Origin: Asterionella formosa
Lineage: Eukaryota
DNA length: 38,255 bases
Reading direction: 5' to 3'
Assembly (NCBI GenBank): GCA_002256025.1
Contig: NKIB01015105.1
Coordinates: 1 to 38,255, forward strand
In this document: positions 1-38,255 of the stretch, one piece after another
How positions within the stretch are numbered: the stretch's first letter is position 1
How the letters are laid out: each line of letters opens with the position of its first letter
Made by a program: the position numbers and the translations under genes
Notes under the pieces: model-generated
Database searches by the model: none
Told to the model about the DNA's origin: nothing
Seen by the model: only the letters and a program-made list of their open reading frames with translations

Positions 1-455
1 AATTTCATTTTTTAAACAGTAAACAATATATATTTCAAAGAATAATGAAATTATATTTTTTAGATGGTCTTGAATCTGTACGACACTAAAATACCAACAA
101 CAAATTTTATTTTTTTATACTTTTTTTTATATTTTTATATTTTTAAGATTTTGAAAAACCCTAAAACACTCATTTTGACGACCTAAAAAACTACGGTGTT
201 TACCTACGATAATACCGTGATATTTAGACTGGTACTTTTAACCAAAAAAACAAAAAAATAATTTTTACCCAAAATAAACTACCATGTTTACGTACGGTAA
301 CACCGTCGTATTTGAAGGGTATTTTTGCAATCCCTAGTACCACTCAGGATCGAATATTTTGAATTGAACTTTAAAAACAAAATTACCTTTTTTTAACGGG
401 TTTGAGTTTGTATGGCGGTAAAATACATTTCATTTTTTAAATGGTCTTGAATTTT
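1..455 (+). repeat. Control-region tandem repeat: end of one ~430-bp unit (1-144) and a diverged, partly deleted copy (145-455)
   Basis: 1-~140 matches 38046-~38185; 145-425 is near-identical to 37757-38036. Confidence 0.9.
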
Positions 456-660
456 TTTTATAGGATGATACAAATAATGAGTACCATTTTTTAAGTATAA
501 TTACAAAAAAACTATAGAAACTTAAACAAATAAAATTTCTTTTGATAATTAACAATCAATTATTTTTTAGATAGCTACCACTCTGCTCTTTACAGCAAAA
601 ATACGGTAAACTGAAACAAATAAACTCTCTTTACACAATCCTTTTCTGATAAAATTAAAC

Positions 661-2880
661 TTATCCTATGAAAATACTTTCAAAATTTATTTTCTCAAAC
701 CTTAAAACATTAGAAGACTGAATCATAATAAAAGAAAACCTAGAATAATAACTTTCATTTGCTAAATAAAAATCATAAATAAAGCGCTTTAATTTTGTAT
801 TAAAAATATTTACCTTACATATATCAAATTTAAACAACCTATTTTTAATTATCTGACATTTTTTATTAAAAAAAAATGATAAATTTGAAATACCTTGTGA
901 AGCATAAGCCAAAAAAATAATATAATTTCTCAACCTATTTAAATTCCAATCCAAAAACAACAATTTCGAAGTCGAATGTAATAATTTTAAACTTTTGGAA
1001 TTTGAAAGTAATATTCTTAGTATTTCCCAATCGTTTTTTTTTTCTAAATTTGTTACTAAAATTTTAGTAGATATTTTAGTAATACCCTCAGTACTTATAA
1101 AAGTCCCAGAATTTTCAAAAAAATTTGAACTAGGTAAATACAAATACTCTGAGATTTTACTCAACAATAATTTTTTTGAACAACAACCTAATTTTATAAT
1201 AAAATACTCCACTTGTATTGCTAAATAATTTAACAATTTTAAATTTAACATTTTATTTAAATTTGATATCTCATTTAAAGAAGAATTAAAAAAAAATAAC
1301 CCAGTACTATTTAAAAAATCTTTGTTTGAAAAACCAGAAAATACATTTAAAATATTTATACCTACAGTATTCAAAGAGCTTGAAAGTAAATTAAAACCAT
1401 TCCAGGTATTTTTTTTTAATTTAGAATAAGTTTCAATTATTAGCATTGATTTAAAAAAAAAATTGCTATCAATTCTATTTGATATTCGTTGATTTAAAAC
1501 TAAAGAAGGCTTGGATGTAATAAAATATTGAGATAAAATATGATTTCCTTCAGAAATGATTTTTAAGAATTTAGGGTTAGTACTTAAAGTTTTAACCTGA
1601 TAAGTTAAATCAATCGTTGAATTCATACTAAAAATCTCAAATTTCCCTTTTAATTGTCTTTGTCTCATTTTAACATTTAAATAAAAACCTTCGTAACGTG
1701 GATTAACGCCAATTAAAAAACAAAACTTAGACTTATTAAAATTTACAGAAGTCATCAAATCATTAAATTTAAAATATTGCTCTAAATCTAAACTACTATT
1801 TACCAACATGTTCCTTCTGAGTTTAATGAATTTATACCTTTTTGAAATAAAAAATAACAAATTTATAGATTCATTATTTAGTGTACTACCAAAAATTAAA
1901 AACAATGGTTTTAATTTTAAATTATGTCTAGATAAATGATCATAAAAATAAAATAATTTAATCAACTTTTTAAATAGTCCAAACCAAATGTTATTTAATT
2001 CCTCTGTATTTAAAGAATAATCTGACGGAAACAATCCATCAAAAGAAAACCTAGTTTTATTAGAAATCCATTCCGTCTTATTAATATTAAAATTTGAATG
2101 AATTTTAATTATTTTTTTATTTTTTATTTGTAAAATAATACCTAAACCAAAACCATCTGAAAAATCTATGGAATTTATAAATTTTAGCTCCCAACTTCGA
2201 TTGATGAAAGGATAAAATTTTGATGTTAAAGCACCCACAGGACATAAATCGATCACATTCCCAGAAATTTCGGATTGAAAAGTTTTGGAAATATACGTCC
2301 CAATTTCAGTGCTAAAACTCCTACCAAAAGCACCCAAATCTTGTACACCTGCAATCTCAGTAGCAAATCGAATACACCTAGTACAATGTATACAACGAGT
2401 CATTACTGTTTTAATTATTGGACCAATATTTTTATCAATAACAATTTTTTTATAATTATAAAACCTTTTTCTTGTAAACCCAAAAAATAAAGATTGATCT
2501 TGTAAATCACACTCACCGGCTTGATCACAAATTGGACAATCTAAAGGGTGATTAAGCAATAAAAACTCTAACACATTTTCTCTAGCTTTTTTAACTAAAG
2601 GACTATTTGTATAAATTTCAGTATTTGGTAATAAAGTAGTTTTTGCATTGACTGAACAAGAAATCATTGGTTTATTAGACTGTTTTAACTCTATTAGACA
2701 CATTCTACAATTACCCGCGATTGATAACTCTTTGTGATAGCAATAATGTGGAATTTTAAACCCTAATCGTGAACAAAGCTCAATAACCGGTGAAACAACT
2801 TTCCATTTTTCAATATAATTCAAATTACTAAATTCTGCGACATAATTGTACTTATGATTATTTATCTTAAAATAACTCAA
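661..2880 (-). CDS. nad11: NADH dehydrogenase subunit 11 (NuoG/75 kDa), unsplit; probable TTG start
   Basis: Fe-S motifs CYHKELSIAGNCRMC, HPLDCPICDQAGECDLQ, RCIHCTRCIRF, DLCPVGAL. The ORF-track start at 2973 lies in antisense trnD; start at 2880 is inferred. Confidence 0.93.
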   Translation of the reverse strand: MSYFKINNHKYNYVAEFSNLNYIEKWKVVSPVIELCSRLGFKIPHYCYHKELSIAGNCRMCLIELKQSNKPMISCSVNAKTTLLPNTEIYTNSPLVKKARENVLEFLLLNHPLDCPICDQAGECDLQDQSLFFGFTRKRFYNYKKIVIDKNIGPIIKTVMTRCIHCTRCIRFATEIAGVQDLGAFGRSFSTEIGTYISKTFQSEISGNVIDLCPVGALTSKFYPFINRSWELKFINSIDFSDGFGLGIILQIKNKKIIKIHSNFNINKTEWISNKTRFSFDGLFPSDYSLNTEELNNIWFGLFKKLIKLFYFYDHLSRHNLKLKPLFLIFGSTLNNESINLLFFISKRYKFIKLRRNMLVNSSLDLEQYFKFNDLMTSVNFNKSKFCFLIGVNPRYEGFYLNVKMRQRQLKGKFEIFSMNSTIDLTYQVKTLSTNPKFLKIISEGNHILSQYFITSKPSLVLNQRISNRIDSNFFFKSMLIIETYSKLKKNTWNGFNLLSSSLNTVGINILNVFSGFSNKDFLNSTGLFFFNSSLNEISNLNKMLNLKLLNYLAIQVEYFIIKLGCCSKKLLLSKISEYLYLPSSNFFENSGTFISTEGITKISTKILVTNLEKKNDWEILRILLSNSKSLKLLHSTSKLLFLDWNLNRLRNYIIFLAYASQGISNLSFFFNKKCQIIKNRLFKFDICKVNIFNTKLKRFIYDFYLANESYYSRFSFIMIQSSNVLRFEKINFESIFIG

Positions 2881-2907
2881 CTTGATTATACAATCACTAT
2901 TTTTTAG

Positions 2908-2981
2908 GAAATTATAGCTTAACTGGTTAAAGCGTCGACCTGTCACGTCGAATATTGTGGGTTCAAATCCCATTTTTTTCG
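2908..2981 (+). tRNA. trnD: tRNA-Asp(GUC)
   Basis: Cloverleaf; anticodon arm TCGAC-CTGTCAC-GTCGA; GTTCAAATC T-loop. Confidence 0.93.
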
Positions 2982-2985
2982 TATT

Positions 2986-3297
2986 TTATTTATTTATATT
3001 TATAATTTGATTTATTTGTATTGTATTCCTAAGTTTAAAATATGTGGTTAAAATTGCTAGACCTATTGAAGACTCTGTAGCAGCAACTGTTAAAATAAAT
3101 AAAACAAAAATTTGACCTAAAATATCGTCTAAATATAATGAAAATAAAGTAAAATTAATATTTACACTTAAAAGTAGTATTTCTAGTGCAATTATTGTTA
3201 TTAAAATATTTTTTCTGTTTAATATTAATCCTAAAATACTAATAAAAAATAAAATGACTGTTATTCGTAAAGAATTTAATATATTTAAAACTAACAC
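2986..3297 (-). CDS. nad4L: NADH dehydrogenase subunit 4L; probable GTG start
   Basis: NRKNILITIIALEILLL, AATESSIGLAIL. ORF-track start lies inside trnK. Confidence 0.93.
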   Translation of the reverse strand: MLVLNILNSLRITVILFFISILGLILNRKNILITIIALEILLLSVNINFTLFSLYLDDILGQIFVLFILTVAATESSIGLAILTTYFKLRNTIQINQIININK

Positions 3298-3309
3298 TTT
3301 TTTAAAATT

Positions 3310-3382
3310 TGGATACACTAGGATTTGAACCTAGAATCTGTGGATTAAAAGTCCAATGCTTTACCTATTGAGCTATACATCC
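3310..3382 (-). tRNA. trnK: tRNA-Lys(UUU)
   Basis: Cloverleaf, anticodon loop CTTTTAA. Confidence 0.95.
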
Positions 3383-3395
3383 TTACCTTAATTTA

Positions 3396-3665
<270 letters not shown>

Positions 3666-3714
3666 TTACCCCGACCGAAGTTTCCTCAAACAAAATTGTC
3701 ATTGAAATAACTTA

Positions 3715-4116
3715 CTAAAAAAAAATTGTAGTTTTTACAGGCAATTTTGCACCACCCGTTCTAAAAGCTTTTAAAGCCGTCTTTAGATTTATACCGCAAA
3801 CTTCAAAAATAATAGAACCTCCTCTGATTTTAGCAGCCCAATGAGAAAAAGCTCCTTTCCCTTTTCCCATCCGAACTTCTGTTGGTTTAGAAGTTATAGG
3901 TTGATCAGGAAAAATTCTAACCCAAACTTTTCCTTTACGTTTAATCTTTCTAGTAATAGCCTGTCTAGCAGCCTCAATTTGTTTAGCTGTAACAAAACCA
4001 GAATTCATGGCTTTTAAACCTATAGTGCCAAACTTTAAAGAGTTTGACTTATACTCATATTTTTTTAATTTACCCTTTTTTACTTTTTTAAATTTTAATT
4101 TTTTAGGAAACAACAT
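3715..4116 (-). CDS. rpl16: Ribosomal protein L16
   Basis: QIEAARQAI, KPTEVRMGKGKG. Confidence 0.98.
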   Translation of the reverse strand: MLFPKKLKFKKVKKGKLKKYEYKSNSLKFGTIGLKAMNSGFVTAKQIEAARQAITRKIKRKGKVWVRIFPDQPITSKPTEVRMGKGKGAFSHWAAKIRGGSIIFEVCGINLKTALKAFRTGGAKLPVKTTIFF

Positions 4117-4119
4117 GCT

Positions 4120-5061
4120 CTAATTTTTATAAACAATCCAAACTTTAACACCAAAAGTCCCATTAAAAGTATACGAAATAGACTCAGAATAATCTATTTT
4201 TGTAACTAAAGTTTGAACAGGAACTTGACCAACAATAATAAATTTGGAACTAGCTTTCGATTTACCATTAAATCTCCCTTTTATTTTAATTTTTACCCCT
4301 CTTATTTTAGAAATTTTTGTTTTTTGCAATATAATTAAAATATGCTTTAACAAAAAAAAAAATTGAGTATGTTTTTTCATTTTAACTAATCTATTCGAAA
4401 TAAAATTACTTAGTAAACTAGCAGAACTTTTTAATTTGACTGACAAAATTAATAAATGAAACATATCCTTAAAAAATGGCTCCCTCAAATACCTTCTAAA
4501 AAATAAAAATTTATTTTTAAGAATTTTCTTGTCTAAATAATTCAAATTATTAAAATTTAAAGACAAACCTTTCCTAACTTGTTGAAATATAATTAAAATA
4601 TTTAATCTTCTATTTAAAAACACAGTTAAACTTTCTAAAATTTGCTCTATAAAAGAATTTTTATCTATAATTGTTTGATACCTAAACTTATTAATAAGTA
4701 AAAATTTTTCGTATCTTTTATAAATCTGCAATTTATTTTTTAAAAAAATAGAAATTTTAGACGAATTACATACTGTTTTAGTTTCAAATTTTTTTCTCTT
4801 AACTTTTGAAATATTTAATAGAATCTTAGAAGTTACAAAATAAGAAACGTATAAATGTAAAGAAGTCTCATTAAAATACATCTTGTAATCATGTAAAATT
4901 AAACCCGATTCATTTAAAAATTGATCTAAATACCTTTTTATTTGTATATTTTGAAAACTATATAAAGAAAATTCTTCTAAATTTTTTTCAAAATACTTAG
5001 ACCGCCATTCATTTTTTAAAATACCTAATCTAAATATTATAGGATTAACTTTTTGTCCCAT
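4120..5061 (-). CDS. rps3: Ribosomal protein S3
   Basis: Begins MGQKVNPIIFRLG (ATG 5061); ends GTFGVKVWI; overlaps rps19 by 17 nt. Confidence 0.95.
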   Translation of the reverse strand: MGQKVNPIIFRLGILKNEWRSKYFEKNLEEFSLYSFQNIQIKRYLDQFLNESGLILHDYKMYFNETSLHLYVSYFVTSKILLNISKVKRKKFETKTVCNSSKISIFLKNKLQIYKRYEKFLLINKFRYQTIIDKNSFIEQILESLTVFLNRRLNILIIFQQVRKGLSLNFNNLNYLDKKILKNKFLFFRRYLREPFFKDMFHLLILSVKLKSSASLLSNFISNRLVKMKKHTQFFFLLKHILIILQKTKISKIRGVKIKIKGRFNGKSKASSKFIIVGQVPVQTLVTKIDYSESISYTFNGTFGVKVWIVYKN

Positions 5062-5287
5062 TATTTTTTGAAAAAAAAAACTCTTTTCTAGTAAACGAAA
5101 ATTCACCAAACTTAAAACCTACCATTTCTTCTAACACAATAATTTTTATATTGGATTTACCATTATGAGTATAGTAAATCTTCCCAACAAAACTTGGCAT
5201 AATTTCAGAATTTCTTAAGCCTATATTTTTATAATTATTTACTTTTTGATTTTTAAAGTAAGGACCCTTCCAATTTGCTCTTGCCAT
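5045..5287 (-). CDS. rps19: Ribosomal protein S19
   Basis: MARANWKGPY, HNGK, MVGFKFGEFSFTRK. Confidence 0.97.
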   Translation of the reverse strand: MARANWKGPYFKNQKVNNYKNIGLRNSEIMPSFVGKIYYTHNGKSNIKIIVLEEMVGFKFGEFSFTRKEFFFSKNNGTKS

Positions 5288-6083
5288 TCTTCTTTAACTT
5301 TTTAATTATTTTAGGTAACAATTTTTTTTTAGTAATTTTACCCCAAGGTGATAATTTTAAACCTGACTTTTTACCTTCACCACCACCGTGTGGATGATCA
5401 ATAGGATTCATAGCAACTCCTCTAACTATAGGACGTCGATTCAACCATCTAGATCTTCCGGCTTTTCCTATGGCTCTTAAACAATAAAATGGATTGGAAA
5501 CAATTCCTATGCTTGCGAAACAATCTATGGGTATAAATTTGTTTTCCCCAGAATTCATTTTTATTAGGCTAAAACCAGAATTTTTTTCTATTAATTTAGC
5601 AAAAGTACCTGCAGAACGCGCAATTTTACCTTCTTTTTTTATTTTTAGTGAAATATTATAAATAAAACTTCCAATAGGAATTTTTTCTAAAGGTAACGAA
5701 TGCCCTAGTTTAGGTTCTGCATTTATGCCAGATTTTAAAATATCACCAACTTGTAAATTTTTAGGAGCTAAAATGTACAAATATTTTTTATCTATAAACT
5801 CATAAATAGCAGCAATATTTGCTGTTCTATTAGGATCATATTCTATAGTAGTTACAATTCCTATTGAATTCTTATAACGATCAAAACTTATTTTTCTATA
5901 ATTTTTTTTTTGACCACCACCTCTATGATATGAAACGATTTTTCCGGTACTGTTTCGACCTGTAGAATTTTTCAACCCTTTTATTTTAGATTTGATAAAC
6001 GGTTTTTTAGATTTTTTATTAGAACAAAAACTTAAATAATTTTGCGTAGCTAAAGTTTTTATTTGCATTATTTGTGGGCTCAT
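5253..6083 (-). CDS. rpl2: Ribosomal protein L2
   Basis: IEYDPNRTANIA, VRGVAMNPIDHPHGGGEG; overlaps rps19 by 35 nt. Confidence 0.98.
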   Translation of the reverse strand: MSPQIMQIKTLATQNYLSFCSNKKSKKPFIKSKIKGLKNSTGRNSTGKIVSYHRGGGQKKNYRKISFDRYKNSIGIVTTIEYDPNRTANIAAIYEFIDKKYLYILAPKNLQVGDILKSGINAEPKLGHSLPLEKIPIGSFIYNISLKIKKEGKIARSAGTFAKLIEKNSGFSLIKMNSGENKFIPIDCFASIGIVSNPFYCLRAIGKAGRSRWLNRRPIVRGVAMNPIDHPHGGGEGKKSGLKLSPWGKITKKKLLPKIIKKLKKNGKSKLEGSLL

Positions 6084-6100
6084 TAAAAAATACTTAATTT

Positions 6101-6649
6101 ATGCTATTATTACAAATAAAAAATGACATTAAAAAAAAAAAAAATTTATTAATTCACATTTATAATAACAAAGTATTAAACCAAAAACTAAAAGAAAAAA
6201 AAACCATTATTAACGATTTTAGCAACACTAAAAAATCTATTCAAAAAAAAAGGTTTCATAATTTAAACATTTTAGAAACTTTAAAATATATTGTTGGAGT
6301 TTCATTTTTGAAAAAAAATACGATTATCTATATTACTAGTAGTTGTGGTCAATTAAAATACCAATGTTCTGCGGGATTTTTAAAACTAAATAAAAAACAA
6401 AAAATAAAAATCCCATTTGTTTTAATAAAACTAACTAAAACTCTACTAAATAAAATGCCATATTTAAACCGAATCCCTATTGCATTACATTTAAATAATA
6501 TACCCAAACCATTACAATTTTTTTTTGAAGCTATTTTTAAAACTCAATTTTTTATTATTCAATTATCTAGCTTTAAATCTTTCCCGCATAATGGTTGTAG
6601 ACCTAAAAAATTAAAACGAAAAAAAAAAAAATTATTTTTTTTTGAGTAA
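6101..6649 (+). CDS. rps11: Ribosomal protein S11 with N-terminal extension
   Basis: C-terminal PHNGCRPKK motif, SAG motif. Confidence 0.9.
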   Translation: MLLLQIKNDIKKKKNLLIHIYNNKVLNQKLKEKKTIINDFSNTKKSIQKKRFHNLNILETLKYIVGVSFLKKNTIIYITSSCGQLKYQCSAGFLKLNKKQKIKIPFVLIKLTKTLLNKMPYLNRIPIALHLNNIPKPLQFFFEAIFKTQFFIIQLSSFKSFPHNGCRPKKLKRKKKKLFFFE

Positions 6650-6653
6650 TAAA

Positions 6654-6738
6654 GAAGAAATTTCCGAGCGGTTAAAGGAGACAGATTGTAAATCTGTTAA
6701 GATTTTTCTTTTCGTAGGTTCGAATCCTACTTTCTTTA
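6654..6738 (+). tRNA. trnY: tRNA-Tyr(GUA)
   Basis: ACAGA-TTGTAAA-TCTGT anticodon arm, long variable arm. Confidence 0.95.
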
Positions 6739-6745
6739 AAAATTT

Positions 6746-6819
6746 CGAAATATAACGCAGTCTGGTAGCGTGCCTGATTTGGGATCAGGAAGTCATATGT
6801 TCAAATCATATTATTTCGA
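6746..6819 (+). tRNA. trnP: tRNA-Pro(UGG)
   Basis: CCTGA-TTTGGGA-TCAGG anticodon arm. Confidence 0.95.
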
Positions 6820-7280
6820 AAAAATAATGTTTGAATTGAAAATTCTAGCTTTTTTTTTAAAAAGCTATAAAATATAATCATTGTTAGATCATACTTTATG
6901 AATTCAACTTTATTAATTTGATTTATAAAATAAAATGTTTTATTTAATTTAATGCCAATAAAAGTTAAAATGCTATTTAGTTTCAAAAAATAGGAAGAAA
7001 ATAGTTTAGGTAGAACTTTAAAAATAACAAAAATAAGAGGACTATTAATTAAAGTTTTAAATTTTTTATAAATCGATTGATTAAAAACCTTTTTTGTAAT
7101 TTTATTATGAAATTTATAATGTTTTAAATTAAAATTTTTCAATAATTTTTCAACAGTAAACCAAATTTTAGAACTAGAATCACTAATATAATACAAGAAC
7201 AAAAATTCATTTTTTTTCAATTGCTTTTTAACTTTTAAGAATGTATAATATTTTAATGTAAATTTCGTAAAACTAACCAT
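6801..7280 (-). CDS. rpl10: 159-aa basic ORF, probable divergent ribosomal protein L10
   Basis: Size and position between trnP and trnI(CAU) match the conserved diatom ORF; weak L10-like pattern (FHNKITKKVF..KTLINSP); stop overlaps trnP antisense. Confidence 0.55.
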   Translation of the reverse strand: MVSFTKFTLKYYTFLKVKKQLKKNEFLFLYYISDSSSKIWFTVEKLLKNFNLKHYKFHNKITKKVFNQSIYKKFKTLINSPLIFVIFKVLPKLFSSYFLKLNSILTFIGIKLNKTFYFINQINKVEFIKYDLTMIIFYSFLKKKLEFSIQTLFFRNNMI

Positions 7281-7292
7281 TTATTCTTATTA

Positions 7293-7364
7293 TAGGCTAA
7301 GTAGGATTTGAACCTACATTAAAACCGTTATGAGCAGTACGTTTTACCCTTAAACTATAAGCCC
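7293..7364 (-). tRNA. trnI: tRNA-Ile(CAU), lysidine type (inferred)
   Basis: GGGCTTATAGTTTAA 5' end and CTCATAA loop typical of mitochondrial trnI(cau). Confidence 0.8.
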
Positions 7365-7375
7365 TCACAATTAAA

Positions 7376-7516
7376 ATGAGAAATATAAGCATAACTCAAT
7401 TATTAATCCTATTTTTTACAATAAGTTTATTTTTTGTTGATTTAAAATCTTTTAAAAATAATATATTAAATTATTACAAACAATTCAATAAAAAAAACAG
7501 GAAAAAAGGGATTTGA
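7376..7516 (+). CDS. tatA: Twin-arginine translocase subunit TatA-like, 46 aa (not in ORF track)
   Basis: MRNISITQLLILFFTISLFFVDLKSFKNNILNYYKQFNKKNRKKGI*: short N-terminal TM helix plus basic amphipathic helix, upstream of tatC on the same strand. Confidence 0.7.
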   Translation: MRNISITQLLILFFTISLFFVDLKSFKNNILNYYKQFNKKNRKKGI

Positions 7517-7570
7517 ACCCTTGTTCTTTGGTTTTGGAAACCAATATTCTTACCGCTGAACTATTTTCCC
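7498..7570 (-). tRNA. trnW: tRNA-Trp(CCA)
   Basis: TTGGT-TTCCAAA-ACCAA anticodon arm. Confidence 0.95.
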
Positions 7571-7578
7571 TAAATAAA

Positions 7579-8277
7579 ATGTTTTACCATTTAATTCTTG
7601 AAATAAAAAACCGAACTTTTTTAATAATAACAACTTGGGTTTCTGTTTTTTTTATTACTTACCATTATAAAGAAACACTACTTTTTAATTTAATAAAATC
7701 TAACAGCACAATCAATTATTTTTTAATAACGAATGTTACTGAAGTTTTTCTTACTTATTTTAAACTAAATCAATTTTTAGCGAACTATTTTCTTACATTA
7801 TATATTTGCTACCAACTTTTTCTATTTTGTATAAATGGATTATATTATACGGAATACCTGTTTTTAAAAAATTTATTTCTATTAAATTTTATAAATTTAA
7901 TCTGTCTTATTTTATTTTTGAATTTTTTTGGAATTCCAAATATTTGGACATTCTTTTTCAAATACCAAGAATTAGTATCTAATACATTAATTCCATTACA
8001 CTTTGAAACTAAATTACTAGAATTTTTAGCTTTTTATACCTACTTTTTTCATTTAACTATCTTAAATGCAATTTTTTTTACAATTTTAATTTTTTTTTCT
8101 GTAAATACAAACAAAAACCTGCTTCTTTTAAAAAATAACAGAAAAATTTTTCATTTATTTTTACTAATCATTATTATTTTAGTAACTCCACCAGACCTAT
8201 TTAGTTTTCTTTTAATAAGTTTTATTTGGATTACTAGTTTTGAACTTATTCTATTTTTTAACTTTTTAAAGATTTAA
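7579..8277 (+). CDS. tatC: Twin-arginine translocase subunit TatC
   Basis: [27 protein letters not shown] at 7579 (ORF-track start is in antisense trnW). Confidence 0.92.
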
Positions 8278-9248
8278 TTCGATAACCAGTTAGACCCAAT
8301 CAAAATCCCAACTGCAAAAATAAGATAACCTAAAGAAAAAGGTAAAAAACATTTCCAACCAATACCCATAAGTTGGTCATACCTGTAACGAGGCAAACCT
8401 GCTCTAGTTATAATAAAAAATGTAACCCCTAAAGCTACCTTAAAACTAAACCAAAAACTCCCAGGAAAAAAATTAAATAATGGAAGCCAACCTCCTAAAA
8501 ATAAATTTGCAGAAAAAGCTGACATTAATAACATATTTGAATATTCACCTAAAAAAAATAGTGCAAATGTCATGGAAGAATATTCCACGTTATAACCTGA
8601 AACTAACTCTGCCTCTGCCTCTGGTAAATCAAAAGGATGACGATTCGTTTCAGCTAACATTGAAATACAAAAAATTATAAAAATAGGTGAAGATGGTAAC
8701 ACGTACCAACAATACCTTTGAGCTATAATTATATCAGTTAAATTAAACGAACCCGCAAATAAACATAAATTAACAACAACAAAACCAATAGAAACTTCAT
8801 AAGAAATCATTTGAGCAGTAGAGCGTAAAGCCCCTAAAAACGGGTACTTAGAATTACTGGACCAACCTGCTATAATAACACCATAAACGCTTAAAGCCGA
8901 AATTGCAAGTAAATACAGAACCCCAACATTTAAATCAGTAAAAACTATCGAATCAAAAAATGGTATAACTGCCCAACCAATCAAACTTAAAAAAAAAGTT
9001 AAAATGGGTGCAATAATAAAAACAAAAGAATTACAATTACTTGGCAATATAGTTTCTTTTGTAAATAATTTAAGTCCATCAGCAAAAGGTTGTAATAAAC
9101 CAAGCATTCCAATCACATTAGGACCTTTTCGACGTTGGATAATACCCATCCCTTTTCGCTCCACAATTGTAAAAAAAGCAACGGAAATCAATAAAGGAAT
9201 TAAAATAATCAAAATTTTAAATACAAATAATAGAATAAAAATTACCAT
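8274..9248 (-). CDS. nad1: NADH dehydrogenase subunit 1
   Basis: [34 protein letters not shown]. Confidence 0.99.
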
Positions 9249-9254
9249 TTCTAT

Positions 9255-9328
9255 AGGTTAAAATTGGACTTGAACCAATATCATACGATTTGCAATCGAA
9301 TACATTAACCAACTTATGTTATTCAACC
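9255..9328 (-). tRNA. trnC: tRNA-Cys(GCA)
   Basis: Cloverleaf, loop TTGCAAA. Confidence 0.93.
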
Positions 9329-9339
9329 TTTTACATTTA

Positions 9340-9428
9340 AAGATAAGATGGGATTTGAACCCATGGTATTATAATTTAAATACAATAGTTTTCAAAACTA
9401 ACGCCTTAAACCTCTCGACCACTTATCT
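9340..9428 (-). tRNA. trnS: tRNA-Ser(UGA)
   Basis: Loop TTTGAAA, long variable arm, AGATAAG/CTTATCT acceptor. Confidence 0.93.
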
Positions 9429-9445
9429 TTTTTATAATATTTAAA

Positions 9446-9519
9446 AGCAAAAAAAGAGAGTCGAACTCTTAACTTTAATCTTGGCAAGATTACACTCTAC
9501 CAAATTGAGTTATATTTGC
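9446..9519 (-). tRNA. trnG: tRNA-Gly(GCC)
   Basis: TAATC-TTGCCAA-GATTA anticodon arm. Confidence 0.93.
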
Positions 9520-9529
9520 AACAATCTTT

Positions 9530-10072
9530 TTATATTAAAAAAGGTTGTTTAAAAGAATTAATTAAATAAAAAAACTCTTTTTGATTTGTTTTAGAGCTAA
9601 CAATTGTCAAATTTAAATTTATCAAATTTTTATTAAATAAATTATAATTATCCTCTAACTCTGCAAATAATAATTTATTGTTTAATTTATAAGAAATAGT
9701 AGAATAGTAATTTTTTCTAGTTTGGTTTTTTTGTAAACGTACTTTAAATTTATAAAATATTTCAAAAATTAGTTTAATGAAAAAATTATACATTAAGTTT
9801 TTTCGTAAAATAACCTGACAACCAATTGGATCCCCTTTTTTTATTTTAAAAAAAAGATTTGCCTTTTTTGAAATCAAAAATTTCCCTTTTTTGGAAGTAA
9901 CTAATTCTAAAGCTAAATTTGCAGTACATAATTCTTTAATACTTGACTTTTTAAAACCAAAATCTACAATAATTTTACGTATTTTAGGGATTTTTTTTAG
10001 TTTACAATAAACAAATTTATTAACTAAATCAAACTTAATAACATTGTTATAATAACTTTCAAAGAAACTCAT
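9530..10072 (-). CDS. rpl5: Ribosomal protein L5
   Basis: IPKIRKIIV, FKIKKGDPIGCQVILRK; ATG at 10072. Confidence 0.93.
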   Translation of the reverse strand: MSFFESYYNNVIKFDLVNKFVYCKLKKIPKIRKIIVDFGFKKSSIKELCTANLALELVTSKKGKFLISKKANLFFKIKKGDPIGCQVILRKNLMYNFFIKLIFEIFYKFKVRLQKNQTRKNYYSTISYKLNNKLLFAELEDNYNLFNKNLINLNLTIVSSKTNQKEFFYLINSFKQPFLI

Positions 10073-10080
10073 TAAAAAAT

Positions 10081-10461
10081 TTAAATAAGTCCAGCAGAGA
10101 TAGTTACGAATTTTAAATATTTCCCACATTTTAATAATCTTGAAACAGGACCAATTATTCTACTTGCTACTGGACTATTTTGCTTATTAATTAAACTCAC
10201 ACAATTATCATTAAAAAATGTGATTAACCCATCTTTTTTTTTAATTTGTTTTTTTGTTCTAATAATTAATCCTTTAAAAACCTCACCTTTTTTTACTTTG
10301 GATAAAATTTTAGACTTATTCCTTAACTGTTGAATCGAAACAACAATTAAATCACCTGGACAAGCAAACTTTCGTTTAAAACCACCTAAAACTTTAATAC
10401 ATTTTGCTGTTTTAGCACCAGAATTATCACTAACTTTTAAAATTGTTTGTAATTGAACCAT
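10081..10461 (-). CDS. rpl14: Ribosomal protein L14
   Basis: LKVSDNSGAK, SRIIGPV. Confidence 0.98.
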   Translation of the reverse strand: MVQLQTILKVSDNSGAKTAKCIKVLGGFKRKFACPGDLIVVSIQQLRNKSKILSKVKKGEVFKGLIIRTKKQIKKKDGLITFFNDNCVSLINKQNSPVASRIIGPVSRLLKCGKYLKFVTISAGLI

Positions 10462-10513
10462 AAAATTTTCTAGAACAGAATATTAAAATCAAAAAGATTT
10501 AAAAATTTGTTAT

Positions 10514-10587
10514 GCGTTTGTAACTTAATTGGAAAAAGTGTTGGATTTCGGCCCCAAAAAATATAGGTTCAAGTCCTATCAAACGTA
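10514..10587 (+). tRNA. trnR: tRNA-Arg(UCG)
   Basis: GCGTTTG/CAAACGT acceptor, loop TTTCGGC. Confidence 0.92.
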
Positions 10588-10593
10588 AAATCA

Positions 10594-11016
10594 TTATAAA
10601 AACCACCTAAATTTAGCATACTTTTTTTTTGTTAGCAAATTTTGGTGTAAAATATCTATTTTTTTCTGTAAAAACGCTTTTGAATGAAATAAAAACTCAA
10701 ATTGCAATAATTTGGAGACTTTATTTATTTTTTTTGCTCTTAAAATTAAAATAATATGTTTTATTGCAAACGAAATTCTTTGAGTCTTTGACAAAATATA
10801 AGGTATTTCTTGCAAAAATTTCTGTTTCCCTTTTTTTTTAATTAATTTTTTAGCACAAATTAAAGGTAAAGAATTTATAACTACTAATTTAATAATTTTT
10901 TGTGAATTTTTTGTGATATTTTTTTGTAATAATTTACTACTTTTTATAAAAATATTTTGAGATTTTATTTTTTTGCCACAAAACATTAAATAACTTAAAA
11001 ATTTATTTTTAACCAT
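10594..11016 (-). CDS. rps7: Ribosomal protein S7
   Basis: LMFCGKK, QEIP, C-terminal FRW; follows rps12. Confidence 0.9.
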   Translation of the reverse strand: MVKNKFLSYLMFCGKKIKSQNIFIKSSKLLQKNITKNSQKIIKLVVINSLPLICAKKLIKKKGKQKFLQEIPYILSKTQRISFAIKHIILILRAKKINKVSKLLQFEFLFHSKAFLQKKIDILHQNLLTKKKYAKFRWFL

Positions 11017-11023
11017 TAATTTC

Positions 11024-11404
11024 CTAATAATAGTGTTTTATGATTTTTGTTCCATATTTTGATCTTGAAGTTTTTCTACCTGTTAAACCTTTAAAATCCA
11101 ATCTACCTCTTACTAAATGATATTTTACCCCGGGTAAATCCTTAACTCGTCCACCACGAATTATAACGTTAGAATAAGGTTGAAGTTTGTGACCTTCACC
11201 AGGAATATACGCAATAATACTTTTTCCGTTAGATAATTTAAGTTTTGCTAATTTTCGAAGAGCTGAATTCGGTTTTTTGGGAGTTCTAACAAAAATTTTA
11301 GTACAAAACCCTTTTTTTTGTGGGCATTCCTCTAATGCAGGAGTTCTATTCATTTTACTTTTATTTTTCCGAATATTTTTACAAAGTTGATTTATTGTTG
11401 ACAT
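11024..11404 (-). CDS. rps12: Ribosomal protein S12
   Basis: [23 protein letters not shown]. Confidence 0.99.
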
Positions 11405-11439
11405 AATTTTAAAATAAAATAATTATTAAAAACTGTTGA

Positions 11440-11511
11440 CTTTTCAAGTTGGATTTGAACCAACGACCTAACGGTTAACAGCCATTTGCTCTACCACTAA
11501 GCTATTGAAAA
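11440..11511 (-). tRNA. trnN: tRNA-Asn(GUU)
   Basis: Cloverleaf, loop CTGTTAA. Confidence 0.95.
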
Positions 11512-11557
11512 CAAATTATTGTGACAATAATGATCCAAACAAAAACCATGGCTAAAC

Positions 11558-11638
11558 TACCAAAAAAGGGACTTGAACCCTTAATTTAAAAAAACTAGAA
11601 CCTAAACCTAGCATGTATACCAATTCCATCATTTTGGC
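11558..11638 (-). tRNA. trnL: tRNA-Leu(UAG)
   Basis: Cloverleaf, loop TTTAGGT. Confidence 0.92.
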
Positions 11639-11652
11639 TAAAAGACTTTTTT

Positions 11653-11737
11653 TACTCATTATCGGATTTGAACCGATATTCTTTTTATAAGAATCAGATT
11701 TTAAGTCTAACGTGTCTACCAATTTCACCAAATAAGT
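11653..11737 (-). tRNA. trnL: tRNA-Leu(UAA)
   Basis: Loop CTTAAAA, long variable arm. Confidence 0.93.
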
Positions 11738-11750
11738 TTCTAAATAAAAT

Positions 11751-11999
11751 TTGCCACAATTTGATATTTTAACCCTAAGTACACAAACCCTAAGTCTTTT
11801 AATAAGCTTAACTCTCTTGTATTATAATAACATAAACTTAAATTTGTTATATTTTATAAAAATTAAAAAAATACGTGCAAAAAAAATACAAAAAATCAAT
11901 AAACATATACTTAAAACCGGCCCTAACCTTGACAAAATGAGATGGACCTCTAATATTAACTATCAATTTTATTTACAATCAAAACTTACTGAAATTTAA
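11751..11999 (+). CDS. atp8: ATP synthase subunit 8; TTG start
   Basis: (M)PQFD N-terminus encoded TTG CCA CAA TTT GAT; TM segment then basic tail. Confidence 0.92.
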   Translation: MPQFDILTLSTQTLSLLISLTLLYYNNINLNLLYFIKIKKIRAKKIQKINKHILKTGPNLDKMRWTSNINYQFYLQSKLTEI

Positions 12000-12073
12000 G
12001 GGGATATAACTTAAACTGGTAGAGTATATGTTTTGCAAATATAAGGTTGTTGGTTCAAATCCGACTATCTCCA
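12000..12073 (+). tRNA. trnA: tRNA-Ala(UGC)
   Basis: GGGGATA/TATCTCC acceptor with G3-U70, loop TTTGCAA. Confidence 0.95.
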
Positions 12074-12080
12074 CTACTTT

Positions 12081-12839
12081 TTAACTGTAAGATTTTATAA
12101 CACTATTTAAATTCAAATAAAACGGAAAGGACGTAATTAAAGGATTTAAACTTAAATCTTCGATAAAAATTATTTGATAAGTTCTATAATTTATTTGAAA
12201 ATGTTTTGTTGGTATAGGCCAAAAATTTGAAATAAAATAAGTAAAATTATGGAGATTAATCAAAAATCTTTTTTGAGGAACTAAATCAATTAAATCCCCA
12301 TTTTTTACTTGATAAGAATTTATATTTATCGTTTTACCATTTACTCTAATATGTTTATGAGAAATTAATTGTTTAGCATGCCGCATACTATAAGCAAAAT
12401 TACACCTAAACAAAGTAGTGTCTAATCTTTTCTCAAAAAAATTAATAAAAATTTTGGATAAGATCCAAAACTTCTTTTTTAAAACTTTATTTTTTTGTTT
12501 AGCTATTTTAACCCGTGTTTTAATATATTTCCTCAATAAATAACCATAAAAAAAAGAAAAACGACTATTACAATGAACTGTATTTTTATGTCCCCATTTA
12601 AAACGGCTTTGAAAATCTGAGACGTAATCACAACTTTGGTCATAAAACTGAAAATCCTGTTTTTTAGTTAAAGAGGTTTTCTCTAAATGACCAATGAATT
12701 TTTGCCATTTTTTTTTTTTAAAATTTATGACTTTGGTTCTATTTTGAACATTTTTTTTTATATTTATTAATTTTTTATACAAAAGCTTAAATCGACGTTT
12801 TTTTATTTTTAAATGTAAAATTTCTTTTTTTTTATTCAT
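12081..12839 (-). CDS. rps4: Ribosomal protein S4
   Basis: S4 domain EKRLDTTLFR..AKQLISHKHIRVNG. Confidence 0.95.
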   Translation of the reverse strand: MNKKKEILHLKIKKRRFKLLYKKLINIKKNVQNRTKVINFKKKKWQKFIGHLEKTSLTKKQDFQFYDQSCDYVSDFQSRFKWGHKNTVHCNSRFSFFYGYLLRKYIKTRVKIAKQKNKVLKKKFWILSKIFINFFEKRLDTTLFRCNFAYSMRHAKQLISHKHIRVNGKTININSYQVKNGDLIDLVPQKRFLINLHNFTYFISNFWPIPTKHFQINYRTYQIIFIEDLSLNPLITSFPFYLNLNSVIKSYS

Positions 12840-12855
12840 TATTATTCTTTAAATA

Positions 12856-13656
12856 TTAAAATTTAGCTTTAATAAAATTAGCAGATTTCCTTAACAGTCT
12901 AACTGACCGGTCCTTTTTAAAACTATTCTTTAACCATTCTCCAAAAAAATTTCTATTTATTGCTTTACGTTGATATTTAATATTTATATTATAATTTATT
13001 TTATCTTTAAACAGTTTAAAAAAAAAATTGCTTTTAAAAAACAAAGAATTCAGTAAGTTTAAAAATACAATATTTAAATTAAAATCTGCTTTTATTGAAT
13101 TTTCATGAATTTGATAGAAAAATTTATCAATAAAATTTTTATTAGAATTTAAGGTAATTACCGGAAGTCGTAACTTATAAATCTCTTCCATAACAAATAA
13201 ATCTGTGAAAGGACTCATTATAACAACTAATTTTGGTATTTTTATTAAAATAAAAAGTTTATTTATTTTATTTCTTGTGAACCTTTTTTTTACGCTTTTA
13301 AATTTTGGATGCTTTCGAACAGAATTTTTTGAACTAAAACCTCTTTTTAACCAAATTTTTGAAGGTAAAAATATATGATAATCGCTTATTCTTTTTAAAA
13401 TACTAATTATTTTCTCAGGTATTCCAATGAATAAAATAGTTTTATTGGATAGATGGTACGAATATATTACTAATAGTATAATTTTTAATTGCATAAATTT
13501 TTCCTCAATTTCAAACAATGAATTTTTTAAACATAACCTTTTTTCATAAATTCTAGATTTTAAAATCTGTAAATTTAATAAGGCAGAATTTTTTTTAAAG
13601 AAAAAACTTAAATCTTGTGAGTTTAATTTACTGTTAATCGTCCCGTTTAATTTCAT
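12856..13656 (-). CDS. rps2: Ribosomal protein S2 (divergent)
   Basis: KTILFIG, IPKLVVI..EIYKLRLPVI; conserved rpl6-rps2-rps4 order. Confidence 0.75.
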   Translation of the reverse strand: MKLNGTINSKLNSQDLSFFFKKNSALLNLQILKSRIYEKRLCLKNSLFEIEEKFMQLKIILLVIYSYHLSNKTILFIGIPEKIISILKRISDYHIFLPSKIWLKRGFSSKNSVRKHPKFKSVKKRFTRNKINKLFILIKIPKLVVIMSPFTDLFVMEEIYKLRLPVITLNSNKNFIDKFFYQIHENSIKADFNLNIVFLNLLNSLFFKSNFFFKLFKDKINYNINIKYQRKAINRNFFGEWLKNSFKKDRSVRLLRKSANFIKAKF

Positions 13657-14241
13657 TTATATTTTTTTGCCTTTTTTTAGGATTATTGTTTCATTCTCGT
13701 ACAAAATCCCTTTTCCTTTATAATATTCAGGAATTTTATAAGACCTGAATTTTGCTGAAATACTATTTATCATGTGATAAAAATGTCCAAAAATAAAAAG
13801 AGTAGTAGCTTTAAAACAAAACAAATTAATTGTTTTAGTAAGTTTAAAATAAACTTGATGACTATAACCAATTCTTAAACGTAACACCTGAAACAAAGGT
13901 AAATCTAATAAAAAAGCCCTATACCCAACACCCACAAACTTTAATTTTTGATACAATAAAATTGAAATTTCTAAAACACTCTGCTTTAATAAAGAAACTA
14001 AAGTACCTTGAAAATTTTTTAATTCTTTAATTCTATTTTTTGACATTTTCAAGAATGAAAGTTTAGTTACATAAATTTTATTTTTATGAGAATTTAAAAA
14101 AACTTTTGTTTTTAATTTAAAAGTTTTTGTACCAAACGGCCCTAATAATACAATCACCTTTAAGTTTTCAGAATAAATAACTAAAATATTCTTAGGTATT
14201 TTAACTGCATATTTTTTAGATAAATTGTAACAAAAATTCAT
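13657..14241 (-). CDS. rpl6: Ribosomal protein L6
   Basis: GVGYRA, GYSH, PEYYKGKGI. Confidence 0.97.
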   Translation of the reverse strand: MNFCYNLSKKYAVKIPKNILVIYSENLKVIVLLGPFGTKTFKLKTKVFLNSHKNKIYVTKLSFLKMSKNRIKELKNFQGTLVSLLKQSVLEISILLYQKLKFVGVGYRAFLLDLPLFQVLRLRIGYSHQVYFKLTKTINLFCFKATTLFIFGHFYHMINSISAKFRSYKIPEYYKGKGILYENETIILKKGKKI

Positions 14242-14243
14242 AA

Positions 14244-14621
14244 TTAATTAATAGTAACAACAGGCTCCCCGCCTAACTTTTCTTTTTTGCACTCAAAAAG
14301 AGATTTTAGACCTTTTGAAGTCGAAATTATCAAAAACGTTTTGCTAGAATCAATTTTCCAAATTTGTTTTATAGAATAATATTTTTTTTTGCTTGGTTTT
14401 GATATGGTTTTAAAGGATTTTATTACAGGAATTCCATTATCATATTTTAGAAATATTTTTAATTTTTTTCGTGAGTTTTTATAACCTGAAATAAACCCAC
14501 TATCCCATAAAACATTTAAAAAAGACTCAGAAATTTTAGTTTTTTTTTGTATTACAAACGATCTTTTAATAATTTGACCATTTTGAATAGTTGCAAACAT
14601 GTTATACAAATAAGTTTTCAT
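14244..14621 (-). CDS. rps8: Ribosomal protein S8
   Basis: ISKPS, IISTSKGL, LGGE. Confidence 0.97.
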   Translation of the reverse strand: MKTYLYNMFATIQNGQIIKRSFVIQKKTKISESFLNVLWDSGFISGYKNSRKKLKIFLKYDNGIPVIKSFKTISKPSKKKYYSIKQIWKIDSSKTFLIISTSKGLKSLFECKKEKLGGEPVVTIN

Positions 14622-14624
14622 TTT

Positions 14625-14698
14625 TATCTAGAAACAGACTTGAACTGTTAACCCAAGGATTTTCAATCCTTTGCTCTAACCATTTGAGCTATCTAAAC
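14625..14698 (-). tRNA. trnF: tRNA-Phe(GAA)
   Basis: AAGGA-TTGAAAA-TCCTT anticodon arm. Confidence 0.95.
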
Positions 14699-15186
14699 AT
14701 ATATAAAAGCTGAGCTCCCCGCAAATCAAACAATTTTAAATATAAAAAAATTCTATTTGGAATATCTCTTAAAAACTTTGTTTGATCTTGAGTTTTAAAC
14801 ATTTTTAAATTATATACTTTTGGATTAAATATTTGATTTTGAAATCGTTTTAAATTGGACTCTTTTATTGAAAAATAAACTTTTATTTGAATATCCGAAA
14901 AAAAATCAACTTGTAATCTTCGTAATAATACAATTAACTTTAAAGATTGGACTGTATAAAGTTTTATTGTTTTGGATAATAAATGATACTGAAATTGTTC
15001 TTGGGCAATTTTGTTCACATGAGGTGACTTTAAAATAGTAAAAATGCGATTAATTTTTCTTGGTTGAAATTTTTTCAAAAAAAAAATTAATCTAAACTCT
15101 TTTTTTTCACAAATTTTACTAATAGTTTTAAAAAAAAAAATTAATGAGGTTTTATTTTTAGAAATCACTTTTAAATCAATTAACAT
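14689..15186 (-). CDS. rps10: Ribosomal protein S10
   Basis: FTILKSPHVNKIAQEQF; stop codon lies inside trnF. Confidence 0.95.
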   Translation of the reverse strand: MLIDLKVISKNKTSLIFFFKTISKICEKKEFRLIFFLKKFQPRKINRIFTILKSPHVNKIAQEQFQYHLLSKTIKLYTVQSLKLIVLLRRLQVDFFSDIQIKVYFSIKESNLKRFQNQIFNPKVYNLKMFKTQDQTKFLRDIPNRIFLYLKLFDLRGAQLLYMFR

Positions 15187-15195
15187 AATTTTTCT

Positions 15196-15963
15196 TTAAT
15201 GCAAATTTATACTATCGTTTAAATAAATACAAGTTAAAATGGTAAAAACATAAGCTTGAATCACAGCAACAGCCAACTCTAATCCCATTAAAATTATTAA
15301 AATAATAAGCGGAACAATTTGAATTATAGACAATGTATCCTCTATCAATAAAATACTCCAAGAAAATCCTACAATAACTTTTAATAAAGTATGTCCTGCC
15401 ATTAAATTAATAAATAATCGAACACCTAAACTAATAGGTTTTGCTATATATGAAATAAATTCAATTGGCACTAAAATCAATGCCAATAAAAAAGAAGTAT
15501 TAGCAGGGAGAAATAAAGACAATAATTTTTGTTTGTAATGCTTAAACCCAATGATATTAATACCAATAAAGATAGAAAAAGACATTGAAAAAGTAACTAT
15601 TAGATGACTAGTTACCGTAAAACTATAAGGTACTAATCCTATTAAATTACAGAATAAAATAAATAAAAATACCATTGAAATAAAAGGGAAATAAATTTCT
15701 CCGTGCTGGTTTAAATTATCAAAAAGTAATTTTAAAACAGTTGCATAAATGATCTCAATAAAAAACTGCCAAGTATTTGGTACAATAAAAAAAAAATACC
15801 CTTTTAAATAAGTAAAATACTTAGATGTCGTTTGTAATGTTGCAATAAAAAAAAATAGTAATAATAAAAACACAATTAATAAATTTGTAATAGATAAATC
15901 TAAATTAAACATCTTTAAAGAGACTAAAGAAATTATTTGAAATTGTTCTAACGGAGTCCACAT
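15196..15963 (-). CDS. atp6: ATP synthase subunit 6 (a)
   Basis: PLEQF, SLGVRLFINLMAGH, IQAYVF. Confidence 0.99.
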   Translation of the reverse strand: MWTPLEQFQIISLVSLKMFNLDLSITNLLIVFLLLLFFFIATLQTTSKYFTYLKGYFFFIVPNTWQFFIEIIYATVLKLLFDNLNQHGEIYFPFISMVFLFILFCNLIGLVPYSFTVTSHLIVTFSMSFSIFIGINIIGFKHYKQKLLSLFLPANTSFLLALILVPIEFISYIAKPISLGVRLFINLMAGHTLLKVIVGFSWSILLIEDTLSIIQIVPLIILIILMGLELAVAVIQAYVFTILTCIYLNDSINLH

Positions 15964-15981
15964 AATTTTTTAAAATCATTT

Positions 15982-16281
15982 TTACCAACTGGCTTTTTTT
16001 AGTCCTGAAATAACACCAAACCTAACTAATTTCAAAAAAGTATGCCTAGAATAACGGTAAAATTTATTTATTCCTCTTTTAGAACCTTTTAAAATACATT
16101 TAAAAATTAGACTAGTTTTAGAACTAATAGACGAAAAATAATACATTTTAATTAAACTATTCCAACGAGTCATATTAGAATAATTACAATTCCCAATTAT
16201 TGCTTTTATTAACTTTTTTTTTATTTCGGTTTTATAAATAAAAAATCGATTTTTCTTACTTTTTTTAATTATTTTTATCAT
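15982..16281 (-). CDS. rps14: Ribosomal protein S14
   Basis: CILKG..SRHTF..GLKKASW. Confidence 0.92.
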   Translation of the reverse strand: MIKIIKKSKKNRFFIYKTEIKKKLIKAIIGNCNYSNMTRWNSLIKMYYFSSISSKTSLIFKCILKGSKRGINKFYRYSRHTFLKLVRFGVISGLKKASW

Positions 16282-16292
16282 AAATTTACTAC

Positions 16293-16865
16293 CTACAATT
16301 TAAAAACTTGCCAAGGAGAAATAAAATTAAACGTACGATATTCTTGACTAAACTCTATTTGCTCACTTGAAACTCGCTTTAAGTTTTCTATAAATCTCAT
16401 TTCAATGAAACCACTTAATGGAAAATCCTTTCTTAATGGATGACCCTCAAACCCATAATCAGTTAGTAACCGCTTTAAATTTGGATGATCTACAAAAAAG
16501 ACCCCAAACATATCCCAAATCTCTGATTCAAACCAATTTGCAGCAAAAAAAATGTGAACACATGAAAAAACTGGCATTAATTCATGGCTAAAAATTTTAA
16601 TCCGAAATCTTGAATTAAATTTTAAACTTAATAAATCGTAAACTACTTGAAATCTAAATTTATTCAAAGGATAATCTACTCCAGCAATGGAAGTAAGTAC
16701 CTTAAATTGACATAAAATATTGTTTTTTAAAAAAAACAGGACATCTTTTAATAAATCTTTTGAAATAACCAAAGTTATTTCAGAATTGTAAACCTGAATT
16801 CGTTCAATTGGAAATATTTTTTGAAAATATTCTAAATTTTGGATAATTATTAAATTCTTTTTCAT
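16293..16865 (-). CDS. nad9: NADH dehydrogenase subunit 9 (alternative ATG at 16898)
   Basis: ESEIWDMFGVFF, LLTDYGFEGHPLRKDFPLSG. Confidence 0.97.
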   Translation of the reverse strand: MKKNLIIIQNLEYFQKIFPIERIQVYNSEITLVISKDLLKDVLFFLKNNILCQFKVLTSIAGVDYPLNKFRFQVVYDLLSLKFNSRFRIKIFSHELMPVFSCVHIFFAANWFESEIWDMFGVFFVDHPNLKRLLTDYGFEGHPLRKDFPLSGFIEMRFIENLKRVSSEQIEFSQEYRTFNFISPWQVFKL

Positions 16866-16898
16866 ATAATTAATTTTTAATACTAACCACAAAACCAT

Positions 16899-17135
16899 TA
16901 AAAAAGGGTAATTTCGTTTAATTTGTTTCTAAGAAAGCTGTTGCAAGAATACTCTCTAAATACAGCTATATTATCCTACGAAAACATAGCAGCTATTTTG
17001 GGTAAAAACTAGTTTTTCGTTTTTTGGTCAAAAATATCCCTTCTAATAATTGCGATGTTATCATATCTAAACAATGACAGCTTTTTTAGGAAGTCAAATT
17101 GTGTATTTTAGGGCTTTTCAAAATCTTGAAAATAG
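16899..17135 (-). repeat. Diverged inverted copy of the control-region repeat unit
   Basis: Reverse complement is colinear with 37752-~38005, e.g. ACCAAAAAACGAAAAA(C/A)TAGTTTTTACCCAAAATA. Confidence 0.88.
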
Positions 17136-17193
17136 TTTTTTTAAAATTTATGAAATTTTATTGCAAAACTATCAAATATTCATTCAAAGTATT

Positions 17194-17382
17194 TTAAAAA
17201 TACTTTCTTCTAAAATTTAAATCTTTAACTAAACCCGAAATTGGTAGCATACATTCTTTGGATAAGAAAATGGGATTCTTCCCATGAAAAATAAATTTTT
17301 TTTTTTTACATACAATAATGTTAAACTTATTAATAATTAAACTACCATCAAAAAATATCTGTAAATTTTTTCTTTTTAACAT
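17194..17382 (-). CDS. rpl31: 62-aa basic ORF, probable divergent ribosomal protein L31
   Basis: FFDGS motif near the N-terminus and C-terminal FRRKYF, both bL31-like; ATG 15 nt after the nad7 stop. Confidence 0.55.
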   Translation of the reverse strand: MLKRKNLQIFFDGSLIINKFNIIVCKKKKFIFHGKNPIFLSKECMLPISGLVKDLNFRRKYF

Positions 17383-17397
17383 ACCTAATTTTTAAAA

Positions 17398-18594
17398 CTA
17401 GCGATCCACCTCACCAAAAACGATATCTTGTGTTCCTATAATTGTAACAACATCCGCTATTAAATGATTTTCAGACATAAAACTTAAAGCTTGTAAATGA
17501 CTAAATCCAGGTGCTTTGATTTTGCACCGATAAGGCCTATTTGTATTATTTGAAACCAGATACACACCAAACTCGCCTTTAGGTGCTTCAATGCCTAAAT
17601 AAGTTTCATTAGCTGGAACATTAAAACTATGAGTATGAATCTTGAAATGATGAATTAAAGCTTCCATAGAATGTTTCATATCTTGTCGTAATGGAACTGC
17701 AATCTTTAAATCGTCAGTTTTTATATTCCCCAAAGGGATACTATTTAAACATTGTTCTATAATATTTAAAGATTCTCTCATTTCAGAAATACGAATTAAA
17801 TAACGATCATAACAATCACCATTATTTCCTGAAAAAATTTTAAATGAAAGTCGACCGTAAATTTCATAAGGTTGAACTTTTCTTAAATCCCAATTTAAAC
17901 CAGAACCCCGTAACATGACCCCACTAAAACCCCAATTACAAGCATTCTTAGCAGTTACTATTCCTATATTAACTAATCTTTGCTTCCAAATCCGATTTTC
18001 TGTTAACATCTCTTCAATTTCAATTAATCTTAAATTAAATTGATTAATAAAAAGATAAATATCTGACAATAACCCATTAGGTAAATCTGAATTGACCCCA
18101 CCTGGCCTAAAATAAGCAGAATGCATTCGAGCTCCGGTTACTCGCTCATAAAATTCCATTAATTTTTCCCGTTCTTCAAATGCCCATAAAAAGGGAGTCA
18201 TTGCACCAACATCCATAGCATGACAACCCACAGCCAATAAATGGTTTAAAATACGAGTTATTTCTGCAAAAAGTACCCTAATATACTGAGCTCGTAACGG
18301 TATTTTACAGTTAAATAACTTTTCGACTGCTAAACAATAAGCATGTTCTTGTGACATCATTGAAACATAATCTAACCTATCAAAATATGGCAAAGCCTGT
18401 AAATAATTTTTGTACTCAATTAATTTTTCAGTACCACGATGCAATAAACCTATATGTGGTTCCGCTCTTATAATTTTTTCACCGTCTAATTCCAAAATTA
18501 AACGTAAAACACCATGAGCCGCTGGATGTTGTGGACCAAAATTTATAGTAAAATTTTTAATATTCTTTTTAGAATTTTTTTTTAGTGTATTCAT
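17398..18594 (-). CDS. nad7: NADH dehydrogenase subunit 7
   Basis: [24 protein letters not shown]. Confidence 0.99.
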
Positions 18595-18595
18595 T

Positions 18596-19417
18596 TTAAT
18601 CTAATAATTTATTAACAATGTAAAAATGAAACTGAGCTGTAGGCAACGAAACAATTGCGATTGGCATAAAACCATGATTTACACCACAAATTTCGCTACA
18701 TTGCCCGAAGAAAACCCCAACCCGCTTGATAAACAAATTTACTTGATTTAACCTACCCGGACATGCATCAATTTTTAAACCAAATGACGGAACAGCCCAG
18801 CTATGCAAAACATCCGCAGAAGATACTAAAAGTCTTAAATGAGTGTTTACAGGTAAAACAACTCGTTTATTCGTTTCTAGTAAACGAAAATAACCTAACT
18901 TTGGTTTTGGAAGACCTTCTAAAACAAGCATATACGAAACATACTTTAAACTCTGTTGAGAATTAGAACAAGATGTAAAATCTGAAATTTCATAACTCCA
19001 AAACCATTGATGCCCTAAAATTTTTAAAGATAACTCTGGTTCAGAGATTTCATCCATCGCATATAATAAAGTAAATGATGGAGTTGCTAAAACAAGTAAA
19101 ATTAAAGCAGGAATAGTAGTCCAAACAATTTCCAACTCCTTCGAATGAACAAATTTAGTTTGTAATGAATTATCAATTTCTAAAAATTGTGATATTATAT
19201 TTAATAAGACCCAACCAACAAAAACTACAATTAATAATAACAAAAATAATAAATGCTGATTAAATAATAAGATTCCCTCCATTGAAATACTACCAGGCTC
19301 ATTTAATTTAAATTGACTACCCATAGGCACATCATTTAAATAATAAAAAAAAATTAAAACCAAACCCGAGAAATTTAAAAATATTCTATTTAAACTTAAA
19401 TGTAACCCAAACAGCAC
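18596..19417 (-). CDS. cox2: Cytochrome c oxidase subunit 2; GTG start probable (first ATG ~19324)
   Basis: DVLHSWAVP, CuA motif [14 protein letters not shown]. Confidence 0.97.
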
Positions 19418-19425
19418 TTAATTTT

Positions 19426-19501
19426 TGTGAAAGACAAGATTCGAACTTGCAAAATTTCAGGTTATGAACCTAAAGAGTTAAACCAATTACTCCACTCTCA
19501 C
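19426..19501 (-). tRNA. trnM: tRNA-Met(CAU), probably initiator
   Basis: TTAGG-TTCATAA-CCTGA anticodon arm; initiator role inferred. Confidence 0.85.
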
Positions 19502-19600
19502 TACTATAATTGATACGATTGATTACTTGAAAAACTGCCCTACACAAAAAAAAGATCAAAACTCTCTATTTTAAGCTCATTACTTCCAACTTTTGAAGTC

Positions 19601-21637
19601 TCATATTTTAAAAAATTTAATAAAGAACAATGAAATAAAAAAAATACTAAAAATCTCATCGTCTGAAAAACTGTAAAAAATATCTAAAATCGAATTAATT
19701 GACTCTAACAAAACAATATGCTCAAAAATTAATATTAAACTAATAATGACTAAAAATATAAAAGTATAATGATACAAATAACCTGACTGTAATTTTTGTA
19801 AATCCGAACCTGTTTTTGATATTATATAATTTAAACCGTAAGGTCCCATTACTTCAAAAATTCCTCGATCGACTAATTTGTAACTTGTGGAATAACCAAA
19901 AATAAAAACGTATTGTGAAATAAACTCTTGGTATAATTTGTCAAAAAACAATTTTTTATTTAAAAAATTGTAAGCTTTTAAGCCAAATGAATTTTTTTTT
20001 AACAAAAAAAGAAATTTCGAATTATTAATATAAAAAAAAAACGCCAAAAAAATACCAAAAAAACTCATTTGAACTGGAAAAATTTTGACTTCATTATCTA
20101 TAAGCTCAGCATCAAAAAAATTCATGTTTTCCGGTTTTATAAAAATAGCATTACCCCAAAAATCACTACCAAGCCCTACAAAAATTTCTTTAATAAAAAA
20201 TCCAATGAATAAGCTAGGGAAAGCTAAAAAAAAAAGTGTAAGACAAATTTTATAGGAAGAATCATAAGCAAAAATGATTACAGACTTATTCCCATTAGGC
20301 TTAGATATAAAAGTTAAGTAAATTAGTCGTGTAGAATAAAATGATGTCAAAAATGCACCAATAGATCCTAAATAATAACTAAAATGACTAATTGAAGTAT
20401 ACTTAACATAAGCAACCTCTAAAATTAAATCCTTTGAATAAAATCCTGCCAAAAAAGGGAAACCTACTAATGCTAAAGAACCAACAACCATCATAGAATA
20501 AGTAAAAGGTATTAATTGTTTTAAACCACCCATTTTTCTAATGTCTTGTTCATCGGACACTGAATGAATAACAGACCCAGCACCCAAAAAAAGTAAAGCT
20601 TTAAAGAATGCATGGTTTGCTAAATGAAAGATACCTACAGAATAATTTGAAAGCCCACATGCAAAAATCATATAACCTAACTGACTACAGGTTGAATAAG
20701 CGATAACCTTTTTTAAATCATTTTGAACTAAACCTATGCTAGCAGCAAAAAAAGCGGTAATAGATCCTATAAAAGCGATAATTTCTAATAAACTACCTAC
20801 AAATTCAAAAATAGGAGAGGATCTTGAAATTAAAAAAACCCCTGCGGTTACCATAGTAGCTGCATGAATTAAAGCCGATACAGGAGTTGGAGCTTCCATA
20901 GCATCTGGTAACCAAGTATGCAAACCTAATTGGGCTGACTTACCCACTGCCCCAATAAATAAAAAAATACCTATAACAAATAAAACACTGTAATTAATAT
21001 TGAAAATTAAAATAGTTTTGGTAACAAAAAATGGGACTAAAGCAAAAACAATAGCATAATCTACAGACTTAAAGGTAAGAAAAACCACTAAAATACCAAG
21101 AACAATCCCAAAATCCCCTATTCGATTTAAAATCATAGCTTTTATTGCAGCCTTATTAGCTTGAACCCTCGAAAACCAAAAATTTATAAGTAAATAGGAA
21201 CATAAACCTACACCCTCCCAACCCACAAACATTTGAACAAAATTGTCTGCTGTAACCAAAACTAGCATAAAAAAAGTAAAAAACGATAAATAAGACATAA
21301 ACCGAGATAAATGAGGATCTTGCGCCATGTATTCAATAGAGTAGAAATGAACTAAAGTAGAAACAAAAGTAATAATACAACACAAAGTAATACTTAAACT
21401 ATCAAATAAAAAACCCCAATCAACATTTAATGTACCACATTCAAACCAGCCAATTAATTTAAAATAAACAGAACAATTTAGAAAACCAACTTCACAAAAC
21501 CCAACAAAAGAAAATAAAAAAGATAAAAAAGTACACATTGTTGTTATTATAGACGAGCCATAAAACCCTAAATATCTACCAAATAACCCAGCACTGCAAA
21601 ACCCGAAAAATGGTAATAAAATTATAAGCAAATACAT
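19601..21637 (-). CDS. nad5: NADH dehydrogenase subunit 5
   Basis: GKSAQLGLHTWLPDAME, HAFFKALLF; TGA stop. Confidence 0.99.
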   Translation of the reverse strand: MYLLIILLPFFGFCSAGLFGRYLGFYGSSIITTMCTFLSFLFSFVGFCEVGFLNCSVYFKLIGWFECGTLNVDWGFLFDSLSITLCCIITFVSTLVHFYSIEYMAQDPHLSRFMSYLSFFTFFMLVLVTADNFVQMFVGWEGVGLCSYLLINFWFSRVQANKAAIKAMILNRIGDFGIVLGILVVFLTFKSVDYAIVFALVPFFVTKTILIFNINYSVLFVIGIFLFIGAVGKSAQLGLHTWLPDAMEAPTPVSALIHAATMVTAGVFLISRSSPIFEFVGSLLEIIAFIGSITAFFAASIGLVQNDLKKVIAYSTCSQLGYMIFACGLSNYSVGIFHLANHAFFKALLFLGAGSVIHSVSDEQDIRKMGGLKQLIPFTYSMMVVGSLALVGFPFLAGFYSKDLILEVAYVKYTSISHFSYYLGSIGAFLTSFYSTRLIYLTFISKPNGNKSVIIFAYDSSYKICLTLFFLAFPSLFIGFFIKEIFVGLGSDFWGNAIFIKPENMNFFDAELIDNEVKIFPVQMSFFGIFLAFFFYINNSKFLFLLKKNSFGLKAYNFLNKKLFFDKLYQEFISQYVFIFGYSTSYKLVDRGIFEVMGPYGLNYIISKTGSDLQKLQSGYLYHYTFIFLVIISLILIFEHIVLLESINSILDIFYSFSDDEIFSIFFISLFFIKFFKI

Positions 21638-21651
21638 ATTAAAATGTTACA

Positions 21652-21996
21652 TCACTTCTTTTTAGCAGATTTTGCATTAGTTCGAGTTCGTTGACCTCTT
21701 ACAGGAAGACCTTTCTTTAATCGAAAACCTTTTTTAGATTTAATATATGATAATCTTTTTAATAAAAAAACCCTAAAACTAGATAACTCACTAGTAACTT
21801 CAAAATTTAAAGTATGTATTAATTTTACGATCTGTATAATCTCATCATCTAAAAGATTTTTTAGTTTAAGTTTTTTGGAAAACCCTAATTTTTGGCAAAT
21901 TAATAACGCTCTTTTAAGTCCGATTCCCTGAACATCACTTAAAACAAAAAAAATAGGCTGTATATCCCTTACATCAGTATCCAATATGAATACCAT
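21652..21996 (-). CDS. rps13: Ribosomal protein S13
   Basis: GLPVRGQRTRTNA. Confidence 0.97.
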   Translation of the reverse strand: MVFILDTDVRDIQPIFFVLSDVQGIGLKRALLICQKLGFSKKLKLKNLLDDEIIQIVKLIHTLNFEVTSELSSFRVFLLKRLSYIKSKKGFRLKKGLPVRGQRTRTNAKSAKKK

Positions 21997-21998
21997 GA

Positions 21999-23462
21999 CT
22001 AAAAATAAATAAGCTCAATTAAATTATTAACACTCATATGTAAATAGTTTAAAAAAATGAATGGTATAAATCCCATTAAACAAATCCCAATAATTAACGG
22101 TAAAAATGATAAAAACTCAAGTTTATTAATATCCAAAAAACTAATAAAATATTGAGTTTTTAAATTTCCATAAGAAACTCGATTAAATAACCATAATGAA
22201 TAACAACCACCAATAACCATACTAGTTGAACCGATTAAAGTAATACAAGTATTACTTTGAAACGAACCAGTCAATATTAAAAATTCTCCAATAAAACTAC
22301 TAGTACCTGGTAATCCAATATTTGCCATAGTGAAAAATAAAAATATAACAACATAAATTGGCATAACATGATTTAAACCTCCGTAATAACGAACCATGCG
22401 TGTGTGATAACGATCATACACCACTCCAATAATCATAAATAGCCCACTAGCAACAAATCCATGACTTAAACTTTGTAAAATAGCTCCTTCAATTCCTATA
22501 ACATTAAAACTAAAAATCCCTAGAACTACGATGTTCATATGAGCTATTGAAGTATAAGCAATAATTCGTTTAAAATCAGTTTGGCGTATAGCCGTGAAAG
22601 ATGTATAAACCACACTAACGCCAGCTAAACAATATACGAAAGGTGAGAAATAAAAACATGCTTCTGGAAATAAAGGTAAGGAAAATCTTAAAAAACCATA
22701 AGTCCCTAACTTTAATAAAACACCAGCTAAAATAACAGAACCAGAAGTAGGAGCTTCCACATGAGCTTCTGGCAACCAAAGATGAACCGGAACCATTGGG
22801 ACTTTCGTACCAAAGGATAAAAAAAAAGAAAACCATAGAAATTTTTGTTCCAAAAAAGAAAATGAAAATGTAAGCAAAACTCGATAATCCGTTGTCCCAA
22901 CCTGATAATAAATATATAAAATTGAAATTAACATAGAAACCGAACCAAATAACGTATATAAAAAAAATAAAAAAGCAGCCCGCATTTTTCGTTCTCTAGA
23001 ACCCCAAACACCTATAATTAAAAACATTGGGATGAGAACACTTTCAAAAAAAATGTAAAATAATAACAAATCTAATATACAAAAAACACCTATCAACATC
23101 GCCTCTAGAATTAAAAATAAAACTAAATAAGTTTTTAAAAAATGAGTAATATTATTCCAACTTATTAATAAACAAATAGGAATTAACAACGTGGTTAAAA
23201 GCACAAAAAATAAGGAAATACCATCAATACCTAAAGAAAAAATTAAAGTGTATCCAAGAAACCAAATTTGGCTAGTACCAAATTGAAACGTACCTAAAGA
23301 TTTATCAAAAAAAAGTAACAAAAGTAATGAAAATAAAAAAGTAATACAAGTAATACTTAACCCAATCTGTTTAGAATACTTTAACGAAACAACAACTAAA
23401 AAAAAAGATCCTAACAAGGGAATCGAAAAAAGACAAAACAATAAATTATTTAAAAAAATCAT
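21999..23462 (-). CDS. nad4: NADH dehydrogenase subunit 4
   Basis: HLWLPEAHVEAP, IIAYTSIAHM. Confidence 0.99.
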   Translation of the reverse strand: MIFLNNLLFCLFSIPLLGSFFLVVVSLKYSKQIGLSITCITFLFSLLLLLFFDKSLGTFQFGTSQIWFLGYTLIFSLGIDGISLFFVLLTTLLIPICLLISWNNITHFLKTYLVLFLILEAMLIGVFCILDLLLFYIFFESVLIPMFLIIGVWGSRERKMRAAFLFFLYTLFGSVSMLISILYIYYQVGTTDYRVLLTFSFSFLEQKFLWFSFFLSFGTKVPMVPVHLWLPEAHVEAPTSGSVILAGVLLKLGTYGFLRFSLPLFPEACFYFSPFVYCLAGVSVVYTSFTAIRQTDFKRIIAYTSIAHMNIVVLGIFSFNVIGIEGAILQSLSHGFVASGLFMIIGVVYDRYHTRMVRYYGGLNHVMPIYVVIFLFFTMANIGLPGTSSFIGEFLILTGSFQSNTCITLIGSTSMVIGGCYSLWLFNRVSYGNLKTQYFISFLDINKLEFLSFLPLIIGICLMGFIPFIFLNYLHMSVNNLIELIYF

Positions 23463-23474
23463 ATTTCTAAAACT

Positions 23475-23548
23475 AACATTTTATAGGATTTGAACCTATG
23501 ACAACCAGCTTAGAAAGCTGTTGCTCTATCCAACTAAGCTAAAAATGC
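23475..23548 (-). tRNA. trnR: tRNA-Arg(UCU)
   Basis: Cloverleaf, loop TTTCTAA. Confidence 0.94.
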
Positions 23549-23551
23549 TGT

Positions 23552-25057
23552 TTATAAAACAAAACTGATTTTATACGAAATAAAAAAAAGTAAATTTGGT
23601 CTTATAAAAAAAAAAATTAAAAAATAAACCAACAAAACTAAAAGAAAAGTTATTTGATTTTTAATAGGATAATATAATTTCCCAACTAAAACTGAAATTT
23701 CAAAATATAAAATTTTAATAACCCGAATATAATAAAAAGTTGAAATTACACTACAAAATACACTTAAAAAAGAAATAAAATAATAATGTACCTCTACTGC
23801 AGCTAAAAAAAGCCCAATTTTCGTCAAAAAACCTATTAGCGGCGGGAAACCTGCGATTGAAAATAATATTATGTTTAAATTTATAGCTAACCCTGAGTTT
23901 GATTTATGTAATAAAATTAAATCTGTTAAATCTTTATTTTGTTTTTTTAAATAAACAGTTTTTACCATAATTAACATTAAAATAAACCAAAAACAAAGGC
24001 CTGACAACATATAAATAATTAAATAACTAAATGCCAATTGAAACCCTTCAGTATTAGGCAAACTAAACACAATCAAAATGTACCCCATATGACTAATTGA
24101 ACTATAAGCTAGTAAACTCTTCAATTTTCGTTGTTCTAAACCACCAAAAGACCCTACTATAATACTAACTACAGCTATAATAACTAAAACATCTGTTAAA
24201 TAAAAAAAAACATTCAAAAAACAATAATTAAAAACCTTTAGAAAAAGAATAAAAATACTTAATTTGGGAACAACTGCAAAAAAAAAAGTAGAACTAAAAG
24301 GAGATCCTTCATAAATGTCTGATAACCAAACATGAAATGGAGCAATTGCAAGCTTAAAAAGTAAACTTATTAAAATTAAAAACAATGGATATTGAAAAAT
24401 ATCAGGAGAAAAAATATTATTCCCTAAAGAATCTTCTGACAACTCTGAAAAATCAGTAAAATTTAAAGTCCCAAATAAACCATACAAAATGGAACTGCCA
24501 TATAAAAATAAACCTGAAGAAAATGAACCTAATATAAAATATTTTAAACCACCTTCTACTGAATAACTAGAATTTTTATTAAAAGACGCCAACAAATAAA
24601 AAGATAATCCTTGTAATTCAATACTTAAATATGCAATTAACAAATCATTTGATGTGCAAATTAAAAAGGTTCCCAAAAAAGCAAACAAAAAAATTATGTA
24701 ATATTCAAAATAATTAATTTTTGGGGTACTAACAAAATGTTCTATGATAAAAAAAAATATAATCGAAGTGATCCCAATTATAATCTTAGAAGTATTAGTT
24801 AAAATATCAAAAACAAAAGTATTACTAAAACCCAGAATTCTTAAACCTAAAAAATTTTGATTAATTAGTAAAAGACACACAAATAAAATTGTTAATTTAA
24901 TTAAAAAAAGAATGGGTTTCTCAATCAAAATAAAATTATTACAACGATTAAACCCTAAAAATAAAGAATGAAAGACAAGGTAAACAATACAAACCCCTAA
25001 AAACAGTTCTGGCAATACTATTATATATGATAACAAAAAAATCGTTTTTATGTTCAT
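23552..25057 (-). CDS. nad2: NADH dehydrogenase subunit 2
   Basis: EGGLKYFILG, FKLAIAPFHVW, LLAYSSISHMG. Confidence 0.98.
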   Translation of the reverse strand: MNIKTIFLLSYIIVLPELFLGVCIVYLVFHSLFLGFNRCNNFILIEKPILFLIKLTILFVCLLLINQNFLGLRILGFSNTFVFDILTNTSKIIIGITSIIFFFIIEHFVSTPKINYFEYYIIFLFAFLGTFLICTSNDLLIAYLSIELQGLSFYLLASFNKNSSYSVEGGLKYFILGSFSSGLFLYGSSILYGLFGTLNFTDFSELSEDSLGNNIFSPDIFQYPLFLILISLLFKLAIAPFHVWLSDIYEGSPFSSTFFFAVVPKLSIFILFLKVFNYCFLNVFFYLTDVLVIIAVVSIIVGSFGGLEQRKLKSLLAYSSISHMGYILIVFSLPNTEGFQLAFSYLIIYMLSGLCFWFILMLIMVKTVYLKKQNKDLTDLILLHKSNSGLAINLNIILFSIAGFPPLIGFLTKIGLFLAAVEVHYYFISFLSVFCSVISTFYYIRVIKILYFEISVLVGKLYYPIKNQITFLLVLLVYFLIFFFIRPNLLFFISYKISFVL

Positions 25058-25076
25058 TTTTATTGTATAAAATTAT

Positions 25077-25937
25077 TTAAATAATACCACCCCACCAATA
25101 AATACTAAGAAAAAGAAATAACCAAACCACATCCACAAAATGCCAATACCATGCAGCTGATTCAAATCCAAAATGATGTGTATTGGTAAAATGGTTTAAA
25201 ATTATTCTAATTAAAGCTATTAATAATGAAATCGTACCAACAAAAACATGAAATCCATGAAAACCAGTGGCTAAATAAAAACAGGATCCATAAATGCTAT
25301 CATTTATGGAAAAGGACGCAACAAAATATTCAATTGTTTGGAATTCAGTAAATAAAGAAGCTATCAAAATAGTTAGAATTAAAGCTTCAATAGCTTCTTT
25401 TTTTTCTCTTGCAACAATAGAATGATGTGCCCAGGTAACCGTCGCTCCTGATGTTAAAAGAAGACAAGTATTTGTTAAAGGAATTTCAAAAGTTTGAATA
25501 GGATCAATAAATTTGGGAGGCCATACACCACCAATATTAAATACAGGTGAAAGACTCGAGTGAAAAAATGCCCAAAAAAAAGCAAAAAAAAACATAATTT
25601 CAGAAACAATAAACAAAATCATCCCTAATCTTAAACCTCTTTGAACTGCAAAGCTATGTTGATTTTCGAACGTTGCTTCCCGAATGATATCTCGCCACCA
25701 AGTAAACATGACGTATAAAATAACAAAGAAACCAGTTAAAAAAAGTTTATAACCACCTTGAAATTGATGCATATATAAAACACCACCAATAGTTAACATA
25801 AAAGCACCTAAAGACGCTACTAACGGCCAAGGGCTAGGGTCAACTAAATGATAAGAATGCCTTGTTTTCATATAATGAAAAGAAATATTTTTAGGTTCAC
25901 TCTGCAAAATTTTATTTTTTTTTTTTAATATGTGCAT
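25077..25937 (-). CDS. cox3: Cytochrome c oxidase subunit 3
   Basis: [27 protein letters not shown]. Confidence 0.99.
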
Positions 25938-26096
25938 AATAATTAAACACCCCTACCTATAAATTATCAGCTGAAAACGTAATTCTGCTTTAAAACTGTT
26001 CGATTTCTGTTCTAGACTACAAAAAACTACCTTAATATTTAGATAAAAAAAACACTAATAATTTCTCTAATTTAAGTTGTCAATAAATATAAAACT

Positions 26097-26169
26097 TAAG
26101 CTTAAGTAGACTCGAACTACTGACCTTGCGCTTATCAGGCACATGCTCTTACCACTAAGCTACAAGCTT
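26097..26169 (-). tRNA. trnI: tRNA-Ile(GAU)
   Basis: Cloverleaf, loop CTGATAA. Confidence 0.95.
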
Positions 26170-26198
26170 TACGATTCCCACTTTAATAAAATAATAAA

Positions 26199-26777
26199 TT
26201 AAACTTGTTTCACAGATTCAAACAAATTTTGCTGAGTTTTAAAATTAGTGGTTAAAGAGATTGAACCCAATACAGCCAAAAAAAGTAAAAAGCCAGATAT
26301 TAAAAAAGACAAAACATAATAGTTATACAAAACCTGACCAATTGCTTCAATTTCCAAAATAACTTCGGTCTTGTTAAACCAATTATAATACTCATTGTAT
26401 TTAATACTATTATAATATGGATTTCTCATTTTAAACCAATATTGAAAATTATTTATTAAACTCGACAATAAAAAAAACAGAGCAATATAAAATCCCGTGG
26501 GTAAAAATTTAGTGTTAATTTTTTCAACACTCTTAGTTTTAAGATCAAGCATCATAATAACAAATAAAAATAAAACAGCAATAGCCCCAACATACACAAT
26601 GATAAACAAAAGTGGAATAAACTCACATTTATATAAAAATAATAAACTAGCACTACTAAGAAAACTTAATATTAAAAAAAAAGCAGAATATACCGCATTT
26701 TTTGAAAAAACTGATGCAGAAGCAGTAAATATAATAATAATAGAAAAAATGGATCCAAAAAAGTCGTTTATTTTCAT
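26199..26777 (-). CDS. nad6: NADH dehydrogenase subunit 6
   Basis: VYVGAIAVLFLFVIMML, IGQVLY. Confidence 0.98.
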   Translation of the reverse strand: MKINDFFGSIFSIIIIFTASASVFSKNAVYSAFFLILSFLSSASLLFLYKCEFIPLLFIIVYVGAIAVLFLFVIMMLDLKTKSVEKINTKFLPTGFYIALFFLLSSLINNFQYWFKMRNPYYNSIKYNEYYNWFNKTEVILEIEAIGQVLYNYYVLSFLISGFLLFLAVLGSISLTTNFKTQQNLFESVKQV

Positions 26778-26788
26778 TTCTAAAATTT

Positions 26789-26861
26789 TAATGAAAGCAG
26801 GACTTAAACCTGCGGCATTTGGATTATGACCCCAACGTTCTATCTACTGAACTATTCCATT
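26789..26861 (-). tRNA. trnM: tRNA-Met(CAU), atypical
   Basis: All four stems pair; loop GTCATAA; T-loop TTTAAGT; no D-loop GG. Confidence 0.8.
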
Positions 26862-28412
26862 TTTCCAGCTACACGTTCCCGTAAAGCTACCTTGTTACGA
26901 CTTCATACAAATTATTAACCGTTCAATGGATTTACTAAAAATAAATCTTCGAGTAAAATTAATTTTTCGCATGTGACGGGCGGTGTGTACAAGGCCAATA
27001 TACGTATTCACCGCAACAATCTAATTTGCGATTACTAGTGATTCCAACTTCATGTAAGCGAGTTGCAGCCTACAATTCGAACTAAGGAAATTTTTAAGAA
27101 TTAATACAAACTTTTAATTTTAATATTATTTTGTAATTTCCATTGTAGCACGTGTGTAGCCCAACTCATTAGGGCCACATAGACTTGACTTGATTCTCTC
27201 CTTCCTCTGATTTGTCACCAGCAGTTTTTTTAAAAGATTTAAACTTTATTCAAAGAAAGAAAGGTTTGTTTATATTAAAAATAAGAGTTACGTTCGTTAA
27301 AGGAATTAACCAAACATCTCACGACACGAACTGACGACAGCCGTGCAGCACCTGTAAAATTTGTTTCTTTTATACTTTAATCAAGTATATTATTTCAAAA
27401 TTTTATGTCAAGAGTTGGTAAGGTTTTCGTGGATTATCGAATTAAACCACATGCTCCACCACTAGTTTTAGGCCCCCGTCAATTCCTTTGAGTTCCAATC
27501 TTGCGATTATACTCCTCAGACGGAATGCTTATTGCGTTAGCTTAAAAATCTAATAATTAATTAAAAATTCAAAAATAAATAAAAATTTAAATTACAGCAT
27601 TCATAATTTACGGTATAGACTACCAGGGTATCTAATCCTGTTTGCTACCTATACTTTCGTTTCTCAGCGTCAGTTTTTACTAAAGAACCGCTTTCGCTTG
27701 ATGGTATTCCTTTATATATCTTCAAGTTTTACCTTTTCATATAAAATTCTACTCTTTTGTAAAAAACTCAAGTGAAGAAGTATTATAAGCCGATTTAAAG
27801 TTAAGCTTTAAAGTTTAACAAATAACTTTCATCACAACCTACAAACTCTTTACGCCCAATTATTTCGAGTAACGCTTGCCCCTCCCGTTTTACCGCGGCT
27901 GCTGGCACGAGATTAGCCGGGACTAAAACTTCTTTAAATAATGTCATTATCATTTTTAACGAAAAAAGTTTACAACCAATTTAGCCGTCTTCAATTAGAT
28001 AGTATTGCTGGATCAAACTTCCGTCCATTGTCCAATATTCCTTACTGCTGGCCAATTAAATTAGCCTGGACCTTATCTCAATTCCAGTGTGATTGATCAT
28101 TCTCTAAAATCAACTAAAGATCACGGGCTTGGTCAACTATTAATCGACCAACTACCTAATCTTTAACAAAACCATTTTTTAGCAGCTATAAAATAGAGTT
28201 ATAGCCTTTTTAAATATTTAAAAATTAACATAAATTTTAATTTGTTTCAATTTAATGAATATGTATTATTTTAAACTAAAAAGTAGATTTTTGTGTTTTA
28301 CTCACCCGTTCGCTACGGATCTTGCGAAACTTCGGAAACTCCGTTAAACTTGCATGTATAAAGCATACTACTAGCGTTAACTCTGAGCCAGGATCAAACT
28401 CATGTTATAAAA
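26862..28412 (-). rRNA. rns: Mitochondrial SSU rRNA (ends approximate)
   Basis: GAGTTTGATCCTGGCTCAG, GTGCCAGCAGCCGCGGTAA, GTACACACCGCCCGTC, AAGTCGTAACAAGGT on the minus strand. Confidence 0.98.
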
Positions 28413-28499
28413 ATTTTAATTCTCAAAATAGAATTCAAATTATTTTGTTTTAAAATCTAAATTTAATTGTATTTAACTGAAAACAGTATCAATAACTAT

Positions 28500-29290
28500 T
28501 AAAAAAGTTTTTAGAGTTTTTAGTACTTATTAGCTAAAAATTTTACAACATTTACACTCTAAGCCTATTTATGTAATAATCTTTTACATCTTTTTAAAAA
28601 ATTGGTTTTAAGATTAGTTTCTTACTTAGATGCTTTCAGTAATTATCTAATATGAATTTAGCTACTCGACTGTGCTATTGGTATAACAATCGATACACCA
28701 GAGATTCACTTTTCCTGGTCCTCTCGTACTAAGGTTTAAACCTATCAATTTTTTACATTTACGGTAGATAGGGACCAAACTGTCTCACGACGTTCTAAAC
28801 TCAGATCATGTACCGCCTTCCTTGGCGAACAGCCAAACCCTTGAAACCATTTGCAGTTTCAGGATGCGATAATCCAACATCGAGGTGCCCCATTATTTCG
28901 TCGATAGGATCTCTAAGAAATAAGTGGCCTGTTATCCCCGGCGTACCATTTTATTCGTTGAGCGATGGCTTTTTCCATTCAAAACCACCGGATCACTATA
29001 ACCGACTTACGTCCCTGATTGATTTGTAAATCTAACAGTCAAGCAAATTTACTGCTATTACACTTTTATATTAAAATATTTTAATATAAATTTACCTTTG
29101 TGCGCCTCCGGTACTTTTTAGGAGGCCACCGCCCCAGTCAAACTAACTATTATACAATGTCTTAATAATGAGTATTAAAAAATTTTGAAAGTGGTATTTC
29201 ACTAAAATTTTTTTAATTTACAAAAATAAATAATTATAAACAATTTCCCACTTATTCTACTTACCAAATATTTTAACACAATATATAAAA

Positions 29291-29322
<32 letters not shown>

Positions 29323-31245
29323 CCGCAAATTTTCTGCATCTTCACAGAAAGTTCAATTTCACTGAGTCTGTATTGGAGACAGTGGGACAGTCGTTACGCC
29401 ATTCGTGCAGGACACCAATTAAATGCCAAGGAATTTCGCTACCTTAGGACCGTCAGAGTTACAGCCGCCGTTTACTGAGAATTATTTTGGGAGCTAAAAA
29501 ACCCTTTTTATTAATCTTACAGCACTGGGCAGGCGTCAGTTTCTATACATCTTTTTACAATTTAGCAGAAACCTGTGGTTTTAATAACCAGTCGCTGTCC
29601 CCGATTTTGTGCCAACAATAAATGGTTCTCACCAATATTAATGTTACTCTTTATCCAAATGTTACAGAGTCATTTTGCCGAGTTCCTTCAATACAGTTTT
29701 CTCAAACGCCTTAATTTACTAAATAAATTCACCTGTGTCGGTTTAGGGTACGGTTTTAAAATAAATAAAGCTATTTCTTGAAAACATTTTAAAACTTTTA
29801 TTTAAACCAGTTAATAAAAATAATATACCTGTTTTGTCACTTTATTTAAAAATAGGACTAATAAATTACCTTTAAAACTCATTAAATCTAACTTTCGTAT
29901 TTTTCTTAGAGACCGATTAACAAATAGACCAAAGAAGATTAACTTTACTTTGGAAACCTTGAATTTAAGGCGACAACGATTTTAACGCTGTTTCTAGTTA
30001 CTCATACCAACATTATCAGTTTTGATTTCTCCAACCTATAAAAATATAAGTCTTCTAAAATATACAAAATGTTCTGCTACCATTTAAATTTAGATTTAAA
30101 TTTATTGCTTCGGCAAATAATTTTAGTCTCTTTACATTACTAATGCAAAAAATCTAAACCAGTTAGCTATTACGCTTTCTTTAAAGAATGGCTGCTTCCA
30201 AGCCTATCTTCAGATTGTTTTAATTTTTTTACAATTTTTGCACTTAATTATTTTTAGAGGCCTTATCAAATAATCTGGGCTGTTTCCCTCTTGACTATGG
30301 ATCTTAGCACCCACAGTCTGGCTGCTTAAAATCTTTTAATTTGTATTCGAAGTTTCATTAAACTTTATAAAATTTTCATTTCCATTATTTAACGAGAGCT
30401 CTACCCCAAAATAAAGTTTATTTTAAACGCTCTACTTAAATAGATTTCGCAGAAAACCAGCTATATCTGAGTTTGATTAGCCTTTCACTCCAAATCACAA
30501 ATCATCCCAGTATTTTGCCACATACACGGGTTCGGTCCTTCAATAAGCGTTACCGCGTTAAATTCAACCTGTTCATGACTAGATCACTTCAGTTTCGGGT
30601 ATTATTTAAATAACTAATAAACATTTTTAAATTCAATTTCTTTTCGCCTACATAATTTTAATTAAGCTCGCTATTAAAATAAAGTTGTTGGTCCCTTATA
30701 CAAGAGGTAAATTGTCACTTTAATATTAATAAGCTTCAACTGAATGTTAGCAATAAATTTCAGGTTCTTTTTCAAATCCACAGACTCTTTTTCATCTTTC
30801 CCTCACGGTACTCTTTTTCTATCAAACATTAAAAATTTTAAGACTTTGAGGATGGGACCCCATAATTCAAGCACCACATGACTAGTACCGCCTTACTAAT
30901 AAAAAATTAAAATAATTTATGTTTTACAGGGCTTACAATTCCTCCTTCTATGGCTACACTTTAAATGTTAATTAAACAAAATTAAACTAATTTTTAAGTC
31001 TTTTATTGTATTCGTTCGCCACTAATAACAATATCTCGATTGATTTTTTTTTTAGTTAATTAGATGATTCAATTCACTAAATTTATTACTTATTAAAAAG
31101 TAAATTAAAATTTTGTTAATTCAGTTTCCTGTTTATGAAAATTTACGTATCCTAGCTATTTTATAAGCTTAACTTAATATTTCGTTTACAAACGTTCATT
31201 TGTGTATTTTAATGCTTAGACATCCTTTTAATGCTTAAAAAATAA
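28500..31245 (-). rRNA. rnl: Mitochondrial LSU rRNA, no intron apparent (ends approximate)
   Basis: AGTACCGTGAGGGAAAG, GGTCCTAAGGTAGCGAAATTCC, GGCACCTCGATGT, sarcin-ricin AGTACGAGAGGACC. Confidence 0.97.
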
Positions 31246-31263
31246 CTTTATAACAATTATGTG

Positions 31264-31338
31264 GATGAATAATGAGATTTGAACTCACAACTGTTAGAAC
31301 CACAATCTAATACTCTACCAGATTGAGTTATACCCACC
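31264..31338 (-). tRNA. trnH: tRNA-His(GUG) with encoded G-1
   Basis: TTAGA-TTGTGGT-TCTAA; G-1 opposite C73. Confidence 0.93.
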
Positions 31339-31359
31339 ATCACCAACATAATTTACTTT

Positions 31360-32007
<648 letters not shown>

Positions 32008-32189
32008 TTAGAAATATACCCTGCCCTCCGAACCGTACATGATAGTTTCCCATCATACAGCTCTCTAGCAAACAAAAATTTCTCATATTTAATTTTTTCT
32101 TTTTTTATTATTTAAATTTAAGTATCTTACTTTATTTTTAACTTTTCATAGCTGAAACCTTTTTCTACAAAAAAGTTATTATTTATATC

Positions 32190-32351
32190 AATAAAAAAAG
32201 ATCGACTTTCTCGGAAATTCCCCGACCTATTATGCACATGTTATAATTTTCACTATCACACTTTTTATAGATCTTACACGTTGAATTTCTAAGTTGTCCA
32301 GTGTCTAACGACTCATCGAATTGAAAGACAAGTTAAACTATTAAACCAAAT
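32190..32351 (-). pseudogene. Decayed DNA-binding/HNH endonuclease tail of the intron ORF
   Basis: After the stop: IWFNSLT, QFDES, then TLDNLEIQRVRSIKSV..CA**VGEFPRKSIFF across frameshifts. Confidence 0.6.
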
Positions 32352-36562
<4,211 letters not shown>

Positions 36563-36566
36563 GGTT

Positions 36567-36626
36567 TAAAGAGTTTTGGAATTGAACCAAAATTTGTATA
36601 TGTTTTACCAATTAAACTAACTCTTT
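36567..36626 (-). ncRNA. tRNA-like element lacking the anticodon arm
   Basis: AAAGAGT-TA-GTTT AATTGGTA AAAC-ATATACAAAT-TTTGG TTCAATT CCAAA-ACTCTTT-A. Confidence 0.8.
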
Positions 36627-36629
36627 TAA

Positions 36630-36734
36630 AAAAATTTCAATTTAAAATAATTTTTACATAATTCCCAAAACTTAGTATTTATCAAAATATTTTAAAAATC
36701 ACTTGAGTTCTTTATGGATTCAGGAATCAATTTT
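36630..36734 (-). rRNA. rrn5: Candidate divergent, possibly permuted, mitochondrial 5S rRNA
   Basis: CCTGAATCCATAAAGAACTCAAGTGA resembles 5S helix III/loop C; TACTAAGTTTTGGGAA resembles the loop E arm; ~105-nt slot between two tRNA folds. Confidence 0.55.
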
Positions 36735-36806
36735 AAAGTAATAACAGATTTGAACCGTTAACATTTTCGTTGTAAGCGAAACACTCTACCATTGAGTTAA
36801 TTACTT
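36735..36806 (-). tRNA. trnV: tRNA-Val(UAC)
   Basis: TTTCG-CTTACAA-CGAAA anticodon arm. Confidence 0.94.
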
Positions 36807-36809
36807 AAA

Positions 36810-37226
36810 TTAAACTTTTTTCCAACATAAACCACCAACATACCAAACATAAATAAAACCAATACCCAATTCAAATACAAAATCAATCATAGACCAAAAA
36901 CCTAAAGAATTTAATTTAACCAAACAAATACTCCAAGGTAAAAGAAACATTGTTTCAACGTCAAAAACCACGAATAAAATAGCGATTAAATAAAATTTAA
37001 CGTCAAATTGATGTCTTGCGTCTTCATATGGCTCAAACCCACACTCATAAGATGATAGTTTTTCAGTTTCAGGATTTTGAATGACCAATAAAAAAGAAAA
37101 ATTAATTATTATAAGAGATAATAATAAAGCAACTACCAAATATATAACTATAGTAATATAATTTAATCGCAATAATGATTCGACGTTATTAAAAAAAACA
37201 GTAGTTTCAAACAGGTTTTGTAACAT
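36810..37226 (-). CDS. nad3: NADH dehydrogenase subunit 3
   Basis: EKLSSYECGFEP, FYLIAILFVVFDVE. Confidence 0.98.
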   Translation of the reverse strand: MLQNLFETTVFFNNVESLLRLNYITIVIYLVVALLLSLIIINFSFLLVIQNPETEKLSSYECGFEPYEDARHQFDVKFYLIAILFVVFDVETMFLLPWSICLVKLNSLGFWSMIDFVFELGIGFIYVWYVGGLCWKKV

Positions 37227-37236
37227 TACTTATAAA

Positions 37237-37328
37237 CAGAAAGAATAGGATTTGAACCTACGATACAAAATAAATAAATGTATAAAGATTTAGCAAACCT
37301 CCACCTTAAACCACTCGGTCACCTCTCT
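37237..37328 (-). tRNA. trnS: tRNA-Ser(GCU)
   Basis: Loop TTGCTAA, long variable arm. Confidence 0.92.
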
Positions 37329-37331
37329 TTT

Positions 37332-37403
37332 TATTCTTAACGGAATTTGAATCCGTGTTTTTACTATGAAAAAGTAATGTCTTTACCACTAGACCATAAG
37401 AAC
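37332..37403 (-). tRNA. trnE: tRNA-Glu(UUC)
   Basis: TTACT-TTTTCAT-AGTAA anticodon arm. Confidence 0.93.
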
Positions 37404-37418
37404 CATTAAGTTTTTATT

Positions 37419-37493
37419 TTGGAATAAAAGGATTTGAACCTTTAAAAATGTCCGTACCAAAAACGAATGCCTTGCCAATTTGGCTATATTCCA
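37419..37493 (-). tRNA. trnQ: tRNA-Gln(UUG)
   Basis: TGGAATA/TATTCCA acceptor, loop TTTTGGT. Confidence 0.93.
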
Positions 37494-37547
37494 TTGTAAT
37501 ATCTAAATCGATCAACCCGCTCACTACTTAAATTTTATCTTTTTTAT

Positions 37548-37719
37548 AAATTATTTAAAAAAGAAGATCCACTACTAAAATCAAAATTATCAAAAGAAAT
37601 CAAATTCGTTTAGGGTTTGCCTTTTTTTAAGATTTTAAAAATTATTTAAAGAAAAAAATCCACTACTAAAATCAAAATTATCAAAAGAAATCAAATTCGT
37701 TTAGGGTTTGCCTTTTTTT
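37548..37719 (+). repeat. 91-bp tandem duplication (about 2 copies)
   Basis: ATCCACTACTAAAATCAAAATTATCAAAAGAAATCAAATTCGTTTAGGGTTTGCCTTTTTTT at 37567 and 37658. Confidence 0.95.
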
Positions 37720-38255
37720 CATATTTTTATACTTTTTTTTATATTTTCATATTTTTAAGATTTTGAAAAACCCTAAAACACTCATTTTGACGCCCTAAAA
37801 AACTACCATGTTTACGTAGGATAACACCGTGTTATTTAGACTGGTATTTTTAACCAAAAAACGAAAAAATAGTTTTTACCCAAAATAAACTACCATGTTT
37901 ACGTACGGTAACACCGTCGTATTTGAAGGGTATTTTTGCAATCCCTAGTACCACTCAGGATTGAATATTTTGAATTGAACTTTAAAAACGAAATTACCTT
38001 TTTTTAACGGGTTTGAATTTGTACAGCGGTAAAATACCAACAACAAATTTCATTTTTTAAACAGTAAACAATATATATTTCAAAGAATAATGAAATTATA
38101 TTTTTTAGATGGTCTTGAATCTGTACGACACTAAAATACCAACAACAAATTTTATTTTTTTATACTTTTTTTATATTTTTATATTTTTTTTCATATTTTT
38201 ATACTTTTTTTTATATTTTTATACTTTTTTTATATTTTTATACTTTTTTTTATAT
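37720..38255 (+). repeat. Control-region ~430-bp repeat unit flanked by T-rich 20-21-nt minisatellite
   Basis: Matches 1-425; ends in repeated ATATTTTTATACTTTTTTTT. Confidence 0.9.

Follow-up and report, generated by a model that had tools for sequence, protein, structure and literature searches.

A tRNA-like element lacking an anticodon arm adjoins cob in a diatom mitochondrial genome and may serve as an RNA processing signal

Results

Genes at the cob locus

The sequence analyzed here, a stretch of 38,255 nucleotides that we call the window, is compact: most genes lie on the minus strand and adjoin within 1 to 20 nt, and most of the protein-coding genes follow one another with no tRNA between them. 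To judge from sequence comparisons of its cob gene, the host is a radial-centric-like diatom mitochondrion. The closest named relatives of the cob product were those of Coscinodiscus (70 to 72% identity) and Paralia (69%), and the metagenome proteins P0002 to P0007 were 84 to 91% identical to it. In a quick cob tree, the window grouped with these metagenome proteins inside a well-supported clade of 20 rows that includes Paralia and Coscinodiscus. Elsewhere in the window, the cox1 frame continues into a long intron-encoded open reading frame (ORF) (31992 to 35330, minus strand; a 992-amino-acid reading frame), with a group II intron domain match at 31992 to 32065. Stretches that contain neither an RNA gene nor an ORF of at least 70 amino acids are longest at 16899 to 17397 and 37494 to 38255; the second ends in an open frame, repetitive and rich in T, that continues past the end of the window.

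In contrast to the compactness of the genome, a 172-nt noncoding stretch stands out upstream of cob. The cytochrome b gene itself, identified from its ORF, its homologs and an alignment of the N terminus, occupies 35333 to 36562 on the minus strand and encodes 409 amino acids. The ATG at 36562 is its likely start codon because the N-terminal extension that it implies is common to other diatoms in the alignment. An in-frame TAA (36568 to 36566) lies just upstream of this ATG. Four nucleotides, AACC (36563 to 36566), separate the start codon from a tRNA-like element without an anticodon arm (36567 to 36626, 60 nt). The element is followed on its upstream side by a 108-nt spacer (36627 to 36734), an intact trnV(uac) (36735 to 36806; called by ARAGORN, 65.6 bits with the Rfam model), nad3 (36810 to 37226; an ORF matching Pfam PF00507 with an E value of 1.6e-30), trnS, trnE, and trnQ, in that order on the minus strand. 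The element thus shares its strand with nad3, trnV, and cob, and the intact trnV lies 108 nt upstream of it.

Structure of the element

The element was recognized from its sequence, with the Rfam tRNA model, and in a strict structural scan. Its acceptor stem pairs 36626 to 36620 with 36574 to 36568 (AAAGAGT with ACTCTTT), all seven pairs being Watson-Crick. U8 and A9 follow at 36619 to 36618, and then a D arm (36617 to 36602) whose 4-bp stem is formed by 36617 to 36614 and 36605 to 36602 (GTTT with AAAC) and whose loop, AATTGGTA, includes GG. A connector of 10 nt, ATATACAAAT (36601 to 36592), joins the D stem to the T stem, compared with a distance of about 23 nt in a tRNA. The T arm (36591 to 36575) has a 5-bp stem (36591 to 36587 with 36579 to 36575, TTTGG with CCAAA) and the loop TTCAATT, and the discriminator at 36567 is A. 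All 16 stem pairs are Watson-Crick, and the bases that build the elbow are present (U8, A14, G18, G19, and the TTCAATT loop). Every detail of the anatomy given in the initial annotation, from the 7-bp acceptor stem, U8/A9, and the 4-bp D stem with GG to the 5-bp T stem, its TTCAATT loop, and the 10-nt replacement, was found in the sequence, as were the full Watson-Crick pairing of the stems and the end of the element 4 nt before the cob ATG.

The anticodon stem-loop expected of a decoding tRNA is missing: only 10 nt lie between the D and T stems, and the Rfam alignment deletes the anticodon arm, 13 model positions in all. The element does not resemble tmRNA either. Pair 3-70 is A-U rather than G3-U70, as the initial annotation had also stated, and ARAGORN reported no tmRNA. 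The t-element motif of plant mitochondria, by comparison, is present: GGTTCAATTCC lies within the 5-bp T stem, in a fold that has a 7-bp acceptor stem but lacks the anticodon arm.

With the Rfam tRNA model RF00005, the element scored 47.9 bits (gathering score, 29), with an E value of 2.3e-07 over the whole window, a higher score than that of the window's real trnS(gcu) (45.9 bits). It was the sole match to the tRNA model in the window besides the 24 tRNAs called by ARAGORN. The element itself was not called by ARAGORN on the window and was missed by cmscan with default filters, which is a warning for annotation. The strict structural scan accepted only candidates with 7/7 acceptor and 5/5 T-stem pairs, a D arm, a canonical T loop, and a short connector. 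It returned the element and one false match inside trnY in the window, and one more match in 156 further loci (about 840 kb). The folding energy of the element was not significant (minimum free energy, −8.5 kcal/mol; z score, −1.39).

Recovery of the element in DNA and RNA contigs

The initial annotation had raised the possibility that an anticodon arm was deleted in assembly. We found the element with the same letters and no insertions or deletions in one DNA contig, which may be the source of the window itself, and in three RNA contigs from three metatranscriptome studies, making four studies in all. None of these contigs contained a full anticodon arm. An assembly deletion is therefore very unlikely. 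In addition, 14 DNA runs from 7 studies contained all of the sampled words of the surrounding 2.2-kb stretch; the runs holding the sequence were of freshwater origin. A second strain was identical across the element but also across 335 nt around it in the same contig, and it thus adds little information.

The RNA contigs showed no restored anticodon arm, although contigs of this kind would miss a small mature RNA. Two of them bridge the element into cob. These bridging contigs are uninformative about cleavage because the real trnV is bridged likewise, by one of the two. RNA contigs are also strandless and unable to show RNA ends, and DNA may be carried over into RNA libraries. We considered gaps in the RNA contigs as a sign of cleavage, since X17 was uncovered over 36633 to 36779 and one contig stopped at 36632, 6 nt outside the element. 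The stop at 36632 comes from a single study, and neither observation counts as evidence of cleavage.

Counterparts in other diatom contigs

We built a covariance model from the element, designated R1, and used it to search 156 loci surrounding cob genes in collections of viral and metagenome sequences. The metagenome loci came from a search with the cob N terminus; among the matches listed, cob was at most 79% identical to that of the window, with none from the group at 84 to 91%. A search of genome contigs returned only bacterial cytochrome b loci.

Two loci, L085 and L078, carry a reduced counterpart directly before cob. In L085, a 59-nt element (1098 to 1156) fills the gap between the rps13 stop codon (1094 to 1096) and the cob ATG (1158). 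Its acceptor stem has 7/7 pairs (AAGTAAT with ATTACTT) and its T stem 4/5, with the loop TTCAACT; the D region is loosened, the connector is about 4 nt long, and the R1 score is 27.6 bits. In L078, an element at 3864 to 3918 lies between the cox1 stop codon (3852 to 3854) and the cob ATG (3947). Its acceptor stem, with a 1-nt bulge, has 7/7 pairs; its T stem is the same as that of the window's element (TTTGG with CCAAA), and its R1 score is 17.6 bits. Stem pairs of the counterparts were counted by script. The Rfam tRNA model reported neither element at an E value of 10 or below, and the D arm is kept in neither, the D regions being degenerate. Both are acceptor-plus-T-arm relics rather than near-complete tRNAs, and their proposed homology to the window's element draws on position, the T arm, and the shape of the acceptor stem.

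The window, L085, and L078 all fall inside the single well-supported 20-row clade of the cob tree. The item that precedes the element differs in each: trnV and the spacer in the window, rps13 in L085, and cox1 in L078. From these three different upstream neighbors we infer that the element stays with the 5′ end of cob.

Its distribution is nevertheless patchy. A T-arm-bearing element precedes cob in only 2 of about 53 loci in which cob is at least 60% identical, which speaks against generality. In L081, L082, and L083, which cluster with L085 in the tree, rps13 likewise precedes cob, but only 8 to 18 nt separate the two genes and there is no element. In L084 and L087, the 3′ end of a protein-coding gene (putative cox3) is followed by a short spacer before cob, and in L121, real trnV and trnM genes stand in front of cob. 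Eight other loci of the clade yielded no further match to a tRNA lacking the anticodon arm. The absence from L081 to L083 and the patchy presence suggest that the element is often gained or lost and that cob can be expressed without it. The initial annotation had proposed searching diatom relatives for the fold with a covariance model. That search found the reduced elements in L085 and L078 but also their absence from L081 to L083 and from most loci, and the comparison of conservation covers two distant contigs.

A relaxed scan had no power overall, with 21 matches against a shuffled mean of 17.6 per data set (879,674 nt, both strands). Within 100 nt upstream of cob in about 50 loci, by contrast, about 0.05 matches were expected by chance and 2 were observed besides the window. 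The T-arm motif TTTGG-TTCRANT-CCAAA had three occurrences in the 157 sequences; the 198 ARAGORN tRNAs contained none. Its places are the window, L078, and L102, where it lies right after the cob stop codon and before the next gene. The pattern also occurred in 119 stretches of viral contigs, apparently phage tRNAs. The motif is therefore distinctive only within this data set, since it is an ordinary T arm outside diatom mitochondrial DNA.

Several further tRNA-like sequences were noted. In a different diatom-like contig, L103 carries on the coding strand a 63-nt tRNA-like element without an anticodon arm (3052 to 3114, plus strand), with a 14-nt connector, 12/12 acceptor and T-stem pairs, and 37.7 bits with the Rfam tRNA model; it lies 19 nt past nad5 and 74 nt ahead of cox2. 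A relic in L102 (5146 to 5196, plus strand) consists of a D-arm-like part and a T arm with the window's T stem and a loop that is one base off. It overlaps the final cob codons, ends 13 nt before the ATG of the next gene, and has no evident acceptor pairing. L032 (1849 to 1884) and L037 (1273 to 1316), both on the plus strand, have a short acceptor-plus-T-arm hairpin (T stem GGGGG with CCCTC) at or over the estimated cob start; cob in these contigs is only about 51% identical, and they are probably not from diatoms. Within the window, R1 also matched 12413 to 12477 on the plus strand (25.3 bits). This match carries the T-stem letters of the element, and we attribute it to chance, as it is antisense inside rps4 (12081 to 12839, minus strand), with a noncanonical loop and four bad pairs.

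Origin of the element

When real tRNAs were ranked with R1, trnV(uac) held ranks 1 to 3 and supplied 6 of the best 12 matches, against 13 of 183 overall (hypergeometric P = 2.7e-05). Two of the six, L134 and L135, are loci of one contig, which makes the independent count five. The best real-tRNA matches were trnV genes of other diatoms. The acceptor stem of the L085 element is identical to those of trnV in the window and in L083, and the connector of the window's element contains UACAA, the trnV anticodon and the following two loop bases. Given these likenesses, the element probably arose by duplication of trnV. We hold this origin as probable rather than firm: a hand alignment of the element with the trnV of the window gave only about 58% identity. 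In a diatom-like contig, L138 carries tandem trnV(uac) genes (535 to 607 and 636 to 708, plus strand) that are 28 nt apart and about 600 nt upstream of cob; trnV duplication therefore happens in this group.

Other sources fared less well. The initial annotation had suggested a lost tRNA, trnG(ucc) or trnT. Both are indeed absent from the tRNA lists, but R1 ranked trnV(uac) first, with one trnG(ucc) at 23.0 bits and no trnT among its matches. We also considered the trnM that lies between trnV and cob in L121. Its acceptor stem fits only after a shift of register, and this trnM was not among the R1 matches.

The 108-nt spacer

The spacer between trnV and the element showed a match to the Rfam mtPerm-5S model at 36738 to 36652, with 18.2 bits (gathering score, 39) and an E value of 0.84 in a 361-nt search; in a search of the whole window at E values of 1 or below, the match was not listed. 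The match covers the two stretches of the model that are best conserved. Neither an above-threshold model match nor rrn5 synteny was found, the spacer had no homolog in the 156 loci, and its predicted fold was unremarkable (z score, −0.23). No 5S matches appeared in 12 related loci (E values of 10 or below in four and of 5 or below in eight), and no other 5S gene was detected in the window. Described diatom rrn5 candidates have weak scores and lengths of about 95 to 125 nt, and they lie on the strand of their neighbors at sites that vary; in Thalassiosira, for instance, the candidate follows trnK (PMC4267664). The case for the spacer as a reduced 5S-like rRNA of the mitochondrion is accordingly weak, a lead to follow, and the sequence would otherwise be plain spacer.

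Discussion

We favor, with moderate confidence, the explanation that the element, derived from a tRNA, is a processing signal like the t-elements of plants, which would make it their diatom counterpart. Its anatomy, its position, and its recurrence before cob point in this direction. A copy of a tRNA gene, most likely a trnV(uac) duplicate, would have lost its anticodon arm and with it the ability to decode, while retaining its acceptor stem, D and T arms, and elbow nucleotides. The element would be transcribed within a nad3-trnV-spacer-element-cob precursor, and the coverage of this stretch by contigs from RNA libraries fits such membership. Mitochondrial RNase P would cut at 36627/36626, and RNase Z would cut after the discriminator at 36567. 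Released in this way, the cob mRNA would carry a leader of 4 nt, and the upstream 108-nt RNA would receive its 3′ end; any benefit would come from these two cleavages.

The two cuts are proposed because the parts retained in the element are those read by the enzymes that process tRNA ends and because its T arm fits the t-element motif. The protein-only RNase P, PRORP, is described as not requiring the anticodon stem-loop, and the parts that it needs are those that the element retains; RNase Z is described as cutting after the discriminator base (PMC9181182). The statement of the initial annotation that RNase P/PRORP and RNase Z need the acceptor stem and the D/T elbow, and not the anticodon, agrees with that source, and exactly these parts are kept here (PMC9181182). 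In Arabidopsis, t-elements carrying the T-arm motif GGTTCRANYCC are reported at the mapped 5′ ends of cox1, rps4, and ccmFN1 and also at the 3′ ends of ccmC and nad6 (PMC1920247). The T arm in the window fits this motif as it is given there (PMC1920247). The initial annotation had likewise read the element as punctuation for the 5′ end of cob. With its anatomy correct and two diatom counterparts at hand, this is still the best reading, weakened by the close relatives of L085 that lack the element and by the fact that most genes in the window have no tRNA between them.

The main rival is a serious, if doubtful, one: the element could be a neutral relic, a trnV-like duplicate with a recent loss of 13 nt and no function, its clean stems being a sign of youth. 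An intact trnV lies 108 nt away and L138 carries trnV in tandem, which makes duplication followed by decay plausible. A relic would also explain the patchy distribution, as the relatives of L085 with the rps13-cob order carry no element, and most genes in the window need no tRNA punctuation. The L085 and L078 copies, with their degenerate D regions and scores below Rfam tRNA reporting, look as decaying copies would. Yet under neutrality three lineages would each have lost the anticodon arm but kept the T arm and 7/7 acceptor pairs, and the element would have remained next to cob behind three different upstream neighbors. The intergenic sequence is otherwise unalignable, the 108-nt spacer matching none of the 156 loci, and the genome is compact, all of which argues against a neutral relic.

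We give a slim chance to a stable excised small RNA, possibly CCA tailed, with a nondecoding job of its own and with cob processing as a side effect. A hairpin of acceptor stem and T arm alone suffices for cutting. The window copy keeps a full D arm and elbow, more than such a hairpin, and the Vischeria tRNA-X loci, for which a role of this kind was raised as a question, are described as conserved except for the anticodon arm (PMC13449250). Against this, the D arm was not kept in the L085 and L078 copies, and the element is missing from most of the diatom contigs examined. Scarcely credible is a decoding tRNA whose anticodon arm was dropped in assembly or is put back in the RNA. It would account for trnT and trnG(ucc), which were not found in the window. 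Against it, the same 60 nt recur in the RNA contigs of three studies and in a DNA contig, possibly the window's source; 14 DNA runs from 7 studies contain every sampled word of the 2.2-kb stretch; and the element resembles trnV, not trnT or trnG.

To our knowledge, good documentation of tRNA-like processing signals is limited to the mitochondria of land plants. Their t-elements are described for cox1, rps4, ccmFN1, ccmC, and nad6 of Arabidopsis, for wheat, and for orf138 of Brassica (PMC1920247). As described there, they share with the diatom element a tRNA-like fold with a noncanonical cloverleaf and a GGTTCRANYCC T arm, and they too adjoin mRNA ends, some of them directly upstream of a coding region (PMC1920247). 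Cleavage by RNase P and RNase Z, which we propose for the diatom element, is assumed or demonstrated for them, and their RNA ends are mapped (PMC1920247), whereas those of the diatom element are predictions. The element further differs from the plant t-elements as described in that report in belonging to a diatom with a compact genome, in having a complete D arm, in missing exactly the anticodon arm, and in lying 4 nt from a start codon; no sequence homology connects it with them. Literature on diatom mitochondrial genomes that names t-elements was not found, and among the papers listed on diatom mitochondrial genomes and "tRNA-like" features, none was about such elements in diatoms by its title and abstract opening.

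The closest parallel among ochrophyte mitochondria comes from the eustigmatophyte Vischeria, in which tRNA-X1, tRNA-X2, and tRNA-X3 derive from trnK(uuu) and have the anticodon arm "essentially completely missing" in some cases (PMC13449250). These loci are nondecoding products of a duplicated standard tRNA gene in an ochrophyte mitochondrion, as the element probably is, and their other parts are conserved while the anticodon arm is highly variable or essentially missing (PMC13449250). On the side of the element, the trnV-like origin is backed by the R1 ranking, and conservation was compared in two distant contigs. The Vischeria loci differ in being derived from trnK(uuu) and in being described from one eustigmatophyte genus, whereas the element is trnV-like and found in diatoms (PMC13449250). 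The different sources and hosts suggest independent origins. As far as their report is concerned, the authors leave the function of tRNA-X open (PMC13449250).

Processing at tRNAs and decay of tRNA copies are both familiar from mitochondria, and the element departs from each. In animal mitochondria, RNase P and RNase Z cuts at tRNAs release the flanking mRNAs and rRNAs, often with very short leaders. Those punctuation marks are working tRNAs, whereas the element cannot decode, and most genes in the window have no tRNA between them. Mitochondrial tRNA pseudogenes are duplicated tRNA genes that have lost decoding, and their decay is expected to extend across all arms. In the element, by contrast, 16/16 stem pairs and the elbow are intact and one arm is gone.

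A wider reading, which we consider unlikely, is that trnV-derived mimics without an anticodon arm would form a diatom family of RNase P/RNase Z marks that move with cob and that the mark described here would also set the 3′ end of a reduced 5S-like rRNA in the 108-nt spacer. If the spacer is a 5S-like rRNA, the element would stand between an rRNA and an mRNA, and its existence would be easier to explain. Such an rRNA would also bear on the absence of rrn5 that is reported for most annotated diatom mitogenomes (52 of 68) (PMC8987724). As a well-formed tRNA minus only its anticodon arm, the element would offer a clean natural test of what the enzymes that process tRNA ends need.

Follow-up and report, generated by a model that had tools for sequence, protein, structure and literature searches.

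The gene for mitochondrial 5S rRNA (rrn5) was scored as missing in 52 of 68 (PMC8987724) and in 28 of 34 (PMC8024477, Table 3) diatom mitochondrial genomes, and where these studies discuss the counts, they do so in terms of gene loss. The question raised by the present locus is whether a short spacer between trnV and cob in the mitochondrial DNA of Asterionella formosa is such a gene in a form that is difficult to recognize. The original prediction, made from the letters of the DNA, was that a divergent and possibly circularly permuted 5S rRNA gene is hidden there. The window, that is, the whole stretch of DNA analyzed, comprised 38,255 nt of contig NKIB01015105.1. We concluded that the spacer (36627..36734, minus strand) is probably the gene for a functional, reduced mitochondrial RNA derived from 5S rRNA.

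The window is a nearly complete, compact mitochondrial genome with 24 tRNA genes, rnl, rns and the usual respiratory and ribosomal protein genes; nad11 is unsplit and rpl5 is encoded, and rps11 was not among the open reading frames scanned in the window. The cox1 gene is interrupted by a group II intron (window 31992..32065 and 32352..35330, minus strand), whose domain V scored 64.9 bits with Rfam and whose maturase-type reading frame is in frame with exon 1, giving a 992-aa open reading frame with COX1 and Intron_maturas2 domains. One TGA has to be read as Trp (table 4) in each of nad5, rps13 and orf202 (19580..21637, 21622..21996 and 6672..7280, minus strand), and none in most of the other genes. 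The median length of the unassigned gaps is 12 nt, and the candidate spacer is one of the 11 gaps out of 50 that reach at least 40 nt.

On the minus strand, the genes follow in the order nad3, trnV, the 108-nt spacer, a tRNA-like element and cob, which starts at 36562, 4 nt after the end of the tRNA-like element. The spacer is intergenic, lies on the strand of its neighbors and consists of 82% A+T. The features were as follows:

9530..10129, minus strand: rpl5, encoding uL5, a protein that binds 5S rRNA in the central protuberance; Pfam Ribosomal_L5_C with 28.3 bits, against a cut-off of 27.8.
36735..36806, minus strand: trnV(uac); ARAGORN, and Rfam tRNA with 65.6 bits.
36627..36734, minus strand: candidate rrn5 (5S-like RNA gene), whose product would measure 108 nt with cuts at the tRNA-type structures on either side; Rfam mtPerm-5S, covariance model R1 and an independent sequence pattern.
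36699..36725, minus strand: beta-domain hairpin; mtPerm-5S model positions 30-56 and the five-sequence pair table.
36684..36698, minus strand: linker, homologous to the 3' side of loop B, the 3' strand of helix II and the 5' strand of helix V in canonical relatives.
36654..36683, minus strand: gamma-domain core; mtPerm-5S model positions 74-99 and helix IV covariation.
36641..36653, minus strand: proposed 3' partner strand (AAA, U, UAUUUUAAA), which would close the gamma arm; duplex test.
36627..36640, minus strand: A+U-rich 3' tail up to the tRNA-like element, with no assigned structure.
36567..36626, minus strand: 60-nt tRNA-like element that lacks the anticodon and has acceptor, D and T arms; 47.9 bits with the Rfam tRNA model, whose 13 anticodon-arm positions are deleted in the alignment; uncalled by ARAGORN.

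The beta hairpin comprises a 2-bp extension of helix III (UC/GA), a bulged C, helix III (UGA/UCA), a 13-nt loop C ending in GAAC and a 3-nt bulge. The gamma core comprises a loop E-like internal loop (GAUAAAUA / GAAUUAUGUAA), helix IV (CUAA/UUGG) and loop D (GUU). The four strings on which the original prediction was built were all found at their places on the minus strand within 36641..36724: the loop-C arm at 36724..36699, the loop-E-like segment at 36678..36662, and two 9-nt arms at 36696..36688 and 36649..36641, which are indeed perfect complements.

A covariance search with Infernal-type models, including a permuted one, had been suggested for this locus, and its outcome was mixed. The stramenopile family mtPerm-5S (RF02547) matched at 36652..36738 and was the only rRNA-type match in the spacer, but its 18.2 bits (E = 1, Rfam search of 451 nt) lay below the cut-off of 39. 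Rescaled to one family and the whole window by our own arithmetic, the E-value would be about 0.02. The alignment spans model positions 26-100 with high posterior probability. Both functional arms by which mitochondrial 5S rRNA (rrn5, Rfam clan CL00113) is recognized were well covered, namely the beta domain, with helix III closed by the conserved loop C (…GAAC UCA…), and the gamma domain, with helix V, loop E, helix IV and loop D and the conserved AUAC…GGGAA (model positions 69-100). Helix I of the alpha domain, which joins the 5' and 3' ends, is absent (model positions 2-15 deleted), the 5' hairpin of the model is deleted, and its helix II is mostly deleted or unpaired. The standard models fail here for want of helix I and the 5' half of helix II; when the whole window was searched with 4227 families, no 5S family matched at E<=10, and none reached the gathering thresholds. 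According to Table 2 of Valach et al. (2014; PMC4267664), many accepted stramenopile 5S loci score below the threshold as well.

Relatives of the element were sought in 80 mitochondrial-type metagenome loci fetched with the cob protein (best 73% identical), and motif scans plus nhmmer revealed related elements in four of them. The first, L080, is a related metagenomic contig with a cob 72% identical and a similar gene order. Its element (555-651) lies between trnE and trnS(gct), upstream of nad3 and away from cob, and scored 16.4 bits with mtPerm-5S in a search of equal size; both diatom-type elements, those of the window and L080, are thus near nad3. In L098, the element (18897-18994) is found immediately 3' of rnl and matched the full mtPerm-5S model with 37.6 bits (E 0.0077), so that this locus fits the brown-algal type. 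The element of L108 is located immediately before rnl and downstream of atp6, and that of L089 immediately after rns; for these two, Rfam listed no 5S-family match at E<=10. The arrangements rns-rrn5 and atp6-rrn5-like-rnl are recorded in Table S1 of Valach et al. (2014; PMC4267664), which indicated that the elements of L098, L108 and L089 occupy expected rrn5 sites.

A 10-nt string, UUAAGAUUUU, flanks the element of L098 on both sides (18983-18974 and 18889-18880, minus strand); the 5' copy lies within helix II and loop B, and 6 bp could form between the 3' copy and the same strand of helix II. It may be a leftover of the type of duplication that yields a permuted gene, or a chance repeat in A+T-rich DNA. 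A distant mitochondrial-type contig (L148, cob 54% identical) carries a conventional-looking loop C motif at 5209-5231 (minus strand), followed downstream by a loop E-like segment and then a tRNA. Profiles of five and of two sequences found no 5S-like element in 36 unassigned gaps of L078, L079, L081, L082, L090 and L109, in parts that do not include nad3. The search of viral_contigs with cob returned 77 loci (full-length proteins at most 59% identical, two partial ones 65-67%), none of which contained the element, and the search of the same collection with nad3 returned no relatives.

Two tools were derived from L089, L098 and L108 only, so that the window had no part in them. The first was the sequence pattern TRAAWCC N3-7 AGAACTYA N18-28 TARATACT, which had a single match in the window, at 36674..36722, and no match in 100 dinucleotide shuffles; the analytic expectation was 1.6e-5 matches per window. 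Among 161 loci, the pattern matched its three source loci only. For a related 22-base pattern, the 596 billion bases of genome_contigs contained three matches, each in a bacterial (MAG) contig, and a similar 21-base pattern matched four viral loci (two distinct), all in coding-looking DNA; both results were considered background. The second tool was a covariance model, R1, run on the window with filters off and with a rough E calibration. Its top-ranking match in the window was the spacer (23.8 bits, E 0.014, 36666..36756), with the runner-up at 15.3 bits (E 1.2). The alignment skipped the gamma arm of the spacer, and part of its score was due to a helix II extending 6 nt into trnV. Across the 80 loci, R1 produced 11 matches at E<=10, comprising the three seeds, L080 (E 6.7) and seven judged to be decoys by alignment or low score; the element of L080 received 17.8 bits and a decoy 17.3.

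Other searches were negative. The spacer was not among the 10 window matches of a sequence-only nhmmer profile built from the three non-diatom elements, which found the element of L080 at E 1.1 only, and blastn-short with the spacer returned A+T-rich noise only. Folding energies of the five RNAs, compared with shuffled sequences, gave no signal (z -0.61 to +0.13), and the minimum-energy fold of the window's element differs from that of 5S rRNA. The largest unassigned stretches of the window (16899..17193, 25938..26096, 7365..7497, 1..660 and 37494..38255) yielded no RNA family or 5S-like match in the Rfam and R1 searches. No better candidate than the spacer emerged within the window in the Rfam (E<=10) and R1 searches.

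The resemblance might be fortuitous, i.e., produced by chance in an A+T-rich spacer or in a leader or processing spacer of cob. The 82% A+T, the unremarkable folding energy, the Rfam score below threshold and the negative nhmmer search would be expected of such a spacer. However, the pattern should have matched by chance only 1.6e-5 times per window, the spacer ranked first with a covariance model built independently of it, and the element of L080 is not beside cob. We consider that the spacer is very unlikely to be anything other than 5S-derived, and this explanation is close to refuted. The hidden, divergent mitochondrial 5S rRNA of the original prediction was thus supported by the mtPerm-5S match, the pattern match and the rank with R1.

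Base pairs were tabulated by script from segments anchored on motifs shared by the window, L080, L098, L108 and L089. The informative pairs were as follows:

Helix III extension, pair 1: U-A in the window; A-U in L080, L098, L108 and L089.
Helix III extension, pair 2: C-G in the window, L098, L108 and L089; U-A in L080.
Helix III, middle pair: G-C in the window, L080, L098 and L089; A-U in L108.
Helix IV, pair 3: A-U in the window; U-A in L080; G-C in L098 and L108; not paired in L089.
Helix IV, pair 4: A-U in the window; U-A in L080; U-G in L098 and L108; not paired in L089.

Double (compensatory) changes were observed in four pairs, i.e., both pairs of the helix III extension, pair 2 of helix III and pair 3 of helix IV. 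Helix III and its extension are fully paired in all five sequences, helix IV has at least four pairs in four of the five, and no broken pair was present in the table, with helix IV of L089 reduced to two pairs. All five share a helix IV that starts with C-G and U-G, a loop C of 13-14 nt with GAAC at its end, and a linker of 17-18 nt that leads from the beta hairpin to the UAAAUA of loop E. The homology of sequence and the covariation are thus direct observations. Three MAFFT alignments (A1, A2 and A4) were not used for the pair counts, because they misplaced the beta arm or the GGGA of L098 and L108.

The remaining part of the molecule was different. It had been noted in the prediction that too little room is left after trnV for the 5' strands of a conventional helix I plus helix II, and this is plainly the case: the discriminator of trnV and the first base pair of the helix III arm are only 9 nt apart, and just 3 nt precede this arm in L080. 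In L098, L108 and L089, the linker pairs upstream to form a canonical helix II (duplex p 0.0075, 0.035 and 0.007 against shuffled flanks), whereas the upstream duplex was no better than chance in the window (p 0.41) and L080 (p 0.51).

Instead, the linkers of the latter two sequences can pair with downstream sequence. In the window, segments 36696..36688 and 36686..36684 pair with the 3' part of the spacer in 9 bp, a U-U mismatch and 3 bp (downstream-flank duplex -5.6 kcal/mol, p 0.10). The 9-bp helix proposed in the prediction, taken alone, is hence not beyond chance in A+U-rich sequence. In L080, the corresponding pairing consists of 4 bp, a G-G mismatch and 8 bp (p 0.022), and it is present in the minimum-energy fold. 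Both helices have 13 layers, to be compared with the 10 of helix II plus 4 of helix V in the canonical L098. In L089, the 3' strand of helix II (8427-8440) can pair either upstream (7 bp) or with a segment 3 nt past helix V (6 bp; downstream p 0.0055).

The suggestion of circular permutation was therefore divided by these results. A permutation of the brown-algal type did not stand, since the stable 5' hairpin that should lie upstream of an intact helix II is deleted in the mtPerm-5S alignment, and six of the eight helix II pairs are deleted or non-canonical. A permutation opened in loop B received moderate support from the two downstream helices of L080 and the window. In such a topology, loop A would be closed, helix I deleted and the chain opened in loop B, and the 3' partner strand (36641..36653) is proposed to stand in for the 5' strand of helix II and the 3' strand of helix V. 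This pairing was deduced from two A+U-rich sequences, those of the window and L080, and we put its prospects at even or slightly worse. Alternatively, the two arms may be hairpins independent of each other, or a helix II of the conventional type may form by borrowing 6 nt from trnV.

The latter corresponds to a conventional 5S rRNA overlapping trnV, in which helix II (8-10 bp between loops A and B) would be formed by the last 6 nt of trnV and AAAA with 36695..36686, and the RNA would arise only from unprocessed or alternatively processed precursors. This is just how R1 aligned the site, with a 10-bp helix II containing one C-A mismatch, and overlaps of rrn5 with upstream genes by 2-6 nt are recorded by Valach et al. 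(2014; PMC4267664), with one diatom among the cases. However, the borrowed duplex is the one that did no better than shuffled flanks (p 0.41), while the 3' alternative reached p 0.10 in the window and 0.022 in L080. In L080, the model deleted the 5' strand of helix II entirely, and the upstream duplex was again at chance level. Moreover, no precursor could supply the tRNA and the 5S RNA both in complete form; each would have to yield one or the other. An overlap of this kind was considered unlikely.

It could also be argued that the spacer is a decaying relic, derived from rrn5 but no longer functional and heading toward the loss seen in most diatom mitochondrial genomes. The disappearance of helix I and of the 5' strand of helix II, the weak covariance scores, the absence of the element from the searched parts of six relatives and the frequent scoring of rrn5 as missing in diatoms (52/68 in PMC8987724 and 28/34 in PMC8024477) would all be consistent with decay. 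On the other hand, the motifs of loop C and loop E are identical letter for letter in the window, L080 and distant ochrophytes, and the helices change by compensatory pairs. The element has also outlived a relocation between two gene contexts with tRNA-type cut sites kept on both sides; useless DNA tends not to persist in a genome with a median intergenic gap of 12 nt; and rpl5 is kept. A relic was judged improbable, if slightly less so than an overlap with trnV.

We prefer the explanation that the spacer encodes a functional RNA reduced from 5S rRNA. In the proposed mechanism, two functional arms would have been kept, i.e., the beta hairpin with helix III and the 13-nt loop C, which is the part bound by the uL5 encoded in this genome, and the gamma arm, made up of helix IV with its loop D and the loop E-like internal loop. 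What would have been lost is helix I, together with the 5' strand of a conventional helix II. The former 3' strand of helix II would pair with the RNA's own 3' part, so that one continuous helix of about 13 layers would replace the coaxial stack of helices II and V, and the molecule would be a circular permutation opened in loop B. According to PMC2952862, 5S rRNA has a coaxial stack of helices II and V, its loop C and helix III are bound by L5, and its loop E touches H38. Given this arrangement, one continuous helix could keep both arms in their usual relation. The RNA would presumably act in the ribosome.

The ends of the RNA would be provided by its neighbors. The 5S-like RNA is probably released from a long minus-strand precursor by tRNA punctuation: the 3' cut of trnV would create its 5' end, the 5' cut of the tRNA-like element its 3' end, and the 3' cut of the latter the 5' end of the cob mRNA. 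The tRNA-like element shows the features of a t-element, since its acceptor stem and T arm are kept, a decoding anticodon arm is absent and it is positioned at a transcript boundary; its cleavage is predicted from its shape.

Elements of a similar kind were found upstream of cob in other loci. L109 has a full cloverleaf with the anticodon UUA directly upstream of cob (9898-9971; ARAGORN 'tRNA-Stop', Rfam 47.7 bits). In L078 (about 9865-9925) and L079 (about 1082-1150), shorter acceptor/T-arm elements were recognized by eye only, and at the L078 site Rfam listed no tRNA match. These elements follow rps13 or cox1, and no 5S-like element was found in the gaps adjoining them in the three loci. Conversely, cob of L080 has no such element, and the 5S-like element there lies between two ordinary tRNAs. 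The original prediction had combined trnV, rrn5, the tRNA mimic and cob into a self-contained excision cassette that explains why the mimic is retained; this was not supported: mimics precede cob without a 5S element beside them in L078, L079 and L109, and L080 has the 5S element without a mimic. The mimic is accordingly tied to the 5' end of cob rather than to the 5S element. In the window, it likely just also supplies the 3' cut for the 5S-like RNA. Taken together, the elements of the window, L109, L078 and L079 look as if a tRNA gene were decaying to become a signal for cob mRNA processing.

Assembled contigs of four metatranscriptome runs (X1-X4, of 20) were compared with the locus; the RNA runs containing the stretch were freshwater, lake or estuary metatranscriptomes. 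A 1026-nt contig of X1 covers 36319..37100 with no differences and joins cob, the spacer, trnV and nad3. A 455-nt contig of X2 covers 36339..36793 with one difference and joins cob, the spacer and trnV. These two contigs record the presence of the stretch in RNA libraries of two studies; a mature RNA, with its ends, strand and level, is beyond what they show, and carry-over of DNA may have occurred. The sole difference in X2 is a C for T (plus strand) at 36734, the first spacer base after trnV; an adjoining X2 contig has four differences over 294 nt (36764..37057, mostly nad3). The contigs of X3 are interrupted between 36632 and 36780 and those of X4 between 36554 and 36823, which leaves the spacer uncovered; the stops do not coincide, and nothing is inferred from them.

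These results have several consequences. A recognizable 5S-derived gene can sit unnoticed in a spacer flanked by tRNAs, and the motif, together with the second example in L080, allows other diatom genomes to be re-screened. The neighboring tRNA mimic is now read as belonging to cob. If the permuted fold is true, it would be a second and different permutation of 5S rRNA beside the brown-algal one. The fold would then also provide a natural experiment on the parts of 5S rRNA that the central protuberance needs, namely loop C with helix III and loop E with helix IV, arranged along a straight axis of helices II and V. More generally, but with somewhat less confidence than in a reduced 5S gene as such, and at rather below even chances, we propose that some diatoms use a two-armed, permuted 5S rRNA opened in loop B and lacking helix I, in which a continuous helix about 13 layers long substitutes for the three-way junction and both ends are cut by tRNA-processing enzymes. 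In that case, many of the rrn5 losses reported for diatoms would be detection failures, and the central protuberance of the diatom mitoribosome would contain a 5S topology unseen in any solved ribosome.

t-Elements are tRNA-like processing signals of plant mitochondria and are also found upstream of the 5S rRNA in Haloferax. The mimic resembles them in that it keeps the acceptor, D and T arms, i.e., the parts recognized by RNase P and RNase Z, and lies between two transcription products. It differs in being downstream of the 5S-like RNA and in being linked to the 5' end of cob in relatives, with its cleavage predicted.

As stated in the original prediction, divergent and permuted mitochondrial 5S rRNAs occur in stramenopiles; they are published and widespread there (Valach, Burger, Gray and Lang, 2014; PMC4267664), and the present locus is best regarded as a variant of this already known divergent type. 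The literature search does not establish this locus or its fold as unpublished. Mitochondrial counterparts of the bacterial proteins that bind 5S rRNA, L25 being named, are suggested as proxies for a hidden 5S by Valach et al. (2014; PMC4267664). The element agrees with the mtPerm-5S type as described in that paper in its conserved beta and gamma domains, its A+T-rich and intergenic character, its location on the strand of its neighbors, its below-threshold scores and the lack of a conventional helix I joining the ends. In contrast to the brown-algal molecules, which keep helix II and have a 5' hairpin in place of helix I, the 9 nt after trnV can accommodate neither. The site of the permutation differs as well, being between the alpha and gamma domains in brown algae and, as proposed here, in loop B in the diatom.

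The diatom sites in Table S1 of Valach et al. (2014; PMC4267664) are rns-rrn5-like-trnM in five raphid pennates or endosymbionts, rns-rrn5-nad6 in Phaeodactylum, cox3-rrn5-trnH in Ulnaria and trnK-rrn5-atp6 in Thalassiosira pseudonana. None of these sites is free in the window, because rns abuts trnM and cox1 abuts trnH. The Rfam SSU match (26853..28409) and trnM (26789..26861) even overlap by 9 nt (26853..26861), so that the slot used by the raphid pennates is absent. The published diatom loci were recognized from the same kind of evidence, a weak covariance-model match plus comparison, and the T. pseudonana candidate also follows a tRNA gene (PMC4267664). The alpha domains of the published diatom elements were called 'conventional' or '5' permuted' (PMC4267664); our distinction was drawn from the tables of that work rather than its structure drawings, where a similar fold may possibly be depicted.

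A comparable reduction is known from Polytomella magna (Tobiasson, Berzina and Amunts, 2022; PMC9576764), whose mitochondrial 5S rRNA, as described there, likewise has no alpha domain at all and a conserved gamma domain. That RNA is validated by structure and also lacks helices II and III, whereas helix III is kept in the diatom element, along with a loop C that is well conserved. Compared with bacterial 5S rRNA (RF00001), the diatom element would lack the three-way junction and helix I, and its ends would lie in loop B. It nevertheless resembles the bacterial molecule in the sequence of loop C and helix III and in the layout of loop E and helix IV, and the helix II-V axis would be mimicked by one long helix.
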